Positions 1 to 64,000 of a stretch of DNA of 64,000 nucleotides are shown piece by piece. Where the stretch lies: contig JAQXEE010000130.1 of the NCBI GenBank assembly GCA_029251005.1, forward strand, positions 3,328 to 67,327. Reading direction: 5' to 3'. The DNA comes from Flavobacteriales bacterium. Lineage in GTDB: Bacteria > Bacteroidota > Bacteroidia > Flavobacteriales_C > GCA-002722245. Numbering within the stretch: position 1 is the stretch's first letter; every line of letters starts with the position of its first letter. The translations under genes were made by a program, and so were the position numbers. Under the pieces are notes generated by a model, which searched no databases, was not told the origin of the DNA, and was given only the letters and a program-made list of their open reading frames with translations.

Positions 1-1439
<1,439 letters not shown>

Positions 1440-1455
1440 ACGAATTTTAAAAAAT

Positions 1456-1492
1456 AAAAAGGGTAAGATTATTTTTCATCTTACCCTTTTTT
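1456..1492 (+). terminator. rho-independent terminator after eno
   Basis: aaaaagGGTAAGATtatttttcATCTTACCcttttttt: GC-containing stem followed by a T-run. Confidence 0.6.
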
Positions 1493-1609
1493 TATGTTAA
1501 AAAATACTTTTGAAAGTATACTAACACTACTTTAATCTTGTAGGAAAAATTAGGATATGATTTCGTCTTGATAAAGTTATACTAAACTAGAATTGAGTAA
1601 CTTTAGTCT

Positions 1610-2035
1610 ATGACGAAGGGAAGACGATTTTTTATATTTTTTTCAAGTGCAGGAATAATGACTTTTTTTTTATTTTTCACTCTTGCTTCAAGGAGCGATA
1701 AGCCACTTGAGAAATATATGCAATGGACTCCAAATCAAAAAGTTCTTTCGAATATTTTGGAAAGGACAAATCCTAAAAATGAAGTTTTCCCAAAAAGAGT
1801 TGATCTTTTAGAATCCACAAAACAGAAAGTTGAAAAGCTTAATGTTACTGAATTGGAAGTTTTACATTCCTTAAGAGAGGGGGACGTTGAGTTTTTTCAT
1901 AAACTAACTTTGCCTCGTCAAAAACCAAAACAATATTATATTTTAATTGAAATTGGAAATATAGAATACTTTGCTCTTATCAAAGTACATCAAAATTATA
2001 GTGATATTATTGATTTCGGAATAGTAGAAGATTAA
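1610..2035 (+). CDS. hypothetical protein with N-terminal hydrophobic segment
   Basis: 141-aa ORF; N-terminal FFIFFSSAGIMTFFLFFTL looks like a TM helix or signal peptide; no recognisable family. Confidence 0.35.
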   Translation: MTKGRRFFIFFSSAGIMTFFLFFTLASRSDKPLEKYMQWTPNQKVLSNILERTNPKNEVFPKRVDLLESTKQKVEKLNVTELEVLHSLREGDVEFFHKLTLPRQKPKQYYILIEIGNIEYFALIKVHQNYSDIIDFGIVED

Positions 2036-2300
2036 TTTGATGAAAAATATAGGTTAATTTCTCATTTTATGTATTCAATTTAAGCATATTGTTGCAAAAT
2101 AATAACCTTCTAATTTCCTTATTCTGACATGCTTTTAAGAAGTTTCTTAAACAAGAATAAGTTCAAACAGATTTTTCATTTTTCAGTGAGATATTACTAC
2201 AAATTAGTATTATTTCACTTATAAGTATCTTGCTTAATGCAATTATTACTTATTTAAATTTAAGGATTAACATTTTTATTTTCCAATAAAGATAAGTTTA

Positions 2301-2342
2301 CAAAACTATGACTACTATTTCTCTTAATAAGTGATAGTTTTG
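2301..2342 (+). promoter_or_regulatory. putative Bacteroidota-type promoter -7 element (TAGTTTTG, 2335-2342) for hemE, embedded in a 9-bp perfect inverted repeat (caaaactat N24 atagttttg)
   Basis: TAnnTTTG motif 17 nt upstream of the hemE ATG; the inverted repeat arms at 2301-2309 and 2334-2342 are read directly from the sequence. Confidence 0.3.
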
Positions 2343-2359
2343 CATCAAATTCATAATTT

Positions 2360-3382
2360 ATGACTTACCATAACGATCTTATTATTAGAGCTGCGAAAGG
2401 TGAATTAGTTGAAAGGACACCAGTTTGGTTAATGCGTCAAGCAGGAAGAATTTTAAAAGAATATCGTGATGTACGTTCTAAACTTTCTGGGTTTAAGGAG
2501 TTGGTAGAAACCCCTGAATTAGCAGCCGAAGTTACTATTCAACCTGTTGATTTATTAGGTGTAGATGCGGCTATAATTTTCAGTGACATTCTAGTTGTCC
2601 CAGAAGCAATGGGCTTAACATATGAAATGATTGAACAAAAAGGACCGCATTTTCCTAAAACAATTCAAACAGAAAAAGATTTAGATGCTTTAATAATTCC
2701 TGATGCCTATGAAAGTTTGGCATATACACTAGACGCCATAAAAATCACAAAAAAAGAACTCGCAGGTAGAGTGCCTATTATTGGTTTTGCAGGAGCACCT
2801 TGGACGATTTTTTCCTATATGGTTGAAGGAGGCGGAAGTAAAACGTTTTCTAAAGCAAAAAAAATGTTGTACACGAATCCAACACTTTCTCATACTTTAT
2901 TAAGTAAAATAACACAAACAACGATCGCATATCTTAGGGCTCAAATTGTAAGTGGTGTTGAAATAGTTCAGGTATTTGATAGTTGGGCCGGAATATTATC
3001 AGAAGAGCAATACAAAGAGTTTGCGTTACCGTATATTAAGCAAATTTGTGATGCTATTAATAATGTTCCCGTAACTATTTTTGCAAAAGGAGCATATTTC
3101 GTTAGAAAAGAAATCGCTGCATTAAATTGCAGAACAATTGGATTAGATTGGAATATGGATCCAATTGAGTCAAGAAAAATTATTGGTACCGATAAAACAC
3201 TCCAAGGAAACCTTGATCCATGTGTTTTATATTCAGATTTCAAAACAATTGAAAGGAAAACAAAAGCAATGTTGGATCAATATAAAGAAGGTCCTCATAT
3301 CGCTAATCTTGGTCATGGAGTTTATCCAGATATTACACCAGATGCTGTTCGCTGTTTTGTTGAGACAGTAAAAGCATATTAA
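2360..3382 (+). CDS. hemE: uroporphyrinogen decarboxylase
   Basis: [30 protein letters not shown]... is the canonical HemE N-terminus; length 340 aa. Confidence 0.9.
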
Positions 3383-3475
3383 ATTTAGGAGAAATTCCGT
3401 TTGTTAAAATGACTAGTTTTTATTTTTTTTTAAGAACTGAAATTCTCTGTGAATTAATTTTTTATATCTTAAGCA

Positions 3476-4789
3476 ATGGCGAACAATATATCAAAACAAA
3501 AGCAAATTAAAGGATGGGTGATGTTCGATTGGGCAAATTCAGCCTATAATTTGGTTATCGTTTCTACAATATTCCCTGGAGTTTTTAAAAATTTTTTACC
3601 TAAGGAAGTTTCGTTTTTAGGGATACATTTTGAGTCTTCAGACTCACTTTATACTTACGCTCTTTGTTTTTCTTACTTAATCATTAGTATAATGACTCCT
3701 GTACTTTCAGGGATTGCTGATTTTGGAGGTTATAAAAAGCGTTACATGCAATTTTTTAGTACAATGGGATCATTGGCATGTATTAGTTTATATTTTTTTG
3801 ATAGTCAAAATGTTTGGATTGGAGTGTTTGGAGCTATTATAGCAAGTATTGGTTTTGGTGGAAGTTTAGTTTTTTATAATGGGTTTTTATCTGAGCTCGT
3901 TCCTAAAAAATTACACGATAAAGTTAGTGCTAAAGGTTTTTCATTCGGATATTTAGGGTCATCTTTATTATTGATAGTAATTATCGTTTTGTCAAAACTT
4001 AAGGGACTTTTTAATGTTGAAGCTATTGAGATATTTAGGTTTGGTTTCGTATTAGTTGGATTATGGTGGTTTGGTTGGGCTCGTTGGACATTTAGTGTTT
4101 TACCAAACGGAGTGAAAAGTGATTTGCCGAAGATACAACTGGCAAAAAAAGGTTTCAATGAGTTAAGAAAAGTTTGGGGTCAAATAAAAGAGCTTCCTAG
4201 ATTGAAACGATTTCTGTCCGCATTTTTCATTGTAGATTTAGGAGTTCAAACAATTGTAATTATTGCGCCATTATTTGCAATAAACGTATTTAAATTAGAC
4301 AGTAGTGAGTTGATTATAATTGTTTTAATAATGCAATTTGTTGGTATTGCTGGAGCTGCTATTTTTTCAAAAATATCGAAAAATAAAGGTAATATTTTCA
4401 GTTTAAGCACTGCAACTGTAGTGTATTTGTTTTTATGTGTATTAGCCTGTGTAGCAAACCAAGAATGGATGATTTACCTTATTGCAGGTCTGATTGGATT
4501 TGCGATGGGAGGTATTCAATCCTTATTTAGATCAACATATTCCAAACTTTTACCAGAAACTGATGATCATGCATCTTTTTTCAGTTTTTATGATATAACG
4601 GAGAAAATTTCGATTGTAGTAGGGACATTTGTTTATGCAAGTGTTGCAATTTTAGCTTCTGAAATGAATAGTGGATTTGCTGAACGAATAGGAGTAGCAA
4701 TCTTGGGGCTGTTCTTCATTATAGGTTTAATCTTACTAAGGAGGCTGAATAAATTTAAATCTTTAGATCCACTCGAGGAACTAATATAA
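3476..4789 (+). CDS. MFS-type transporter (UMF1-like), about 12 TM segments
   Basis: 437 aa, highly hydrophobic with repeated TM helices; 'MFDWANSAYN' start is typical of the UMF1 subfamily. Confidence 0.7.
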   Translation: MANNISKQKQIKGWVMFDWANSAYNLVIVSTIFPGVFKNFLPKEVSFLGIHFESSDSLYTYALCFSYLIISIMTPVLSGIADFGGYKKRYMQFFSTMGSLACISLYFFDSQNVWIGVFGAIIASIGFGGSLVFYNGFLSELVPKKLHDKVSAKGFSFGYLGSSLLLIVIIVLSKLKGLFNVEAIEIFRFGFVLVGLWWFGWARWTFSVLPNGVKSDLPKIQLAKKGFNELRKVWGQIKELPRLKRFLSAFFIVDLGVQTIVIIAPLFAINVFKLDSSELIIIVLIMQFVGIAGAAIFSKISKNKGNIFSLSTATVVYLFLCVLACVANQEWMIYLIAGLIGFAMGGIQSLFRSTYSKLLPETDDHASFFSFYDITEKISIVVGTFVYASVAILASEMNSGFAERIGVAILGLFFIIGLILLRRLNKFKSLDPLEELI

Positions 4790-4790
4790 T

Positions 4791-5470
4791 TTGAGTGATC
4801 GTTTAGATTTTGCAATTGTTGGAGCTGGAATTTTAAGGATATCATAAGCTCATAAATTGCAAATACAACATCCTAAAATAACTATTGTTGTCTTTGAAAA
4901 AGATGCTATTCTAGCAGATCAATAAACAGGGAGTAACTTAGGATTGATTCATAGTGGATTGTATTATAAGCCAGGAAGTAAAAAGGCTGAATTTATTCAG
5001 TTCCCAATCCTGATTTTCCTTTTCTTGGACTACACTTTACAAGGATGTTAACCGGAGGTGTGGAATGCGGACCAAATTCTGTTTTCTCGTTTAAACGAGA
5101 AGGATATAAATGGGATGATTTTAGTTTGACTGATTCTTTTTATTCATTGACTTACAAAGGTTCGTGGAAGTTTTTTGGCCGTCATTGGAAACAAGGATTG
5201 AAAGAGTACAAATGAGCTTATTCAAAAAAACTATTTTTAGAAACGCTTCAAAAGATAATTCCATCATTAGAAATGGATGACATACAATCTGCAAGAGGAG
5301 GAGTAATATCTTAAGCTTTAGATGTGGATGGGAACTTAGTTTACGATTTAAAAATTGAAGAAAACGGTAATCATTTCCATGTGTTAAATACACCATCTCC
5401 CGCTGCTACTGCATGCTTAAGTATTGGACAATATATTTGCGATACAGTAAGTTATAAGGTTAATTCGTAA
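4791..5470 (+). pseudogene. lhgO: remnant of L-2-hydroxyglutarate oxidase / FAD-dependent oxidoreductase (LhgO-like) with two in-frame TAA codons, frameshifts and an internal deletion
   Basis: LSDRLDFAIVGAGILRIS*AHKLQIQHPKITIVVFEKDAILADQ*TGSNLGLIHSGLYYKPGSKKAEF matches the LhgO FAD-binding N-terminus (DFxIIGGGIVGLS...[23 protein letters not shown]). In another frame, MLTGGVECGPNSVFSFKREGYKWDDF...HVLNTPSPAATACLSIGQYI matches the LhgO C-terminus. The total is only about 220 codons instead of about 400. Confidence 0.7.
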
Positions 5471-7157
5471 GCTTACTCATTAAAGTAAGAAGGAGAATTC
5501 CGTCAGCAAGCCCTCCAATGGTCGTTTCCATTGTTTGAAAGTCTGTAGCATCATCAAAAAAAACGACTTTTTGTGTATTAAACATTTCCAATTCGTAACT
5601 CTCTTTTGATAAGTCAAACCATTTAACATTTTCTAAATGGCCCTCTAAATCCCCAGGACCTTCCGCTATTGCACCAGTCGGAAAAAGTTCAGGTTGTAGA
5701 TAATAAGTTTGAGAGTAAATGTTTTGAACCGAATTAGGAAGTTGCTTGGAGGCAAGGAATGATACTCCCCAATTATTTTTCCCGAATGTGTAATCAATAA
5801 CGTTATATGCCATTTCTAAGTATGCGCTGTCTTTTACAATGTCATTATGCAAAATAGATGCAGAGGCAACCCCAAAAAAGGAATACAAAGATCCCCAAGT
5901 ATAGGCATGAGGAATCCTCCAGATATTATTCTCTTGTTTAGCTGTTCCAGCAAATCCATTTAAATCTGAAATTAGAAATTGTTTGCTTCTAGGGTAGAAT
6001 TCGCTTGATCTTGCATGAGCCACCATATTAAAATCAGACCAAGAAGCCCAATATCCAACTCCAGCCATCGAACTATAATATTTAATTTTTTGAACGTAGA
6101 AATCGTTCTGTGTAGTTTTAGCTAACTCTGCTGCTGCTAATAGTAAATTATCATATCCGTTTTTATCAGCATAAAAAATCTCATGTCCTTTCTGAAACCA
6201 ATAAGACTCTTTATATTTTAGAGCAAGTTTAAATAGAGCTTCAGACTTGTTTAAGTACTTTTTAGATAGTGTAGAATCAATTCCCTTAAAAACCCTTGAG
6301 GCAATAGAAAAAGCAGCTGACGTGTAAGCTAAATGTGGTTTTGATAAAGAAGTGTATGCATATCTATGCGGGTTTGTATCATCAATAGGTAATCGAATTC
6401 CAAGCTCATGGTCTCTGTTATCTCCTATTTGAATTACAAAAATTGAATCATTCACGTAACATCTTTCTAAAAAATCTAATCCAAACTTAGCTTCGTCCAA
6501 AAGGTCATTTAAGTCGGATTTAGATTCGTTTTTAAACTGTAAAACAGCAGGATTCTCCTCATATGCACTCAGCAATAAGTATGTAGTATAGGCATTCGTT
6601 AAATTGAATTTTAAGTAATCCCCAGCGTCATACCAACCACCAATTACGTTCGCAGTCTTTTTTTGAGGATGTTCATACCATTTATTTTTTTCTTTTACTT
6701 GTAAATAAAGCGTTGAGGCACTGTCTGATAAATGCCCTGGTTTTTTGTCAACCACACCAAAAGAACCGCTTCTTTGTTGTCTTAAATATCTTAAAACATT
6801 TGGTATAAAGATAGCGTATGGATTTTCCTCAATTTTAAAATGATGTATTTGATCATTTATTTTGAAATCATAATCTCCTGATTGTTCAATTGACGAAAAA
6901 TTAACAGTATAATTAAAGTTGAAACTCGTGTGATCACCTTTTTTGGTAATGGATTTTAGTAATTGACCATTACTAATACTTGAATCACCTTTTAAAATTT
7001 CCCATTTTAAACCATTTAGAGAGTAGTCTGCATTAATGATAAAGTTCTTTGGAGCTTTATTCATATAGCCAGCCTGATTATATCTTACGTATATTTTTTG
7101 TGCATTTATTGAAAACGTTAATATACTTAAAATGAAAACATACGATATGAATTTCAT
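5460..7157 (-). CDS. secreted glycoside hydrolase family 9 (endoglucanase-like) with N-terminal Ig-like domain
   Basis: Signal peptide MKFISYVFILSILTFSINA; the GGWYDAGDYLKF motif is the GH9 signature. Confidence 0.7.
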   Translation of the reverse strand: MKFISYVFILSILTFSINAQKIYVRYNQAGYMNKAPKNFIINADYSLNGLKWEILKGDSSISNGQLLKSITKKGDHTSFNFNYTVNFSSIEQSGDYDFKINDQIHHFKIEENPYAIFIPNVLRYLRQQRSGSFGVVDKKPGHLSDSASTLYLQVKEKNKWYEHPQKKTANVIGGWYDAGDYLKFNLTNAYTTYLLLSAYEENPAVLQFKNESKSDLNDLLDEAKFGLDFLERCYVNDSIFVIQIGDNRDHELGIRLPIDDTNPHRYAYTSLSKPHLAYTSAAFSIASRVFKGIDSTLSKKYLNKSEALFKLALKYKESYWFQKGHEIFYADKNGYDNLLLAAAELAKTTQNDFYVQKIKYYSSMAGVGYWASWSDFNMVAHARSSEFYPRSKQFLISDLNGFAGTAKQENNIWRIPHAYTWGSLYSFFGVASASILHNDIVKDSAYLEMAYNVIDYTFGKNNWGVSFLASKQLPNSVQNIYSQTYYLQPELFPTGAIAEGPGDLEGHLENVKWFDLSKESYELEMFNTQKVVFFDDATDFQTMETTIGGLADGILLLTLMSKLTN

Positions 7158-7189
7158 AATTATTGAATTATAAATGGAGTGTGAAGATA

Positions 7190-7756
7190 TTAAAAAGTGT
7201 AAATTTCATGACTCGTAATACAATGTGTAAGACAAATGTCATGCTCATTAACGTCTTTAATTTCAATAATGGGATCAAAAAGAGATAAACCTACTTTATA
7301 AGACTTAGGATTTATAAGATTGAAAAAACGATCGTAAAAACCTTTACCGTATCCAACTCTGAATCCATTTAAATCAAATGCTAAGAGTGGAGTAATCACA
7401 AAATCTATAATTTCATCGTTCACAATACTAGGATTAATCGGTTCGGGAATATTATATTTTTTAGCGGTGAGTAGAGTGTTGAAGTTAAAATTAGCCGATT
7501 TCATAGTGTTATCAGAAAAGTTGGTTACGGGAACTACAACTTGAATGTCTTGAGATAAACAAAACTCAATTATAGGAAAAGTATTTATTTCCAATTTTGA
7601 TTCAATTGGTAAAAAGCAATGAACACATTTAGGTTGAACTTGAGTTATTAATTCAATTGTTTTTTTAATTAATAATTTTGTTCTTTTTTCAAAATCGTCG
7701 TAATTCAGCAAATTACGTCGGTTAGAAAAAGATTTTCTGATCAATTCTTTTCTCAA
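7190..7756 (-). CDS. 5-formyltetrahydrofolate cyclo-ligase
   Basis: GYGKGFYDRFF motif and the size (188 aa) match the MTHFS family. Confidence 0.75.
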   Translation of the reverse strand: MRKELIRKSFSNRRNLLNYDDFEKRTKLLIKKTIELITQVQPKCVHCFLPIESKLEINTFPIIEFCLSQDIQVVVPVTNFSDNTMKSANFNFNTLLTAKKYNIPEPINPSIVNDEIIDFVITPLLAFDLNGFRVGYGKGFYDRFFNLINPKSYKVGLSLFDPIIEIKDVNEHDICLTHCITSHEIYTF

Positions 7757-7878
7757 TTTGACTTTTTTTTAAACTAAATATAAAAATACTTCAATAATTT
7801 TGTTTTTATCACACTTCTTTTATTACATTATAGAAGTGATATTTTGACAAGAATCCTGTCAATCCTAAAAAAAGAAGA

Positions 7879-8340
7879 ATGACTGAATTAAAAGAGGGAG
7901 ATAAAGCCCCAGAATTTAAAGGAGTAATAGAGAACGGAACACCCGTATCGTTGGCTGATTATAAAGGGAAGAAGTTAGTTCTTTACTTTTATCCAAAAGA
8001 TAATACACCAGGATGTACAGCTCAAGCATGTAACTTAACAGAAAATCAAAGCGAATTGCAAAAAAACGGTTTTGAAGTCTTAGGTGTAAGTGCAGATACC
8101 GAGAAAAAACATCAAAACTTTATTGCAAAGTATTCTTTAGGATTTTCATTAATTGCAGATGAAGAAAAAGAAGTGATTAATGCTTTCGGTGTTTGGGGAC
8201 CTAAAAAGTTTATGGGACGTGAATATGATGGAATTCATAGAATAACATTCGTAATCAACGAAGAGGGAATTATAGAAAGGATCTTTAAAAAAGTAAAGAC
8301 AAAAGATCATACAAATCAAATTTTAGAATCATATAAATAA
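7879..8340 (+). CDS. bcp: thioredoxin-dependent peroxiredoxin Bcp
   Basis: YFYPKDNTPGCTAQAC peroxidatic Cys motif; 153 aa. Confidence 0.85.
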   Translation: MTELKEGDKAPEFKGVIENGTPVSLADYKGKKLVLYFYPKDNTPGCTAQACNLTENQSELQKNGFEVLGVSADTEKKHQNFIAKYSLGFSLIADEEKEVINAFGVWGPKKFMGREYDGIHRITFVINEEGIIERIFKKVKTKDHTNQILESYK

Positions 8341-8346
8341 AGGATC

Positions 8347-9351
8347 ATGGCAACAGACGTTAATAAAGAGAAGTTAAAAGCATTACAAATGACGATGGAT
8401 CGTTTGGATAAAGCATACGGTAAAGGAACTGTAATGCGTTTAGGAGACGATACGACTCAAGATGTTGAAGTTATTTCATCTGGATCTATAACAGTAGATT
8501 TAGCATTAGGAATAAGAGGTTTACCAAAAGGAAGAATTGTAGAGGTTTATGGACCAGAATCTTCTGGAAAAACAACATTAGCGATTCATGCAATTGCCGA
8601 AGCACAAAGGAAAGGAGGTATTTGTGCCATTGTTGATGCAGAACACGCGTTTGACAGGTCATACGCAGAAGCATTAGGTGTAAATACTGAAGAGCTTTTA
8701 ATATCTCAACCAGATAATGGAGAACAAGCTTTAGAGATTGCTGATAATTTAATTAGCTCTGGAGCAATTGATTTATTAGTTGTCGACTCTGTAGCTGCTT
8801 TAACTCCTAAAGCGGAGATTGAAGGTGATATGGGGGATTCAAGAATGGGGCTACAAGCTCGTTTAATGTCTCAAGCGTTAAGAAAGTTAACAGCTACGAT
8901 TAAGAAGAGTGGAACTTGTATGATTTTCATTAACCAGTTAAGAGAAAAGATAGGAGTTATGTTTGGTAACCCTGAAACAACTACTGGTGGAAATGCATTA
9001 AAGTTTTATGCTTCGATTCGAATTGATATTCGTCGAATCGGTCAAATTAAATCCGGTGACGAGGTTGTTGGAAATAGAACCAGAGTTAAGGTTGTTAAAA
9101 ATAAATTGGCAGCGCCTTTCAGAAAGGCTGAATTTGATATTATGTTTGGAGAAGGATTCTCTAAAGTTGGAGAAATCATTGATATAGGAGTTGAAAAAGA
9201 GATCATTAAAAAATCAGGATCTTGGTTTAGTTATGGTGATACAAAACTAGGTCAAGGAAGAGATTCCGTAAAAGGATTGCTGAAAGATAATCAAGAATTA
9301 GCGGATGAATTGGAGGCTAAGATATTTGAAGCAATTGAGAAAGGTGCATAA
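8347..9351 (+). CDS. recA: recombinase RecA
   Basis: [11 protein letters not shown] Walker A, ...[13 protein letters not shown]..., 334 aa; unmistakable RecA. Confidence 0.95.
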
Positions 9352-9375
9352 TTCATTTTAATGTAATATTTTTGG

Positions 9376-9404
9376 AAGGCGTTCAATTTGAACGCCTTTT
9401 TTAC
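9376..9404 (+). terminator. rho-independent terminator after recA
   Basis: GGCGTTCAAtttGAACGCC hairpin followed by TTTTTT. Confidence 0.6.
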
Positions 9405-9410
9405 TGCACT

Positions 9411-10376
9411 ATGATAAATAGTTTAAATTATAGTTTTTTTAAAATTCCCATTTTTTTTAGAAGTCTTCAGGATCTTCCCATTTCGCCGTTAAAAACATTT
9501 AATATCATTATTGTAGTATTTTTTTTAGTTGGTTGTTCTGATGATGCGGAGATTAAAAAGGTTAATCAGTTTTACATTGAAGGAAGTCAGTTTTTAGAAA
9601 AAGTAATTATAGATTCAGCATTATATTCTTTTAAATCGGTCTTAAAAATAGATTCTAATCATTTATTAGCAATAAACAGTTTAGCAGAAATTCATTTTAG
9701 AAAAATTGAAATACGGAAAGCATTAGATCTTTTTGAGAAATCGGTTTTGTTGGATTCAAGTAATGCAGAGATACATTTAAAAATTGCAGAGATCAAACTG
9801 TTTATGGGGGATTATAAAAAAGTCTTTGAGAACATTAATAAAGGCTTACGATTAAACAACCAGTTGTCACAAGGTTATTTTATGAAAGGAGTGGCCTATA
9901 AACATATTGGTGATACAATAAAGGCGATTTCTAGTTTTAAAACAGCGGTTGAATTGAACGATCAATTAACAGCAGTATATTATGAGTTGGGCTTAATTCT
10001 TACTTTGAAAAAAGACAGTAGTGCAATATTTTATTACAAGAATGGATTAGAGGTGGATCCTGTTAACCTAGATTTATTGTATAGTTTAGCTTGGAGCTAT
10101 TCTGAATTTGGAAAATTAAAGGAAGCTGAAGTAGTATACCAAGAATTGTTAACCCTTGATAAAAATTATTCATCTGCCAAGTTTAATTGGGCTATCATTA
10201 AGATGAATAAGTTGGAACATGATACTTGTCTCATATTGTTAAACGAACTTTTAGTCGCTGAGCCTTTAAATGAAGAGTTTTTAAACGTTAAAGGTAAGAC
10301 TTTAGAGTATTTAGGTCTATACGATGAGGCAAAAGCTGTTGCAAAACAATTAATATCTTTGAAGAAAGCAAAGTAA
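9411..10376 (+). CDS. tetratricopeptide (TPR) repeat protein, probably membrane-anchored or secreted
   Basis: Multiple TPR-like 34-aa units (AEIHFRKIEIRKALDLFEKSV..., YYELGLILTLKKD...); start moved to the first ATG after the recA terminator. Confidence 0.65.
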   Translation: MINSLNYSFFKIPIFFRSLQDLPISPLKTFNIIIVVFFLVGCSDDAEIKKVNQFYIEGSQFLEKVIIDSALYSFKSVLKIDSNHLLAINSLAEIHFRKIEIRKALDLFEKSVLLDSSNAEIHLKIAEIKLFMGDYKKVFENINKGLRLNNQLSQGYFMKGVAYKHIGDTIKAISSFKTAVELNDQLTAVYYELGLILTLKKDSSAIFYYKNGLEVDPVNLDLLYSLAWSYSEFGKLKEAEVVYQELLTLDKNYSSAKFNWAIIKMNKLEHDTCLILLNELLVAEPLNEEFLNVKGKTLEYLGLYDEAKAVAKQLISLKKAK

Positions 10377-10433
10377 TATATTGTTTTTCGTTAATCTAAA
10401 TGCTTATTTAATAAATTAGTTATTTTATTAATT

Positions 10434-11975
10434 CTATTGCACCCATTTATCTTTTGTAATCATTAAAGCTTCTTGAACAGTAATTCTCGTCCCGTTATTG
10501 TAAGCAGTGACAAATGGTCCTTTAATTTTCTTGTTATTTCTTATATCTTCTCTGTGGTCTCTAGCTGCTACATATTGGTTAAAGTTACCAACTGTGTATT
10601 TATGCCAACCCTGATGCATGTTTAAGTAGATGTTTTCATTAATTTGATGACTTTTAACAAAAAAATCTGTTGTAACTTTTTTTCTTAATGCGCAAATCTG
10701 AACTCTATAGTTAACTTGTCCATTCGCAATAGCAATATTGTTATTAGTTGATGTCGTTATGTTTTGAGTTGGCTCAGAATCAGTAATCATTGGCTCCTCA
10801 ACTACCGGTTCAGCTGCAATAGGATTAGAATTAATTGGCTCCTCATCTACCGGTTTCGCTGCAATAGGATTAGCATTAATCGGTTCATTAACTACCGTTT
10901 CGGGTGCAATAGGATTTGCTTTAATAGGTTCCTCAATTACCGGTTCAGCTGCAATAGGATCAGTCTTAATTGGCTCATTAACTATTGGATTAACCGGAAT
11001 AGGATCTACAGTAATCGTTTCCTCAACTACTGGTTCAACTGCGATAGGATCAACACTAATAGGTTTATCATCTAAAGTTTCAGCTGCAACGGGATCGATT
11101 GTTGTATTTGTAATTCTAATAGTAGTCCCTTCTATTAAGAAATTCTTGGTTTCATCTCCTTCTAGATAAGACATTTTACCATCAATTATTTTGTTTCCGT
11201 CTAAATCATTCGACACATTAATCTTGTATGAAACTGTGAATTTATCTTCTGCAGGTAATGTCATCCAAAGAAATTTGACTTCATTTCCTTTCTGACTAAA
11301 AATAGCACCGTTAGCTTCAACTTCCCCAGCGACAAAACCTTCAGGTAAGCTTTCTATTATTTTACCAACCCCAGAAACATTATTTTTATCAACTTCGATT
11401 TCAACTAAGAAGGTTTCTCCAGGAACAACTTGTTTCAAATTAAATTTTCGTTTACACGTTAACTCTCTTGTTTGTGAAACCGTATTTATCGGTTTTTCTG
11501 CTGGTTCAGAAGAATTTGCTATTGGACTAGGGTCCTCATTACCTCCCGTATTTGGAGCAACTGTTATATTGGGGCTAACTAATGCACTACTTTTTCTATC
11601 ACCATCAATTACGTAAGATATCTTTCCATTGAAGTTAAAATCACCCTGTATAGTAGATTCAGTATTAACTTTAATTTGTACAGTAAACTTTGGATCTGCG
11701 GGAAGTGAAATCCAAATTAATTTTATTTTTTGATCGTAAAAAGTAAAGGTACCCCCTTCCCCGTTTAAAAGTTCAGCTGTGAAACCTTCTGGTAGAGTTA
11801 GTTGTAGTTTTGCGAAATTCGAAATATCACCTTTATCTATTTCCATTTCCATGATGTAAGACATCCCTGCCACAACTGATTCAGGAGATTTAAATGTAAT
11901 ATTTACTTCTGATTGAGTAAATAAACTCGCAATACTTAAGATAAGCACCGACGAGGCCATTAGTAAACTTTTCAT
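10434..11975 (-). CDS. secreted SPOR-domain protein with two N-terminal internal repeats and a Pro/Glu-rich 15-aa tandem repeat linker
   Basis: Signal peptide MKSLLMASSVLILSIASLF; duplicated module ...LPEGF(T/V)A(E/G)...KFTV...; C-terminal QICALRKKV...YTVGNFNQYVAARDH resembles SPOR peptidoglycan-binding domains. Confidence 0.6.
   Translation of the reverse strand: MKSLLMASSVLILSIASLFTQSEVNITFKSPESVVAGMSYIMEMEIDKGDISNFAKLQLTLPEGFTAELLNGEGGTFTFYDQKIKLIWISLPADPKFTVQIKVNTESTIQGDFNFNGKISYVIDGDRKSSALVSPNITVAPNTGGNEDPSPIANSSEPAEKPINTVSQTRELTCKRKFNLKQVVPGETFLVEIEVDKNNVSGVGKIIESLPEGFVAGEVEANGAIFSQKGNEVKFLWMTLPAEDKFTVSYKINVSNDLDGNKIIDGKMSYLEGDETKNFLIEGTTIRITNTTIDPVAAETLDDKPISVDPIAVEPVVEETITVDPIPVNPIVNEPIKTDPIAAEPVIEEPIKANPIAPETVVNEPINANPIAAKPVDEEPINSNPIAAEPVVEEPMITDSEPTQNITTSTNNNIAIANGQVNYRVQICALRKKVTTDFFVKSHQINENIYLNMHQGWHKYTVGNFNQYVAARDHREDIRNNKKIKGPFVTAYNNGTRITVQEALMITKDKWVQ
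10792..11106 (-). repeat. about 7 tandem copies of a 45-nt unit encoding NPIAAEPVVEEPIxx-type repeats inside the SPOR protein
   Basis: Plus-strand units ggctcctcaactaccggttcagctgcaataggattagaattaatt / ggctcctcatctaccggtttcgctgcaataggattagcattaatc / ... read directly. Confidence 0.7.
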
Positions 11976-12268
11976 ATAAGTCGTTTTTGACCATATAGAG
12001 TTTCATAAGATAGCTGACACGCAAATGCATAATCTGCAAAATTCTAATAAAAAGCATATGGATCTATGATCCCTAACAAATTTAACTGAGTAAGCTTGAC
12101 TTTATGAACATTCTTTTTGATTGTTCTTCACATAGTTATGTGAAAAAGTGTTTGTAACTTAATGTTTTAACTTCGCTTATTAAATTAGTTTTTTGGAGAA
12201 ATTTAAGTAGGAACTTATAAAAATATAAGAGGAGCTATCGTTAAATTAACAACAAAAGTTAACGGCAT

Positions 12269-12299
12269 AAAAAAAGGCTGCTATGTAGCAGCCTTTTTG
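12269..12299. terminator. bidirectional rho-independent terminator
   Basis: aaaaaAGGCTGCTAtgTAGCAGCCTttttt perfect hairpin with an A-run and a T-run on either side. Confidence 0.6.
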
Positions 12300-12317
12300 A
12301 TAATATTTTCAAAAATA

Positions 12318-13076
12318 TTAAGCTTTTTCTGCAACAGCTTCAGCTAAATCTGGATCTACTAAAATTCTACCACAGTGCTCACAAACTAATACTTTTTTTC
12401 TTAAGCTAATTTCTAATTGTCTTTGAGGTGGGATTTTATTAAAGCATCCTCCACAAGATTCTCTTTCTACCGAAACAACAGCTAAACCATTTCTTACAGA
12501 GTTTCTTACTCTTTTGTAACCAATGATTAATCTGTCGTCAATTAAAGCTTCAGCTTTGGCCGAATCAGCTTCTAAAGCTTTTTCTTCTTTTTCAGTTTCG
12601 TTAATGATACTTTCAAGCTCATCTTGCTTAAGTTTAAGCTCATCTTGCCTAGCGTTAATTTTAGATTCATTTTCAGATAAAATATCTTTCTTACCGTCAA
12701 GTTTAATTTTAGCTTCTTTAATTCTTTTATTCGCTAATTCTATCTCTAAAGTTTGAAATTCTATTTCTTTGGATAAAGAATCATACTCTCTGTTATTTCT
12801 AACATTATTTTGTTGCGACTTATATTTTTCAATACCAGCTTCAGCATCGATAATCAAGTTTTTCTTTCCTGAAATTGTATTATCTAAATCAGAAATTTCT
12901 TCATTGATTTTGTCAATTCTAGTTTGTAACCCAGTAACGTCGTCTTCAAGGTCTTGAACCTCTAATGGTAATTCCCCTCTAACGATTCTGATTTTATCAA
13001 TTTTTGAATCTATAAGTTGTAACTTATAAAGTGCCTTTAACTTGTCTTCAACTTTTATTTCCTTAGCTTTTGCCAT
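12318..13076 (-). CDS. zinc-ribbon / coiled-coil protein (COG1579-like) commonly paired with Nif3
   Basis: Long coiled-coil then C-terminal CGGCFNKIPPQ...CEHCGRIL zinc ribbon; conserved partner of the adjacent Nif3 gene. Confidence 0.65.
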   Translation of the reverse strand: MAKAKEIKVEDKLKALYKLQLIDSKIDKIRIVRGELPLEVQDLEDDVTGLQTRIDKINEEISDLDNTISGKKNLIIDAEAGIEKYKSQQNNVRNNREYDSLSKEIEFQTLEIELANKRIKEAKIKLDGKKDILSENESKINARQDELKLKQDELESIINETEKEEKALEADSAKAEALIDDRLIIGYKRVRNSVRNGLAVVSVERESCGGCFNKIPPQRQLEISLRKKVLVCEHCGRILVDPDLAEAVAEKA

Positions 13077-13082
13077 GATAAT

Positions 13083-13868
13083 CTATAAATAGTTAATCGG
13101 ATTTGTATTCACTGCCGAAAAATGAGTGGCAAATGTAGTAAATTTATTTTTTAGATAATCATAAATCAATTGCTGAGTGCAAATTTCAGCTTCAAAATGC
13201 CCTATATCAGCAATTACAAGCTTTTCTTCCGCATCAAAAAACTGATGATACTTAAAATCACTCGTTAAAAACACATCCGCATCTGCCCCAATTGCATTTG
13301 ATAAAAGAAAACTTCCACTTCCACCGCAAACGGCTATTTTTTTAACTTTTTTATCTAGTAGTTTGGTGTAACGAACACAGCCAGCCTTGAATTGTTTTTT
13401 AATTAATTTCAAGAAATCTAATTCATTCATTTCTGTTTTTAAATAACCAACCATTCCTGATCCAACTTCATCTTCAAAATTCCGCGGATTCAGAATCGTT
13501 CGGTTTTCTAAATCTAACAAATCACAAATTTTAGAATTCACTCCAGTCATCACAGCATCTAAATTGGTGTGGCAAGCATAAATAGCAATATCGTTTTTGA
13601 TGGCTTTAATAATCGTTCGCTCAATATAATTACTTCCATTAAAACGTTTTAACCCTGAAAATACAATAGGGTGGTGAGCGATAATTAAATTCGCGCCCTT
13701 TTTAATGGCTTCATCAACCACGTCTTCTGTACTGTCCAAAGTAATTAAAACACCTGTGACTTTTAATTGAGGATTTCCTACAATTAAACCAGCATTGTCA
13801 TAACTCTCCTGATAATTTAATGGAGCCCATTGTTCCATAGCATCAGTTATATCTTTAATTAAGGTCAT
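13083..13868 (-). CDS. Nif3-family dinuclear metal centre protein (GTP cyclohydrolase 1 type 2 / YbgI-like)
   Basis: MTLIKDITDAMEQWAPLNYQESYDNAGLIVG... and ...IAHHPIVF... typical of NIF3. Confidence 0.75.
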   Translation of the reverse strand: MTLIKDITDAMEQWAPLNYQESYDNAGLIVGNPQLKVTGVLITLDSTEDVVDEAIKKGANLIIAHHPIVFSGLKRFNGSNYIERTIIKAIKNDIAIYACHTNLDAVMTGVNSKICDLLDLENRTILNPRNFEDEVGSGMVGYLKTEMNELDFLKLIKKQFKAGCVRYTKLLDKKVKKIAVCGGSGSFLLSNAIGADADVFLTSDFKYHQFFDAEEKLVIADIGHFEAEICTQQLIYDYLKNKFTTFATHFSAVNTNPINYL

Positions 13869-13905
13869 GTTGTAAAAATAAAGGAATTCTTGTAGAAGGT
13901 TGAAT

Positions 13906-14310
13906 TTATTCTAATTTAGGTTTTTTTCGCATACTTTTCACTTGTGATCTTTTTTGCTTGCTGTCTTTAGTTCGTTTTACCGATCCCTTTGTAGGTTTAG
14001 TTGCAATTCGTTTTTTAGGGACAATTAACCCTTTGGTGATTATGTCAAAAAATCGAGTAATTATCTTGTTTTTATTTTGAATCTGACTTTTACTGTCATC
14101 GCAAGCAATAATCAAAGTTTCCGAAGAGGTTAATCTGCTCGCTAAAGCTTTTTTTAAAAGCCTTTTTTCTCTTGTATTCAAACCTTCAGAGTTCGTAATG
14201 TTAAATGATAAAACTACCTTCGAAGACACCTTATTCACATGCTGCCCTCCAGCACCCGAACTTCGAATAGCTTTAAAGACAAACTCTTTTAAAATAAAAT
14301 CCTTATTCAT
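13906..14310 (-). CDS. arfB: alternative ribosome-rescue factor ArfB (peptidyl-tRNA hydrolase, GGQ family)
   Basis: SGAGGQHVNKVSSKV GGQ motif with a basic C-terminal tail; 134 aa. Confidence 0.75.
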   Translation of the reverse strand: MNKDFILKEFVFKAIRSSGAGGQHVNKVSSKVVLSFNITNSEGLNTREKRLLKKALASRLTSSETLIIACDDSKSQIQNKNKIITRFFDIITKGLIVPKKRIATKPTKGSVKRTKDSKQKRSQVKSMRKKPKLE

Positions 14311-14320
14311 TAAATAAAAC

Positions 14321-14623
14321 TTATTTCAACTTTTTAAAACGAAAACAATCCTTCAGAAAGTTAAGGTGTCCTAAAATTCCTTTTTTTCGAATAAATGTAC
14401 CTGAAACCTCAATAATATCATCCTTATTAATCGCTTGTAAAAAATCTTTAGGTATTCCACTGCACTCAATTGAGGCGCCAAAAGCTTTGGCTTGTAAAAT
14501 CAATACACCTTCTTTGCTAACACCACTAGTTCTACCTTTTATTTTTATTGTTTTGTGATTGTATTTTTCATTCGCTTTAACTAAGTTCTTGATAATTTGA
14601 TACTCTTTTAGTAAATCGCTCAA
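14321..14623 (-). CDS. hypothetical 100-aa protein (possibly OB-fold)
   Basis: ORF only; no motif I can name with confidence. Confidence 0.35.
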   Translation of the reverse strand: MSDLLKEYQIIKNLVKANEKYNHKTIKIKGRTSGVSKEGVLILQAKAFGASIECSGIPKDFLQAINKDDIIEVSGTFIRKKGILGHLNFLKDCFRFKKLK

Positions 14624-14771
14624 ATCAATAGTAACGTCAGCTTTTTTTAATAGCCTCTACATTTTCGGTAATTTTACTTCCTGAATTAGCAGAATTTGAA
14701 TCAGTCGAACAAGAAGCCGTGACTAATAACGTTAAGAATGGGATAATGTGTTTCATAATTGTTTTTGATAT

Positions 14772-17700
14772 TTATAATACGGAAATAAATTCACCTATAA
14801 TTTTCATGTTTTCGACATTATCTTCTGTTATCACTATGTCTTTAAAGGAGGAGTCAAATGAATTAGGTTTAAGTTTAATTAATCGATGTTCCCAAGTCTC
14901 ATCTGTAATTTCAACCTCGCTAGTGTAAGTTTTAATGGTAAATGCTGAGTTAAAGTCAGGATCTTGAATGTCAAGGTTTTCAACCAATACAATTTTTCCA
15001 TTCCTGGATCCTCCTTGATATTCTTTGAATATACAGATAGCGCCGTTTGGTATCCTTCTGTTCATTGATTCCCCTTTTATTTCGCAAGCAAAATACCCTT
15101 TTTTGTTATATTTTTCGGGAGCATCAACCATGTCAAAGGACTTATCCGTTTGAAGTTCACTAAAAGACCCGGCTGCAGCATGAAAATTATATAGCGGGAT
15201 TTGATTTCTGTTTTCAAGTTGTATTACTTTAGGAGCAATTGGTTCCTTTTTTCTTCTTTCTAACAAGTAGTTATACATATTATCTGAAACGGGACTATTC
15301 ATTTTAAATGAAACACTAACAACAGAAACTAATTTTCCTGAGTCATTTCTCATTGTCCCTTGGGATGGGCTTTTTTCTATTGGTGTAACATCACCCATGT
15401 AATAAAAATCATTTTGATCCTTATTCTTTTTAATGAATAAGGGGAGTCGAATACTTCCGTATTTACCTAAGATTGATTGGACATCCTTACTGTCAATTTT
15501 CCTATTAGACTTTGACATCCATGAAAATGTTGAGTTATTTATGAATTCATCTTCATATTTAGTTGATTCTGAAATGTCGTCTTCTTTGTGATAATTTACA
15601 AAAATTGGGCAGTTTGTTTTACTATCGTTAACCAAGTATCCACCAACATTCTGAGCAACGGGATTAGAAGTGTAGTTTAATATTCTAAAAACATCTTTTC
15701 TAGAATATTTGGAATACAGAATAAAACCATCATTCCATTTACTTTTTGAGTAGTTTGTTTTAAAGTGATTAACTGAATACAAAGTATTATCAATAAGGAA
15801 GGATTTGAATATATCTTCTTTAAGGTTTTCTTTAAATTGAGTTGTAGGCGTTATTTTGTTGTCTTTTATTGTAATCAGATTTGTTTTATGAATTTCATTA
15901 ACAGATAATAATTTTTTGTCCTGTTTTTCACGAATGAATTTGAAGTTTAAATTATCAATTGCCGATTCAATTGTATTTATTGAACTAGAGATATCGAACT
16001 TTTCGAGTATGTCTAGTTGAATTTTTAAAACTGATGTCTCTCCCGTATTGATTAGATGCTCTAGAATAATAGATTCTTCAATTCTTTTTCCATTATTGAT
16101 TTCCTTTGAAAAGTACTCTAATAGTAAAGATGGTGGCTTTGGTATTTTGATTTGATTAGATTCAACTTTATTTACAAAGTTGAAATATGATTTTGAATAT
16201 TCAACAAAAAGAAATGGATCTCTTGTTCTTGTTTCTATAAAATCCATCATCATCGGTGTTTTTCCAAGTCGATTTTTTAAATAGGCATAATCCTCTTTTA
16301 ATTCTTTTAGGAGTTTCATGTTCGCATTATCAATAGATTGAAATATCTTTTCTTTTGATATTCTGTCAAAATTGATAGTTGAAGTCCCTGGAGTTTCTCT
16401 ACTGCCTTCTGATATAAGTTTTCTTAACCTGTCTTTATTATACGAAGAATCGCCATAAAGGGCAATTGGAATCAGGTAGTTATTACTATAATTACCAATG
16501 AAATCAATGACCGTTAAATAAGATTTTTCATCTGTTTTCCGTAGGCCTCGACCTAATTGCTGAATGAAAATAATTGCCGATTCAGTTGGTCTTAATAATA
16601 TTATTTGGTTAACCTTAGGAATGTCAATTCCTTCATTAAAAATGTTAACAGTAAGGATGTAATCTATTTTTTGATTAATACTATCTGATTCTAGTTTTTG
16701 AATAGCTAAACTTCTTTCTTCGTCACTGCTGTTTCCACTTAGAGCTAATGTTTTTAGTCCTGATTTATTCAGCTTTTCAGATAGTTTTTGAGCTTCTTCA
16801 TTTCTGTTACAGAAGATTAATCCACGAGTAATTCCATTATCAGATCCATAAAAATTGGCTTTATTAATAATTTGAAGAACTCTTTCATCTGAGGTTAGGT
16901 AATTAAATTCAGTTAAATCATCTTTTTGAGAATCATTGATTGTTAGGTCTGAAACTCCGTAGTAATGAAAAGGACTAAGCATTTCCTCTTCCATTGCCTG
17001 ATTTAGTCGGATTTCATAAGCTATATTATAATCATACAATTTGAAAATATCGTTTCCATCTGTTCTCTCAGGAGTCGCGGTCATTCCTAAAAGGAACTTA
17101 GGCGTGAAATACTCAATCAGGTTTTGATAGGATTGAGCACCTGCTCTATGAGATTCATCAATTATTATATAATCAAAATGATCCTTTTTAAAGGCTTGTA
17201 AATGTGTGTTCTTAGATATTGTTTGTACAGTTGAAAAAATGAAGTTGTTATCCAACTCCCTTTGATTACCTGAGTATAAACCCATTTTTTTTGATGGACC
17301 AAATATTTTTTTAAAACTTGACATCGCTGTTTTAGCAATGTTAAGTCTGTGAACCACAAAAAGAATTTTTTTTGGAGCAAATTGCTTTACATCAAATGCT
17401 GCTAAATAGGTTTTTCCAGTCCCAGTAGCTGATATTATTAAAGCTTTGTCCTTATTGCCTTTCCTAATGTTTTTTAAGCTATCCAATGCTTCTTTTTGCA
17501 TTGGATTTGGCTCAAGCTTTAACTCGGGTTGAATAGGAACTGTCGATTTAGATGATAGCCTTTGTTTGGAGTAAACCTCCCTGTATGCTAAAATATATTC
17601 ATTAGTAACTTTAGTACTTACCTCAAAGTCTTTATTAAATTCAGAAATGACTTTATTTGTTATGTCACTTGTTTTGAGTGCTGAAACTTGTAGATTCCAT

Positions 17701-18158
17701 TCTTTATTCGAAGCTAATGCGCTTTGTGTAAGATTACTACTTCCGATTATTAAATTGTAATATTTCGAAGTTTTAAAAATATAACCTTTAGAATGTGACG
17801 AATATTTTGTCGCAATCCTTAAATCAATATTCTTAAATTGTAGTAATCGTTCAAGTGCTTCAGGTTGTGTGAAATTTAAATATTGCGAAACTAAAATTTC
17901 GCCTTTAATTCCCTTTTCTTCAAGAGTTTTAAGAGTGTTTATTATTGTGGCTACACCACCAGTTGTAACAAACGCAACCGAAATTTTAAATGATTCGCAG
18001 TTATTAAATTCTGTTAGAATAGAAGTTAAAACTTTCTTTTTAGGAGTTTTGCTATTGACAAGGAGCTTTGGTTGAAAAAGTACTTCAGAATTAATATCTT
18101 TATCAACAAAGCCTGTTAAAATACTTTTGTTAAACTCTTGAAGGAAATCATCAGTCAT
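14772..18158 (-). CDS. 1128-aa multidomain protein: PLD/HKD nuclease-like N-terminus + SF2 ResIII/DEAD-like helicase + large uncharacterised region (consistent with the DUF3427 region usually found in PLD-helicase proteins) + C-terminal LexA/UmuD-like S24 self-cleaving peptidase domain
   Basis: HSKGYIF (HxK PLD motif); helicase motif I SATGTGKT, II IIIDESHR, III MTATPER, VI QQLGRGLR; C-terminus ...IPLYNFHAAAGSF...(34 aa)...IKGESM...NGKIVLV...FTIKTY resembles the LexA cleavage strand VAAGEP, GDSM Ser nucleophile and catalytic Lys. Confidence 0.85.
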   Translation of the reverse strand: MTDDFLQEFNKSILTGFVDKDINSEVLFQPKLLVNSKTPKKKVLTSILTEFNNCESFKISVAFVTTGGVATIINTLKTLEEKGIKGEILVSQYLNFTQPEALERLLQFKNIDLRIATKYSSHSKGYIFKTSKYYNLIIGSSNLTQSALASNKEWNLQVSALKTSDITNKVISEFNKDFEVSTKVTNEYILAYREVYSKQRLSSKSTVPIQPELKLEPNPMQKEALDSLKNIRKGNKDKALIISATGTGKTYLAAFDVKQFAPKKILFVVHRLNIAKTAMSSFKKIFGPSKKMGLYSGNQRELDNNFIFSTVQTISKNTHLQAFKKDHFDYIIIDESHRAGAQSYQNLIEYFTPKFLLGMTATPERTDGNDIFKLYDYNIAYEIRLNQAMEEEMLSPFHYYGVSDLTINDSQKDDLTEFNYLTSDERVLQIINKANFYGSDNGITRGLIFCNRNEEAQKLSEKLNKSGLKTLALSGNSSDEERSLAIQKLESDSINQKIDYILTVNIFNEGIDIPKVNQIILLRPTESAIIFIQQLGRGLRKTDEKSYLTVIDFIGNYSNNYLIPIALYGDSSYNKDRLRKLISEGSRETPGTSTINFDRISKEKIFQSIDNANMKLLKELKEDYAYLKNRLGKTPMMMDFIETRTRDPFLFVEYSKSYFNFVNKVESNQIKIPKPPSLLLEYFSKEINNGKRIEESIILEHLINTGETSVLKIQLDILEKFDISSSINTIESAIDNLNFKFIREKQDKKLLSVNEIHKTNLITIKDNKITPTTQFKENLKEDIFKSFLIDNTLYSVNHFKTNYSKSKWNDGFILYSKYSRKDVFRILNYTSNPVAQNVGGYLVNDSKTNCPIFVNYHKEDDISESTKYEDEFINNSTFSWMSKSNRKIDSKDVQSILGKYGSIRLPLFIKKNKDQNDFYYMGDVTPIEKSPSQGTMRNDSGKLVSVVSVSFKMNSPVSDNMYNYLLERRKKEPIAPKVIQLENRNQIPLYNFHAAAGSFSELQTDKSFDMVDAPEKYNKKGYFACEIKGESMNRRIPNGAICIFKEYQGGSRNGKIVLVENLDIQDPDFNSAFTIKTYTSEVEITDETWEHRLIKLKPNSFDSSFKDIVITEDNVENMKIIGEFISVL

Positions 18159-18546
18159 TACTAATTAGTTTATGTACAATTGGTAAATCTGCTACTGCCC
18201 AATCTAGAGCTGTAAGTTCTTCTTTTGAAAGCCATTTTTGATCAATATGCTCATTCAAAGTAAGTTTTCTACTTTCAACTTTTACGATGAAACTATGCAT
18301 CGTTAATTCAAAGTCAGGGTACTGGTGATTAACAGTTAAGTACAAATCTCCTACTTTAACATTAATATCTAATTCCTCTACTAATTCCCGCTGTAAAGCT
18401 TCTTTTTGAGTTTCTCCTGCTTCAATTTTTCCTCCAGGAAATTCAAATTTCTTAGAAATATATGGTAGTTTACTTTCTGCTCTTTGAACACAAAGTATTT
18501 TGTTCTCGTTTATTAATATAGCCGCAACAACTTCTATTTTTTTCAT
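18151..18546 (-). CDS. MutT-like NUDIX hydrolase (8-oxo-dGTP diphosphatase family), translationally coupled to the downstream PLD-helicase-S24 gene
   Basis: Nudix box GGKIEAGETQKEALQRELVEELDI; start placed at MKKIEVVAAIL; its stop codon overlaps the next gene's ATG (ATGACTGA). Confidence 0.75.
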   Translation of the reverse strand: MKKIEVVAAILINENKILCVQRAESKLPYISKKFEFPGGKIEAGETQKEALQRELVEELDINVKVGDLYLTVNHQYPDFELTMHSFIVKVESRKLTLNEHIDQKWLSKEELTALDWAVADLPIVHKLISND

Positions 18547-18604
18547 GAAGTTTTTTATCAAAGGATGAAGAAAAATCAAAAAGACGAATTAAATATAATA
18601 AAAA

Positions 18605-20047
18605 TCAAGTCCCACAAAAAGTTTGATAACCATTTTCGGACGAAGGAGGTTGTTGGTATTTATCTGAAGTATAATGTTCGAAAGGCGATTTTAGTTTAGT
18701 AAGTAACTTGTTAAAAGGAATCATGTTTTCGTTTTCGCTAGCTTGTGTTAGCGCTTCTTCAACTAAATGATTTCTTGGAATTATGGAAGGATTGTAATCT
18801 TCGAGGAGGTTTTCGTAATTATCTACCGAACTTACTCTTTTTAGCCATTTGGATTTCCAAGTCTGAAAATTGGAATGGTTAAAAATGGGGTCTTTATGTA
18901 AATGAGGATCAACTAATCCACGAAAAGTGTTGGTGAAATCAGGTTTAGCGGTTTCCATCCATGCGAAGAGTTCGTTTAACAAATCTTCATCTCCATCTTC
19001 TTCTTTTATAATCCCCAATTTAGCAAGATGATTTATTTTCCAAATGGTTTGAAAGTTTTTATCAAATTGATTAAATTCTTTTTGTGCGAGTTCCAACGAT
19101 TTTTTTTCATCGGAATGAATGAGTGGTAACATCGTTTCGGCTAATCGCATTAAATTCCACTTTGCAATTTTGGATTGATTGCTATATGCATAACGTCCTT
19201 GTTCATCGATAGAACTATAGACAGTGCCTGGATTAAAATGATTCATGAAAGCGCATGGACCATAATCGATTGTTTCACCTGCAATACTCATGTTGTCGGT
19301 ATTCATCACACCGTGAATAAATCCAACTTTCAACCAATCGTTTACCAATTTTATTTGTGATTGGATCACTTCCTGTAAAAAACTCAATGCAGGATTTTCG
19401 GTGTCGAATACATCAGGGTAATGCCTATTAGCAGTATAGTTAAATAATGTTTCAACAAAAACGGGATTTCCCATTCTTACTGCTAGTTCAAAAGTTCCCA
19501 CTCGAATATGACTTTCAGCAACTCGGGTAAGAACGCCCGTTTGATGAACAGTTTGCCGGTAAACAGGATCGTCACTTCTAACAATAGCTAAACTTCTTGT
19601 TGTGCTGATGTTTAATCCTGCCATTGCTTCGCTAATTAAATATTCACGCAACATGGAGTATAGAGTCGATCTTCCATCCCCTCTTCGGGAGTAAGGCGTT
19701 TGTCCGCTCCCTTTAAGTTGTATGTCAAAACGCTCTTCATACGGGGTTATTATTTCTCCAATTAATATTGCTCTACCGTCACCCAGTACGTTAAAATGTC
19801 CGAATTGATGACCGCCATATGCTTGCGCAATAGAGGTGGTAGATTTCGGTACATGATTTCCGGCTAAAACATCTGTCAAGTATGCTTTGTCTTTTGCTAG
19901 CTCGGTTAGCCCTAATTGTTTTCCTAAACTATTGTTGTAAAGTAATAATTTAGGATTAGATATTGCTGTTGGACTCGTTTCTGAAAAAAACACAGAAGGA
20001 AGAGAAAGGTAAGAATTGTCGAATTTCCAGGTTGAATCTTGTGCCAT
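18605..20047 (-). CDS. selO: protein adenylyltransferase SelO (YdiU/UPF0061)
   Basis: 480 aa; ...HGVMNTDNMSIAGETIDYGPCAF... conserved SelO active-site region. Confidence 0.85.
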   Translation of the reverse strand: MAQDSTWKFDNSYLSLPSVFFSETSPTAISNPKLLLYNNSLGKQLGLTELAKDKAYLTDVLAGNHVPKSTTSIAQAYGGHQFGHFNVLGDGRAILIGEIITPYEERFDIQLKGSGQTPYSRRGDGRSTLYSMLREYLISEAMAGLNISTTRSLAIVRSDDPVYRQTVHQTGVLTRVAESHIRVGTFELAVRMGNPVFVETLFNYTANRHYPDVFDTENPALSFLQEVIQSQIKLVNDWLKVGFIHGVMNTDNMSIAGETIDYGPCAFMNHFNPGTVYSSIDEQGRYAYSNQSKIAKWNLMRLAETMLPLIHSDEKKSLELAQKEFNQFDKNFQTIWKINHLAKLGIIKEEDGDEDLLNELFAWMETAKPDFTNTFRGLVDPHLHKDPIFNHSNFQTWKSKWLKRVSSVDNYENLLEDYNPSIIPRNHLVEEALTQASENENMIPFNKLLTKLKSPFEHYTSDKYQQPPSSENGYQTFCGT

Positions 20048-20299
20048 AATTGAAAGATAGAATTAAGGTTCGGTTTTCGAAATGAATACTTATTGAAATT
20101 GTCTTTTAGGGGATAGACGGTTTTGGTAGTTAGTTACGCCTAGATGACCTTTATTTAATGATGTAAAGGAGGTTAGCGCTATTTTTTTTAAAAAAGCAAT
20201 TAAATGTAAATTAGGTACGTCTTTAAATTGTTATTTTCTCGTTAACAACTCTTCTAGTTACTATATCGTGTAAGCCTATTTTATTTATAAATTTGCATC

Positions 20300-21370
20300 A
20301 TGTTTTTAGTACGTGTACTCTTATTGCCTTTTTCGTTTCTATACGGATTGATAACATCCGTAAGGAATGTTCTTTTTAATTCAGGCGTGTTAAAATCGCG
20401 TGAATTTCAAACGAAATCAATATCTGTAGGAAATATTACCGTTGGTGGAACTGGGAAATCTCCTCATATAGAATACTTAATCAGGCTTTTAAGAGCAGAT
20501 AAAAAATTAGCTACATTAAGTAGGGGATATTTACGAAAGACAAAAGGTTATTTAGTTGCCGATGAGAAATCGAGTTATAAGGATTTAGGAGATGAGCCGA
20601 TGCAGTTTCATTCCAAATTCAAAGACGTAACCGTTGTGGTTGATGAAGATCGTCGGAATGGGATGGAGAAAATCGAACAAGAAATTAATCCTGATATTAT
20701 TTTATTGGATGATTGTTACCAGCATCGTTGGGTTAAACCTCAATTGAATATTTTATTAATTGATTATTCAACGGTTGGGTCAAAGCAATTTATGTTGCCA
20801 TCTGGAGAGTTAAGAGAATGGAAATCGGGTGTTAAAAGAGCTGATGCAATTGTTGTGACTAAATCTCCAGAGTTACATTCACCAATTGAACATCGTAGGA
20901 TTAAGGAATTGATAAAGCCCTTAAGGTCACAAAAAACGTTTTTTAGCTACATCGATTACAAATCGATTACTCCTTTTAACGAATGTGCAAACTTACTTTG
21001 TAATGAAGGTGTTATGAAACTAGAAAATTTTAAAACAGTTGTTTTTGCAGGAATAGCGAAGATTACACCTTTGGTGGATTATTTAAAGCAAACAGCCAAA
21101 GAGGTTATTGTAACTGAATTTAGTGACCATCACAATTTTGAACCTGTTGATATTGTAAGATTAACGAACACTTTTAAAGCGATTATTTCGAAAGACAAAA
21201 TTTTAATTACAACAGAGAAAGATGCAACGCGATTAAAGGATTCAAGACTTTTTCCGCTTTTGGAGCAATTTCCTGTTTTTTATTTACCCATAGAAGTTAA
21301 ATTTCATAAAGGTCTTGAAGATGAAGATACTTTTGATGAAATGATTAATAGTTATGTTCAAGCAAATTAA
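20300..21370 (+). CDS. lpxK: tetraacyldisaccharide 4'-kinase
   Basis: GNITVGGTGKSP P-loop and the overall LpxK layout. Confidence 0.8.
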   Translation: MFLVRVLLLPFSFLYGLITSVRNVLFNSGVLKSREFQTKSISVGNITVGGTGKSPHIEYLIRLLRADKKLATLSRGYLRKTKGYLVADEKSSYKDLGDEPMQFHSKFKDVTVVVDEDRRNGMEKIEQEINPDIILLDDCYQHRWVKPQLNILLIDYSTVGSKQFMLPSGELREWKSGVKRADAIVVTKSPELHSPIEHRRIKELIKPLRSQKTFFSYIDYKSITPFNECANLLCNEGVMKLENFKTVVFAGIAKITPLVDYLKQTAKEVIVTEFSDHHNFEPVDIVRLTNTFKAIISKDKILITTEKDATRLKDSRLFPLLEQFPVFYLPIEVKFHKGLEDEDTFDEMINSYVQAN

Positions 21371-22166
21371 AGAGACTTCTGATTTCTTAATTGATAAAAC
21401 AGTTGATTTCAAACCTCAAATTGGTATAATACTAGGAACTGGGTTAGGAGGTTTAGTATCTGATATAGATGTTAAATTCGAATTGAGTTATGCCGATATA
21501 CCTGCATTTCCACTTTCGACCCTAGAATCGCATAAGGGAAATTTAATATTTGGTTACATCAACAATAAGCGTGTTGTAGTAATGCAAGGGAGATTTCATC
21601 ACTATGAGGGATATACTTTAAATGAAGTTGCTTTTCCTGTGCGTGTGATGAAGTTATTAGGGATTGAAAAACTTTTAGTGTCTAACGCTGCTGGTGGTAT
21701 GAATCCTGATTTTGAGAAAGGTGATTTAATGATTTTAACCGATCATATTAATCAGTTTCCAGGAAATCCCTTGATAGGGAAAAATATCGATGAATTAGGA
21801 AGTCGATTCCCTGATATGTATCAGCCTTATTCTAAAAAATACGTTGCACTTGCAAAAAAAGTGGCAAAGGATTTAGGCATTAAAATACAAGAAGGAGTTT
21901 ATGTTGGTCTTCCAGGTCCAATGTTAGAAACTCCCGCGGAATACAAGTTTTTAAGAATAATTGGCGCTGACGCTGTAGGTATGAGCACTGTTCCTGAGAT
22001 TATAGCTGCGAAACATATGGAATTGTCTTGTTTTGCTTGTTCGATTATCACGGATGTATGTTACGGTGAGATTCAACCTGTAGATATTCAGGATATTATA
22101 TCAACAGCTATGAACTCCGAGCCCAAATTAACTGCATTATTTAAAGAATTAATTAATAGAATATGA
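21354..22166 (+). CDS. purine nucleoside phosphorylase (PNP/MTAP family)
   Basis: 270 aa; ...GADAVGMSTVPE... conserved PNP-I motif. Confidence 0.8.
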   Translation: MFKQIKETSDFLIDKTVDFKPQIGIILGTGLGGLVSDIDVKFELSYADIPAFPLSTLESHKGNLIFGYINNKRVVVMQGRFHHYEGYTLNEVAFPVRVMKLLGIEKLLVSNAAGGMNPDFEKGDLMILTDHINQFPGNPLIGKNIDELGSRFPDMYQPYSKKYVALAKKVAKDLGIKIQEGVYVGLPGPMLETPAEYKFLRIIGADAVGMSTVPEIIAAKHMELSCFACSIITDVCYGEIQPVDIQDIISTAMNSEPKLTALFKELINRI

Positions 22167-23317
22167 GCATGAAAAATCTAACCAAATTATTATTAGTTTT
22201 AACCATATTTGGATTTTCAAGTTGTGAAGAATCGAAAGGTTTTAAAGAAGGGAATATTACAGTCTTTGTAAAATTGGATGAAATTTCCAAAGGAACAGCT
22301 GTTTTAGAAGTATTACCATCAGGGCCTAAAAGATTACAATTAGATACTGCCAAAATTGATGAAAATGGAGTTGTTTCATTTGCACATTGGGCTAGTAAAA
22401 CGGCATTTTATAGTGTATATATTCCTGGTTATGAGGGAGAAATTAAGTTCATGGCAAACCCTGGAGATAGTATCGAAATTTCAGGAAATGTTAATGCGCT
22501 TTATGCAACGTGTAAAATAGGTGGCACACCGGAGAACGAAAGATTAGATTCATTAGTGACTTTCCTTAAAGCAACTAAGTATTATACGGATTCATTACAA
22601 CGTGTTTTTAAAGCTGCAAAAGCAAAACAATTACACCATACTTTGATGAATGAGTTTCAGCAATTATATGAGAATGTAAAGCGTAAAGAAGAGACTTTTG
22701 TTAATGGTTATATTAGGCGTAATTTAGGACAGTACTCTAATTTAATTGCAGTAAACTCTTTAAATAAAGATCGTCATAAAACAACTTATTTATTGGTTGA
22801 TAGTGCATTGCTGAAAAACCACCCAAACAATCAAGTAGTATTGAGATATCATGAAGTTGTTGCTCAGGTGTTTGCTTCTTCAGTTGGTGGAATGGCTCCT
22901 GATTTTAGTTTGTTGAATTTGGGAAATAAACAAGTGCGCCTTTCAGACTTTAAAGGTAAATACGTACTTCTGGATTTCTGGGCAACATGGTGTGGTCCAT
23001 GTATAAAAGAAATCCCCAATTTGGTTAATGTCAAAGAAGAATTTAAAGATCAACCATTCGAAATTATAAGTATTTGTATTGATAAAAACTCTAAATCTTC
23101 TGTTAAAAGCTGGCAACGAATTATTGAGAAATTTAACGGTGATAGTTGGGTTCAATTATACGATACGGAAGGAAAAGAAACAAGAAGAAAATATAACATT
23201 CAACATTTCCCCACTTTGTTATTAATTGATCCATCTGGAGAAATTGTGGAAGCGGGGAATCACTTAAGAGGTGAAAATATTTCTCACGTTGTTAAAGGCT
23301 ATCTAGGGAATGAATAA
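22163..23317 (+). CDS. TlpA/ResA-like thiol:disulfide oxidoreductase lipoprotein
   Basis: Lipoprotein signal ...FGFSSC; thioredoxin motif WATWCGPC. Confidence 0.7.
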   Translation: MSMKNLTKLLLVLTIFGFSSCEESKGFKEGNITVFVKLDEISKGTAVLEVLPSGPKRLQLDTAKIDENGVVSFAHWASKTAFYSVYIPGYEGEIKFMANPGDSIEISGNVNALYATCKIGGTPENERLDSLVTFLKATKYYTDSLQRVFKAAKAKQLHHTLMNEFQQLYENVKRKEETFVNGYIRRNLGQYSNLIAVNSLNKDRHKTTYLLVDSALLKNHPNNQVVLRYHEVVAQVFASSVGGMAPDFSLLNLGNKQVRLSDFKGKYVLLDFWATWCGPCIKEIPNLVNVKEEFKDQPFEIISICIDKNSKSSVKSWQRIIEKFNGDSWVQLYDTEGKETRRKYNIQHFPTLLLIDPSGEIVEAGNHLRGENISHVVKGYLGNE

Positions 23318-26219
23318 AGTTTGGTCAGTTGCATTTTTGCTAAGTTGTTTAGTCTTGAATTTAAAGGCTTATTATCAGCAAGAAGTCAAATACGATATTA
23401 AAGTTTTCTTAGATGACCAAGAGCACACGCTTCATGCATTTGAAGAGGTTATTTACATTAATAATTCACCTGATACTTTAAATGAGATTTACATGCATCT
23501 TTGGCCTAATGCCTATCAAGCGAATACTGCTTTAGATAAGCAATTGGTTGAAGACCGAAATATGTTACTTTATTTTGGAGATCAAGCTTATAAAGGTTTC
23601 ATAGATAGCCTGGATTTTAAGGTTGATGGTAAAAAAGTAATTTCCTTAGAATCGGAGCATAAAGATTTAACACATTTCAAATTGAATGCGGGCTTGTTGC
23701 CTGGAGACTCAATAGTTATAACAACTCCATTTCGAGTTAAAATTCCTTACGGTGAGGTTTCTCGATTGGGACATTTGGATGGTTCGTATCAAATTACCCA
23801 ATGGTATCCAAAGCCTGCCGTTTATGATGGAGAATGGCACGCGATGCCTTATTTGACACAAGGAGAGTTTTTCTCAGAGTTTGGTTCGTTTAAAGTAGCG
23901 GTTTCTGTGCCTGAAAAACATGTGATTGCTGCTACTGGGAATTTGATTAGTAAATCAAATCACAATGGCATAAAAACAGAGGTTTATTCATTGGATAAGA
24001 TTCATGATTTTGCATGGTTTACTGATACGAATTGGATTGAAACGGAGAGCGAAGTTACCTTGCCTAATTCGGGACGAAAGGTAAAGACGTATTCGAAGTA
24101 TAATCCGGAAAATGCTTATATATGGGATGGGTCTGAAAAATATATTGACAGTGCATTATACTATTATAGTTTATGGATCGGAGATTATCCATACGATGTA
24201 TGTACTGCTTTAGACGGTGGCTTGACAGCCGGTGCAGGAATGGAATACCCAACGATTACAGTTTTGGGCGGTCAAGTTAATAGAAAGGAATTAGAGGAAG
24301 TAGTTTTACATGAAATAGGACACAATTGGTTTTATGGAGTTTTGGGAACAAATGAACGTGTTAATCCTTGGATGGATGAAGGTATAAATAGTTATTATGA
24401 AAGAAGGTTTTATGAAGAAGTTCGATCGGATTTAAGAATTGGTGATTTTTTTCCGATTATTCGAAAAGTTGTGAAGGATTTAACGCCAAAGCAAACGGAG
24501 TTTCACCATATGAATCATGACTTAGTGAACACGAGGAATTTAGACTTGCCAATTAATTTACCATCAAATGAATATTCTTCAATTAATTACGGAGCTATTG
24601 TTTATTCTAAGGCTGCTATTTCATTTAATTATTTGGAGAAATATTTGGGTAAAAAACTTTTCGATCAGTGTATGCAAAAATACTTTGATGTGTGGAAGTT
24701 TAAACATCCTTCCCCGGTTGATTTAAGAAAGATATTTGTTGATGAGACAGGTATGGAACTGAAGTGGTTTTTTGATGATTTACTTCAAACGAGTTACCCA
24801 GTAGATTATAAAGTACATTTTGCTGGTTATTCGTTTGATAATAAAAGTTTTGATGTTGTGGTTGCAAACGTTGGCGACATAGCATCTCCAATTGTAATAT
24901 CCGCTTTAAAAAATGGAAAGGTTGTTAAAACAGCGTGGTACGAAGGTTTCTTTGGTACGAAAAGTTTAAGTTTTCCCAAGGGAGATTATGATGAGGTAGC
25001 GATTGATTATTATCATGATATGCCGGAGTTAAACAGAAAGAATAATCGTTATATATTATTTAGTTTATTTGGACGTGTAGAGCCTTTGGAAGCAACGTTT
25101 TTTTTCAATTTTGAAAAGGATGACAAAACCCAAATTTTCTTTTTGCCAATCGCGGGTGCTAATTACCATGATAACTTCCAATTAGGAATGGCGGCTTACA
25201 ACTCATTAATCAAGGAAAAGAAATTTAGGTTTTTAGTAATGCCGCAGTTCTCTTTTGGAACTCAAAAGCTAGTAGGGTTTGGGCAAGCTGTTTATTCTTT
25301 CTATCCGGCGGAATATTTTCAAAAAGTTAACGTGAACCTATCTGTGAGGAGACAAGGATTAGGTTTTGGTGGAGCAATTGGTAAAATTCAGAAAATAGAA
25401 GCGAGCACTAACTTTATCCTTCAAAGGCCAAATGATCGTTCGAAAATCCGTTCCAGTTTTGAGGCTAAATTAAGTAACGTATCAGTTGAATTTGACCGTA
25501 GAGGTAGTAAGTTAAAAAACTACATAACGTTTGATTATAATATTGAAAACAAAAGAGCAATTAATCCCTTTGATTTTAATTCCCAACTACAAGCTTTTGA
25601 TCAAAACTGGAAATTGCAAGGAGAGTTTAACTATAGCTTAACGGTTAATAATAGACTACAATCTATCGATATTCGTGGGTTTGGAGGGTTGTTTTTACAA
25701 AGTGTAGATGTTGGAACGGAGCGTTTTCGTGTAACAGCAGGGAATGGTACATTGTTGGGTACTCCTGACTTAGAACAGTTTATTTATCATACGCATGATT
25801 ACTTATTTGATCAAGCTTTTTTGGGCAGATTCATGACTGATGCTAATTTATTAAGCAGTCAGCAAGTTTATTCAAATGACGGAGGTTTTAAAAGTGGAGT
25901 TACTCCTGGCTTGGCCAGTTCTTGGTTAGGAGGATTAAATGTAGTAATTCCATTACCCGTTAAATTTATCTCATTTTATACTGATTTTGCTATTTACGAT
26001 CGTATTTGGGACGATTTCAAAACAGGAGGTATTTCAGCGCCTTTGCTATATGATTATGGTTTGCAATTGAACTTGAAAAAAGATTATTTGGAGGTTTATT
26101 TCCCGCTAGGTTTCTCGGAAAGTATTCAAAGTAACTATGATGTAAATGGAGTGGATTCTTACATGAATAAGATCAAATTCATGTTTAATATAAACGAAAT
26201 ATATACGATCCTTCAATAA
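23310..26219 (+). CDS. secreted M1-family zinc metallopeptidase (aminopeptidase N-like) with long C-terminal extension
   Basis: HEIGHNWFYG (HEXXH) followed by WMDEG; signal peptide; 969 aa. Confidence 0.8.
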   Translation: MNKVWSVAFLLSCLVLNLKAYYQQEVKYDIKVFLDDQEHTLHAFEEVIYINNSPDTLNEIYMHLWPNAYQANTALDKQLVEDRNMLLYFGDQAYKGFIDSLDFKVDGKKVISLESEHKDLTHFKLNAGLLPGDSIVITTPFRVKIPYGEVSRLGHLDGSYQITQWYPKPAVYDGEWHAMPYLTQGEFFSEFGSFKVAVSVPEKHVIAATGNLISKSNHNGIKTEVYSLDKIHDFAWFTDTNWIETESEVTLPNSGRKVKTYSKYNPENAYIWDGSEKYIDSALYYYSLWIGDYPYDVCTALDGGLTAGAGMEYPTITVLGGQVNRKELEEVVLHEIGHNWFYGVLGTNERVNPWMDEGINSYYERRFYEEVRSDLRIGDFFPIIRKVVKDLTPKQTEFHHMNHDLVNTRNLDLPINLPSNEYSSINYGAIVYSKAAISFNYLEKYLGKKLFDQCMQKYFDVWKFKHPSPVDLRKIFVDETGMELKWFFDDLLQTSYPVDYKVHFAGYSFDNKSFDVVVANVGDIASPIVISALKNGKVVKTAWYEGFFGTKSLSFPKGDYDEVAIDYYHDMPELNRKNNRYILFSLFGRVEPLEATFFFNFEKDDKTQIFFLPIAGANYHDNFQLGMAAYNSLIKEKKFRFLVMPQFSFGTQKLVGFGQAVYSFYPAEYFQKVNVNLSVRRQGLGFGGAIGKIQKIEASTNFILQRPNDRSKIRSSFEAKLSNVSVEFDRRGSKLKNYITFDYNIENKRAINPFDFNSQLQAFDQNWKLQGEFNYSLTVNNRLQSIDIRGFGGLFLQSVDVGTERFRVTAGNGTLLGTPDLEQFIYHTHDYLFDQAFLGRFMTDANLLSSQQVYSNDGGFKSGVTPGLASSWLGGLNVVIPLPVKFISFYTDFAIYDRIWDDFKTGGISAPLLYDYGLQLNLKKDYLEVYFPLGFSESIQSNYDVNGVDSYMNKIKFMFNINEIYTILQ

Positions 26220-26977
26220 TGGAATCAGGTAAGAAAATATATTTTGCTTCAGACTTTCATTTAGGAGTTCCTAATTATGAAAGTAGTAGAAAGCGGGAGA
26301 AGATTTTAGTGGATTGGTTGGATTCTATTAAAGCTGATGCTCAGGAAGTTTATTTAGTAGGAGACTTGTTTGATTTTTGGTTTGAGTATAAATTCACTGC
26401 ACCAAAAGGTTATGTTCGATTCTTAGGGAAAATAGCAGAGTTTACAGATTCGGGAATTCCGGTTCACTTTTTTACAGGAAATCATGATATGTGGATGTTT
26501 GATTATCTACCCCAAGAAATTGGAGTAGAAATTCATCGAGATAATATTACAAGAGATTTTAATGGGAAGCGCTTTTATATCGGTCACGGTGATGGTTTAG
26601 GCCCTGGAGATAGAACGTATAAGTTTTTAAAAAACTTTTTTGCTTCAAAAACTTGTCAATGGTTGTTTGCCCGTATTCATCCTAATTTAGGAATGGGCAT
26701 CGCAAATATGTGGAGTAAGAACTCCCGAATTTCAAATATAAAAGATGGTGAAGAGTTTTTAGGAGATGAAAATGAATGGTTATATATATATAGTAAAGAG
26801 ATATTAGAGAGAGAATATTTTGATTTTTTTATCTTTGGTCATCGGCATTTAGTATTGGACCTACCGATAAAAGGAACAACATCTCGATATGTAAATTTAG
26901 GGGAATGGGCAACAGGAAACCCTCACTTTGCTTCTTTTGATGGGGAAAGCTTAACTTTACAATCGGTAAAAAAATAA
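26219..26977 (+). CDS. lpxH: UDP-2,3-diacylglucosamine hydrolase LpxH-like metallophosphoesterase
   Basis: YFASDFHLG...GDLFDFWFEY...GNHD calcineurin-like motifs typical of LpxH. Confidence 0.7.
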   Translation: MESGKKIYFASDFHLGVPNYESSRKREKILVDWLDSIKADAQEVYLVGDLFDFWFEYKFTAPKGYVRFLGKIAEFTDSGIPVHFFTGNHDMWMFDYLPQEIGVEIHRDNITRDFNGKRFYIGHGDGLGPGDRTYKFLKNFFASKTCQWLFARIHPNLGMGIANMWSKNSRISNIKDGEEFLGDENEWLYIYSKEILEREYFDFFIFGHRHLVLDLPIKGTTSRYVNLGEWATGNPHFASFDGESLTLQSVKK

Positions 26978-26982
26978 CAACT

Positions 26983-27726
26983 GTGGAATTAGAAGAAAAA
27001 TCAGATTTAGTTTTTGGAATTCATCCAGTAATCGAGGGATTAGAGTCGGATAAGACTTTTGATAAAATTCTTATCTTAAATACTTTGAGAACACCTCAAG
27101 CAAAAGAAATTATGGCTTTGGCTCGAGAGAAGGGAGTTTCTTTAAATAAAGTTCCCCAGCAAAAGTTAGATCGTATTACTCGAAAAAATCATCAGGGCAT
27201 AATCGGTTTTATTGCGCCTGTCGAATTTCAAAACATTGAAGATCTTTTACCAACGCTTTTTGAGCGAGGTAGAAATCCATTTATATTAATTCTTGATCGT
27301 GTTTCCGATGTAAGAAATTTTGGTGCTATTGTAAGAACTGCAGAATGTGCTGGAGTTGATGCGATAATTATCCCAAAGAAAGGAGCTGCTCAAATTAATG
27401 GTGAGACAATAAAAACGTCTACCGGAGCAATTTTTAATATTCCAATATGTAAAGTGCCAGGAATAGAATCTATTATACCATATATTAAAGATTCGGGCCT
27501 TCATTTGATTGCTTGTACTGAAAAGACGGATGTTGATTATACCGAAGTTGATTATACAGTTCCTATAGCAATTATGATGGGTGGAGAAGAATCAGGGATA
27601 GCAATTTCAAACATTAAAAAATCAGATTCAACTGCAAGGTTGCCTCTAATGGGTAAAATACAAAGTCTAAATGTATCGGTTGCCGCAGGAATTATTATGT
27701 ATGAAGCTGTTCGTCAGAGAGGGTAA
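26983..27726 (+). CDS. SpoU/TrmH-family RNA 2'-O-methyltransferase (RlmB-like)
   Basis: N-terminal substrate-binding domain plus C-terminal SPOUT motifs (ILDRVSDVRNFGAIVRTA..., MGGEESG..., SLNVSVAAGI). Confidence 0.75.
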   Translation: MELEEKSDLVFGIHPVIEGLESDKTFDKILILNTLRTPQAKEIMALAREKGVSLNKVPQQKLDRITRKNHQGIIGFIAPVEFQNIEDLLPTLFERGRNPFILILDRVSDVRNFGAIVRTAECAGVDAIIIPKKGAAQINGETIKTSTGAIFNIPICKVPGIESIIPYIKDSGLHLIACTEKTDVDYTEVDYTVPIAIMMGGEESGIAISNIKKSDSTARLPLMGKIQSLNVSVAAGIIMYEAVRQRG

Positions 27727-27884
27727 TTTCTCTTTCTCTTTACTTTCCAGTTATTTAGTGGTATCTTTGTTGTCGATTAGGTTAAATCACCAGTTGTCAA
27801 GAGTTTTATTTCGAATTTTCTTTGATTGATTCTTGTGATTGGAAGTTATAGTTAATTAGATTACAATTATTATTTAGAACATTT

Positions 27885-28337
27885 ATGGGTAGGTCACAAG
27901 AAACATTTGGTAAAAAAGAAAGAGAGAAAAAAAGACTTAAAAAGAAGCAGGAGAAGGGGCAGCGTAAGGAACAAAGAAAAGCAAATGCAACTGGAGGGGA
28001 TTTTGAAAGTATGCTTGCCTATGTTGATGAGAACGGTCATATAGTTGATACCCCACCGGATCCATCAAAACGAACTAAAATTAAAGCTGAAAACATTAGC
28101 TTAGACTATTCTAAAGCTGCTAACGAAGTAGATGAGGAGACTGAGTTAACAGGTAAGGTTTCATTTTTTAACGATTCGAAAGGATACGGATTTATTAAGG
28201 ATAAGAATTCTAACGAATCATATTTTGTTCATGTTAACGGTACGATTGATGAAATTACAGAAGGAGATAAAGTTACTTTTGAACTAGAGAAAGGTCCTAG
28301 AGGATTTAATGCTGTTAAAGTAAAAAAGATACCATAA
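27885..28337 (+). CDS. cold-shock domain protein with about 90-aa Lys/Arg-rich N-terminal extension
   Basis: C-terminal GKVSFFNDSKGYGFIKD...YFVHV is a CspA-type CSD; the N-terminus KKEREKKRLKKKQEKGQRKEQRK is highly basic. Confidence 0.7.
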   Translation: MGRSQETFGKKEREKKRLKKKQEKGQRKEQRKANATGGDFESMLAYVDENGHIVDTPPDPSKRTKIKAENISLDYSKAANEVDEETELTGKVSFFNDSKGYGFIKDKNSNESYFVHVNGTIDEITEGDKVTFELEKGPRGFNAVKVKKIP

Positions 28338-28359
28338 GACGAACTTTTTATTCGAAATT

Positions 28360-28391
28360 AAAAAGGGTTGCTGTACAGCAACCCTTTTTTT
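28360..28391. terminator. bidirectional rho-independent terminator
   Basis: aaaaaGGGTTGCTGtaCAGCAACCCttttttt. Confidence 0.65.
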
Positions 28392-28602
28392 ATTCATCTT
28401 TTTTAGGAGGATTGTAGGTTCTAGTCCTACTCTTTGATTTCTTTTTTTCCTTTTCGGGTTTTGACTGCTTCTTTTCTTTTTTCTTTTTTCCTTCTTGTTG
28501 AGAGGGATCATTGTTGCTAATTTCATTTACGCGAATCATGAAAGAAAACGAAATTCCAATTGCAAGAATGAAAAGAGTGAAAAATTGTTTGAACTGCTTC
28601 AT
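28390..28602 (-). CDS. small (70 aa) membrane-anchored Lys-rich protein, hypothetical
   Basis: N-terminal TM FFTLFILAIGISFSFMI then a KKKKEKKQSKPEKEKKK tail; the ORF ends exactly at the shared terminator. Confidence 0.3.
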   Translation of the reverse strand: MKQFKQFFTLFILAIGISFSFMIRVNEISNNDPSQQEGKKKKEKKQSKPEKEKKKSKSRTRTYNPPKKDE

Positions 28603-28700
28603 TATTAAATCAACTGTTTATTTGTATTTTTGCGCTTTGTAATCCGAAATTAAAGATTGGATTTAAAACGCTCTAAAGTAGCAAAAATTATTCCAAAGGT

Positions 28701-30176
28701 ATGGCGAAGAATTTTACAAGCAGAGAACAGGATTTTTCTAAATGGTATAACGAGTTGGTGATTAAAGCTGACTTAGCACAAAATTCAGATGTAAGAGGTT
28801 GTATGGTTATTAAACCATACGGTTATTCAATCTGGGAAAGTATGCAAGCTGAACTAGATAAAATGTTTAAAGAAACAGGCCATAGTAATGCCTATTTTCC
28901 TTTGTTAATTCCTAAATCATACTTAAGTAAAGAAGCTGAACATGTTGAAGGGTTTGCAAAAGAATGTGCAGTTGTTACTCATTATCGATTAAAAAATGAT
29001 GAAAACGGTGAAGGGCTTGTTGTTGATCCAGAAGCCAAATTGGAGGAAGAGCTTATTATTCGACCAACATCAGAAACTATTATTTGGAATACTTACAGAG
29101 GGTGGATTCAATCTCATAGAGACTTACCGATTTTAATTAATCAGTGGGCCAACGTGATGCGTTGGGAAATGAGAACGCGAATTTTTTTAAGAACTTCGGA
29201 GTTTTTATGGCAAGAAGGTCATACTGCGCACGCTACAGAGCAAGAAGCTGTTGATGAGACAAAACGAATGTTGGATGTATATGCTGATTTTTCGGAGAAT
29301 TATATGGCCGTCCCTGTAATTAAAGGTGTTAAAACAATCAATGAAAGGTTTCCCGGTGCTATTGATACTTATTGTATTGAAGCGTTAATGCAAGATGGGA
29401 AAGCGCTGCAGGCAGGGACATCACACTTTTTGGGTCAAAAGTTCTCAAAAACATTTGATGTTAAGTTTACAGATACAGATGGAAAGCAAAAATTTGTTTG
29501 GGCATCTTCTTGGGGCGTGTCTACTCGGTTAATGGGTGCACTAATAATGAGCCATTCAGATGATGACGGATTAATTGTCCCTCCAAAATTAGCGCCAATA
29601 CAGGTTGTAATTATTCCTATCTATAAAGGAGAGGAGCAATTAGAAGCTATTTCTGAAAAATTAGCACCTGTTATTAAGGAATTAAGAGATAGGGGTGTTA
29701 GGGTTAAATTTGACAATAGAGATAATCAACGTCCAGGTTGGAAATTTGCTCAGTATGAGTTTCAAGGTGTGCCAATCAGATTAGCGTTAGGGAACAGGGA
29801 TCTTGAGTCTGGTAATATTGAAGTAGCAAGACGTGATGAAAAAACAAAGGAGGTAATTTCTTTTGATGGAGTTGTTGATCATGTAGACAATTTATTAGTA
29901 GAGATTCAATCAAACTTATTTAATAAGGCTAAAACTTATCGCGATGATCGGATTACAGCAGTTGACTCTTATGAAGAGTTTAAAAGTGTAATTAATGATA
30001 AAGGTGGTTTCATATCAGCTCATTGGGACGGAACAACTGAAACCGAATTAAGGATAAAAGAAGAAACAGCAGCTACAATTAGATGTATCCCATTAAATAA
30101 TGTTTTAGAGGGGGGTAAATGTATCTTAACAGGTAAGCCATCAATTCAAAGAGTATTGTTTGCAAAGGCGTATTAG
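28701..30176 (+). CDS. proS: proline--tRNA ligase (archaeal/eukaryotic-type)
   Basis: 491 aa; [14 protein letters not shown]..., class II aaRS motifs, C-terminal zinc-binding-type domain. Confidence 0.9.
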
Positions 30177-30300
30177 ATATCAATTTAAATAGCTGAAAAA
30201 CAAGTGTTTAAATTTATATCTAATATTTTATCAATTTTAACTTGTTAGAAAAGAAAAAAGATTATACATTTGCAGTCCTTAAAATAATGAGGAACATTTT

Positions 30301-30372
30301 GGCCCGTTCGTCTAGGGGTTAGGACGCCAGGTTTTCATCCTGGTAACAGGGGTTCGATTCCCCTACGGGCTA
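30301..30372 (+). tRNA. tRNA-Glu (anticodon TTC)
   Basis: Cloverleaf folded by hand: acceptor GGCCCGT/ACGGGCT, anticodon stem GCCAGG/CCTGG with loop TTTTCAT, T-arm AGGGGTTCGATTCCCCT; no encoded CCA. Confidence 0.9.
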
Positions 30373-30384
30373 CTTGGACAATTA

Positions 30385-30408
30385 AAAGAGGTTCGCCTCT
30401 TTTTTTTA
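30385..30408 (+). terminator. rho-independent terminator after tRNA-Glu
   Basis: AGAGGttcgCCTCTtttttttt. Confidence 0.5.
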
Positions 30409-30420
30409 ATTTAAAATATT

Positions 30421-30675
30421 ATGGCAAATAACGCTTCAGCAAAAAAGAGAATTAGACAATCTGAAAAAAGAAAAGAGTCTAATAAGTATTACCATAAAAC
30501 TATGCGTAATGCTATCAGAAATATTAAAGGTATAGAGGATAAAAAAGAAGCTGAAGGAGCTTTAGTTAAAGTTATTTCTTTAATCGATAAAGTTTCAAAA
30601 AGAAATATTATCCACAAGAATAAAGCGTCTAATTTAAAAAGCCAAGTTGCTAAGTCTGTTGCTGCATTAGCTTAA
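30421..30675 (+). CDS. rpsT: 30S ribosomal protein S20
   Basis: MANNASAKKRIRQSEKRKESNKYYHKTMRNAIRN... typical bS20. Confidence 0.9.
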   Translation: MANNASAKKRIRQSEKRKESNKYYHKTMRNAIRNIKGIEDKKEAEGALVKVISLIDKVSKRNIIHKNKASNLKSQVAKSVAALA

Positions 30676-30697
30676 GAATTTATAAAACAAATTTATT

Positions 30698-30728
30698 AAA
30701 AGGTTATCCGTTTTGGATAACCTTTTCT
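30698..30728 (+). terminator. rho-independent terminator after rpsT
   Basis: GGTTATCCgtttGGATAACC followed by TTTTCTGTTTT. Confidence 0.55.
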
Positions 30729-30791
30729 GTTTTCAACCATTTTAAACTTAAATTGTAAATTACTTCGTCTTAATGCTTTTAGTTTTGTTGT

Positions 30792-31478
30792 ATGGAAATA
30801 AGTAATACTATTAAAAACTGGAATTTAGATGATCGTCCTCGTGAGAAGTTAATAAATAAAGGTGCTTCAGTTTTAAGTAATGCGGAACTTATGGCTATTA
30901 TTTTAGGAAGTGGAAGTAGAAGTGAATCAGCAGTTGGCTTAGCGAAAAGAATTTTGCAGAAAGCAGATAACAATTTTGCTAAGTTAAGTAGAATGCAGAT
31001 TGAAGACTTTAAACAGTTTAAAGGGGTTGGGGAAGCTAAAGCGGTGAGTTTATCGGCAACGTTTGAATTTGCACGACGAAGAAAAGAAGAAGTTGATGTG
31101 GTGACTAAGATTGGATCTAGTTCGGATATTTTTAAAGAAATGAGTTCAAATCTATCGGATTTGAATCATGAAGAGTTTTGGGTTGTTTTTTTAAATAGAG
31201 GAAATCGGATTATCAAAAAAGAACGAATTAGTTCTGGAGGAATAACAGGAACAGTAGTAGATAATAAGATAATCCTAAAAAAAGCATTACTTCATTTAGC
31301 TTCATCTGTTATTTTAGTCCATAACCATCCATCGGGAAATTTAAAACCAAGTCCACAAGACCATAAAGTGACTCAAAAGATCAAATCAGCATGCGAATTG
31401 TTAGAAATTAATTTGTTAGATCACCTTATTATAGCAGGAAATTCTTATTATAGCTTTGCAGACGAATTAGATCTTTAA
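30792..31478 (+). CDS. radC: RadC-like JAB/MPN domain protein (UPF0758)
   Basis: N-terminal HhH region plus HNHPSG JAMM motif. Confidence 0.8.
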   Translation: MEISNTIKNWNLDDRPREKLINKGASVLSNAELMAIILGSGSRSESAVGLAKRILQKADNNFAKLSRMQIEDFKQFKGVGEAKAVSLSATFEFARRRKEEVDVVTKIGSSSDIFKEMSSNLSDLNHEEFWVVFLNRGNRIIKKERISSGGITGTVVDNKIILKKALLHLASSVILVHNHPSGNLKPSPQDHKVTQKIKSACELLEINLLDHLIIAGNSYYSFADELDL

Positions 31479-32584
31479 TGAAGAAAATTTTGACGGTTAT
31501 CGGACCACGTCCTCAAGTTATAAAATCAGCTGCGATAACGAGAGTTGTGCGTGATGTTTTTAGAGGAGAACTTGAAGAAGTAGTTGTGCATACAGGTCAG
31601 CATTTCGATGCCAATATGAGTAGCGACTTTTATGCTGAAATGTTTTTACCAATTCCAAGGTATCAATTTGAAGTTAACCCTTCAGAACCACTGCCAATTA
31701 ATCAAATGATTCAAAATATTCAGGTCGCTGTTATGAAAGAATCTCCTGATGCATTAGTTGTTTATGGAGATACTAATTCTACATTAGCGGGTACAATTTC
31801 TGCCCTAATTGAAGATATTCCGTTAATCCATGTTGAAGCAGGAATGCGATCGTTTAATATGTTAATGCCTGAGGAAGGTAATCGAATATTAACAGATCAT
31901 TCGAGTGATTTATTATTTTCTCCTACGAAGATTGGTGTATTAAACTTAAAGAAGGAAAAAATAAACTTAGATAAGGTGAAGTACTGTGGAGATGTGATGT
32001 TTGACAACAGCTTGTTTTACGAAGCGAAAGCACGCCAACAATCAACTATCTTAACAAGGTATAATTTAAAACACAATGAGTTTAATTTATTTACGTGTCA
32101 TAGAGGTAGTAATACTGACGATGCTGTAAAGTTAAGAGCTATTCTTGAAGGAGTTATAGAAATTAAACTTAAATCAGGGAATGAGATTGTATTCCCGATG
32201 CATCCAAGGACTGAAAAGATGATTATAACGTTTTTTGGATCGTATTATTTAGACCAATTAAAATCTAAAATTTTAGTAATACAACCTGCATCTTATTTAG
32301 ATATAATAATGTTAGAGTGTAATTCTAATATTGTGATTACTGATTCTGGTGGTATTCAAAAGGAGGCTTATTTTTTTAAGAAAAAGTCATTGATTTTGAG
32401 GGAGGAAACAGAGTGGGGTGAAATCCTGGATAATAAAGCTGCTATTTTATTCAAATCAAATGAAGGTTCTTTGATTCAGGCATATGAAAAAGTATTAAAA
32501 CTTAGTCCTAATTTTAAGGATATATATGGAGATGGTAAGGCGGGAGAATTTATTTGTAATGAGATTTTAGAGTTGTTAAAATGA
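31478..32584 (+). CDS. wecB: UDP-N-acetylglucosamine 2-epimerase (non-hydrolysing)
   Basis: MKKILTVIGPRPQVIKSAAI...HTGQHFD... canonical WecB. Confidence 0.85.
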   Translation: MKKILTVIGPRPQVIKSAAITRVVRDVFRGELEEVVVHTGQHFDANMSSDFYAEMFLPIPRYQFEVNPSEPLPINQMIQNIQVAVMKESPDALVVYGDTNSTLAGTISALIEDIPLIHVEAGMRSFNMLMPEEGNRILTDHSSDLLFSPTKIGVLNLKKEKINLDKVKYCGDVMFDNSLFYEAKARQQSTILTRYNLKHNEFNLFTCHRGSNTDDAVKLRAILEGVIEIKLKSGNEIVFPMHPRTEKMIITFFGSYYLDQLKSKILVIQPASYLDIIMLECNSNIVITDSGGIQKEAYFFKKKSLILREETEWGEILDNKAAILFKSNEGSLIQAYEKVLKLSPNFKDIYGDGKAGEFICNEILELLK

Positions 32585-33885
32585 TATATGTTTTTACCCA
32601 TAAAATAACAAGCAGAGTTAAATATGCATTTAATCTTGTCTTTAGAGATGTAATGCAAACAGACTATAAGTTAATTTCTGATCGAAAGGAATTTGAGGTT
32701 TTGGAAGGTGTGAAGATTGCTTACACTATTAATCCTATTGATAATGCTTTTTTTATAAGGAGTAAGCCTCTTTTGTTTGAAAATGGAATAAGTGATCAGG
32801 AGATTAACGTTATGCCATTTGATCGAACAAAAGCCTTTTTTGGGGTAGGCGGTAATAGTATGTTTCCCTTTGATGTATTTGCGGCTTCATTTTATTTGGC
32901 GGCGCGATATGAAGAGTATTTACCGCATAAGAAAGATTTATACAATCGGTTTGATGCACCGCAAAGTTTAGCCTTCAACGAAGGGGTTTTACATCAGCCT
33001 GTCATTAATATTTGGATTTCAAAATTCGCGGATTTTTTAAAGGAGCTCTATCCCTTATTTACTATGCCCGAGCGGGAGTATAAGTTTATCACCACGATTG
33101 ATGTAGATAACGCTTATGCTTATTTGGAAAAAGGATTTGTACGGTCGTTAATGGGCTACAGTAAATCTATTTTAACATTGGATTTTAAAAGTTTTAAAAA
33201 TAGAACTAAAACTCTTTTGGGGTTACAAAAAGATCCGTACGACACATTTGAATATCAAGAAAACTTGGTTAAGAATCAAAACTTAACCTTTATTTACTTC
33301 TTTCTTTTGGGAGATTATGGAATGAATGATAAAAATATTCCAGTAAGTAGTAGGAGATTTCAATCGTTAATTAAATCAATTTCCGATCATTCAAAGATTG
33401 GAATTCACCCCTCTTTTGCTTCAAATTATAACTTCAAACAACTGGAAAAGGAAGTGACTCGACTGAGTAATGTAATAAATCGAGAGATTTGGAGAAGTCG
33501 TCAACACTTTTTAAAGTTACTACTGCCCGATACATATCGTAATTTGATAGAATTGGACATTACGGATGATTTTACAATGGGGTACGCTTCTAACTATGGT
33601 TTTAGAGCAGGTTTGTGTACACCGTTTTATTTTTATGATTTGGATTTGGAAGTTGAAACAAACTTAAAGATTCATCCTTTTGCAATTATGGAGGGGACTT
33701 TAAAATATTACATGGAAATAGAACCGGAAGCTGCAATTCCTCATTTCAAACGATTGATTGATGAGGTTAGGATGGTAAATGGGGAGTTTATTTCGCTTTG
33801 GCATAATGACAGTTTGAATAACAGCGATTTATGGAAAGGATGGAAAGCTGTTTTTGAAGAGATGATTGCATACGGTAAAGAATGA
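32581..33885 (+). CDS. hypothetical 434-aa protein, possibly polysaccharide-deacetylase-like; overlaps wecB stop by 4 nt
   Basis: ORF with ATGA coupling to wecB; weak resemblance (ITTIDVDN, HPSF) to carbohydrate esterase folds; not verifiable here. Confidence 0.4.
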   Translation: MIYVFTHKITSRVKYAFNLVFRDVMQTDYKLISDRKEFEVLEGVKIAYTINPIDNAFFIRSKPLLFENGISDQEINVMPFDRTKAFFGVGGNSMFPFDVFAASFYLAARYEEYLPHKKDLYNRFDAPQSLAFNEGVLHQPVINIWISKFADFLKELYPLFTMPEREYKFITTIDVDNAYAYLEKGFVRSLMGYSKSILTLDFKSFKNRTKTLLGLQKDPYDTFEYQENLVKNQNLTFIYFFLLGDYGMNDKNIPVSSRRFQSLIKSISDHSKIGIHPSFASNYNFKQLEKEVTRLSNVINREIWRSRQHFLKLLLPDTYRNLIELDITDDFTMGYASNYGFRAGLCTPFYFYDLDLEVETNLKIHPFAIMEGTLKYYMEIEPEAAIPHFKRLIDEVRMVNGEFISLWHNDSLNNSDLWKGWKAVFEEMIAYGKE

Positions 33886-34769
33886 AATTATTAAAAAAGG
33901 CAGATATTGATATTGAGAAATGGAATGCTTGTATTACAAGTTCCGATAATCCTTTAGTATATGGCTTGATAGCTTACTTGGATATCGTGGCAAAAGATTG
34001 GCAGGGGTTAGTTTGGGAGGATAACGAACAATATATGGCTGTTTTCCCTTTGCCTATTCGAGTTAAGTATGGATTAGAATATATTTATCCACCATTTTTT
34101 ATTCAGCAGCTAGGACTTTTCACAAGAGGAAATAATCGTGATGAATTAGAGAAAGAGGCTTTTGATTTTTTAAATGGGAAAATAAATTTTATTGAACTTT
34201 ATGTTAAAGGTAAAGGTGTACTAGGGACAAAACGAAGGAATTGTACTCTTTTATTAAACAAATCTTATGATTCTTTAAGGTTGAATTATTCTTCCAATCA
34301 TAAAAGAAATTTAAAAAAAGCACACAAGTCAAATCTTACGGTTGATTGCAATGTTAATATAAGTCAAATCATAAATTTATTTAGATTGGATAAAGGAGCC
34401 CATCTTGATACATTACAAAATCAAGATTATGAAAATTTACAAAGTATAGCAATTGGACTAGAATCAGATTGCTATGGAGTTTATAGTGACGGAAAGCTTA
34501 TTTGTGGTGGATTATTTCTGAAATTTAAAGACCGAATAACATTTTTGTTTTCGGGTAACACAGTTGAAGGGAAAGATAAAGGGGCATTGTTTTTTTTATT
34601 AGATTATTTAATATCTATTAATGCCAATAAACAAATGGTTTTTGATTTTGAAGGAAGTGAAAATGATGGTTTGCGAAGGTTCTACCTTGGCTTTGGAGCA
34701 GAGCTTGAAATTTATAGATTTATTAAAGTGAATAACCTAAAATTCCCATTCTCATTATTCAAGAAATAA
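33882..34769 (+). CDS. hypothetical protein with probable GNAT/FemAB-like acyltransferase fold
   Basis: 295 aa; coupled (ATGA overlap) to the upstream gene; pattern ...GGLFLKFKDRITFLFSG...FDFEGS... resembles peptidoglycan-bridge FemAB-type GNAT proteins. Confidence 0.35.
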   Translation: MKLLKKADIDIEKWNACITSSDNPLVYGLIAYLDIVAKDWQGLVWEDNEQYMAVFPLPIRVKYGLEYIYPPFFIQQLGLFTRGNNRDELEKEAFDFLNGKINFIELYVKGKGVLGTKRRNCTLLLNKSYDSLRLNYSSNHKRNLKKAHKSNLTVDCNVNISQIINLFRLDKGAHLDTLQNQDYENLQSIAIGLESDCYGVYSDGKLICGGLFLKFKDRITFLFSGNTVEGKDKGALFFLLDYLISINANKQMVFDFEGSENDGLRRFYLGFGAELEIYRFIKVNNLKFPFSLFKK

Positions 34770-34870
34770 GACCCTTCTATTGATCATTGTTTTGTTAATA
34801 CAAAACCTTTAAAAGTATCGCATAATTAACATTTCATTCTTAAACTTGCACATTAGTAAAAAGAGAGAAT

Positions 34871-36937
34871 ATGTCCATGAAATTACCTTCAAAATGGATT
34901 AACCGAGAAATTAGTTGGTTAAGTTTTAATGAAAGAGTTTTACAAGAAGCTGAAGACGCTACGAACCCTACTATTGAACGATTAAAATTCTTAGGAATTT
35001 TCTCTAATAATAGAGATGAGTTTTTTAGGGTTAGAGTTGCAAATATCAAAAAAGTAGCAGAAATAAAAGGGAACGCTAAGCTTTCGTCTGGTGAAAATCC
35101 AAAGGTTATTCTTGATAAAATATTAAAGCAGGTTTTAAAACAACAGGTTCGATTTGACAAGGCATATAAAAATCTTATCAATGAGTTGAAAAAGGAGAAT
35201 ATCTTCTTTGTTAATGAATTTCAAATTGCTGGTGAACAACAACAATTTACCAAAGATTATTTTTCAGATAAAGTAAGAACTAATTTAGTTCCTATTTTAA
35301 TTGATAAAAAGAAGCCTTTTCCATTTATGAAAGATGCTTCGACTTATATGTGCATTAAAATGTACAATAAGGAGAAGAGGAATACTAAGATAGAATACGC
35401 CTTATTAGAAATTCCTTCTGAGAGGGTAAATAGAATTGTTATTCTTCCTAGTATCGAAAAAAAGAAGTATTTGATGATGTTAGATGACATTATCCGATAC
35501 AATCTCCCATCGGTGTTTTCGATTTTTAATTATGATACAATTGAAGGTTATAATATTAAATTAACTAGAGATGCTGGTCTTGAAATAGATGAAGATTTAT
35601 CTAAAAGTATTGTTGATAAATTAACACAAAGCGTAAAAGACAGAAAGGTAGGTGAGTTAGTTCGTTTTGTTTATGACGGAGATATGCCTGAAGACATGAA
35701 GGCTCTAATTGTTAAGAAGATGAAGCTTCAAAAGAGTGATAACTTAATACCAGGAGGTCGTTATCATAACTTTAAAGATTTTATAGCGTTCCCTGAAATA
35801 GGCTCTGCCAAATTGCTTAATCCAAGTTTGCCTGCTTTGCCTCAAAAAGATTTAGAGGGAGTGTCGAGTATTATGGATGTGATAAATAAAAAGGATGTAG
35901 TGTGTTTTTATCCTTTTCAGAAGTTTGATTATGTAATTGATTTCTTACGTCAAGCTGCTATTGATCCTAATGTTACGACCATTAAGATTAATATTTATAG
36001 AGTTGCTAGTAATTCAAGAATTATAAATGCATTAATTAATGCTGTTAAAAACGGAAAAGATGTTACTGTATTAATTGAATTGCGGGCAAGATTTGATGAG
36101 CAAAACAACATTAAGTGGAGTAAGGTTTTAGAAGACGAAGGAGTGAAGGTTCATTTTGGTTTACCTGGATTGAAAATTCACAGTAAATTAATTTTGGTAA
36201 AGCGATTGGAAGGTCGATCGGAAAAAAAATATGTGCATGTTGGTACAGGGAACTTTCATGAAATGACAGCTAAAATTTACTCTGACGCTTCATTGTTAAC
36301 TTCGGATAAAAGAATTACGAATGACATTGAGAAGGTATTTGAATTAATAGAACGTCCTTACATTAATAAGCGATTTACAAATATTATTATTTCACCTTAC
36401 AATACGAGATCTAGGTTTTCAGCCTTGATTCAAGGCGAAATTAAAAATGCTAAAAAAGGATTAAAAGCTAAGATTATTATAAAATTAAACAACTTTAATG
36501 ATCCCGAATTAATCAATAAGCTTTACGAGGCTTCTTGTGAGGGAGTTGAGATTAAGTTGATTATCAGAGGTATTTGTACTTTGGTGCCTGGAGTAAAAGA
36601 TTTAAGTGAAAACATAGAAGTAATTAGTATAATCGATCGTTATTTAGAACACATTAGAATGTTTAATTTTCATAACGCTGGAGACGAATTGTTTTTTATT
36701 GGTTCAGCCGATTGGTTGGGTAGAAACTTAGATAAAAGAGTTGAGGTAACTACTCCGATTTATGATAAGGACATTAAAACTCAAATGAGAGAGTTTTTAG
36801 GTTTGCAATTAAAGGATAATGTAAAGGCTAGGATAATTGATGAGAAAGGACGGAACAAATACGTTCTCAAAAAGACAAAGAAAATACGTTCTCAAATTGC
36901 CCAGTATGATTACTTCAAATCATTATTGGATACCTAA
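34871..36937 (+). CDS. ppk1: polyphosphate kinase 1
   Basis: 688 aa; N-terminal WINREISWLSFNERVLQEA...; two PLD-like HKD motifs in the C-terminal half, typical of PPK1. Confidence 0.9.
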   Translation: MSMKLPSKWINREISWLSFNERVLQEAEDATNPTIERLKFLGIFSNNRDEFFRVRVANIKKVAEIKGNAKLSSGENPKVILDKILKQVLKQQVRFDKAYKNLINELKKENIFFVNEFQIAGEQQQFTKDYFSDKVRTNLVPILIDKKKPFPFMKDASTYMCIKMYNKEKRNTKIEYALLEIPSERVNRIVILPSIEKKKYLMMLDDIIRYNLPSVFSIFNYDTIEGYNIKLTRDAGLEIDEDLSKSIVDKLTQSVKDRKVGELVRFVYDGDMPEDMKALIVKKMKLQKSDNLIPGGRYHNFKDFIAFPEIGSAKLLNPSLPALPQKDLEGVSSIMDVINKKDVVCFYPFQKFDYVIDFLRQAAIDPNVTTIKINIYRVASNSRIINALINAVKNGKDVTVLIELRARFDEQNNIKWSKVLEDEGVKVHFGLPGLKIHSKLILVKRLEGRSEKKYVHVGTGNFHEMTAKIYSDASLLTSDKRITNDIEKVFELIERPYINKRFTNIIISPYNTRSRFSALIQGEIKNAKKGLKAKIIIKLNNFNDPELINKLYEASCEGVEIKLIIRGICTLVPGVKDLSENIEVISIIDRYLEHIRMFNFHNAGDELFFIGSADWLGRNLDKRVEVTTPIYDKDIKTQMREFLGLQLKDNVKARIIDEKGRNKYVLKKTKKIRSQIAQYDYFKSLLDT

Positions 36938-38004
36938 TGCTCAAAAAAATTATTAGTTGGACTTTATTAATTTTTATTCCGGTTACTTTTATAATTGGAA
37001 TAATCGCAGTTGTGGAACTATACTGCGGATATTCTTATTTTAAATATCGAGATACCCTAAAAAATGAACTAAATGCGATTCGTTTGAGGGAGCCTTTTCA
37101 TAATCAAAATAATTCAGCTCTTCACCATGGTGAAGAGGTGCTTTTTAGAACTGACTCAGAGGGTTATATTCTGCCATATAGAAACATAGACTCTTCTAGT
37201 CATACAATAGCTTTTATAGGAGGTTCAACAACAGAATGTCGCCTCGTTAATGAGAATATAAGAGTTCATAGGTCTGTTGAGCGTATTTTAAACGCTAAAG
37301 GAAATCGAGTTACCTGTTTAAATATCGGGAACAGTGGAAATCATTCGATGCATTCGCTAAATATTTTAGCGAATAAAGTAATGAAATATAGCCCTGAGGT
37401 TGTTGTTGTGAATCATAATGTGAACGATTTAAGTGTTTTATTAAATACAGGAACCTATTTTAATAAGCATCCGCAACGTTCGTTGTTACTAGAGAATACG
37501 GAAAGCTTGTATGCGTATAAGGTTGGTTTACCTAAAAACAAATTTGTAAGGAATTTCATTCCCTATATCTCATTAGTTCTACTACCAACTACTTTTGATG
37601 GTGAACATTTAATTGAGCAAGATGAGTTTCCTTCTGGGCCAGTTAGTTTTGATTTAACAAAACAGTTTTTAAAAAATGAGTTTAAAAAAAGTATCACAGG
37701 TCTTATCGCTTACGCAAAGGCTTGGCAAGTAAAGCCAATATTAATGACGCAAGGGAGTTGCTTTTCGTACGGTATAAAAAATATCGATAGATATGATGGT
37801 TATGATTTACTATTGTTACATCAAGAGTTTAATAAAGTAATAAGAGAGGTGGCTATAAGTGAAGCGGTTGAGTTAGTAGATGCTGAACTTTTAATGAAAG
37901 GCAACAAATCTTATTTTTTTGATTCCGTTCACTACACCGATTCAGGTTCTGTTTTTATATCGAAATATATTTCTAATCGTATTCAAAAATTAATTGACAA
38001 TTGA
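36937..38004 (+). CDS. membrane-anchored SGNH/GDSL-like hydrolase family protein (hypothetical)
   Basis: N-terminal TM; IAFIGGSTTE block resembles SGNH block I; start overlaps the ppk1 stop (TAATG). Confidence 0.45.
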   Translation: MLKKIISWTLLIFIPVTFIIGIIAVVELYCGYSYFKYRDTLKNELNAIRLREPFHNQNNSALHHGEEVLFRTDSEGYILPYRNIDSSSHTIAFIGGSTTECRLVNENIRVHRSVERILNAKGNRVTCLNIGNSGNHSMHSLNILANKVMKYSPEVVVVNHNVNDLSVLLNTGTYFNKHPQRSLLLENTESLYAYKVGLPKNKFVRNFIPYISLVLLPTTFDGEHLIEQDEFPSGPVSFDLTKQFLKNEFKKSITGLIAYAKAWQVKPILMTQGSCFSYGIKNIDRYDGYDLLLLHQEFNKVIREVAISEAVELVDAELLMKGNKSYFFDSVHYTDSGSVFISKYISNRIQKLIDN

Positions 38005-39860
38005 AGGTATTAGGAATATCTGCACTTTATCACGATTCGGCGGCTTCAATCGTAGTTAATGGCGAAATAATTGCAGCGGCTCAAGAAGAGCGATTTACAA
38101 GGGTGAAACAAGATGCCTCATTTCCGGTAAATGCAATTCAGTTTTGTTTGGCTGAAGCGGGAATTCAATTGAGTGAATTGGATGCTGTAGTATTTTATGA
38201 TAAGCCTTTATTGAAGTTTGAACGTTTATTAGAGACTTACTTCTTTTATGCTCCAAAAGGGATACTTTCTTTTGTGAAGTCAATGCCAGTATGGATTAAT
38301 GAGAAAATGTTTTTTAAAAAGCTACTTAAACAATCATTTAAAAAAATCGGAGAATTAGATTGGAATAAAACTAAATTATTGTTTCCTGAACATCATTTGT
38401 CACACGCTGCAAGTGCTTTTTTTCCTTCTCGGTTTGATGAGTCTGCAATTTTAACAATTGATGGAGTAGGAGAGTGGGCAACCGTGTCTATATCTAAAGG
38501 AAGTGGTAACGAGATTAAAGTTCTAAAAGAAATTAATTTCCCAAATTCCCTAGGATTACTTTATTCTTCTTTTACTTATTTTTTAGGGTTTAAGGTAAAT
38601 AGTGGAGAGTATAAGTTGATGGGGATGGCTCCTTATGGCAATTTGAATAGTAAGGAAGTTGATAATTTCATATCAATTATAAAAAGAGAATTAATAACGC
38701 TTTTTCCTGATGGATCATTTAGATTAAATCAGCGTTACTTTAATTATGCTACGGGTTTAAGAATGGTTAAAGATAAGAAGTGGCAGAAGTTGTTTGGAAT
38801 TGAAAAAAGAAGAGCAGAATCTATAATTTCTCAACAGCATTGTAATTTAGCAATAGCAATACAAAAAGTGACAGAAGAGGTTGTTTTACTTTTAGCAAAA
38901 GAGGCTAAAAGGTTAACGGGGCTTGATAGTATATGTCTTGCAGGAGGAGTAGCTTTAAACTGCGTTTCTAATGGAGTGTTACAAAGGTCTGGTATATTTT
39001 CTGAAATGTATATTCAACCAGCTTCAGGTGACGCAGGTGGAGCATTAGGTGCAGCTTTAGCAGGGTATTATATTTACTTTAAGAAAGATCGGTCTGTTGC
39101 TACAGTTAAATATGATTTGATGAAGGGCTCTTTTTTAGGTCCATCTTTTTCGAATAAAGAAGTTAGAGATGAGCTGATTAAGAGGAAAGCTGTATTTGCG
39201 GAGTATGAAGACGTTGAATCTTTATTGAGAGAAACAGCGAAACTAATTGATAAAGGGAATGTCATTGGATGGTTTCAAGGAAAGATGGAGTTTGGACCAA
39301 GAGCTTTAGGTAATCGTAGTATTATTGGTGACCCTCGGAATATGGAAATGCAGCGAAAAATTAATTTGAAAATTAAATATAGAGAAGGTTTTAGACCGTT
39401 TGCACCTTCTGTTTTAGAGGAAGATGTCTCAAATTTTTTCGATTATAAAGGGTCGTCTCCATATATGTTAGAAGTACATTCTTTAAAATCTGAACATAAA
39501 GTTGCCTCCAATTTAATTTCTGGTTTTACGACATTAAAAGAGAGGTTGGATAGTAAAGAATGCACTTTCCCGGCTACAACGCATGTTGATGATTCAGCAA
39601 GGATTCAAACGGTATCCAAAGATACAAACCAACGGTATTGGAGGCTTATAAACGCATTTAAGTCTTTAACTGGTTGTCCTATGGTGGTTAATACTAGCTT
39701 CAATGTTAGAGGAGAGCCAATGGTTTCTAAACCTTTTGATGCATACCGTTGTTTTATGGAAACTGAAATGGATGTATTAGTGATAGGAGACTTTTTAATG
39801 CATAAAGATGGCCAACCTGAATGGAAGTCTTTGAATTCTAAAAAGTTTAAATTAGATTAG
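38001..39860 (+). CDS. carbamoyltransferase (NodU/CmcH family)
   Basis: MKVLGISALYHDSAASIVVNGEIIAAAQEERFTRVK... is the hallmark N-terminus; 619 aa; TTG start overlapping the upstream stop. Confidence 0.85.
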   Translation: MKVLGISALYHDSAASIVVNGEIIAAAQEERFTRVKQDASFPVNAIQFCLAEAGIQLSELDAVVFYDKPLLKFERLLETYFFYAPKGILSFVKSMPVWINEKMFFKKLLKQSFKKIGELDWNKTKLLFPEHHLSHAASAFFPSRFDESAILTIDGVGEWATVSISKGSGNEIKVLKEINFPNSLGLLYSSFTYFLGFKVNSGEYKLMGMAPYGNLNSKEVDNFISIIKRELITLFPDGSFRLNQRYFNYATGLRMVKDKKWQKLFGIEKRRAESIISQQHCNLAIAIQKVTEEVVLLLAKEAKRLTGLDSICLAGGVALNCVSNGVLQRSGIFSEMYIQPASGDAGGALGAALAGYYIYFKKDRSVATVKYDLMKGSFLGPSFSNKEVRDELIKRKAVFAEYEDVESLLRETAKLIDKGNVIGWFQGKMEFGPRALGNRSIIGDPRNMEMQRKINLKIKYREGFRPFAPSVLEEDVSNFFDYKGSSPYMLEVHSLKSEHKVASNLISGFTTLKERLDSKECTFPATTHVDDSARIQTVSKDTNQRYWRLINAFKSLTGCPMVVNTSFNVRGEPMVSKPFDAYRCFMETEMDVLVIGDFLMHKDGQPEWKSLNSKKFKLD

Positions 39861-39864
39861 ATAT

Positions 39865-40014
39865 ATGAGTACAGTCAAAGATTTTTGGATGTTTATGAAA
39901 GAGCGTAAGAAGTTTTGGCTCGCTCCAGTAATTATTGTGTTTTTATTACTTGGTTTTGCAATTGCTTTTGCGAGTACTTCATCAGCTGGAGCATTTGTTT
40001 ATACTTTGTTTTAA
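39865..40014 (+). CDS. 49-aa single-TM peptide conserved downstream of carbamoyltransferases (DUF5989-like)
   Basis: MSTVKDFWMFMKERKKFWLAPVIIVFLLLGFAIAFASTSSAGAFVYTLF; not in the supplied ORF track (<60 aa); its stop overlaps the next ATG (TAATG). Confidence 0.5.
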   Translation: MSTVKDFWMFMKERKKFWLAPVIIVFLLLGFAIAFASTSSAGAFVYTLF

Positions 40015-40403
40015 TGAAACTAGATATTGATTTTCAAAAAAAAAGAATTGAGACGATATTAACGATCTCTGCTGGATTTTTTGTAATTGGAGGTTTGAAA
40101 AGTTGGAGTGCCAATGAAATAGTTTATTGGCCACTTTATGTTATTGTTCCAATATTAGTATTTGGTTTAAGCATAAAATCAGTTGGTGTTTTAATAACCA
40201 AGATTTGGTTTAAGCTTTCAGAATTGATGGGTTTTTTCTCGTCTAATATTATCCTCTCTTTGTTTTATTATCTTTTTATTACTCCTTATTCATTTATCAT
40301 TAGACTCTTTAAAAAGGATAAGTTTCGGGTCACAAAAATGAAAAGTACTTTTGTGACAAGGGATAAAGTTTATGGATCAAAAGATTTAGAGAATCCATGG
40401 TGA
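40014..40403 (+). CDS. SxtJ-like small membrane protein
   Basis: MKLDIDFQKKRIETILTISAGFFVIGGLK... two to three TM helices; partner of carbamoyltransferase clusters; the track ORF 39915-40403 is an over-extension. Confidence 0.5.
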   Translation: MKLDIDFQKKRIETILTISAGFFVIGGLKSWSANEIVYWPLYVIVPILVFGLSIKSVGVLITKIWFKLSELMGFFSSNIILSLFYYLFITPYSFIIRLFKKDKFRVTKMKSTFVTRDKVYGSKDLENPW

Positions 40404-41226
40404 TAATTTCATCAAAAAGCAAAAAGGCGAATACAAACGGTGATGCGATTAATAATCCATCAAATCTATCGAGTATGCCACCGTGACCAGGCATTATTTT
40501 ACCGGAATCTTTAACATTCATACTTCTTTTAAACAAACTTTCTGCTAAATCTCCCATAGATCCGAAAACGGATATTATTAAGCCGATAGAGGCCCATTTC
40601 CATAGAGGTAAAGTTGTGAAGAATATTCCGCAAAAAATTGCAATTCCAATCGCTAAAAGTGCTCCTCCTATACTTCCTTCCCAAGTTTTATTTGGTGATA
40701 TTCTTTCGAATAACTTATGTTTCCCGAAAGACTTTCCGGATAAATAAGCACCGGTATCATTGCTCCATAAAATAAAGTAAAAACCTAAGATTAATTCACT
40801 TGAGTATTTACCTGATGAATTACTTGGAAACATTGAATTGGATAGAATTAATAGTCCAAAAGGTAATGCAACATATATTAAAGGGAATATTGTTTGGGCA
40901 ATATTTGAAAACGGATTTGGTTTATTATTGTATAACTCAATTAATGGAGTTACAAACACTGAGAATGTCAATGCCCCAATAAAAGGAAGTGAACTTAAGC
41001 CAAGGATGGTTTCTGAAGTAAGTGCTAAAAACGTAAAAGCACTGAGGATTAATCCAAGCGGTGTATTTGGTTCGAAATCTGAATGTTTAGAGATGATACT
41101 CAAGTATTCCCAAGTTCCTATCAATACAAAGATAAAGTAAAGTCCAAATAAAGAAAACGGGCTCAGATATGTGCTGAAAATTAATACAGTCACAAATACA
41201 GAACCCGTTAATGCTCTTTTTAGCAT
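40330..41226 (-). CDS. cdsA: phosphatidate cytidylyltransferase
   Basis: C-terminal ...MPGHGGILDRFDGLLIASPFVF... CdsA signature; multiple TM segments. Confidence 0.8.
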   Translation of the reverse strand: MLKRALTGSVFVTVLIFSTYLSPFSLFGLYFIFVLIGTWEYLSIISKHSDFEPNTPLGLILSAFTFLALTSETILGLSSLPFIGALTFSVFVTPLIELYNNKPNPFSNIAQTIFPLIYVALPFGLLILSNSMFPSNSSGKYSSELILGFYFILWSNDTGAYLSGKSFGKHKLFERISPNKTWEGSIGGALLAIGIAIFCGIFFTTLPLWKWASIGLIISVFGSMGDLAESLFKRSMNVKDSGKIMPGHGGILDRFDGLLIASPFVFAFLLFDEIITMDSLNLLIHKLYPLSQKYFSFL

Positions 41227-41228
41227 AA

Positions 41229-43292
41229 TTAATCTATGCTATTTTTTGATTCACCTTCTGTACTAACGTCACTAGGTGTTTTATTCTCTGTTTTCTCAGT
41301 AGTTACAGTTTCTGAAGGATTTTCTAGTTCACTTTCTTTAGAATCATCGCTTTCAGTATTAACAACTTCAGCCTCTTCTACTTCTTTAGAACCAGGTCTT
41401 CTACCAAATATTATTTCAAGATCTTCTTTAAAGATGACCTCTTTTTCTAATAATGCTTCCGCAAGTAAGGTTAACTTTTCTTTGTTTTCCGAAAGAACTT
41501 CTTTTGCCTTAACATATGCTTCTTCAATAATTTTACTAATCTCTTGATCTATTATTTGTGCAGTAGCTTCGCTGTAAGGTTTACCAAATGAGTACTCACT
41601 TTGACCAGATGAATCGTAATAAGATATGTTTCCAATCTTATCATTTAATCCATATATAGTTACAATAGATTGAGCTTGTTTAGTAACTTTTTCTAAGTCA
41701 CTTAGCGCTCCTGTAGAAATCTCTCCAAAGATAATTTCCTCTGCAGCTCTTCCGCCAAGTGTTGCGCACATTTCGTGGAACATTTGTTCCTTCGTTGTTA
41801 TTTGACGCTCTTCTGGTAAATACCATGCAGCGCCTAGAGACTTCCCTCTTGGAACAATTGTAACTTTAATAAGTGGGGCAGCATGTTCCATCATCCAACC
41901 AACCGTAGCATGACCAGCTTCGTGAAAAGCAATAGTCTTCTTTTCTTGTGGTTTAATTATTTTATTCTTTTTCTCTAAACCTCCAATCACTCTATCAATT
42001 GCAGCTAAGAAATCATCTTTAGATACAGAACTTTTATCCTCCCTTGCTGCAAATAATGCTGCTTCATTACAAATGTTGGCTATGTCAGCTCCCGAGAAAC
42101 CAGGTGTTTGACCAGCTAAGAAATCAACTTCAACAGTATCATCTGTTTTGATGGGTTTTAAATGAACACCGAAAATTGCTTTACGTTCATTCAAGTCAGG
42201 CATATCAACATAAATTTGTCTATCGAAACGCCCTGGTCTTAATAATGCCTTGTCTAAAATATCCGCTCGGTTAGTTGCTGCCATTACAATAACTCCACTG
42301 TTAGATCCAAAACCATCCATTTCGGTAAGCATTTGGTTAAGTGTGTTTTCTCTTTCGTCGTTTGATTGTTGAGCTGGATTTTTACCTCTTGCTCTACCAA
42401 TCGCATCAATTTCATCGATAAAGATGATACAAGGCGCTTTTTCTTTTGCTTGTTTAAATAAATCACGAACTCTGGAAGCACCAACTCCAACAAACATTTC
42501 TACAAAATCTGACCCTGATAATGAGAAGAATGGAACTTTAGCTTCCCCGGCAACAGCTTTAGCTATTAATGTTTTTCCTGTTCCTGGAGGACCTACTAAT
42601 AATGCTCCTTTAGGTATTTTAGCACCTAATGCAGTATATTTTTTTGGGGTTTTTAGGAAATCTACAATTTCCATAACTTCCTCTTTTGCCTCTTCTAATC
42701 CAGCTACATCTTTAAAACTTACATCTACGTTCGTATCTTTTTCGAAAAGTTTAGCTTTCGATTTTCCAATATTGAAAATCTGACCACCAGGTCCACCACT
42801 TCCACCACCCATTCTTTTCATCATAAACATCCAAATTCCGATGATTAATCCAAAGAATAGAATGTAGCTAAGAATTCCGTCCCACATAGACGGCTGTTTA
42901 TTTTTCTCAATAATGGTGAAATTGTCCCCGTTGTCTGGTCGGTTTTTGGCAAGCTCTTTCATTTGCTCTTTCGAATCACCAGTGTCTAAAATGTCAAACT
43001 GATAATATCCTCCATTTTTTAGTTTTTGATTGTGTGGAGGTTTAGTCATTAAAGAATCAAAAATAAAAGCCTCACAATAAGCATAGTCACCTTCTTTTAT
43101 GATTACCACTTTTCTTATGTCACCATTTTCAACATACTCATAACCTTCGTCTGAGCTAATTTTAGATGGACTATTAAACATTTCAAAAAATTGAAAACTT
43201 AATATTAAACCCCCGATTACAACATAAATCCACCAAATAGGGATTATTTTAGTTGATTTTGGGCCTTTACCTGTTGGTTTTTTATCGCTCAT
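41229..43292 (-). CDS. ftsH: ATP-dependent zinc metalloprotease FtsH
   Basis: AAA+ Walker [12 protein letters not shown], and HEAGH zinc motif; start moved to [10 protein letters not shown]. Confidence 0.9.
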
Positions 43293-43294
43293 AA

Positions 43295-43657
43295 TTAATA
43301 GTTGTCTTCTATTACAGTTGTTTCGGCATCTGCCCACAATCCTTCTATGTTATAAAAATCTCTTGCTTCTCTTTGAAATACGTGGACAACAATAGATGAG
43401 AAATCAACTAAGACCCATTCTCCATTGGTGTATCCTTCTTTTTTCCAAGCGTATTCTCCTAGTACCTCTTTTGCTTCTTTCTCTACAGAACCAGCTGTAG
43501 CAGAAACATGAGTTCGCGAAGTACCATGGCAAACAATCATGTACTTGCAAATAGCATTTTCTAAACTTGTCAGATTCAAAATATGGATATCTCTAGCCTT
43601 ATTGTTTTTTAACCCTTCTAATATAACTTCAAGTAACTTGTCTGATGGTGTATTCAC
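43295..43657 (-). CDS. rsfS: ribosome silencing factor RsfS (Iojap)
   Basis: 120 aa; DWVLVDFSSIVVHVF...DFYNIE matches RsfS; conserved position upstream of ftsH. Confidence 0.7.
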   Translation of the reverse strand: MNTPSDKLLEVILEGLKNNKARDIHILNLTSLENAICKYMIVCHGTSRTHVSATAGSVEKEAKEVLGEYAWKKEGYTNGEWVLVDFSSIVVHVFQREARDFYNIEGLWADAETTVIEDNY

Positions 43658-43759
43658 GATTCTTTTGTCTATTTTACAAGATAATATAGGCGCTAAAGTA
43701 ACTAAATTCTACCATTTAAAATGTGAAAAACATTACAAAATGGGATATTTAAATGAGGT

Positions 43760-44527
43760 GTGGAAGATTACCTTTATAAACGTATGATTTACATTGGTAA
43801 AAATAGGATTCATTATTCTGAAATTGATTCTACAAATTCGGAATTAAAAAGGATTTACTTAACTGAAGAAATTACAGAAGGAACACTTTTGACTACTAAT
43901 TTTCAATCGTCAGGGCAAGGACAAAGAGGTGAAAGTTGGGAAAGCGCTCCTGGAGCTAATTTTTTAGGGACCTATTTATTGACTCCTAATATTAATCCGA
44001 GAGAAGTGTTTGTTTTGAATATTATTGCCAGCCTTGCGGTAAAAGAGACAATAGCTGAATTAATTCAATCAGAGGTAAGTATAAAATGGCCAAATGATAT
44101 AATTGTTAATGGTGCTAAAATAGCAGGGATTTTAGTTGATAATAAAATAATTTCAAGTAAAATAGTTGCCAGCTTTATTGGGATTGGTTTAAATATTAAT
44201 CAATTAGAATTCAGTGATTTTCCTCGGTCGGCAACTTCAATAAGGAAAATAATTCATAAAAAGGTTGAAAATGAATCTGTTACTCAAAAACTGAATTTTC
44301 ATATTCAACAATTTTATTCACTGTTTAATTTAAAAGGTTTCGAAACATTAAACTTCCTTTATCATCAAAATCTTTATTTAAAAGGAGAGAGCCAATTTTA
44401 CGAAGTAGAAACGGGAACAAAGAAATTTACCCTTCAATCTGTAAATAAAGAAGGTTGTCTTCAGTTGTTTAATAATTCAGGAGAGATAGAAGTCTTCGGT
44501 ATTAAGGAGATTACTTTTTTGAAGTAG
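43760..44527 (+). CDS. birA: biotin--[acetyl-CoA-carboxylase] ligase
   Basis: QSSGQGQRGESWES (GRGRxG-like biotin-binding loop) and KWPNDI motif. Confidence 0.75.
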   Translation: MEDYLYKRMIYIGKNRIHYSEIDSTNSELKRIYLTEEITEGTLLTTNFQSSGQGQRGESWESAPGANFLGTYLLTPNINPREVFVLNIIASLAVKETIAELIQSEVSIKWPNDIIVNGAKIAGILVDNKIISSKIVASFIGIGLNINQLEFSDFPRSATSIRKIIHKKVENESVTQKLNFHIQQFYSLFNLKGFETLNFLYHQNLYLKGESQFYEVETGTKKFTLQSVNKEGCLQLFNNSGEIEVFGIKEITFLK

Positions 44528-44529
44528 GT

Positions 44530-44928
44530 TTAATTGAAGTAGGTTTCAAGGTTAAGAGAAATTGCTTTTATCCAGGTATTCATTTTTTTTTCAAGTGTAA
44601 AATCAACAACTGGAGATGTATCCGTCTCAGCATGCAGAATTATAGAGCTACCTGTTTTTTCATCACGAATATCAAATCTTATAGCAGTAGAAAACTCAAC
44701 ATCTTTTGTAGATTCAATTAATAGATAATCTTCTGTGATTTTTGAGATAACAAAATTAAAACGAGCGGCCCATTTAATGATAAAAGTGATTAAGTCACCC
44801 TCTACTTTTAAATGACGGGTTTTTTTGTATGAAATTATTTCTGCCATTTTATTTGGATCGCTTAAAAATTTAAAAAGCTCTTTAGAAGAGCTTTTTAGTT
44901 TTATTTTTTCTGTTGAAATATGTATCAT
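44530..44928 (-). CDS. hypothetical small protein (possibly SRPBCC/Bet v1-like fold)
   Basis: ORF only; start placed at MIHIST to avoid overlap with pyrE. Confidence 0.3.
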   Translation of the reverse strand: MIHISTEKIKLKSSSKELFKFLSDPNKMAEIISYKKTRHLKVEGDLITFIIKWAARFNFVISKITEDYLLIESTKDVEFSTAIRFDIRDEKTGSSIILHAETDTSPVVDFTLEKKMNTWIKAISLNLETYFN

Positions 44929-45575
44929 TAGACAGATGGTGACCAACTTGCTGGATCAAATCTCCAAGTTTTAATTAATTCTACATCATTTTCTGTAATG
45001 TATCCTGAATTTACGGCTTGTTTAACCAAGGCGTCATAATCAGATAAGGTGATTAGTTCACAATTAGCGTCTTTAAAATTGTTAAACGATAGTTGGAAGT
45101 TGTAAGTGAAAATAGCAGCCATACCTAAAACAGTAGCTCCTGTTTCTTTTAGTGCTGCTACTGCTTTTAAGCTACTTCCTCCTGTTGAAATTAAATCTTC
45201 AATAACAACAACTCTTTGCCCTGAATCTACTTTACCTTCGATAAGATTACCTAAGCCATGTGCTTTTGCTTCAGATCGAACGTATGCAAATGGAATTCCT
45301 AATTCTTCAGCAACTAATGCCCCTTGAGCTACAGCTCCTGTTGCAACGCCTACAATTACATCTGGCATTCCGTATTTTTCAACAATAGCTTTTGCTAATT
45401 CTTGACGGATGTAAGTTCTAATTGGCGGAAATGACAACGTTATACGGTTGTCACAGTAAATTGGAGATTTCCATCCAGATGCCCAAGTAAATGGAGTTTT
45501 TGGTTGTAATTTAATCGCCTTTGCTTGTAATAAATATTCTGCTACTTTTGCGGCAGTATCCAGATTCAAAATCAT
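44928..45575 (-). CDS. pyrE: orotate phosphoribosyltransferase
   Basis: 215 aa; PRPP-binding motif VVVIEDLISTGGS. Confidence 0.85.
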   Translation of the reverse strand: MILNLDTAAKVAEYLLQAKAIKLQPKTPFTWASGWKSPIYCDNRITLSFPPIRTYIRQELAKAIVEKYGMPDVIVGVATGAVAQGALVAEELGIPFAYVRSEAKAHGLGNLIEGKVDSGQRVVVIEDLISTGGSSLKAVAALKETGATVLGMAAIFTYNFQLSFNNFKDANCELITLSDYDALVKQAVNSGYITENDVELIKTWRFDPASWSPSV

Positions 45576-45576
45576 A

Positions 45577-46176
45577 GTGCAAATGTATAAAGTTTTTATT
45601 TACGACAAACCAGTTTTAATTGACAAAAAATCAAAAAAGAATGGAAGTTATGAACAGTTAAATTCAGTAGGTAATGTTGCGGATCTTATATCTATTTTGG
45701 AACATGATGAAATAGAGGGAGTTGAGATCGTTTGTGAGAATCCAAAAAAAGAATGGAAGTTATTTAAGGCATATTTTAAATTTATTATTGCTGCAGGCGG
45801 CACTGTTTTTAACGATCGTAAAGAGTTGTTGGTCATTTATCGTCTTGGTAAATGGGATTTACCAAAAGGAAAGCTTGAAAAAGATGAAGATATTCCAACA
45901 TGTGCGAAAAGAGAAGTGGAGGAAGAATGTAATGTTGATGGGTTGAAAATAATTAAAGAAGTATCTAGTACGTTTCATTGCTTTATAACTAAAAAAGGAA
46001 AGTGGGCATTGAAAAGAACATATTGGTATAAAATGGACACTCATTTTATGGGCAAATTAATACCTCAGTTAGAAGAAGGAATAGAAAAAGTTGAATGGGT
46101 TAAAAAAAATCAAATAGAAAGCTTGAAAAGGAATACTTATAAATCAATTATTGATGTTTTTGACAGTATATATTAA
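45577..46176 (+). CDS. NUDIX hydrolase
   Basis: Nudix box GKWDLPKGKLEKDEDIPTCAKREVEEECNV. Confidence 0.7.
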   Translation: MQMYKVFIYDKPVLIDKKSKKNGSYEQLNSVGNVADLISILEHDEIEGVEIVCENPKKEWKLFKAYFKFIIAAGGTVFNDRKELLVIYRLGKWDLPKGKLEKDEDIPTCAKREVEEECNVDGLKIIKEVSSTFHCFITKKGKWALKRTYWYKMDTHFMGKLIPQLEEGIEKVEWVKKNQIESLKRNTYKSIIDVFDSIY

Positions 46177-46690
46177 AGGCTACGCTGATTTTTAATAACA
46201 GTCATCTGTCTTATAGGGAAATTTTTTTTTGTCAATAAAAGGAAATAAAAAGTTGCATTATTTTTTAACTTTTTTCATTCTTTCAGGTTGGGGGTGCACT
46301 GAATTCAATGAATGTAGTACCTTCAGATAAATCATCAGGCGTTCTTTAGACTCCCCAAAATCAAACATTAGTAGTGTTTTCGTGGATTAAAGAAACATTT
46401 AAAACCTTAGGAGTCTAATTTTTTTTAAAAATTTATTGTCTTAGGCATAAGACTTAGAATGCTATGTTTTAAGGTGTTAATTATTGAATTTCAGCAATTG
46501 TGTATTACTTTGCATTATTTAAATTTATTCTCCTGCAGAGCTGCCGAAATGTCTGGTTGAGAAGGCTTTTTTGGGGTGATACGTTCGTGAGCCTCTTTTT
46601 TTTAACAATTAAAATTTATTAAAGAAATAGGTCAACAAAAAAAATAATTTTAACTGAAGCAATATTTAAGCTGCTGATAATGACAATTTA

Positions 46691-48013
46691 TTGAGTAAAG
46701 GATTCATAATGACGGTAAATCAAAATAAAGCAGTATTAGTGTTTAGCTGGATTATAATCTTGTCCTATGGTTTGGTTGCGATTTTCATCCACCCCTATGC
46801 TGATGATTTCACGTACGCCTTGAAAGGCCAATCAGCAGATTTAATTCAAACAGTCTTGAATGAACGATACATTTGGAATGGTAGGTATATCAGTAATTTT
46901 ATTTTAATATACCATCCATTAAATTGGGGAGGTATTTATGGATATAAAATAATGGCTGTGATTTTGTTGCTTTTATCTTGGTTCGGACTTTATGTTAGTT
47001 TTAGAATTGTTCAAATTAAAAAGACGTTAGTTTTATCTTCCGTTGTTTTTGTGATCATACTTTCTTCTATTCCAAACATAACCGAGGCATTTTATTGGGT
47101 TTGTGGAGCGTGGACTTATCTGCCAGCTTCAATTCTGTTGTTTTTGGTTTTTACTCATCTTTATAAAAATAACTTTACTCCTTCTAATTTGCATTCAATA
47201 CTGATCTTAGTTGGACTTTTTATTGGAAGTGGGTTGAACGAACTTTTTGCGCTAGTCAGTTTAGCTATGTTTTTTTTAAACTTTAAAATAAACTGGAGGG
47301 TTATAGGACTGATTTTTATTCAATTATTATTGTTTTATTACGTTTGGTCTGCGCCAGGTAATCATATACGATCAGGTTTGTTTACTAATAATCATCAAGT
47401 TTTTAATTCAATTAATTTGACAATTCAATATACTATTCGATTTATCGGAGAATGGTTATTGAACCCCACTTTATATCTCTTTGTGTTGTTATTAATTCGA
47501 GACGATAAAATTGAGTTGAAGTTACCTCTTTTGAAAAAATGGAAAAATATAGTTGGTTTGACATTACTTCCCATTTCTTTAGCTTGTTTTGGCCCTATTT
47601 GGAGTACTGGGATTTTGGGGCAGCATAGGACTGCTAACTTCGCGTGTTATTTGTTTTTTGGGTTCTTATTTTTTATTCTACTAGTTAATAAAAATAAAAT
47701 TCGATCAACATTTAGTTTTAATTCGAAGTTTGTCTTCCCTTTGTTCTTAATTTGCTTGTTAACGTGGAAAAATAATTACATACTATTCAAAGAGTTAAGT
47801 AGTGGGGAATTAAAAAGGATGGACGAACAGCTTACGAAACGGGAGAAGATATTAACTAATTGTAAGTTAGATAGTTGTTTTGTTCCTGTAATTATGGAGA
47901 TGACTAGTACTTTTGAGATTTACCCTTTGTTGCAAGATCCCAATCATTGGAAAAATAAATGCTATCAATTATATTTCCAGTCAGGACTAGTTCTTCCAGA
48001 TAAGCATCGATGA
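46691..48013 (+). CDS. polytopic membrane protein, possibly GT-C-like glycosyltransferase
   Basis: 440 aa, at least 10 predicted TM helices; no soluble domain. Confidence 0.45.
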   Translation: MSKGFIMTVNQNKAVLVFSWIIILSYGLVAIFIHPYADDFTYALKGQSADLIQTVLNERYIWNGRYISNFILIYHPLNWGGIYGYKIMAVILLLLSWFGLYVSFRIVQIKKTLVLSSVVFVIILSSIPNITEAFYWVCGAWTYLPASILLFLVFTHLYKNNFTPSNLHSILILVGLFIGSGLNELFALVSLAMFFLNFKINWRVIGLIFIQLLLFYYVWSAPGNHIRSGLFTNNHQVFNSINLTIQYTIRFIGEWLLNPTLYLFVLLLIRDDKIELKLPLLKKWKNIVGLTLLPISLACFGPIWSTGILGQHRTANFACYLFFGFLFFILLVNKNKIRSTFSFNSKFVFPLFLICLLTWKNNYILFKELSSGELKRMDEQLTKREKILTNCKLDSCFVPVIMEMTSTFEIYPLLQDPNHWKNKCYQLYFQSGLVLPDKHR

Positions 48014-48035
48014 TTTTGTCAAAAAATCTATTTTA

Positions 48036-48911
48036 CTATTTTCTTCTGAAAGCATCAACTATTTGTCCAATGAAACCCTTTGGATAAAGCTCATCTTTTT
48101 TAAATCCCAACTCTATTTTTTCGCCGTCACAAGGGATGAATTTAGTGTTGAAAATATAATCCCAAATAGAGAGCGTTAAACCAAAATTAACACCATCTTG
48201 GTGAGTTGTAGGCAGTGTTTTTACATGATGCCATATATGCATCTGAGGAGAATTAAACACGTACTTTAAAGGTCCGAGTGGTATGTTGATATTTGCATGG
48301 TTGAAATGACCCCAAGTGATTGTGAATAAGTGCAAATAGAAAAAATCTTCGATTCCAAACCCAATAAAAAATAGAGGTATAAAAGTAATTGATTTATAAA
48401 TGATTGATTCCATCCAATGAAACCTTAAGTGTGCAGCAAATCCCATTTGTTTTACAGAGTGATGGACTTTATGAAAACGCCATAAGAAAGGTGTTTTGTG
48501 GAGTAATCTATGTATATTCCAGTGTGTAAAGTCTTGGATTACAAGCATTAATCCGAATTGTATCCATATTGGCCATTTTATAATAGAAATAGTAAATTGA
48601 TCAATGTTTAAGAAGTGCGCCGTTCTTGAAAAAAAGAATGAAGAAAAATCTCCCAATCCTGCAAATAGAGCAAGATAGAATAGAAAGAAATTAAAATACA
48701 TGTAAAAAAAATCCAGCCAAAAATCTTTTCTGAAAATGGGTTGATTTTTTCTCCAAGGAATCACAATTTCCAAAATGAAAAAAACGATTGAGATAATCGC
48801 TAAAAACCAAAAGTAGTTTCCATATAAGGATCCTGACTCAATTGTTGCCTGCCCGATAAACCAATTAAAATAATCTGATGTAGATGAAAGGTATGTTTCT
48901 AGTACATTCAC
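48036..48911 (-). CDS. sterol desaturase / fatty acid hydroxylase family membrane protein
   Basis: Histidine boxes HWNIHRLLHK, HKVHHS, HIWHH. Confidence 0.7.
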   Translation of the reverse strand: MNVLETYLSSTSDYFNWFIGQATIESGSLYGNYFWFLAIISIVFFILEIVIPWRKNQPIFRKDFWLDFFYMYFNFFLFYLALFAGLGDFSSFFFSRTAHFLNIDQFTISIIKWPIWIQFGLMLVIQDFTHWNIHRLLHKTPFLWRFHKVHHSVKQMGFAAHLRFHWMESIIYKSITFIPLFFIGFGIEDFFYLHLFTITWGHFNHANINIPLGPLKYVFNSPQMHIWHHVKTLPTTHQDGVNFGLTLSIWDYIFNTKFIPCDGEKIELGFKKDELYPKGFIGQIVDAFRRK

Positions 48912-49084
48912 AGCATTAAATATATTTAATAAACGGTAAACCTTTTGTTAGATGAGTTACAATTTAAAAGAATATCTTTTTTTAAATAGGTGTGGTTTAG
49001 TTTTGAAACTGGTCTGTTACGCTCGAGGATTCATAGATAATATGGTGATGTCAAAATTTATTCAATAACAATCCTTAAAAAAGC

Positions 49085-49114
49085 TTTGAAAAACCAAATT
49101 TACCTTTATCTTTG
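49085..49114 (+). promoter_or_regulatory. Bacteroidota sigma-A-type promoter for the atp operon (TTTG at -33, N18, TATCTTTG at -7)
   Basis: aagcTTTGaaaaaccaaatttacctttATCTTTG read directly, about 22 nt upstream of the atpB ATG. Confidence 0.4.
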
Positions 49115-49136
49115 CACGAAATTTTAGCTATCAGAA

Positions 49137-50291
49137 ATGATGTTATACGTGAAAAATATATCGAGAATTATAACAGTTGCATTATTTGCATTGTTATCCC
49201 TTCTACCAAGTAATGCTTCTGCGACAATAGTCGAAGGGACAGTTAACTCATCTAAGGAATTAAATAATTTTATTACGCACCACGTGAAGGATGCGCATTC
49301 TTGGCATATTTGGGGTGAAAATAAAACTCAGGTTAATGCTGATGGAACAGTTAATGTTTTGTCATCTACGGCTATTCATATTGGACTTCCTGTTATTCTT
49401 ATTGATAATGGCTTGATTACAGCAAACTCCGACGACTTCAATGAGCTTAGATGGATTGAGCAAGATGGTGATACAACTTATTACGCTCAAGGGAAAATAA
49501 ACGAAACAGAATACATAATGTTTCATGAAAAGATTTATCACTTGGGTTCTGGATTAAAATTGGATGAAAAAGGTCACCCTACAAATTCCCGTCCTTTAGA
49601 CTTTTCTCTTACACAAAATGTTATGTCAATGCTGCTTTCGGTAGTGATTTTAATGTTACTCTTTTTGCCTGCTGCGAAAAAATACAAGAAGAAAGGGATT
49701 GTCTCTGCTCCAACAGGTCGTCAAAATTTCTTGGAAATTTTTGTTGTATTTGTAAGAGACGAAATAGCAAAGCCAAATATTGGTGAAAAGAAGTATGCTC
49801 GTTACATGCCATATTTGCTAACGATCTTCTTTTTTATCTGGTTAAATAACTTACTTGGTTTAGTGCCGTTTTTCCCTGGGGCATCTAATGTTTCTGGAAA
49901 TATCGCTTTCACAGCCGTACTTGCTGTAATTACTTATTTAGTTACTCAATTCTCTGGAAATAAAGATTATTGGAAACATATTTTATTGCCTCCAGTTCCA
50001 AAGGCATTGTACCCAATTATGATTCCAGTTGAGATTATTGGAACTTTAACAAAGCCATTTGCTTTAACAATTCGTTTGTTTGCAAATATTACTGCAGGTC
50101 ATATTGTTGTTTTAGCTTTTATGGGAATTATATTTTCAGCAAAAAATATTGGTTGGGCTGGATTATCAGTTCCAATGGGACTTTTTATTAGCGTGTTAGA
50201 ATTGTTAGTAGCATTCTTACAAGCGTTTATTTTTACGATGCTATCAGCTTTATTCATCGGTACTGCCGTTGAAGAGCATAGTCATCATTAA
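49137..50291 (+). CDS. atpB: F0F1 ATP synthase subunit a (with Bacteroidota-type long N-terminal extension)
   Basis: FALTIRLFANITAGHIVVLAF conserved Arg-containing helix. Confidence 0.85.
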   Translation: MMLYVKNISRIITVALFALLSLLPSNASATIVEGTVNSSKELNNFITHHVKDAHSWHIWGENKTQVNADGTVNVLSSTAIHIGLPVILIDNGLITANSDDFNELRWIEQDGDTTYYAQGKINETEYIMFHEKIYHLGSGLKLDEKGHPTNSRPLDFSLTQNVMSMLLSVVILMLLFLPAAKKYKKKGIVSAPTGRQNFLEIFVVFVRDEIAKPNIGEKKYARYMPYLLTIFFFIWLNNLLGLVPFFPGASNVSGNIAFTAVLAVITYLVTQFSGNKDYWKHILLPPVPKALYPIMIPVEIIGTLTKPFALTIRLFANITAGHIVVLAFMGIIFSAKNIGWAGLSVPMGLFISVLELLVAFLQAFIFTMLSALFIGTAVEEHSHH

Positions 50292-50303
50292 TTTGTTTAT
50301 TAA

Positions 50304-50519
<216 letters not shown>

Positions 50520-50542
50520 TCCCAGAGAAGCTCTGAAGAAAT

Positions 50543-50581
50543 AAAAAGAGATAGGTAGCGATTGGCTACCGTCTCTTTTTA
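50543..50581 (+). terminator. intra-operon hairpin/attenuator between atpE and atpF
   Basis: aaaaAGAGATAGGTAGCgattgGCTACCGTCTCTtttt stem-loop with T-run. Confidence 0.45.
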
Positions 50582-50617
50582 AAAGTTAAAAAGTAAAAAC
50601 TGAAATCAATTTAAAAG

Positions 50618-51112
50618 ATGGATTTAATTATACCTAGTGAAGGGTTGTTATTTTGGACAACTATTGTATTCGTTATTCTTTTGGTTCTTTTAAGAAAATT
50701 CGCTTGGAAACCAATTTTAGGAGCAGTTCAAACAAGAGAAGGAAATATTCAAAAAGCTTTAGATTCTGCCAAAGATGCTGAAGAAAGAATGAATGCATTA
50801 ACGGCTCAAAACGAAGATTTGTTGAAGCAAGCTCGTGAAGAAAGAAATGTTATTCTTCGTGAAGCAAAAGCAGCAGGAGAATCTATGGTTGCTGAAGCTA
50901 AAGAGTCTGCTCAAAAAGATGCAGATAGAATTTTAGTTTCTGCAAACGAGCAGATCGCAAATGAAAGAATGAAAGCAGTGGTTGAGTTGAAAAATCAAGT
51001 TGGTAAATTATCTCTTGAAATCGCTGAAAAGATTTTGAAGTCAGAATTAGATGACAAGGCGAAGCAAGAATCCTTAGTAAATCATTTAGTTGAAGACGTA
51101 AATTTAAACTAG
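50618..51112 (+). CDS. atpF: F0F1 ATP synthase subunit b
   Basis: Single N-terminal TM then long charged helix. Confidence 0.8.
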   Translation: MDLIIPSEGLLFWTTIVFVILLVLLRKFAWKPILGAVQTREGNIQKALDSAKDAEERMNALTAQNEDLLKQAREERNVILREAKAAGESMVAEAKESAQKDADRILVSANEQIANERMKAVVELKNQVGKLSLEIAEKILKSELDDKAKQESLVNHLVEDVNLN

Positions 51113-51113
51113 G

Positions 51114-51671
51114 ATGTCATACGGAAGAGCTGCTGTACGTTACTCGAAATCACTAATTGAGATTTCTTTAGAACAAGGAAATCTTGAAGCAATTAAATCC
51201 GATATGGAATTAATTCGCGTGACTTGTGCTGAATCAAGAGAACTTGTAAACCTTTTAAATAGTCCAGTTGTAAATAGAGATAAGAAATTATCTGTATTAA
51301 ACGCAGTTTTTGGAGCTCATGTTTCTGAGTTAACCAAGAAGTTTATTGCACTATTAACTGATAAAGGAAGAGAGTCTTTATTAGACCAAGTTAGTACCGC
51401 ATTTGAAGATCAATACTTAGAACACAAAAATATCTTAAGAGTCGTTATTAAATCAGTTGATGGAGTTAATGACTCGTTTAAAGATAAAGTTGCATCCTTA
51501 ATTGAAGTAGCTTACCAAAAAGATTCTCTCATTCTTGAAGAAAAAGATAAAAATTTAATAGGTGGGTTTGTCTTAACAATTGGAGATAAACAAGTTGATG
51601 CTAGTATTAGCAGACAACTAGCTGATCTTGAAAAAGAATTTAGCGAAAATAAGTACTCAAAAGAATATTAA
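51114..51671 (+). CDS. atpH: F0F1 ATP synthase subunit delta
   Basis: 185 aa; conserved N-terminal region RYSKSLIE resembling the OSCP/delta family; operon position. Confidence 0.8.
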   Translation: MSYGRAAVRYSKSLIEISLEQGNLEAIKSDMELIRVTCAESRELVNLLNSPVVNRDKKLSVLNAVFGAHVSELTKKFIALLTDKGRESLLDQVSTAFEDQYLEHKNILRVVIKSVDGVNDSFKDKVASLIEVAYQKDSLILEEKDKNLIGGFVLTIGDKQVDASISRQLADLEKEFSENKYSKEY

Positions 51672-51698
51672 TTTTACAATAGCTTAAACTTAATTATA

Positions 51699-53279
51699 AT
51701 GGCAGAAGTAAAACCAGCAGAAGTTTCATCAATTTTAAGAGAGCAATTAGCGGGCTTAAAAACTGAAGCAGAATTACAGGAAGTTGGTACTGTTCTTCAA
51801 ATTGGAGACGGTATTGCTCGTGTATTCGGTTTATCAAACGTTCAATACGGAGAATTAGTTGAATTCGAAAACGGATTACAATCAATGGCTCTTAACCTTG
51901 AGGAAGACAATGTAGGTCTTGTACTTTTAGGAGACGGAAAAGGAATAAGAGAAGGCGCAACAGTTAAAAGAACTGGAAGAATTGCTTCGGTAAACGTTGG
52001 AGAAGGTATCGTTGGTCGTGTAGTTAATACACTAGGAGAACCAATTGATGGAAAAGGACCTATCCAAGGTGAATTATTCGAAATGCCAATCGAAAGAAAA
52101 GCACCAGGTGTAATTTACCGTCAACCAGTAGGCGAACCAATGCAAACTGGAATTAAGGCAATTGATTCAATGATTCCTGTAGGAAGAGGTCAGCGTGAGT
52201 TAATCATTGGTGATCGTCAAACTGGAAAAACCACAGTTGCTATCGATACTATTATCAATCAAAAAGAATTTTATGACGCTGGTGAACCAGTTTCATGTAT
52301 TTATGTTGCAATTGGTCAAAAAGGATCTACAGTAGCAGGTATTGTTGCTACTTTGGAAGCAGCAGGTGCAATGGCTTATACAACTGTCGTTGCAGCAAAT
52401 GCATCAGATCCTGCTCCAATGCAGTTTTTTGCCCCATTTACTGGTGCAGCAATTGGAGAGTATTTTAGAGATACAGGTCGTCCTGCATTAATTGTATTTG
52501 ATGATTTATCAAAGCAAGCAGTTGCATACCGTGAGGTTTCTTTACTATTGAGAAGACCCCCGGGACGTGAGGCCTACCCAGGAGATGTGTTTTTCTTACA
52601 CTCAAGATTATTAGAAAGAGCTGCAAAATTAATTGAGGTTGATGAGATTGCTGCTCAAATGAATGATTTGCCAGATTCGTTAAAAGGTAAAGTGAAAGGA
52701 GGTGGTTCTTTAACTGCTCTTCCAATTATCGAAACACAAGCTGGTGATGTTTCTGCATATATTCCAACTAACGTAATTTCGATTACTGATGGGCAAATCT
52801 TTTTAGAGTCTGATTTATTTTTAGCTGGAGTACGTCCTGCAATTAACGTTGGTATTTCTGTATCACGTGTAGGGGGAGCTGCCCAAATTAAATCAATGAA
52901 AAAGATTTCTGGTACATTAAAGTTAGATCAGGCTCAATATCGTGAATTAGAAGCGTTTTCCAAGTTTGGTTCAGACTTAGATGCTGCTACTAAATCCGTT
53001 ATTGATAAAGGAGCTCGAAATGTTGAGATCTTAAAGCAAGCTCAAAATTCTCCTTACCGAGTTGAAGATCAATGTGCAATCATCTTTGCAGGAACAAACG
53101 GTTTAATTATGGACGTTCCGGTTAATAAGGTTAAAGAGTTTGAAGCAGATTATCTTTCTGTTTTAAAGGCAAGTCATAGTGATATATTATCTGCTTTAAA
53201 ATCAGGTAAACTAACGGATGAAGTTGTTGACACTTTAACTAGGGTTACTAAAGAGGTAGCTTCTAAGTTCGCTCAATAA
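51699..53279 (+). CDS. atpA: F0F1 ATP synthase subunit alpha
   Basis: GDRQTGKT Walker A and alpha-subunit signature. Confidence 0.95.
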
Positions 53280-53336
53280 AAAGAATAACTAGCGCTAGCT
53301 TTTTTTAGCTACGCTTTTTTAATTTGAATTAGCATA

Positions 53337-54206
53337 ATGGCAAATTTAAAGGAAACTAGAAACAGGATTACATCGATAAGATCTACGATGCAAATTACCA
53401 GTGCTATGAAAATGGTGTCTGCTGCAAAATTAAAAAAAGCAACTGATGCGATAACTCAAATGAGGCCATACGCTGAAAAATTGCAAGAGATTTTAGAGAA
53501 TCTTACTTCTGGAACTAAAGAATCTTCAGATGGAATTTATTCTGCAGTAAGGTCTGAGGAGAAGGTCTTAGTTGTTGCTGTTACTTCTAATCGTGGTTTG
53601 TGTGGGGGCTTTAATTCTGCAATAACAAAGGAATGTTTATCAATGGTCTCCGGAGAATACGCTGACAAGAACCTGTCGTTTTTATGTATCGGAAAGAAAG
53701 GTGGTGAATTTTTAGCAAATAAAGGTTTAAATGTTGCTAGGACTGAAATTGAAATTTTCAATGATATGTCTTTTGAAAACGTTGCAAATATTGCTGAACA
53801 AGTTATGGCTGAGTTTGTAGAAGGTCAATACGATAAAGTTATATTGGTTTATAACCAATTTCGAAATGCTGCTGTTCAAGATGTTCAAAATGAACAATTT
53901 TTACCTTTAGTTGCTAGTGAGTCTGAAAACTTATCTTCTAATTCAATAGATTATATCTACGAGCCAAACAAAGAGGATATTGTTACTGAATTAGTTCCAA
54001 AGTCTCTTAAAACCCAATTTTACAAAGCAATCCTTGATTCGATTGCCGGTGAACACGGAGCTCGTATGACTGCTATGCATAAGGCAACTGACAACGCGAA
54101 AGACTTGGCTGATAAGCTAACATTACAATATAACAAAGCTCGTCAAGCAGCAATTACGACTGAAATTTTAGAAATCGTTGGAGGTGCCGAGGCATTAAAC
54201 GGTTAA
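53337..54206 (+). CDS. atpG: F0F1 ATP synthase subunit gamma
   Basis: MANLKETRNRITSIRSTMQITSAMKMVSAAKL... canonical gamma N-terminus. Confidence 0.9.
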   Translation: MANLKETRNRITSIRSTMQITSAMKMVSAAKLKKATDAITQMRPYAEKLQEILENLTSGTKESSDGIYSAVRSEEKVLVVAVTSNRGLCGGFNSAITKECLSMVSGEYADKNLSFLCIGKKGGEFLANKGLNVARTEIEIFNDMSFENVANIAEQVMAEFVEGQYDKVILVYNQFRNAAVQDVQNEQFLPLVASESENLSSNSIDYIYEPNKEDIVTELVPKSLKTQFYKAILDSIAGEHGARMTAMHKATDNAKDLADKLTLQYNKARQAAITTEILEIVGGAEALNG

Positions 54207-54229
54207 TTGAATAATTCATAGTATTTTAG

Positions 54230-54266
54230 AAAGGTTATTAGTTTTTACTAATAACCTTTTTTTTTA
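54230..54266 (+). terminator. rho-independent terminator after atpG
   Basis: aaaGGTTATTAGtttttaCTAATAACCttttttttt. Confidence 0.6.
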
Positions 54267-54293
54267 GGGTATAATTTTTGACAAATAGATTTT

Positions 54294-57200
54294 TTGGATA
54301 AGTTTAAGAAATATAATAAGTACTTCATTGTTTTGGGCTTACTAACAATCCTTTTTACTGGATTGTTTAAGAAGTATTACCAAGATAGAGATTGGGCTGT
54401 AAATCATCAGGTTGATCACTTTAAAAAGTCGTTATTTCAATTTGAAGATCAACTATCTACTGAAATTAAATATTATCAATCAATTACTGATACAGGAGGT
54501 TTAGTGTCATTGCTAAATAATGGTGTAGATTATCATAAGTCTTTAGAGGAGCAGGCAATCGGAATTTATATTTATGAGGATGAAAACCTTAAATTTTGGA
54601 GTTCAAATAAGTTAGTGATTCCTCCTGCTGATATTAAAAATGGCTTTATCAAAACAAATAATGGATTCTATCTTATTCATTCCAAAACTAAAGGTGGGCT
54701 ACGTTTCATAGCTCAGTTCTTTCTGAAAAAAGAATACGATTTTGAAAACAGCTATGTATCCAATTCATTTAATGAAGAACTTTTTTTAAAAAAAGGCTGG
54801 AAGATACTTGCCGAACCAGTTAAAGGGTCTGTTGAGATTATTTTAATAAGTGGAGATTCTTTTCATCTTTTGCCAACCTTATCATTTATTCCACCACTTA
54901 ATTACTTTTTAATTTGTTTGGAGATTCTAGGTTTAATAGCTTTTTTACTTGGAATGCTTTTATTGTCAAAATACTTATCTGCTAAATTTAAATTTTTAAT
55001 TCTGTTACCCATATTTATACTAATTCGATTCTTACTATTGGAGTTCACTTTTCCGTATAATTTGAATGAATTAGAAATTTTTAATCCGAAATTATTAGCA
55101 TTTTCAACAATGGTTCCTTCATTGGGGGATTTTTTAATGTATGTTGTTTTCATTTTAACCTTGACTTTTTCTTTTTTAAAGGGATTAGATTTTAAGCTTA
55201 ATCATTGGTTGAAATTCAGAAACCCTTTATTATTAATCTCTTTTATTGTTGTTCATCTGCTAACTTGGGCTATTATAGAAACCGTTGAAGGATTGGTTTT
55301 GTACTCTGAAATCCCACTTGATTTATCCAAGATATTATCGGTTGAATACACAACTGTAATTGCTCTTTTTTGTTTGTCTGGAATTCTTTCAATTTACCTA
55401 ATTATATGTTGGAAATTAATTGATTTCATAAAATGTTTAGGTTTTAATTTTATACAATTAATAACAATATTTATTTTCACAACAGTCTGTTTTATAGGCT
55501 TAGGATATTTATTTAGTTTCTCTGATACATTAGAATTAGCTTGGTCTTTACCTATATTTATTCTCTTACTAATTAGTTACTTTAAGAGTGGAAAGAAAAT
55601 AACCTTCAAAGTTTCTATTTCTTTAATCTTCTTGTTTTCTTTAATGATTACGCAATCTTTAAGGGATTATAGTGATTTAAAAAATATAGACGAAAAAAAG
55701 ATTTTATTGTCAAAGCTTGGAAAGGAGAAAGATCTTATCGCTGAATACTTGTATAAAGGCATTCAATCGGAGATGATTTGTGATGAAAAGGCGCAAGCAA
55801 TTATTTCGGATTATTCTATTTCAGATCAAGATTTGTTTAAGTTTTTTAAAAAGAACTATTTTTCGGGATTTTGGGATAGGTTTGATTTACAAGTTAATCC
55901 ATGTTTAAAAGAGGATAGTATTCTTTTTGTTAATACTCAGTACCCAATTTCTTGCCAGTCCTTTTTTGATCGGATTATTAAATCGGTTGGTCATGAAGTC
56001 TCAGAAGGATTATATCTGTTGAAAAATGATAATGGCCGGATCAGTTATTTGGGATTAATTGAATTTGAAAACAATGCAAAGGTTTACTTTGAACTTGATT
56101 CAAAATTTAAACCAGATGGAGTTGGATTTCCAACTTTACTATTAGATAAGCAAGTTGAACGTAAGTCTCTAAGCTCAAAGTTTTCTTTTGCACATTTCAA
56201 AAACGGAGAACTTCTAAAACAAAAAGGGAATTTTCTATATAGTACTAGTTTAGATTATTACAAAGGAACAAAAGAAGATTGGACTTATTTTGAGCAAAAT
56301 GAAACAGCACATTTAGTTAAAAAAGAAGGAGAAGATATTTATTTCTTAAGTGAAAAAATTACAGGGATTTGGGATCAAATGGCGTTTTACTCCTATTTAT
56401 TTGCTTTCTTTTCAATAATAACAATTGCCAGCTTATTGCTTTACCGATTGCTGTATGGCGAGTTTAATCAAACTTCGAGTTTTAAAACAAGGTTTCAATC
56501 GGTAATTGTATTTATACTATTTTTCAGTACTTTATTTATCGGGATTGGGTCAGTATATTATTTAAAAAATCAATACAATCAAAAAAACTTTGATGCAATT
56601 TCTGAGAAAATTAAATCGGTTAAAATTGAAGTAGAACATAAAGTGGGAGGTAATGAAAAAATAGAGGATGTAAGTCAGGATTATATTCAATTGATCTTAG
56701 AAAAGTTTTCTAAAGTATTTTTTACTGATATTAATTTATATGATGTAAATGGGAAGTTGATTTCCTCTTCACAGAATAAAATATTTGAAAAAGGTTTATC
56801 TGGTAAGCGAATGAATCCATTAGCGATGTATCAAATGCTTTATAATTCGCAATCTCAATTTGTTCAAATAGAAGATATAGAAGGAATGCAATATCTATCT
56901 GCATACGTTCCATTTTTCAATAATGAAGGTCATTTGTTGGCTTATTTAAACCTTCCTTATTTTGCTCGGTCAAACGATTTGAAAAATGAGATATCAAACT
57001 TTATTGTAGCCTTATTAAATATTTATGCTTTATTGATTGTTGTAGCAATGGTTATCGGTTTAATGCTTACTAATCGTATCACCGAACCCCTTCGTTTAAT
57101 CCAGGAAAAAATGGGTAAGATCCAGTTAGGGCAAACAAATGAGCTAATAAATTATAAAGGAAAGGATGAGGTAGGAAAGCTTGTGAAAGAGTATAATAGA

Positions 57201-57920
57201 ATGGTTGTTGAAATAACTGAAAGTGCTGAACGAATGGCCGAAAGTGAGCGTGAAGATGCTTGGCGTGAAATGGCAAAGCAAGTTGCACACGAAATAAAAA
57301 ATCCATTAACTCCTATGAAGTTGAGTGTTCAGCATTTACAAATGCGTTGGGGTTCATTTACTGAAGAGGAGAGAAGTGAACGATTTAGGAATTTCGGGAA
57401 AAATTTAATTACTCAAATTGACACACTTTCAGCTATTGCAACAGAATTTTCTTCGTTTGCTAAACTGCCCGAAACAAGCTTCTCTAAAGTTAATATTAAC
57501 GACATTATAAAGAGTTCGGTTGACATCTATAATGGAACAGATAATGTCCAAGTAAGGTTTGATTTTGAAGGTTCTATTTTCGTTAATGGTGATAAAGATC
57601 AGTTAATAAGAGTCTTTAATAATTTGATTAAAAATGCTATTCAAGCAATTCCAGAAGATAGAGATGGGTACGTACTTCTCCAAAGTGACTTTGCGGATGA
57701 AAAGGTAAAAGTTACGATTCAGGATAATGGGAAAGGTATCTCGAAAGAAGATTACTCGCATATATTCGTTCCTAATTTCACTACGAAAAGTTCAGGAATG
57801 GGGCTCGGTTTGGCTATGGTGCAGAAGATTATAGAAAACATGGGTGGGGAGATAAGTTTTGAATCGAAATACGGAATAGGGACTACTTTTACTGTTGTTT
57901 TACCTTTAAATAAAGAATAG
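54294..57920 (+). CDS. orphan sensor histidine kinase with periplasmic N-terminal domain and about 10 or more TM helices (7TMR-DISM-like), HisKA + HATPase_c; TTG start
   Basis: HEIKNPLTPM H-box; N/G1/G2 boxes (NLIKNAIQA..., QDNGKGI..., GMGLGLAM); no response regulator adjacent. Confidence 0.8.
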   Translation: MDKFKKYNKYFIVLGLLTILFTGLFKKYYQDRDWAVNHQVDHFKKSLFQFEDQLSTEIKYYQSITDTGGLVSLLNNGVDYHKSLEEQAIGIYIYEDENLKFWSSNKLVIPPADIKNGFIKTNNGFYLIHSKTKGGLRFIAQFFLKKEYDFENSYVSNSFNEELFLKKGWKILAEPVKGSVEIILISGDSFHLLPTLSFIPPLNYFLICLEILGLIAFLLGMLLLSKYLSAKFKFLILLPIFILIRFLLLEFTFPYNLNELEIFNPKLLAFSTMVPSLGDFLMYVVFILTLTFSFLKGLDFKLNHWLKFRNPLLLISFIVVHLLTWAIIETVEGLVLYSEIPLDLSKILSVEYTTVIALFCLSGILSIYLIICWKLIDFIKCLGFNFIQLITIFIFTTVCFIGLGYLFSFSDTLELAWSLPIFILLLISYFKSGKKITFKVSISLIFLFSLMITQSLRDYSDLKNIDEKKILLSKLGKEKDLIAEYLYKGIQSEMICDEKAQAIISDYSISDQDLFKFFKKNYFSGFWDRFDLQVNPCLKEDSILFVNTQYPISCQSFFDRIIKSVGHEVSEGLYLLKNDNGRISYLGLIEFENNAKVYFELDSKFKPDGVGFPTLLLDKQVERKSLSSKFSFAHFKNGELLKQKGNFLYSTSLDYYKGTKEDWTYFEQNETAHLVKKEGEDIYFLSEKITGIWDQMAFYSYLFAFFSIITIASLLLYRLLYGEFNQTSSFKTRFQSVIVFILFFSTLFIGIGSVYYLKNQYNQKNFDAISEKIKSVKIEVEHKVGGNEKIEDVSQDYIQLILEKFSKVFFTDINLYDVNGKLISSSQNKIFEKGLSGKRMNPLAMYQMLYNSQSQFVQIEDIEGMQYLSAYVPFFNNEGHLLAYLNLPYFARSNDLKNEISNFIVALLNIYALLIVVAMVIGLMLTNRITEPLRLIQEKMGKIQLGQTNELINYKGKDEVGKLVKEYNRMVVEITESAERMAESEREDAWREMAKQVAHEIKNPLTPMKLSVQHLQMRWGSFTEEERSERFRNFGKNLITQIDTLSAIATEFSSFAKLPETSFSKVNINDIIKSSVDIYNGTDNVQVRFDFEGSIFVNGDKDQLIRVFNNLIKNAIQAIPEDRDGYVLLQSDFADEKVKVTIQDNGKGISKEDYSHIFVPNFTTKSSGMGLGLAMVQKIIENMGGEISFESKYGIGTTFTVVLPLNKE

Positions 57921-58137
57921 TTTTTTAAAAATTTTGATCATCCTTGTGAAATTACTTCAAAGCAATCGTGGAAAAGGAAATTGTGAAACTGATAACTTAT
58001 TTGAATTGGAATCGCAATGTTAGTAAAGTGTTTTTAAAGAATCTCAAGCTAAAATAGATGGGATTGGAGTTTCAGAAATCGAATTATAAAGTTTAGTTTT
58101 TTATTACAAAGGCTAGCTTTTTCATAAATTTGGATTT

Positions 58138-59571
58138 ATGAAAACCAGTACGATCAATCAAATTCTTTCAGGACCAATAAGTAATCAGGAAATTGTAATC
58201 CAAGGCTGGGTACGATTTTTCCGAAATGATCAATTTGTAATTGTTAACGATGGTTCAACCATAAAAACAATTCAATTGGTTTTGAACGCGTCTGATTATG
58301 AAGCTGAGTTTTTAAATAAAATAAACGTAGGTGCTGCAGTTCGTGCAAAAGGAGAGTTGGTTGAGTCTTCAGGTAGAGGTCAAACTTGCGAATTAAAAGT
58401 CACGAGCTTTGAAATATTAGGAGAATCAAATTCAGATGAATTTCCTATCCAACCTAAAAAGCATTCATTAGAATTTTTAAGAGAAAAATCACATTTAAGA
58501 GTTCGTACAAATACGTTCGCTGCTATTTTTAGAATTCGTCATGCAATGACGTTTGCGGTTCATCAATTTTTCAACGATCGAGAATTTTTTAATATCCATA
58601 CTCCAATTATAACAGCTTCAGATTGTGAGGGTGCTGGAGAGATGTTTAGAGTTTCAACTTTTGAACCTAACAAAGCACCTTTAAATGAAGAAGGAAATAT
58701 AGACTGGGAAAAAGATTTTTTCGGAAAGGAAGCTAGTTTGACGGTTTCTGGTCAGTTGAACGGCGAGTTGGCGGCAATGGCCCTAGGTAAGATTTATACT
58801 TTTGGTCCAACTTTTAGAGCCGAAAATTCAAATACTTCAAGACATCTTGCTGAATTTTGGATGATTGAACCAGAGGTTGCTTTCCATGACTTAAAGGATA
58901 ACATCGATTTAGCGGAAGAGTTTATAAAGTATTGCCTTCAGTATGCTTTAGATAAATGCAAAGATGACCTTGATTTTTTAGATAATCGATTAGCGAACGA
59001 AGAGAAGTTATTGCCACAAAATAAAAGACAAGAAATGACTTTAATAGAAAAGTTGAAGTTTGTTACTGAAAATAAATTTGCTAGAGTTACTTATACTGAA
59101 GCTTTTGAGATCTTAAAAAACTCCAAACCAAATAAGAAAGGAAAATTTGAATATCCAGTAAAAGATTGGGGTATAGATTTACAAAGTGAACATGAGAAGT
59201 TTTTGGTAGAAAAGCATTTTAAAAAACCAGTCGTTGTCACTGATTACCCTGCTGATATAAAGGCTTTTTACATGAAGCTAAATGATGACGGTAAAACTGT
59301 TGCAGCTATGGATGTTTTAGTGCCAGGAATAGGCGAAATTATAGGGGGTTCCCAAAGAGAGGAGGATTTGGATAAATTAAAATCTGCGATAGCTAAATTT
59401 GATATTCCAAAAGATGATATTTGGTGGTACCTAGAAACTCGTCAGTTTGGAACAGCTGTTCATAGTGGTTTTGGTTTAGGCTTCGAAAGACTTTTACTTT
59501 TCGTTACAGGGATGGGGAATATTCGAGATGTAATACCCTTTCCAAGAGCTCCTAAATTAGCAGATTTTTAA
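58138..59571 (+). CDS. asnS: asparagine--tRNA ligase
   Basis: 477 aa; class IIb motifs [21 protein letters not shown] and GSQRE. Confidence 0.9.
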
Positions 59572-60045
59572 GGATGTTAGATTTTTTTACAAAATTATGT
59601 TTTGGAAACGTTGATGTTTTTTTGTGAAGTAGTATGAATAATAAAATCTTAATTGGATAGTTTTAACAGCGCTTTTTTTGTCCGAAAATTTGATCTTAAT
59701 TATGTGAAAAGATGATGGATTTAGAATTTTTTAATTTAATGTGGTAAATAGGAAATTAATTATCTAGTAGAAAAGCTCAAAGAACTTGTATTCTTTTACG
59801 ATTGAAGTAGTTGATAGAAAGAAGGGATTATATTTTGTAATTGAATTAATCAATTAACAAAAAATAAATTGTTTGGAGAGAAAATACTTATAAAATTCCT
59901 GTCGAGATGGGTTTTAAATCTGTTGAAATTGATAATTAATTGTCGAAAAAAATCTTCAAAAGATATTAGATGATTTTTATCTTAAAATCTGTGTTAACTA
60001 ATTGTTTCAGCTTATTTTTGTAATCGTATAAATATCGTTTACAGC

Positions 60046-61686
60046 ATGAGCAATCTCACAAATTCACCTTCTTGGTTAGCCCTAGAAGAACATTTTAACA
60101 AAGTGCAAAACATTCATCTTAAAGATCTTTTTAAGGATGATAATCGGTTTAATGAATTTTCGGTTGGATTAAATGATATTCTTTTAGATTTTTCTAAGAA
60201 CAGAATAACTTCTGAAACATTTAAATTATTGGTTGGTTTGGCAAAAGAAACCGGTGTTGAAGTTGGGATTAAGGCAATGTTTTCAGGGGATGAAATTAAC
60301 AACACAGAAAAAAGATCAGTACTTCATACTGCATTAAGAAATCGATCAAATACGCCTGTTATTGTCAACGGTAAAGATATTATGCCTCAAATAAATGAGG
60401 TGTTAAACCAAATGCGCCTTTTTACAAAAAAAGTAAGAAGTGGTGAATGGAAAGGTTTTTCTGGGAAATCAATTACTGATGTAGTTAACATTGGGATTGG
60501 AGGTTCTGATTTAGGACCTCTAATGGTTTCTGAAGCTTTAAAACCCTATGGCGGAGATCAACTTAAAGTACATTTTGTATCCAATATTGATGGGACTCAT
60601 ATTTCAGAAACATTAAAACATGTTAATCAAGAAACAACACTTTTTGTAATTGCATCAAAAACATTTACAACACAAGAAACTTTAACCAATGCTACTTCTG
60701 CAAAAGATTGGTTTTTACAATCAACTGCAAATGAAATGGATGTAGCAAAACACTTTGTGGCTTTGTCTACAAATACCGAAGGAGTAGCTGCTTTTGGAAT
60801 TGATACTCAAAACATGTTTGAGTTTTGGGATTGGGTTGGTGGTAGATATAGTCTTTGGAGTGCAATAGGATTAAGCATTGCTTTAGCGATTGGATTCGAA
60901 AATTTTGAAGAAGTATTATTAGGAGCACACGAAATGGATAAACATTTTGAATCAGCTCCTTTCGAAGAAAATATACCTGTGATTTTAGCGATATTAGGAG
61001 TTTGGTACAATAACTTTTTTAACGCAGAATCTCATTGTATTTTACCTTACGATCAGTACATGCATCGTTTTGCAGCTTATTTTCAGCAAGGAGATATGGA
61101 AAGTAACGGTAAATCAACAACTAAGCAAGGCGGTAAGGTAAATTACAGTACTGGCCCCATTGTATGGGGTGAGCCAGGAACAAATGGTCAGCATGCTTTT
61201 TATCAATTAATTCATCAAGGAACAAAGCTAATTCCATGTGATTTTATTGCTCCTGTGAACTCTCAAAATCCTATAAGTGACCATCACTCTAAATTATTGT
61301 CTAATTATTTTGCGCAAACAGAAGCGTTAATGAGAGGCAAAACAAGTCAAGAAGCGAAGGAGGAATTACTATCTAGTGGTATGGAAATGGAAGCGATAAA
61401 TGAATTGTTACCTCATAAAGTTTTTGAAGGAAATAAACCAAGTAATTCCATCATGGTAAAGAAACTTACTCCTAGAGTTTTAGGAAGTTTAGTTGCGATG
61501 TATGAACATAAAATATTTACTCAAAGTATCATTTGGAATGTGAATGCATTTGATCAATGGGGAGTAGAATTAGGTAAGCAATTAGCAAAAGCTATTTTAC
61601 CTGAGTTAAAAAGTAATAACAAAATTAATAGTCACGATTCATCAACGAATGGATTAATTAATTTTTATAAAGAGAATAGACTGTAG
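60046..61686 (+). CDS. pgi: glucose-6-phosphate isomerase
   Basis: 546 aa; [11 protein letters not shown] and phosphoglucose isomerase signature regions. Confidence 0.9.
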
Positions 61687-63642
61687 ATGGGAAGTGTGAA
61701 GTTTGATAGAAAATTCTTAACGGATTTTAATAATTCAAGTAAACGAGAGTTTATTGAAACAAATGATTTGGGAGCATATTGCAGTTCTACTCTGGCGGGA
61801 GTGAACACGCGAAAATATCACGGTACGTTTGTCGTACGCCAACCCCAAATAGATAGTCATAGTTATGTACTTTTAAATGTATTGCATGAAGTTGCTGAGG
61901 TTGATGATCGTATTTATGAATTAGGTGTTCATCAATATTCATTTACTGCTTACCCTAGAGGATTTGTTTTCCAAGACTCATTCGAATTGGCTAAAATTCC
62001 AACTTGGATTTACGAATTAGATAGGCATAAGATTAAAAAAGAAATACAATTCACTCCAAATAAGAATCAGTTACTCATCAAATACACTTTAATTAAAGGA
62101 GATAATATTCGCTTTGGTGTTCGGCCGTTTTCATCATTTAGAAGAATTCATAAGTTGCGAACTGTTGATTCCTCTTATGTTGAAGTTGGAACTATTAAAA
62201 ACGGAATAAGTTATAAGTTAGAAGATCATTACGATAAATTACATATCCAAACTTCTATTCCAAATGAATTTTTAGGCAACGGGAAGTGGCATTATCAAGC
62301 AGAGTATTTAGAAGAATTAAATAGAGGTTACGATTTTAAAGAGGATTTATACTCTGTAGGATTGATTTCGTTTGATTTAAAAAAAGATGAACCTGTTGTG
62401 ATTTCAATTTCAACGCAAGAGGAGCATGTTGAAGGGATAAACGCTAAATTTAATAAGGTTTTAAAAGACAAACCTGTTTTAGATTCTTTAGGAGCCTATT
62501 TAGAAAAAGCAGCAGATCAATTTATTTCTAAAACAGAAGATCATGGTGTTGAAATAGGAGCAGGTTATCATTGGTTTGGTAGATGGGGTAGAGATACTTT
62601 TCTAGCGCTTCCAGGTTTAACACTTTACCGTGATAATCCTCAACCTGAAGTTTGTAAAAACGTATTAAAAACTATGCTCAAAGATCTTAAAGGAGGTCTT
62701 TTGACAAATATAGGAGTGGGTGCTACTGCTCAATATAATTCAGCCGATGCTTCATTGTGGTTTTTTTGGGCGTTACAGGAATATGCTGACGCAACTGGAG
62801 ATTATATCGAAATTTGGAAAGATTTTAAAAAAGAGATTGTTCACATTTTAGAGAATTATAAAACTGGAACATTATTTAACATCCATATGAAAGAAAATGG
62901 ATTGTTATATGGTGGACAGAAAGATATTGCCTTAACATGGATGGATGCTGTAGTTGACGGTGTTCCTGTTACACCTAGAGCAGGTTATGTTGTTGAACTT
63001 AACGCTTTATGGTATAACGCAATTTGTTTTTCATTAGAGTTGGCAGATAAATCCGGAGACCATGAATTTTTTGAAAAATGGAGTGCCATTCCTAAAAAGT
63101 TAAAACCAGCTTTTAAGGATATGTTTTGGGATGAAAAAAGAGGGTATTTGGCCGATGTTTGTGAAGAAAATTCAAAAGATTGGAGTTTCCGTCCTAATCA
63201 AACATTTGCAACAGCATTAAAATATAGTGTCTGTGACGAAGAGATGAGTAAGTCTGTCCTTATAAACGTTAAAGATAAATTACTGACTTCTAGGGGTTTG
63301 ATGACGTTATCTCAAGATGACGATAAGTATATTGGCATTTATCAAGGTGACCAGAAAACGAGAGATAACTCATATCATCAAGGAATTGTATGGCCTTGGT
63401 TATTAGGTCATTTTACTAAAGGATATTTATCTTTATTCGGAAAATCTGCCGTAGATTTACTGAGCGAAATTTACCAAGGTTTTGAGGAAGAGCTTTATAG
63501 CTACGGAATTGGGACAATTGCAGAGATTTATGACGCAGAGCCACCTTTTAAAGCAAAGGGAACAATTTCACAAGCTTGGAGTGTGGCAGAATTAATTAGA
63601 ATTAAGGCGCTGCTAAAACAGCAAAAAAATATTAAACAATAA
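61687..63642 (+). CDS. glycogen debranching enzyme (amylo-alpha-1,6-glucosidase family)
   Basis: 651 aa; (alpha/alpha)6-barrel GDE C-terminal region (GYHWFGRWGRDTF...); neighbour of a glycogen-synthase-like gene. Confidence 0.75.
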   Translation: MGSVKFDRKFLTDFNNSSKREFIETNDLGAYCSSTLAGVNTRKYHGTFVVRQPQIDSHSYVLLNVLHEVAEVDDRIYELGVHQYSFTAYPRGFVFQDSFELAKIPTWIYELDRHKIKKEIQFTPNKNQLLIKYTLIKGDNIRFGVRPFSSFRRIHKLRTVDSSYVEVGTIKNGISYKLEDHYDKLHIQTSIPNEFLGNGKWHYQAEYLEELNRGYDFKEDLYSVGLISFDLKKDEPVVISISTQEEHVEGINAKFNKVLKDKPVLDSLGAYLEKAADQFISKTEDHGVEIGAGYHWFGRWGRDTFLALPGLTLYRDNPQPEVCKNVLKTMLKDLKGGLLTNIGVGATAQYNSADASLWFFWALQEYADATGDYIEIWKDFKKEIVHILENYKTGTLFNIHMKENGLLYGGQKDIALTWMDAVVDGVPVTPRAGYVVELNALWYNAICFSLELADKSGDHEFFEKWSAIPKKLKPAFKDMFWDEKRGYLADVCEENSKDWSFRPNQTFATALKYSVCDEEMSKSVLINVKDKLLTSRGLMTLSQDDDKYIGIYQGDQKTRDNSYHQGIVWPWLLGHFTKGYLSLFGKSAVDLLSEIYQGFEEELYSYGIGTIAEIYDAEPPFKAKGTISQAWSVAELIRIKALLKQQKNIKQ

Positions 63643-63645
63643 TTA

Positions 63646-64000
63646 TGGAACCAAAACCATTAAAAGTATTAATGTTTGGATGGGAATTCCCACCTGAGAT
63701 TTCTGGAGGTTTAGGAACGGCCTGTTATGGATTAGTTAGTGGACTAATAGATAGCGGTGTTGATGTAACTTTTGTTGTGCCAAAACTTTATGGTACCGAA
63801 GAAACAGATAAGTTTAGATTAGTTGGGGCAAGTGATATTAATGTTAATTTCTCAAACGATCACTTCAATAAAAATCTAGAAAAAGTTAAATACTTACAAA
63901 TTCATTCACATATTTTACCTTATGTTTCTCCACAAGAGTTTTTGGAACGTACAGAGTTTGATGTTGAAAGTCTGAAAATTGACTCTACGTTTAGCACAGC
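63646..64000 (+). CDS. glycogen synthase-like glycosyltransferase, N-terminal fragment (runs off the window)
   Basis: MEPKPLKVLMFGWEFPPEISGGLGTACYGLVSGL resembles the GT3/GT5 glycogen synthase N-terminus. Confidence 0.6.

Follow-up and report, generated by a model that had tools for sequence, protein, structure and literature searches.

The window analysed here, a stretch of 64,000 nucleotides from an uncultured Flavobacteriales-like bacterium, encodes two genes that together form a SauUSI-family Type IV restriction cassette (Table 1). The gene next upstream of the NUDIX gene encodes SelO (360 bits in Pfam), as the first-pass annotation had it, and a methyltransferase partner was likewise confirmed to be absent at the cassette. 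All of the motifs that this annotation had quoted for the 1128-aa protein (HSKGYIF, SATGTGKT, IIIDESHR, MTATPER, QQLGRGLR, HAAAGSF, GESM and FTIKTY) were found in the translation. Its four-part architecture of PLD nuclease, SF2 helicase, DUF3427 and S24 was obtained in full in Pfam, including the two profile matches it had predicted. These matches were PLDc_2 at residues 67–177, ResIII at 214–365 (145 bits), Helicase_C at 442–540 (54.8 bits), DUF3427 at 682–965 (256.8 bits) and Peptidase_S24 at 988–1123 (28.3 bits against a cut-off of 23.3, E 1.6e-6).

Table 1. Features of the cassette, with positions counted from the first nucleotide of the window.
Feature	Position	Strand	Basis
SauUSI-type Type IV restriction enzyme gene, 1128 aa, C-terminal S24	14772..18158	minus	ORF listing, PADLOC, PDB match
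PLD-family nuclease domain, aa 1-195, HxK motif HSKGYIF	17574..18158	minus	Pfam PLDc_2; alignment to SauUSI
SF2 helicase-like ATPase, aa 214-560, motifs GTGKT, DESH, TATPER, QQLGRGLR	16479..17519	minus	Pfam; 7CLG alignment
Alpha-helical coupler, aa 561-805	15744..16478	minus	Alignment to SauUSI residues 618-805
Target-recognition domain (TRD), aa 806-965	15264..15743	minus	Pfam DUF3427; alignment to SauUSI TRD residues 806-953
Variable Lys-rich linker, aa 966-986, TRD to S24	15201..15263	minus	Column variability among homologs
LexA/UmuD-like S24 self-cleaving peptidase domain (predicted), aa 987-1128	14775..15200	minus	Pfam, AF2 model, Foldseek, dN/dS
Predicted scissile bond Ala996/Gly997, HAAAG/SF (cut between A and G)	15168..15173	minus	Translation; homolog conservation
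Predicted catalytic Ser1031 (GESM), equivalent to LexA S119	15066..15068	minus	Translation; LexA comparison
Predicted general-base Lys1076 (FTIKTY), equivalent to LexA K156	14931..14933	minus	Translation
NUDIX (MutT/NudG-like) pyrophosphohydrolase gene, 131 aa from ATG at 18546	18151..18546	minus	Pfam, PADLOC, PDB match
8-nt overlap ATGACTGA, NUDIX stop codon and restriction enzyme start codon	18151..18158	minus	Read from sequence

The body of the large protein had been taken for a new nuclease-helicase, a view that did not hold. Residues 5–965 constitute a full-length SauUSI-family Type IV enzyme, matching the PADLOC profile mREase_IV at 769 bits and the SauUSI structure 7CLG from end to end in a PDB sequence comparison (E 3.6e-221). 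SauUSI, a Type IV enzyme whose biochemistry and domain boundaries have been described (PMC7913695, PMC3141236), cuts DNA containing 5mC or 5hmC; its TRD has an SRA-like fold that reads both bases (PMC7913695). The SauUSI nuclease domain aligns around its catalytic HxK (H119/K121) with the HSKGYIF region, and the N-terminal part of Pfam DUF3427 falls within the coupler region. The protein is thus colinear with SauUSI as a PLD nuclease, SF2 translocase, coupler and SRA-like TRD, and by homology it would recognise DNA carrying 5-methyl- or 5-hydroxymethyl-cytosine, translocate at the expense of ATP and shred its substrate. SauUSI and its MutT/NUDIX gene SAUSA300_2432 in Staphylococcus aureus show the same domain order, with DUF3427 as the TRD, the same lack of a cognate methyltransferase and the same linked upstream NUDIX gene. 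Unlike the protein studied here, SauUSI comes from a Firmicute and is without the ~163 extra C-terminal residues formed by the linker and the S24 domain. Taken jointly, the SauUSI identity of the enzyme body and its pairing with a NUDIX gene are almost certain.

The mechanically called NUDIX ORF reaches further, to a TTG at 18579. The ATG at 18546 is the most likely start, because homologous ORFs are 396 nt long in most related loci and profile matches begin at residue 11–12. The product matched the NUDIX family in Pfam at 62 bits and retains the catalytic E, RE and EE residues of the Nudix box (GGKIEAGETQKEALQRELVEELDI). PADLOC PDC-S07 covers its full length (1.1e-47), and TIGR00586 mutT scored 92.8 bits, slightly under the cut-off of 97.9. 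The overlap with the restriction gene, reported earlier as a sign of coupling, was read again in the sequence; its length is identical in 52 of 66 related loci, and the NUDIX gene lies directly upstream in all 66 of these S24-bearing loci, which bears out a tight coupling. Among five homologs lacking S24 that were checked, four had a NUDIX gene upstream and one, from Fusobacterium (L084), had none nearby. This linkage of NUDIX genes to SauUSI was already published by Xu et al. in 2011, with at least 60 family members (PMC3141236). The upstream overlapping NUDIX gene is therefore a conserved partner of SauUSI-type enzymes with or without S24. We also considered it as a component of a RecA*-gating device and ruled this out, since it accompanies homologs without S24 as well.

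The C-terminal domain had been aligned by eye with LexA and UmuD, and Pfam, residue conservation and Foldseek all agreed with that placement, cleavage site and Ser/Lys dyad included. Its AF2 model (pLDDT 77) gave top PDB matches in Foldseek that were all LexA, lambda CI or UmuD at a probability of 1.0, with LexA in its cleavable form ranking first. At the sequence level, the resemblance to solved LexA structures was weak (E 0.077; hhalign probability 5%). The domain is under purifying selection, with a dN/dS of 0.10 that equals that of the catalytic domains. By comparison, the linker preceding it had a mean identity of just 17% among 24 homologs, versus 54–70% for the domains. The spacing of 34 residues between the scissile Gly and the Ser, matched at first reading to G85 and S119 of E. 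coli LexA, was confirmed by the translation and the LexA comparison. The two catalytic residues were invariant both in close homologs (121/121) and in divergent representatives of the S24 clade (119/119; pairwise identity ≤50%), as was the Gly-x-Ser-Met motif across the latter. At the predicted cleavage site, close homologs carried A996 in 121 of 121 and G997 in 116 of 121, and the divergent representatives had Ala (105) or Cys (14) at P1 and Gly in 111. Positions that in LexA form the pocket for RecA F203 stay hydrophobic (F1023, L1058, F/Y1073 and A/C/V1025). Chance can be excluded, given E-values as low as 1e-221 and residues that do not vary among 119 divergent representatives.

The domain thus resembles LexA, lambda CI and UmuD in fold, in its Ser-Lys dyad and in an Ala-Gly (or Cys-Gly) bond lying 34 residues ahead of the Ser, and it shares with LexA and CI the arrangement of an N-terminal effector and a C-terminal S24. 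In the sequence comparison it has 8 residues inserted, relative to LexA, between the Ser and the Lys, and where LexA has an HTH DNA-binding domain, this protein has a 965-residue restriction enzyme. By these sequence features, a subclade of SauUSI-type enzymes, mainly in Bacteroidota, has gained a flexible linker and an S24 domain with an intact dyad and (Ala/Cys)-Gly site. The first-pass annotation had held the fusion of such a switch to a nuclease-helicase to be an undescribed system. This stands for the S24 fusion, as no description of S24 joined to a restriction enzyme was found in the searchable literature; the body is of the SauUSI family and its NUDIX pairing has been known since 2011. 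The S24 appendage is the new part; the SauUSI-type enzyme and the NUDIX linkage are the known ones.

The same S24 clade is also fused to Type I HsdR, Type III Res, Type ISP, XhoI, Mrr and DUF2075 helicase-nucleases. Across 113 clade representatives, partners were DUF2075 helicases (28), ResIII (15), DUF3427 (8), Type_ISP_C (6), GIY-YIG (6) and T1RH-like_C (4), with XhoI, Mrr_cat and EcoEI_R_C also present, and an HTH was carried by only two. The fusions sit in complete operons, and because these read S24-HsdR + HsdM + HsdS and Mod + Res-S24, it is the restriction subunit that bears the S24 domain. The order of effector, linker, cleavage site and S24 held in 114 of 119 representatives, and the predicted ends of the body after cleavage were AAA (57), VAA (25), IAA (13) and AAC (13). 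In the HsdR fusion, S24 lies near the N-terminus and predicted cleavage would take off only ~64 residues, so the consequences of cleavage may differ between architectures. S24-tagged enzymes were found clustered together in four loci.

We favour, at a probability of about 0.5, the reading that the S24 domain of this SauUSI-type cassette acts as a fuse against autoimmunity, with restriction alleviation built into the enzyme itself. The S24 domain would cut its own chain at Ala996/Gly997, and we think such self-cleavage quite likely. The trigger would most likely be RecA-ssDNA filaments (RecA*) formed on a broken or gapped chromosome; provided that cleavage occurs, RecA* is its probable cue. The cut would part an enzyme of about 997 residues, left with an -AAA-COOH end, from the S24 domain. 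Neher et al. (2003) reportedly found that a -VAA end marks the cleaved N-terminal fragment of LexA for ClpXP. The -AAA end resembles this degron, and the nuclease might then be inactivated or degraded. Since the substrate preference of S24 also dictates that end, the conservation of -AAA carries no independent weight in favour of a degron. Damage done by the enzyme to the host chromosome would in this way raise the signal that removes it, for example when repair by recombination is under way or the host has gained a cytosine methyltransferase. If this is true, restriction stops after damage to the cell's own chromosome. A role as an SOS-inducible repair motor, suggested earlier, was not supported.

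To our knowledge, restriction alleviation is undescribed for Type IV enzymes. It is established for EcoKI, in which ClpXP degrades HsdR under DNA-damage stress or once a new system has been acquired, and in which the motor is toxic even by itself (PMC4231737, PMC11109961), and cleavage in the LexA family exposes ClpXP and Lon degrons (PMC10584840, PMC7101444). The proposed fuse would follow the logic of EcoKI in removing a nuclease/motor subunit by post-translational proteolysis when the host chromosome is endangered. In EcoKI, recognition is set by the translocation state and there is no self-cleaving domain (PMC4231737), whereas here the switch would be built in and would read RecA* directly. 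Because a Type IV enzyme spares unmodified self DNA, the classical rationale for alleviation applies to it less strongly than to Type I and III systems.

In UmuD, cleavage by S24 activates the protein. On that precedent, and with a cleavage apparatus predicted by sequence and fold to be intact, S24 might instead, as the first-pass annotation proposed, work in the opposite direction and lock the nuclease-helicase inactive until RecA* from phage replication, conjugative entry of ssDNA or damage prompts self-cleavage and frees an active effector. The apo SauUSI crystal structure was read as an inactive state needing a large conformational change (PMC7913695), so an extra lock is conceivable, and the four loci with clustered S24-tagged enzymes would be in keeping with a shared signal that regulates them together, whether up or down. 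Canonical SauUSI and classical Type I and Type III enzymes nonetheless act constitutively as first-line defences that can already tell self from non-self, and the clade sits on R subunits within complete R-M operons. Restriction of incoming DNA would be delayed if RecA* had to come first, and the prevailing domain order is that of LexA and CI, proteins that lose their activity on cleavage and come to display degrons. We therefore regard an activating gate as unlikely. Shut-off is judged likelier because classical Type I and III systems, which already separate self from non-self and need damage-induced proteolytic down-regulation, carry the clade on their restriction subunits; should cleavage occur, it would more probably turn the enzyme off than on.

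Somewhat less likely still, self-cleavage could proceed without RecA, either constitutively or on some other cue, for example pH, binding to DNA or stalled translocation, and set the half-life of the enzyme. IrvR is a precedent: this LexA-like member of the S24 proteins combines a Ser/Lys dyad with an Ala-Gly site and a C-degron, and its cleavage is RecA-independent and essential (PMC7101444). The F203-pocket equivalents, conserved and hydrophobic, argue against this, and being similar in chemical character only, they do not prove RecA* binding. Most characterised S24 self-cleaving proteins are RecA*-dependent (PMC7101444), and a damage-linked trigger is the clearest common reason for one module on many different nucleases. 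C-terminal domains of the LexA type form dimers, and SauUSI itself is an obligate dimer, which might suggest a domain that only dimerises or docks the RecA filament and never cleaves; this is improbable, since the PLD domains of SauUSI already bring about dimerisation with no S24 present (PMC7913695) and a non-catalytic S24 is hard to accept when the dyad, Gly-x-Ser-Met and cleavage site are conserved across unrelated partners.

The solved structure closest to the NUDIX protein of the cassette was 3GWY (E 2.1e-41, full length), the B. fragilis enzyme Q5LBB1. That enzyme hydrolyses 5-Me-dCTP and 5-hydroxymethyl-dCTP, nucleotides with the bases that SauUSI targets, at a kcat/Km of ~5e6, and its activity on canonical NTPs is far lower. 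Both proteins have the Nudix-box variant with D in place of the final G; Q5LBB1 differs in being encoded by a stand-alone gene without a SauUSI neighbour. E. coli NudG, another Nudix pyrophosphatase for 5-substituted (d)CTP, is no closer to the cassette protein than E. coli MutT, the two lying at equal distance from it. By homology, the cassette NUDIX would hydrolyse 5-methyl-dCTP and 5-hydroxymethyl-dCTP, a substrate class that we consider reasonably likely. Of the two roles first suggested for it, a sanitiser, here of 5-substituted dCTP, is thus the more likely and a degrader of a nucleotide signal the less. Such hydrolysis would keep the bases recognised by the restriction enzyme out of host DNA, and might also deprive phages that use these bases to make their own.

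Residues 5-965 of the 1128-aa protein aligned end to end with the Staphylococcus aureus Type IV restriction enzyme SauUSI (PDB 7CLG, 953 aa; residues 4-951, E 3.6e-221), and the same stretch matched the PADLOC model for Type IV methyl-directed enzymes, mREase_IV, with 769 bits over profile positions 4-951 of 953. The two proteins are colinear over their whole shared length, running from the PLD nuclease through the SF2 ATPase and the coupler to the SRA-like target-recognition domain (TRD, DUF3427). The HSKGYIF string aligned to the SauUSI HxK motif (H119/K121), the SF2 helicase-like ATPase motifs were invariant among 26 homologs, and the TRD aligned across SauUSI residues 806-953. SauUSI reads 5-methyl- and 5-hydroxymethyl-cytosine with its SRA-like C-terminal domain, translocates along DNA and then shreds it with the PLD nuclease (PMC7913695, PMC3141236, bioRxiv 10.1101/2025.10.16.682607). 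By this homology, the body of the protein is a SauUSI-family Type IV restriction enzyme, a known kind, and the full-length match would predict ATP-dependent cutting of 5mC and 5hmC DNA. All of the motif strings quoted in the first-pass annotation were found in the translation of the ORF and its four-part domain calls held in Pfam, which also returned both the Peptidase_S24 and the DUF3427 matches it had expected; the ~400-residue region that it could not place corresponds, on alignment, to the SauUSI coupler and TRD. Its description of an undescribed nuclease-helicase system did not survive, as the body belongs to a SauUSI-type Type IV cassette whose NUDIX partner has already been published. 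The full-length AlphaFold2 model, built on a shallow alignment (26 sequences, mostly about 62-65% identical to the query), was unusable for judging linker flexibility or S24 docking (mean pLDDT 51.5, pTM 0.28).

Coordinates of the cassette, its protein domains, other window features and comparison loci
Feature	Position	Strand or molecule	Remarks
NUDIX gene	probable start ATG 18546 (131 aa), vs TTG 18579	(-)	upstream of enzyme gene
Enzyme gene	14772..18158	(-)	1128-aa ORF
PLDc_2	residues 67-177	1128-aa protein	Pfam 37.9 bits
ResIII	residues 214-365	1128-aa protein	Pfam 145 bits
Helicase_C	residues 442-540	1128-aa protein	Pfam 54.8 bits
DUF3427	residues 682-965	1128-aa protein	Pfam 256.8 bits
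Peptidase_S24	residues 988-1123	1128-aa protein	Pfam 28.3 bits, cut-off 23.3
Small lipoprotein-like gene	14321-14756	(-)	directly downstream of enzyme gene; split by frameshift near 14640-14650
RF-1-domain protein, 134 aa, ArfB-like peptidyl-tRNA hydrolase (Pfam)	13906-14310	(-)	close downstream, same strand; common to L001 only
513-aa protein	10434-11975	(-)	long degenerate repeats (~P-I-A-x-E-P-V-x-E-E)
103-aa ORF	10764-11075	(+)	opposite strand to repeat protein
tRNA-Glu, anticodon TTC	30301-30373	(+)	only Rfam/ARAGORN match in the 64-kb window
Second S24-tagged enzyme, 708-730 aa	L049:2633-4822; L055:3913-6105; L074:1648-3837; L042:3-2129		GIY-YIG + DUF2075/Schlafen helicase + S24
Type I operon	L090:7001-12663		S24-HsdR, HsdM, HsdS
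Type III operon	L091:5117-10234		Mod methyltransferase, Res-S24
SauUSI homolog neighbours	L081:6892-8972	L. plantarum plasmid	MazG-like gene + DUF2075 helicase after SauUSI homolog
Type I system neighbours	L089:6001-12156	Vibrio	NUDIX + DUF2075 helicase + McrBC

The C-terminal domain, which the first-pass annotation had likened by eye to LexA and UmuD, was investigated by profile and fold searches. Pfam placed it in Peptidase_S24 above the cut-off, and a model of the domain (pLDDT 77, pTM 0.74), searched against the PDB with Foldseek, returned LexA, CI (lambda) or UmuD in all of the top 30 matches (probability 0.99-1.0), the best being the cleavable form of LexA. Against PDB sequences the S24 profile gave only a weak LexA match (E 0.077), and hhalign against a single LexA sequence gave 5% probability; with sequence matches to LexA this weak, it is Pfam, the fold search and the conserved motifs that support the family assignment. 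The spacing from Gly997 to Ser1031 is 34 residues, as from G85 to S119 in LexA. A996, S1031 and K1076, the predicted P1 residue and the candidate Ser-Lys dyad, were invariant in 121/121 sequences (120 homologs of >=60% identity and the query), with G997 kept in 116/121. A profile search run exhaustively over 1.84 billion cluster representatives yielded 944 matches at E <= 1e-10, and among the listed representatives covering the full S24 domain the Ser and Lys were invariant in 119/119, P1 was either Ala (105) or Cys (14), and the following Gly was present in 111/119. Ala-Gly is the cleavage site of LexA and CI, and Cys-Gly that of UmuD. Pfam found no HTH domain in the 1128-aa protein, which shares the predicted LexA-type switch with the LexA and CI repressors but is not itself a repressor. 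Taken together, these features mark the S24 domain as a true LexA-type module, and probably a catalytic one.

The partner gene of the cassette overlaps the enzyme gene by 8 nt (ATGACTGA, read directly from the sequence), as had been claimed. It probably starts at the ATG, since in most of the related loci the homologous gene spans 396 nt and residue 11-12 is the first to be covered by profile matches. A NUDIX gene lay directly upstream in 66/66 S24-bearing loci having enough upstream DNA, and in 52 of the 66 the overlap was exactly 8 nt. NUDIX genes also accompany SauUSI homologs lacking S24 on a Lactiplantibacillus plasmid, a Latilactobacillus replicon, and Chondrinema and Hymenobacter plasmids (the latter two Bacteroidota), with no S24 domain found within 4 kb of these four, and a tie between NUDIX and S24 was therefore rejected. 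The pairing is in fact already published and independent of S24: Xu et al. (2011) described a conserved MutT/NUDIX gene adjoining sauUSI in at least 60 linked pairs and left its function open, and the family of the cassette NUDIX is listed in PADLOC as defence candidate PDC-S07. As read from the sequence, its Nudix box is intact (E, RE and EE kept). NCBIfam scores for MutT (92.8 bits) and NudG-like (89.8 bits) were too close to tell the two apart, and the closest solved structure was 3GWY, a Bacteroides fragilis Nudix protein matched over its full length (E 2.1e-41). For the 3GWY protein, kcat/Km is ~5e6 M-1 s-1 in the hydrolysis of 5-Me-dCTP, 5-hydroxymethyl-dCTP and 5-Me-CTP, and activity on canonical NTPs is much lower (PMC5158307). 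Its 5-methyl- and 5-hydroxymethyl-cytosine substrates carry the bases that SauUSI reads in DNA. We infer that the cassette NUDIX may clear 5-substituted dCTP from the nucleotide pool, sparing the host from writing the enzyme's target into its own chromosome; removal of 5-methyl- and 5-hydroxymethyl-dCTP would give the NUDIX partner of SauUSI-family enzymes a definite role, a question open since 2011. As a caveat to this, the characterized B. fragilis gene stands alone and is not part of such a cassette.

In a collection of 185,579 species, one genome per species, a scan with two peptide patterns only confirmed at least 160 stretches with the S24-bearing SauUSI cassette, the number of patterns making this a lower bound. 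The 80 loci returned came mainly from Flavobacteriales, Chitinophagales/Saprospiraceae, Cytophagales, Sphingobacteriales and Balneola. The neighbourhood survey that had been proposed showed constant co-occurrence of NUDIX, varied flanking genes and no universal core-gene pattern; no neighbour other than NUDIX recurred in more than 7 of the 80 loci. SelO does lie directly upstream of NUDIX in the window, as Pfam bore out, and was rejected as a member of the system because the cassette's window neighbours (SelO, ArfB-like, NIF3, LpxK and PNP) are common only to L001, the window's closest relative. Four copies of the cassette are decaying (L002, L012, L029 and L055). With flanking genes that differ between genomes and with these decaying copies, the cassette shows the behaviour of a mobile accessory gene for defence, not that of a core gene. 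Locus L002 keeps only the last ~196 residues of the enzyme, L012 has multiple frameshifts, L029 a single frameshift, and L055 frameshifts in both NUDIX and enzyme; short stand-alone annotations as 'S24 family peptidase' (e.g. P0129) come from such decayed remnants. The window cassette is surrounded by housekeeping genes and shows no anomaly in composition. The search of viral contigs returned no cassette, only distant S24 relatives (24-38% identity). Two matches carried other labels in their MAG records, L042 ('Rhizobium sp. Q54') and L068 ('uncultured Bifidobacterium sp.'), with all other matches Bacteroidota or Balneola; these two are likely mis-binned contigs and not real occurrences in the two genera. 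A promoter and terminator scan of 14200-20400 was uninformative (27 promoter-like sites vs 26 expected by chance).

Pfam and PADLOC scans of 113 representatives showed the S24 clade to be attached to restriction and defence nucleases; only 2 of the 113 carried an HTH. DUF2075/Schlafen-type helicases were found in 28/113, often with an N-terminal GIY-YIG nuclease (in 6), followed by ResIII helicases including Type III Res (15/113), SauUSI-type DUF3427 (8/113), Type ISP/IIG specificity domains (6/113), Type I HsdR C-terminal domains (4/113), and XhoI, Mrr_cat and EcoEI_R_C (1/113 each); further examples were a NERD-UvrD protein (P0382) and a DruE-like fragment (P0304). The module was C-terminal in 114/119 representatives. 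Two of the loci, both from deposited genomes, contain complete R-M operons with an S24-tagged restriction subunit, of Type I (L090) and of Type III (L091). One DUF2075-S24 fusion was represented by 11 cluster members from several sources, of which nine have the full length of 807 aa. S24-bearing defence genes cluster, as four genomes carry a second S24-tagged enzyme, GIY-YIG-DUF2075-S24, 0.6-3.2 kb upstream of the NUDIX and SauUSI-S24 cassette; the L042 copy, truncated at its end, gave no GIY-YIG match. The domains themselves are already labelled by automated annotation. No paper on S24 fused to SauUSI or another restriction enzyme was found in the literature searched, most subscription journals lying outside it. 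In the HsdR of L090 the S24 domain follows approximately the first 45 residues and appears inserted in the N-terminal nuclease region, not appended. The 287-aa representative P0269 has two Pfam-matched S24 stretches apparently in tandem. Beside modification-dependent restriction genes, a gene pair recurs in which a nucleotide pyrophosphatase precedes a DUF2075 helicase (L081 and L089).

Cleavage by the S24 domain at A996|G997 would leave a 997-residue enzyme ending in -AAA, and across the clade the predicted new end reads AAA, VAA, IAA or AAC. LexA-family cleavage exposes terminal degrons that lead to ClpXP or Lon, and restriction alleviation, as established for EcoKI, is proteolytic removal of the motor/nuclease subunit in DNA-damage stress, the motor alone being toxic. 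We tentatively propose, with a probability of about 0.35, that the S24 clade serves as a general and portable fuse, fitted for safety to restriction and defence nucleases of many kinds (Type I HsdR, Type II XhoI, Type ISP/IIG, Type III Res, Type IV SauUSI, Mrr and GIY-YIG/DUF2075 helicases), in which the RecA-ssDNA filament (RecA*), formed once the host chromosome is broken by the enzyme or by some other cause, would trigger self-cleavage, exposing an -AAA/-VAA degron, and the nuclease would be removed. In the Type IV case, chromosome breaks would follow if the host acquired a cytosine methyltransferase or incorporated modified dCTP, and would lead to RecA* and nuclease removal; the SauUSI authors themselves note the autoimmunity risk from methyltransferase acquisition. 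A single enzyme would then have two safeguards, NUDIX as prevention and S24 as the fuse. Four of the six positions of the LexA pocket for RecA F203 were mapped in S24, and these are hydrophobic (F1023, L1058, F/Y1073 and A/C/V1025), which falls short of demonstrating RecA binding. RecA dependence of the predicted cleavage is plausible, but RecA-independent S24 cleavage exists, as in IrvR.

The opposite direction, in which cleavage turns the enzyme on, was proposed in the first-pass annotation, whose observation is confirmed and whose interpretation is partly supported, its domain calls and its idea of an S24 switch both standing. Activation is judged the less likely of the two: the R subunits that bear the S24 module belong to systems with their own means of distinguishing self from non-self, which need to attack incoming DNA without delay, and the sharing of the module is better accounted for by a shut-off fuse than by an activation lock. 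A purely structural role for the domain is hard to reconcile with its conservation and with the selection acting on it. Between the window and L001 (88% nucleotide identity), dN/dS of the S24 domain was 0.10 vs 0.07-0.11 for the other domains, and across 24 homologs its identity was 64%, equal to the PLD nuclease, with only 17% in the 21-residue linker. An SOS repair motor, a classical Type III R-M system and abortive infection were dropped in favour of Type IV restriction because the SauUSI homology runs end to end, and the Type III reading, already doubted for lack of a methyltransferase partner, indeed found no cognate methyltransferase in the cassette (window ORFs and Pfam) and none recurrent in the flanks of 80 loci, whereas L091 has a true Mod and Res-S24 pair.

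If the shut-off reading holds, restriction alleviation would be hard-wired into the enzyme itself and would extend beyond Type I, the sole class where it is understood. Self-protection after DNA damage or the arrival of a new methyltransferase has a known mechanism only in Type I systems such as EcoKI, in which ClpXP degrades HsdR, and the field asks explicitly why alleviation is unseen in other classes (PMC4231737). That question would find a direct answer, and one easily tested, in a LexA-type self-cleaving module carried by nucleases of Type I, II, ISP, III and IV. SauUSI-type barriers also limit the genetic manipulation of many bacteria, and a damage-triggered off-switch could lower such a barrier temporarily. 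The interest comes mainly from the cross-class S24 pattern, and a few point mutants would settle the mechanism.

Directly downstream of the enzyme gene, the small lipoprotein-like gene encodes a signal peptide that includes an LVTASC lipobox and, in its C-terminal part, gives a weak, sub-threshold tRNA_anti-like (OB-fold) Pfam match. Compared with the intact 144-aa ORF of L001, a 1-nt insertion within a poly-A run splits the gene; either the gene is a pseudogene, or the insertion is a sequencing error in the homopolymer. The RF-1-domain gene is unrelated to the cassette. The 103-aa ORF opposite the repeat protein looks like a by-product of the repeats rather than a gene.

Follow-up and report, generated by a model that had tools for sequence, protein, structure and literature searches.

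SauUSI of Staphylococcus aureus (PDB 7CLG; PMC3141236, PMC7913695) is described as a single-gene system whose product combines a PLD nuclease, an SF2 ATPase, a coupler and an SRA-like DUF3427 reader, and ends at residue 953. The protein described here has the same four parts but extends further, into a linker and a Peptidase S24 domain that are both lacking in SauUSI, and its gene is always coupled to a Nudix gene located upstream. LexA and CI are small repressors with a helix-turn-helix (HTH) domain and UmuD carries a 24-residue arm, while in the present case the S24 domain terminates a 113-kDa nuclease-translocase. The non-canonical LexA proteins of Bacteroidota (HTH_XRE plus S24; PMC8565304) come from the same phylum and share the conserved Ala-Gly bond and Ser-Lys dyad, but they are small repressors with an amino-terminal HTH, a partner found in 3/84 members of the S24 subfamily studied here. 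A SOS response based on RecA and S24 proteins operates in this phylum (PMC8565304).

A peptidase fused to a modification-dependent restriction enzyme was also described for AmaNI (PMC6765204), whose authors suggested post-translational regulation of restriction. AmaNI differs from the present protein in the nature of its peptidase, a caspase (cysteine protease), in its HNH nuclease and in lacking any connection with RecA or with damage to DNA.

How restriction and other DNA-targeting defence enzymes spare their own cell when its DNA is damaged, recombines or changes in methylation has been worked out for only a few type I systems, in which ClpXP or Lon act in trans. Restriction is shut off by proteolysis after DNA damage through ClpXP action on HsdR, as for EcoKI (PMC4231737, PMC11109961), and Lon proteases participate in the shut-off in P. 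aeruginosa (10.1101/2024.10.21.619520). The outcome proposed below, loss of the nuclease by proteolysis once DNA damage or recombination puts the host chromosome in danger, is the same, a likeness of function that we infer and not a family membership. In those systems the stalled enzyme is recognised by a protease acting in trans and has no self-cleaving sensor of its own, while here the sensor would be built into the enzyme.

The sequence analysed (the window) is a stretch of 64,000 nt from a marine Flavobacteriales bacterium (assembly GCA_029251005.1, contig JAQXEE010000130.1, positions 3,328 to 67,327, forward strand). Its relevant features are listed in Table 1.

Table 1. Position of the genes, domains and predicted catalytic residues in the window.
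Feature	Position	Strand	Basis
recA	8347..9351	+	Pfam RecA 458.9 bits
Nudix hydrolase gene, 142 aa, MutT/NudG-like, PADLOC candidate PDC-S07	18151..18579	-	Pfam, PADLOC, NCBIfam
SauUSI-like type IV restriction endonuclease with carboxyl-terminal S24 domain, 1128 aa plus stop	14772..18158	-	SauUSI alignment, PADLOC, Pfam
PLD-family (HKD) nuclease domain, residues 67-177	17628..17960	-	Pfam PLDc_2 37.9 bits; aligned to SauUSI nuclease domain
SF2 helicase-like ATPase or translocase, residues 214-540, ATGTGKT and DESH motifs	16539..17519	-	Pfam ResIII 145 bits, Helicase_C 54.8 bits
DUF3427 (SauUSI coupler and SRA-like 5mC/5hmC reader), residues 682-965	15264..16115	-	Pfam DUF3427 256.8 bits
Charged, variable linker, residues 966-986	15201..15263	-	Poor column conservation (120 homologues); pLDDT <50 at model residues 17-22
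Peptidase S24 (LexA/UmuD/CI-like) domain and cleavage-site region, residues 987-1128	14775..15200	-	Pfam PF00717
Predicted scissile bond Ala996-Gly997 in IPLYNFHAAA/GSFSE (/, bond)	15168..15173	-	Conservation; alignment to LexA/UmuD/CI
Predicted nucleophile Ser1031 (G-E-S-M)	15066..15068	-	121/121 full-length homologues; aligns with LexA S119, UmuD S60, CI S149
Predicted general base Lys1076 (T-I-K-T-Y)	14931..14933	-	121/121 full-length homologues; aligns with LexA K156, UmuD K97, CI K192

Architecture of the Endonuclease

The protein was designated a helicase in the initial annotation. An SF2 ATPase is indeed present, with Pfam ResIII at residues 214-365 and Helicase_C at residues 442-540, but judged from its sequence the protein is rather a type IV restriction endonuclease with all the parts of SauUSI, followed by a linker and then by the S24 domain. 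Residues 5-965 align collinearly with residues 4-951 of SauUSI (7clg_A; E 3.6e-221), the PADLOC model mREase_IV matches the 1128-aa protein with 769 bits, and the order PLD nuclease, SF2 ATPase, DUF3427/SRA reader is the one that the SauUSI type requires. Four of the five residues lining the 5mC pocket are conserved in the alignment: Y831, F841, I842 and W868 of SauUSI (PMC7913695) correspond to Y841, F853, V854 and W880, while M829 is replaced by G839. The pocket residues indirectly suggest 5mC- or 5hmC-containing DNA as the target of the predicted ATP-driven cutting. As for SauUSI, no cognate methyltransferase was found among the genes around the locus.

The Carboxyl-Terminal S24 Domain

PF00717 covers residues 988-1123 with 28.3 bits (gathering score 23.3). 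Comparison of the sequence with solved LexA/S24 proteins is nearly blind (profile E 0.47; hhalign probability 1.4%) and a fold comparison was therefore required, in which the modelled tail displays the beta fold of the LexA carboxyl-terminal domain. The assignment of the tail to S24 and its predicted fold are solid.

The candidate scissile bond A996-G997 aligns with A84-G85 of LexA, C24-G25 of UmuD and A111-G112 of CI, and the predicted Ser and Lys also fall on their known counterparts in these three proteins. Conservation in homologues, whose lack would have counted against the self-cleavage signature of the initial annotation, is complete for A996 (121/121 in the alignment of full-length homologues) and the two dyad residues, and close to complete for G997 (116/121). 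The apparently intact signature at the carboxyl terminus is confirmed by family match, fold and conservation. The LexA spacing attributed to it applies to the interval between Gly997 and Ser1031, whose 34 residues equal that of LexA, but the distance from Ser to Lys is 8 residues longer. Two insertions, of about 8 residues before and about 10 after the Lys strand, are particular to this S24 subfamily and set it apart from LexA, UmuD and lambda CI, the similarity to solved LexA being marginal. Beyond the dyad, the subfamily conserves GGSRNGK, W1089 and H1091.

In Pfam the 1128-aa protein has no match to an HTH family with E of 0.1 or below, as had been anticipated. This result, together with the SauUSI-like character of the amino-terminal 965 residues, led to rejection of a LexA/CI-type repressor as the identity of the protein. 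Family, fold and conservation also support the earlier view that the S24 module is appended to enzymatic domains and not to an HTH repressor domain.

Distribution and Fusion Partners

Conservation was assessed in 120 full-length SauUSI-S24 homologues and in 150 diverse cluster representatives of the S24 subfamily (32-71% identity) with many amino-terminal partners. The tail of this protein is real and, beyond what was first noted, forms one branch of a tail that recurs on many restriction and defence enzymes. At least 160 species, mainly of Bacteroidota, carry the SauUSI-S24 fusion. Further restriction partners are type I HsdR and HsdS, ISP enzymes, type II XhoI and type III Res; the XhoI-S24 gene adjoins an N6 methyltransferase and the Res-S24 gene adjoins Mod. 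The tail is also found with HNH, with RE_endonuc, with GIY-YIG plus DUF2075/SLFN helicase, and on Nhi/AbiO-like, DruE-like and NERD-UvrD helicases. The great majority of the partners are defence proteins that cut or translocate DNA. The S24 domain ends at most 15 aa from the carboxyl terminus in 126/128 proteins, and PF00717 matches 77/84 subfamily members.

Among the cluster representatives Ser is present in 138/139 and Lys in 144/148. Position P1 is Ala in 112 and Cys in 9 of 121, and P1' is Gly in 111/122. Positions P3 to P1 read [A/V/I]-A-A in about 90% of the subfamily members, which resembles VAA of LexA but differs from VQC of UmuD and VQA of lambda CI.

Where a SauUSI gene and an adjacent helicase gene of one locus both have an S24 domain, the two domains share only 46-52% identity, less than the 62-65% between SauUSI tails of different genomes. 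These values identify separate, old S24 lineages and speak against recent shuffling of tails between the neighbouring genes. Free-standing S24 proteins, suggested by short-only matches to the carboxyl-terminal 172 aa, were rejected after context look-ups because these matches are contig-end truncations or broken SauUSI-S24 genes. The plasmid and phage collections yielded almost nothing beyond one weak phage match and one Halomonas chromid, in which a DUF2075 helicase and an S24 ORF lie in different frames.

In the openly accessible full-text literature, which included SauUSI papers, reviews on type I and type IV systems, a 2025 restriction-modification review and a conflict-systems paper from the Aravind laboratory, neither a restriction enzyme fused to S24 nor an operon that joins Nudix to SauUSI was found to be described. 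Neither S24 nor Nudix is mentioned in the SauUSI papers and the 2025 restriction review. The presence of the same tail on all major restriction types suggests an undescribed built-in switch that joins immunity to DNA-damage sensing.

Possible Function of the S24 Tail

The near-invariance of Ser, Lys and the Ala(Cys)-Gly bond across partners argues for selection for self-cleavage rather than for a mere structural role. Since one module is found on unrelated partners its mechanism must be partner-independent, and a new carboxyl-terminal degron would fit. The S24 domain, predicted to be a catalytically competent LexA-like autoprotease, would act as a portable DNA-damage fuse at the end of a flexible linker. 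RecA-ssDNA filaments that build up, for example once the enzyme starts cutting the host's own chromosome, would stimulate an intramolecular cut at Ala996-Gly997. This would free the 132-residue S24 core and leave the enzyme with the end ...HAAA-COOH (family consensus ...Y-A-A-A), similar to V-A-A of cleaved LexA and L-A-A of the ssrA tag, and the nuclease would then be removed by ClpXP-type proteases. In effect the enzyme would encode its own restriction alleviation in cis and so protect the cell from autoimmunity.

We infer the individual steps, namely cleavage, its RecA trigger, inactivation by cleavage and the degron, and the reading as restriction alleviation is suggested by the partner spectrum and by the LexA-like A-A end. 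PMC10584840, citing Neher et al. 2003, states that LexA cleavage unmasks ClpX recognition signals. The recA gene of the window lies outside the operon but proves that the genome encodes RecA, the likely co-protease. The reading as a whole, a defence operon of two genes whose Nudix hydrolase is coupled in translation to a modification-dependent, ATP-driven endonuclease with a self-cleaving fuse tail, has slightly less than even prospects of being correct.

Several points speak against a cleavage that leads to degradation. The S24 active site itself partly imposes small residues ahead of the scissile bond, and the AA end is consequently weak evidence for a degron. Loss of HsdS or ISP fusions would end modification too, unlike in classical alleviation. 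The sequence similarity to solved LexA is weak and the insertions near the Lys strand might alter engagement of RecA. SauUSI dimers form through the nuclease domains (PMC7913695) and loss of a carboxyl-terminal dimeriser need not, for this reason, inactivate the enzyme.

If correct, a RecA-responsive self-cleaving domain inside the nuclease would solve the problem of self-protection in a new and simple way, used by all restriction types in several phyla. The SOS signal, which acts on transcription through LexA and CI and on translesion synthesis through UmuD, would then also control immunity directly at the post-translational level.

The conservation of the dyad and scissile bond is equally consistent with an activation switch, a live rival although an unlikely one, in which the S24 tail holds the nuclease-translocase latent by autoinhibition or sequestration until self-cleavage releases the active enzyme in the manner of UmuD to UmuD'. 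RecA filaments, or phage recombinase filaments formed at the time of infection, would be the trigger. Activation by S24 cleavage has a precedent in UmuD (PMC8565304), and latency could benefit a dangerous modification-dependent enzyme that shreds DNA (PMC7913695). A trigger would also be useful to the Nhi/AbiO-like, DruE-like and NERD-UvrD systems, which have no mark to tell self from non-self. However, many partners are ordinary restriction-modification nucleases encoded beside their own methylase, which are normally constitutively active and safe; for them an activating switch is not obviously needed, while the need for alleviation is known, and this favours the fuse. Incoming DNA must moreover be restricted before replication intermediates or RecA filaments build up, and there is no evident partner-independent way for a small tail to inhibit enzymes of types I, II, III, ISP and IV.

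It is improbable that the S24 domain has a mainly non-catalytic role, in which it would join the enzyme into dimers or oligomers, or hold it at RecA filaments or recombination intermediates, with cleavage absent or incidental. S24 carboxyl-terminal domains do dimerise LexA and CI (PMC10584840), SauUSI acts with several molecules piling up on DNA (PMC7913695), and the conserved GGSRNGK, W1089 and H1091 lie outside the dyad. A pure binding module would nevertheless not retain Ser, Lys and the Ala/Cys-Gly bond at the frequencies given above, and the replacement of P1 Ala by Cys in 9 members is the exact variant found in self-cleaving UmuD.

Least probable is a constitutive maturation or turnover timer, in which slow, spontaneous, RecA-independent cleavage sets the lifetime of the enzyme or makes its mature form: the LexA-like protein IrvR is reportedly RecA-independent and the insertions near the Lys strand could change RecA dependence, but well-studied members with a LexA-type cleavage-site region are all RecA-stimulated and the strong bias to DNA-cutting partners would be left unexplained.

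The Nudix Partner and the Genomic Setting

The Nudix gene is the first of the two-gene operon and overlaps the start of the restriction gene by 8 nt (ATGACTGA). Its product matches Pfam NUDIX with 62 bits and PADLOC PDC-S07 with E 1.1e-47, while the scores for NCBIfam MutT (92.8 bits) and NudG-like PRK10546 (89.8 bits) are both under the models' own cut-offs. In 67/67 related loci a Nudix gene with the same orientation lies immediately upstream of the SauUSI-S24 gene and overlaps the start of that gene.

This invariable partner raises the idea that the pool of modified nucleotides is sanitised in cells with modification-dependent nucleases. The Nudix hydrolase would destroy 5-methyl- and 5-hydroxymethyl-dCTP salvaged from shredded modified DNA, so that none enters the host chromosome and the host is not made a target. 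A wider scheme is rather doubtful: a portable S24 module would tie types I, ISP, II, III and IV as well as helicase-nuclease defence to the RecA signal through an AA-COOH degron, with the Nudix hydrolase as a second safety device in the SauUSI branch.

The neighbours in the operon region are, besides Nudix, SelO, LpxK, a tRNA_anti-like gene, an RF-1 domain protein, NIF3 and a Zn-ribbon protein. A signal of horizontal transfer was rejected, the GC content of the operon (0.28-0.32) matching that of the window (0.328). LexA control of the operon through a SOS box found no support in a scan of the window, which gave no CTAA-N5-TTAG upstream of the operon. This Bacteroidota LexA motif has 4 matches in the window versus 2 expected, one of them intragenic at 16745.

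Restriction enzyme body

Residues 5-965 of the S24-tailed protein are collinear with the whole 953-residue SauUSI (7clg_A, E 3.6e-221), and the protein scores 769 bits with the PADLOC mREase_IV model. Its domains (Table) follow the SauUSI order of PLD nuclease, ResIII/Helicase_C and DUF3427 (PMC3141236, PMC7913695). SauUSI ends where a charged, poorly conserved linker (residues 966-986) starts in the subject protein, after which comes the S24 module. The protein initially annotated as a helicase is therefore a full modification-dependent restriction enzyme bearing an additional tail; the C-terminal position of S24 on enzymatic domains was correctly recognised, but the 7clg_A alignment and Pfam identify the partner as an entire SauUSI-type enzyme. 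The same alignment keeps four of the five named residues of the SauUSI 5-methylcytosine pocket (Y831, F841, I842 and W868, corresponding to Y841, F853, V854 and W880), while the fifth, M829, is replaced by Gly. No methyltransferase gene is found among the genes neighbouring the subject gene in the window.

Table. Coordinates of features in the window, in the subject protein and in other genomic stretches compared (L handles)
Feature	Position	Strand	Remarks
recA	window 8347-9351	+	5.4 kb from S24-tailed gene
Lipoprotein gene	window ~14321-14756	-	tRNA_anti-like OB fold
S24-tailed restriction gene	14772-18158	-	ORF, 1128 residues
Predicted general base Lys1076 (T-I-K-T-Y)	14931-14933	-	re-translation
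Predicted nucleophile Ser1031 (G-E-S-M)	15066-15068	-	re-translation
Predicted scissile bond Ala996-Gly997	15168-15173	-	re-translation
Nudix hydrolase gene	18151-18579	-	142 residues; 3' end 8 nt inside restriction gene (ATGACTGA)
PLD nuclease	residues 67-177		Pfam
ResIII + Helicase_C	residues 214-540		Pfam
DUF3427	residues 682-965		Pfam
Broken SauUSI-S24 gene	L001/L007 3110-6573		
Broken SauUSI-S24 gene	L002 3752-6283		
Broken SauUSI-S24 gene	L015 2867-6243		
Second S24-tailed gene	L071 384-2603	+	
Second S24-tailed gene	L080 5-2198	-	
Second S24-tailed gene	L060 1-639	+	truncated at contig edge

The S24 tail

Pfam places Peptidase_S24 on residues 988-1123 (28.3 bits; gathering score 23.3) and finds no HTH across the whole protein, as the initial annotation had stated. 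Every computational membership test assigns the protein to peptidase family S24 and to the SauUSI family; it lacks the HTH required of a LexA/CI-type repressor. Sequence similarity of the tail to solved LexA proteins is marginal. At the level of the model, the S24 fold is settled by an AlphaFold2 prediction for residues 957-1128 (pLDDT 78.5), whose best 36 Foldseek matches are all LexA, lambda CI or UmuD'.

Re-translation returns the proposed cleavage site and catalytic residues at the positions first assigned to them. In an L-INS-i alignment, A996|G997, S1031 and K1076 stand in register with A84|G85, S119 and K156 of LexA, C24|G25, S60 and K97 of UmuD, and A111|G112, S149 and K192 of CI; the reference sequences were checked against those known positions. 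The claimed LexA spacing holds for Gly to Ser (34 residues, as in E. coli LexA) but not for Ser to Lys, which is 45 instead of 37 because two subfamily-specific insertions, of ~8 residues before and ~10 after, surround the Lys strand.

Outside the dyad, G-G-S-R-N-G-K, a D-x-Q-D-P-D insertion, and W1089/H1091 inside the second insertion are near-invariant in the subfamily alignment (region of query residues 1050-1054, 1061-1068 and 1083-1091). Contact with RecA, contact with the partner or ligand binding are possible roles.

The SauUSI-S24 family and its Nudix partner

The best 120 database relatives are all 1126-1161 residues long and all carry the S24 tail. Ser1031, Lys1076 and Ala996 are conserved in 121/121 sequences and Gly997 in 116/121, so that the residues do not vary in homologues in the way that had been proposed as a refutation. 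The closest relative (87% identity) belongs to a MAG of uncultured marine Flavobacteriales. When a single genome per species was scanned with a pattern, 160 loci emerged, nearly all in Bacteroidota (Flavobacteriales, Chitinophagales, Saprospirales, Cytophagales, Sphingobacteriales and Bacteroidales), plus Balneola.

In several MAGs the gene is split into two to four ORFs, which could be pseudogenes or assembly errors. Such breakage accounts for the misleading stand-alone S24 proteins matched in the first search, rejected as truncations or broken genes once seen in context.

In 67/67 related loci, namely those within L005-L084 with a full-length SauUSI-S24 gene and sufficient upstream DNA, the restriction gene is immediately preceded by a co-directional Nudix homologue (E 1e-47 to 1e-81), whose frame overlaps or abuts the restriction frame. 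The protein matches the uncharacterised PADLOC candidate PDC-S07 (E 1.1e-47) and scores about equally with the MutT and NudG-like pyrimidine (d)NTP pyrophosphatase models, below cut-off in both. Since E. coli NudG prefers 5-methyl-dCTP, it is an attractive idea that the Nudix enzyme may clear 5-methyl- or 5-hydroxymethyl-dCTP from the nucleotide pool, sparing the host incorporation of salvaged modified cytosine.

The downstream lipoprotein gene carries a frameshift at an A-run (AAAAAAAG) that divides it in two. A sequencing error could explain this, as could a pseudogene or phase-variable tract; intact 144-aa orthologues occur in L003 and L005.

One tail on many partners

When the S24 domain by itself served as query in an exhaustive HMMER search, 528 clusters (50% identity) reached E 1e-10 or lower, and in 126/128 complete matches the domain ends no more than 15 residues from the C-terminus. 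Among 150 representatives (32-71% identity to the query, non-gap positions counted), Ser is present in 138/139 and Lys in 144/148; P1 is Ala in 112 or Cys in 9 of 121, P1' Gly in 111/122, P2 Ala in 115/121, and P3 Ala, Val or Ile in 117/121. The nine Cys-Gly sites resemble that of UmuD. HTH domains occur in only 3/84 members. The N-terminal partners are SauUSI-like enzymes, XhoI type II endonuclease, type III Res subunits, the C-terminal region of type I HsdR, type I HsdS, the type ISP specificity region, HNH and RE_endonuc nucleases, GIY-YIG + DUF2075/Schlafen-group-3 helicases (Nhi/AbiO-like), NERD-UvrD and a DruE-like fragment, at frequencies that are approximate as many representatives are metagenomic fragments.

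Genomic context shows two R-M operons of classical type with an S24-tailed nuclease. An N6 methyltransferase gene precedes XhoI-S24 in L085 (90-3033), and an N6/N4 methyltransferase gene precedes type III Res-S24 in L086 (4117-9234), with a UvrD/PD-(D/E)XK gene upstream. Both DNAs have ~53% GC and their source is therefore not Flavobacteria. In Halomonas sp. PA16-9 (L087 4962-7432, NZ_CP040452.1) a DUF2075/Schlafen-type helicase ORF is followed by an overlapping S24 ORF in a different frame. This arrangement may represent a fusion disrupted by a frameshift, or else a true two-gene form; these ORFs lie on an unannotated 1.8-Mb replicon beside PIN_8 genes.

In three Flavobacteriia loci a second S24-tailed gene adjoins the Nudix-SauUSI-S24 operon. 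Its ~740-aa product combines a GIY-YIG nuclease, a DUF2075/Schlafen-group-3 helicase and S24, with weak Nhi/AbiO/PDC-S14 matches. The adjoining tails are only 46-52% identical, so the tail lineages are old. A hypothetical protein of Lacticaseibacillus phage R9.1 (OP807346.1 37856-38137) is a weak S24 match (37.5% identity, E 6e-9).

The searchable literature, including SauUSI papers, type I/IV reviews, a 2025 restriction-modification review and a conflict-systems survey, yielded no description of S24 on any restriction enzyme or of the Nudix-SauUSI operon. Automatic annotations already carry the domain combination (e.g. JGI "helicase/HKD nuclease/LexA"); the architecture is thus visible in databases yet apparently unstudied.

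Proposed function of the tail

All residues needed for self-cleavage are present in the S24 fold and are kept by selection across many partners. The domain is strictly C-terminal after a flexible linker, its partners cleave DNA or translocate along it, recA in the window shows that the co-protease is present in the genome, and the phylum Bacteroidota uses S24/RecA signalling (PMC8565304). From these features we infer that RecA filaments would induce self-cleavage of the tail at Ala996-Gly997.

One small module is attached to structurally unrelated enzymes and its effect should therefore not depend on partner structure; the simplest such effect would be a new C-terminus. The predicted end is [A/V/I]-A-A-COOH in ~90% of subfamily members, like the V-A-A of cleaved LexA and unlike UmuD and CI, which have Gln instead of Ala at P2. 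According to a passage of PMC10584840 citing Neher et al. 2003, LexA cleavage unmasks ClpX recognition signals. Removal of the nuclease after DNA damage would amount to a cis-encoded restriction alleviation, a process achieved in E. coli by ClpXP acting on HsdR (PMC4231737, PMC11109961) and in P. aeruginosa by Lon proteases (10.1101/2024.10.21.619520). SauUSI is modification-dependent and shreds DNA (PMC7913695); a fuse on such an enzyme would limit self-destruction when host DNA gets methylated. We tentatively read the tail as a damage-triggered self-cleaving fuse that removes the nuclease, a reading with a little under an even chance of being right. It would place a known proteolytic switch in a new setting and imply a new mode of restriction control.

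Cleavage might instead activate the enzyme, which we consider unlikely. A non-catalytic role in dimerisation or RecA tethering is improbable, as the invariance of dyad and scissile bond speaks against it, and RecA-independent turnover is slightly more doubtful still. As for the location of recA near the S24-tailed gene, the same arrangement is found in the close relative L003 and probably reflects coincidental synteny of housekeeping genes.

Follow-up and report, generated by a model that had tools for sequence, protein, structure and literature searches.

The window, the whole 64,000-nt stretch of Flavobacteriales DNA that we analysed, carries five consecutive genes whose ORF coordinates agree with those of an earlier reading made from the letters alone (the sequence-only reading):

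34871..36937, + strand: ppk1 (polyphosphate kinase 1, 688 aa), matching TIGR03705 and four PPK Pfam domains
36937..38004, + strand: membrane-anchored SGNH/GDSL hydrolase, 355 aa, an SGNH domain with an N-terminal TM helix
38001..39860, + strand: O-carbamoyltransferase (CT) of the NodU/CmcH/TobZ/GdmN family, 619 aa, TTG start, Carbam_trans_N and Carbam_trans_C
39865..40014, + strand: DUF5989 peptide, 49 aa (PF19451)
40014..40403, + strand: SxtJ-family small membrane protein, 129 aa (PF19588)

Read from the sequence, the ppk1/SGNH junction ('ccTAATGct') and the DUF5989/SxtJ junction ('ttTAATGaa') are 1-nt overlaps, and at the SGNH/CT junction ('aaTTGAagg') the TTG start of CT and the TGA stop of the SGNH gene share 4 nt. 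Between CT and DUF5989, a 4-nt spacer without overlap separates TAG from ATG, so that the coupled five-gene packing described earlier involves overlap at three junctions and a gap at the fourth. In a crude gene call, 11 of 41 same-strand neighbour pairs in the window overlapped and 17 of 41 lay within 10 nt; the overlapping pairs include the unrelated upstream RadC/WecB, WecB/DUF7033 and DUF7033/p295. Stop-start overlaps are commonplace in this genome, and those of the cassette are not special. Within about 6 kb lie RadC, WecB, DUF7033, p295, ppk1, CdsA, FtsH and RsfS.

We assigned the CT by its two domains, a Kae1-like N-terminal domain (PF02543, 1.8e-91, model positions 1-346/346) and a YrdC-like C-terminal domain (PF16861, 1.3e-70, model positions 1-170/170), both complete as in NodU/CmcH/TobZ enzymes. 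The motifs EHHLSHAAS, TIDGVGEW and SGDAGGALGAA were seen in its sequence, and its PDB matches were GdmN (1.5e-91), NovN (3.3e-90) and TobZ (3.7e-74). Orthology with the nodulation protein NodU was rejected, as the CT scored 140.3 bits against the NF041651 equivalog cutoff of 1000. Homologues sharing 53-63% identity with it come from Bacteroidota, Balneolaceae, Desulfobacterota, SAR11, Alteromonadaceae and cyanobacteria. Identity of 55-63% between phyla points to a conserved acceptor and speaks against a strain-variable glycan. At locus L069, CT and SxtJ form a single 742-aa ORF with SxtJ fused to the CT C-terminus (one MAG contig, the only fusion seen), suggesting that the two associate physically and that the SxtJ N-terminus is cytoplasmic.

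In the SGNH protein, the N-terminal TM helix (the anchor proposed in the sequence-only reading) precedes a small beta-sheet and an SGNH domain whose catalytic set is intact. Across 64 homologues, the catalytic residues S97 (in GGSTTE), G134, N163 (in HNVND) and D329/H332 show little or no variation. The SGNH fold is supported, and the top structural matches of the protein's model are plain esterases. The TM anchor and the charge bias favour an N-in/C-out topology.

The 49-aa ORF matched DUF5989 over its full length (PF19451, 70.7 bits against a cutoff of 27, 1.1e-19, positions 1-49/49). Its N-terminal segment is amphipathic and basic (RKK), a single TM helix is present, and the C-terminus is a conserved ...FxYTLF; alignment of homologues gave the consensus MEFxKDLWxFLKERKKxWLxPIII..APFIYTLF, with K15, P21, Y46 and F49 invariant. 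Exactly 49 aa were found in 64 of 78 homologues, and comparison with the 92%-identical relative L012 revealed 9 synonymous codon differences against 1 non-synonymous, indicating from these sequence comparisons that the ORF is a real gene, as had been claimed. It ought to be called in annotation, and its family numbers at least 7999 clusters at 90% identity in the protein database. The 129-aa ORF scored above the gathering cutoff of the SxtJ family (PF19588, 33.2 bits against 24.4, 9e-8, model positions 19-99/99), upholding the earlier assignment. In a profile of 77 homologues, three segments are hydrophobic and the basic C-terminal tail is conserved.

We then examined conservation in a census of 55 genome loci from many phyla, each centred on a close CT homologue and extending 3 kb or more to either side. 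The results showed that DUF5989 and SxtJ each lay within 3 kb of CT in 55/55 loci and a GDSL/SGNH-like ORF in 41/55, the latter being absent nearby in 14/55. Among 80 peptide-anchored metagenome contigs, CT was present in 69/80, SxtJ in 74/80 and SGNH in 23/80; both CT and SxtJ were found in 12/14 of the well-flanked ones. The recurring trio of CT, small TM peptide and SxtJ that the sequence-only reading had recognised is thus borne out in all 55 CT-anchored loci and, as CT and/or SxtJ beside the peptide, in 76/80 contigs. That reading had regarded the SGNH gene as a novel coupling; its presence in 41/55 loci and in several gene orders, including S-C-K-J, C-S-K-J, C-K-J-S, S-J-K-C and J-K-C-S, indicates instead that SGNH is a frequent cassette member, and annotation should read it as one. 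All 12 partner ORFs sampled from other loci had GDSL-type Pfam matches, and some partners carry TPR repeats. In most other loci the partners are so diverged from the window's SGNH protein that pairwise phmmer misses them, and neither orthology nor a common role may hold for all. What is conserved is a set of four genes, for CT, DUF5989, SxtJ and a TM-anchored SGNH hydrolase, and this cassette is widespread.

The flanking genes are heterogeneous: the 131 nearest neighbours represent 163 Pfam families, each limited to 4 loci or fewer. Those seen most often were of envelope type (PMT_2, NAD-epimerase, TPR, ABC-2, MBOAT and GT2), and the Prochlorococcus-like loci have Wza/Wzz/GT4 genes around the cassette. 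It also occurs in Pelagibacter and low-GC marine Flavobacteriales genomes.

We judge the chances about even that these genes constitute an O-carbamoylation cassette tethered to the membrane and paired with an esterase, with an envelope or lipid-linked molecule as acceptor, and that ppk1 is no partner in the pathway. The soluble CT would form carbamoyl-AMP from carbamoyl phosphate and ATP and then O-carbamoylate a hydroxyl, by the chemistry established for TobZ and GdmN. DUF5989 and SxtJ would tether the CT to the inner membrane on its cytoplasmic side, or would present a membrane-embedded acceptor to it; this acceptor may be a lipid or a lipid-linked envelope glycan. The SGNH enzyme, probably facing the periplasm, would strip an ester or carbamate from the same molecule, a deprotection or decarbamoylation modelled on the role proposed for SxtL. 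In such a scheme ppk1 would just happen to lie upstream, in a compact region whose synteny is shared within one Flavobacteriales clade.

A bolder version, which we regard as doubtful, would make CT, DUF5989 and SxtJ (usually with SGNH) a widespread multi-subunit machine that O-carbamoylates, and reversibly de-esterifies, a conserved membrane lipid or lipid-linked envelope precursor. The small proteins would then be obligate membrane subunits, and saxitoxin producers would have borrowed a housekeeping-type module. If true, the machine would span many phyla, including SAR11, Prochlorococcus and marine Flavobacteriales.

It is unlikely that DUF5989, SxtJ and SGNH instead make up a separate membrane esterase or acyl-transfer unit, with an independent CT that is often co-located. 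Such a division is suggested by Prochlorococcus-like loci in which DUF5989 lies directly upstream of SGNH while CT is 4 kb away (L005) or not found within 10 kb (L008/L009), and by metagenome loci with DUF5989 and SGNH only (L099, L131); DUF5989-SGNH pairs thus stand without adjacent CT in L008, L099 and L131. However, the 14/55 CT loci without nearby SGNH all have DUF5989 and SxtJ, and CT without these two was seen in 0/55. Beside the peptide, CT is also the far more frequent neighbour (69/80 contigs against 23/80 for SGNH), and the CT-SxtJ fusion ties the supposedly independent enzyme to a member of the unit.

We find it improbable that the cassette modifies a soluble small molecule in the way that sxtIJKL tailors saxitoxin, being a remnant or part of a natural-product pathway and no envelope system. 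The contexts with an assigned role are natural-product clusters only, such as that of saxitoxin (PMC2679770, PMC2885083), and the occurrence of sxtJ/K/L-like genes in the suomilide cluster (PMC10157211) counts in the same direction. The closest solved CT structures, GdmN, NovN and TobZ, are likewise of antibiotic-tailoring enzymes. However, no core biosynthetic genes surround the cassette in the window, the nearest-neighbour families elsewhere are heterogeneous and non-biosynthetic, and 3 of the 4 cassette proteins are membrane-embedded or membrane-anchored. The presence of the cassette in Pelagibacter, Prochlorococcus-like and low-GC marine Flavobacteriales genomes also argues against this explanation, as such small genomes are expected to be poor in natural-product clusters.

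We give little credence to a trans-membrane carbamoyl relay comparable to PatA/PatB, AlgI/AlgJ/AlgX or OatA, in which CT would activate the group, SxtJ and DUF5989 would pass it across the membrane, and a periplasmic SGNH protein would transfer it to an exported polymer. The architecture is alike, since the activating enzyme is cytoplasmic, the integral membrane proteins are small and the SGNH domain is predicted to point outward, and the TPR repeats on some partner SGNH proteins also count in its favour. Against it, SxtJ and DUF5989, with three hydrophobic segments and one, respectively, are unlike the acyl-translocating MBOAT or AT3 proteins, and the SGNH model finds its best structural matches among plain esterases. 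A carbamoyl-serine intermediate, moreover, is usually a stable, inhibitory adduct.

The ppk1 product is a clear polyphosphate kinase 1 (TIGR03705, 779 bits against a cutoff of 465.85), with PP_kinase_N, PP_kinase (middle), C_1 and C_2 all matching. A ppk1 gene lay within 10 kb in 2/55 genome loci, both in the window's own Flavobacteriales clade, and in 0/14 well-flanked metagenome loci; all ppk1-linked loci (L001-L004, L012, L065) belong to that one clade, throughout which the RadC-to-FtsH block is syntenic. The adjacency is thus not restricted to a single strain, as its coincidental origin would have had it, but nothing of it was found beyond the clade. The stop-start overlap of ppk1 and SGNH was seen only in the window and in L012, and other clade members have 18-24 nt spacers. 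Across the clade the spacing ranges from -1 to 24 nt, while the cassette proteins have diverged to 40-62% identity. This tight spacing, kept clade-wide, may reflect a functional link there, and ppk1 is probably co-transcribed with the cassette. It is an upstream neighbour outside the conserved cassette, and the linkage most likely reflects synteny particular to this lineage, with its compact genome, and not a polyphosphate-coupled pathway.

The link to polyphosphate metabolism drawn in the sequence-only reading is not supported by these counts. We consider it highly improbable that co-translation of PPK1 with the cassette lets polyP/ATP status regulate or fuel an envelope modification or the ATP-dependent formation of carbamoyl-AMP: the 1-nt overlap in the window and L012, the spacing of at most 24 nt in all clade members despite the divergence of the cassette proteins, and a VTC domain gene (polyphosphate-polymerase-like) 1.6 kb from the DUF5989-SGNH pair in Prochlorococcus-like contigs speak for it, but 53/55 CT-anchored genome loci and 14/14 well-flanked metagenome loci have no ppk1, the complete RadC-to-FtsH synteny common to all ppk1-positive loci means that one ancestral arrangement accounts for them, overlaps join even clearly unrelated genes in this genome, and the VTC neighbour is on the opposite strand in one lineage only. 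In annotation, the ppk1 adjacency is no evidence for a polyphosphate-linked pathway. The importance of the locus lies in the cassette, to which the ppk1 link contributes little; a tractable bacterium bearing the cassette could expose a new envelope or lipid modification and also settle the roles of SxtJ, SxtK and SxtL.

We compared the cassette with known systems. An MBOAT/AT3 plus SGNH O-acylation system was rejected, as neither DUF5989 nor SxtJ (1 and 3 hydrophobic segments) gave an MBOAT or acyltransferase-3 match in profile searches. In contrast to the O-acetylation systems PatA/PatB, AlgI/AlgJ/AlgX and OatA, the cassette has no MBOAT or AT3 protein, its cytoplasmic enzyme is an ATP-dependent CT, and the group donor would be carbamoyl, not acetyl. 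With TobZ, GdmN, NovN and NodU, the CT shares the two-domain Carbam_trans_N and Carbam_trans_C architecture, matched end to end, but its subfamily is defined by obligatory DUF5989 and SxtJ neighbours (55/55 loci); we know of no dedicated small membrane partners for those soluble tailoring enzymes. A named envelope precedent, likened by description, is WapO (PA5005): O-carbamoylation of an envelope glycan, at heptose II of the Pseudomonas LPS inner core, is credited to this putative carbamoyltransferase (PMC8005017). It differs in being encoded inside a dedicated LPS core cluster, and that paper describes no SxtJ, DUF5989 or SGNH partners.

The saxitoxin cluster holds sxtI/J/K/L (PMC2679770, PMC2684587). 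SxtI has been proposed to work jointly with SxtJ and SxtK, whose own functions these papers treat as unproven, and SxtL to be a decarbamoylase (PMC2679770, PMC12300590). The window carries the same four types of gene, an O-carbamoyltransferase, an SxtJ-family (PF19588) gene and an ORF of about 50 aa adjacent to one another, together with a GDSL/SGNH hydrolase; gene adjacency is common to both systems, and the three Pfam-assigned cassette families also occur in sxtI, sxtJ and sxtL. The sequence-only reading had the trio right but missed this parallel and the membership of SGNH. The DUF5989 peptide is the presumed counterpart of SxtK by size and position only (PMC2679770), and no protein named SxtK was among the best 120 matches to DUF5989 queries in the protein database. 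A saxitoxin pathway was rejected for this locus, since core sxt genes (sxtA-type PKS, amidinotransferase etc.) are absent within about 6 kb. The sxtI/sxtJ/sxtK/sxtL genes of 1839/405/165/1281 bp (PMC2679770) correspond to proteins of 612/134/54/426 aa, against 619/129/49/355 aa in the cassette. The gene order is S-C-K-J in the window and I-J-K-L in sxt, and the host here is a marine Flavobacteriales bacterium, whereas the saxitoxin clusters are cyanobacterial.

The window carries five consecutive plus-strand genes at 34871-40403, and the ORFs, coordinates and families that a sequence-only reading had proposed for this cluster all hold. These genes and the trio preceding them are as follows.

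31478-34769, + strand, WecB, DUF7033 protein and 295-aa protein, directly upstream of ppk1, with 4-nt overlaps
34871-36937, + strand, polyphosphate kinase 1 (ppk1)
36937-38004, + strand, SGNH protein
38001-39860, + strand, O-carbamoyltransferase (CT)
39865-40014, + strand, 49-aa DUF5989 protein
40014-40403, + strand, SxtJ-family protein

PPK1 scored 779 bits with TIGR03705 (cutoff 466), and CT matched Carbam_trans_N and Carbam_trans_C end to end. The 49-aa peptide matched DUF5989 at 70.7 bits (cutoff 27) and the SxtJ-family protein matched SxtJ at 33.2 bits (cutoff 24.4); the match of the SGNH protein to Lipase_GDSL_2 was marginal (32.7 bits against 32.9). The junctions between the five genes were read from the sequence.

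ppk1/SGNH: ...ccTAATGct..., 1-nt overlap
SGNH/CT: ...aaTTGAagg..., TTG start of CT overlapping the TGA stop
CT/peptide: TAG-atat-ATG, 4-nt spacer, no overlap
peptide/SxtJ: ttTAATGaa

The sequence-only reading named stop-start overlaps at ppk1/SGNH, SGNH/CT and peptide/SxtJ; all three are present, and CT/peptide has none. From its TTG codon, CT starts MKVLGISALYHDSAA and the Pfam model matched from position 1; this start is credible. A crude gene call of the 64-kb window gave 11 overlapping pairs among 41 same-strand neighbour pairs, with 17 of 41 lying within 10 nt. Upstream, RadC, WecB, the DUF7033 protein and the 295-aa protein are likewise chained by overlaps of 1-4 nt, with no evident functional tie between RadC and the other genes of that chain. 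The overlaps at ppk1 and the cassette genes (CT, DUF5989, SxtJ and SGNH) are statistically unremarkable.

Species-representative genomes were scanned with the window CT, and six-frame ORFs were then searched with HMMs. This gave 80 loci whose CT is 53-92% identical, spread over Bacteroidota (several orders), Balneolaceae, Smithella/Syntrophaceae/Desulfobulbaceae, Pelagibacter, Alteromonadaceae, Vulcanococcus, Sumerlaeota and Cloacimonadota, the nearest lying in an uncultured Flavobacteriales MAG from FRAM18. Both DUF5989 and SxtJ occurred within 3 kb of CT in all 55 loci that had at least 3 kb on each side of CT. A GDSL-like ORF lay within the same distance in 41 of the 55, so the tie to SGNH is not the novel coupling it had been taken for. 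Gene order varied across lineages (C-K-J, C-S-K-J, S-C-K-J, C-K-J-S, S-J-K-C and J-K-C-S, where C is CT, K the DUF5989 peptide, J SxtJ and S SGNH/GDSL), and content that is kept while order is shuffled marks a functional module. A second, independent census used 80 metagenome contigs anchored on the DUF5989 peptide; CT adjoined it in 69, SxtJ in 74 and either of them in 76. These results confirm the proposed recurrence of CT, a small TM peptide and SxtJ.

The 49-aa ORF is evidently a gene, genuine and conserved as had been supposed: 64 of 78 homologues from related loci have exactly this length, and comparison with the 92%-identical relative L012 revealed 9 synonymous codon differences and 1 non-synonymous one. 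The homologue consensus is MEFxKDLWxFLKERKKxWLxPIII...APFIYTLF: the N-terminus is basic and amphipathic, a single TM helix follows, and the C-terminus is hydrophobic and conserved. Searching with the DUF5989 profile gave at least 7999 clusters at 90% identity, from Gammaproteobacteria, Verrucomicrobiota, Mariprofundus, Smithella, Balneola, Algoriphagus and others, under the NCBI name 'DUF5989 family protein'. At one related locus (L038, 13044-14574), two DUF5989 copies stand on either side of an SGNH-like gene, in the order C-K-S-K-J.

Three hydrophobic segments and a basic, conserved C-tail characterise the SxtJ-family protein; an AlphaFold model of the window protein, made without an alignment, was helical with a pTM of 0.27 and gave no further information. 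In a Bacteroidetes MAG contig (L069, 1161-3386), CT and SxtJ form one 742-aa ORF without an intervening DUF5989 gene; this may be a genuine fusion or an error of assembly. By sequence, CT clearly belongs to the TobZ/GdmN/NovN family; it is not a NodU orthologue. Within its own clade (L001, L003 and L065) the window CT shares 57-62% identity with other CTs, no more than the 53-63% it shares with CTs of other phyla (L013-L091), reflecting either fast evolution of the cassette in this low-GC clade or a CT identity that is at its floor.

The SGNH protein was modelled by AlphaFold with a pLDDT of 91.6 and an N-terminal helix at residues 2-40. Its catalytic set is intact, S97, G134, N163, D329 and H332 being invariant or nearly so among 64 homologues, 60 of which have an N-terminal TM segment. 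Both the model and these residues strengthen the SGNH assignment. The N side carries a net charge of +2.5 and the C side one of +0.7, a bias that favours an outward-facing catalytic domain. Pairwise phmmer (E<1e-10) found SGNH in just 7 loci, and the idea that the cassette-adjacent SGNH genes are all orthologues was rejected. The remaining partners were found with an iterated HMM and their GDSL-like identity was checked by Pfam on a sample, in which all 12 ORFs gave GDSL-type matches, some fused to TPR repeats. Because most partners elsewhere are too diverged from the window protein for pairwise detection, yet are GDSL-type on sampling, SGNH is a frequent member of the cassette that evolves fast and may be exchangeable. 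A unit centred on the SGNH protein itself is an unlikely reading, as 14 of the 55 CT loci contain DUF5989 and SxtJ with no SGNH gene close by and none contains CT without those two.

To look for conserved neighbours, 757 flanking ORFs were clustered, and no family reached beyond 12 of 80 loci; among the 131 nearest neighbours Pfam recognised 163 families, none beyond 4 loci. The varied contexts suggest that the cassette is a self-contained, transferable module. Envelope-related families were in mild excess (PMT_2 with TPR, NAD-epimerase/dehydratase, GT2, GT4, ABC-2 and MBOAT), and Prochlorococcus-like loci showed a context of Wza, Wzz, GT4 and methyltransferases. Two Prochlorococcus-like metagenome contigs (L008, 12739-16777, and L009) have a DUF5989+SGNH pair with no CT beside it and, 1.6 kb away on the opposite strand, a trio of a VTC domain (polyphosphate-polymerase-like), CotH and DUF4956; VTC is a second, independent polyphosphate-flavoured neighbour of cassette genes, seen in a single lineage. 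CdsA (phosphatidate cytidylyltransferase) lies within about 2-3 kb of the cassette in three Chitinophagales loci (L031, L043 and L046) and in the window's clade (window 40330-41226). That two Bacteroidota orders share this proximity may reflect leftover synteny or weakly hint at a lipid connection. In the window, SxtJ (+) and CdsA (-) converge and share 74 nt at their 3' ends (40330-40403). CdsA of relatives is about 271 aa and ends clear of SxtJ, so the window CdsA seems to be extended at its C-terminus by about 27 non-conserved aa.

We propose that DUF5989 and SxtJ would hold CT against the membrane's inner face, or offer it a membrane-embedded acceptor. This acceptor may be a lipid or lipid-linked glycan, and the SGNH enzyme would take an ester or carbamate off the same molecule. 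The strong conservation of CT across phyla suggests that it acts on a conserved acceptor; tailoring of a small molecule by the cassette, as by sxtIJKL for saxitoxin, appears improbable, and a PatA/PatB-like carbamoyl relay very improbable.

All ppk1-linked loci (L001-L004, L012 and L065) have the window's extended gene order: RadC, WecB, DUF7033, the 295-aa protein, ppk1, SGNH, CT, DUF5989 and SxtJ, then convergent CdsA, FtsH and RsfS. Within this clade, identity was about 80% for ppk1 and 77-82% for FtsH, and 57-62% for CT, about 60% for SGNH, 53-65% for DUF5989 and 40-42% for SxtJ. The clade-wide order and diverged identities indicate that the arrangement is old within one Flavobacteriales lineage and not strain-specific. 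It was absent from the other cassette-bearing Flavobacteriales (Flavobacteriaceae, Nonlabens, Flavobacterium and Crocinitomicaceae MAGs) and from all other phyla among the cassette loci examined, so that the adjacency extends through the clade but not beyond it. The 1-nt ppk1/SGNH overlap occurs only in the window and L012, the spacer being 24 nt in L001 and 18 nt in L003 and L065. Co-transcription of ppk1 with the cassette is plausible; with a coding fraction of about 88% in the window (crude gene call), the adjacency is most simply explained as synteny inherited in a compact genome. The suggested co-regulation with polyphosphate metabolism is not supported, since ppk1 lay within 10 kb of CT in 2 of the 55 well-flanked loci and beside the peptide-anchored cassette in no metagenome contig (0/14 of the well-flanked ones), and true coupling of the cassette to polyphosphate is highly improbable.

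The WecB/DUF7033/295-aa trio is conserved in the window's clade. WecB (UDP-GlcNAc 2-epimerase) scored 235 bits with TIGR00236, above cutoff; the DUF7033 protein reached only 153 bits with the NCBIfam model 'UDP-2,3-diacetamido-2,3-dideoxy-glucuronate deacetylase VimE', whose cutoff is 440, and homologues of the 295-aa protein gave a faint FemAB match. The trio resembles vimE/vimA-type sugar-modification genes of Bacteroidota. Sigma-70-type sites were at or below chance (52 found against 58 expected), with a model not suited to Bacteroidota. An exact TAnnTTTG (the Bacteroidota -7 motif) at 36798 (+), within the 3' end of ppk1 and 139 nt before the SGNH start, is a possible but weak internal cassette promoter and no promoter evidence, because the window + strand holds 44 such motifs. 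The Rfam scan gave only a tRNA at 30301-30372 (+) (RF00005, 61.9 bits), just upstream of ribosomal protein S20 and with an exact TAnnTTTG at 30265. PADLOC matched no defence system. A genomic island or horizontal transfer left no sign, since GC is flat across the region (0.29-0.36) and the clade shares the flanking gene order.

The original saxitoxin cluster paper is said to have noted sxtJ/K homologues beside carbamoyltransferases in other genomes. Saxitoxin clusters hold four adjacent genes, sxtI (O-carbamoyltransferase, 1839 bp), sxtJ (405 bp), sxtK (165 bp) and sxtL (GDSL lipase, 1281 bp) (PMC2679770, PMC2684587, PMC2885083). The proposal that SxtI works jointly with SxtJ and SxtK, with SxtL as a decarbamoylase (PMC2679770), is repeated in a 2025 review that offers no functional proof for J and K (PMC12300590). 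The suomilide gene cluster likewise groups sxtJ/K/L-like genes (PMC10157211). The window genes resemble sxtI/J/K/L in Pfam family (CT, SxtJ and GDSL), size (619, 129, 49 and 355 aa) and adjacency. From this likeness we infer that the 49-aa peptide would be the counterpart of SxtK and the SGNH protein that of SxtL. Among the best 120 matches in searches with the DUF5989 profile and a 53-aa Prochlorococcus-type peptide, no protein was named SxtK, the entries being 'DUF5989 family protein' or unnamed. The sequence-only interpretation, with its recurring trio of unknown function, is partly supported and needs two corrections: SGNH is a frequent member and the four genes mirror sxtIJKL, and the ppk1 link is synteny confined to one lineage, which lends no support to a polyphosphate-regulated pathway. 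Pfam families and the saxitoxin literature already include this cassette, its kind known and its function uncharacterised; as a class it is a worthwhile target. For envelope O-carbamoylation, a named precedent is WapO, a putative carbamoyltransferase credited with carbamoylation of the Pseudomonas LPS core heptose (PMC8005017).
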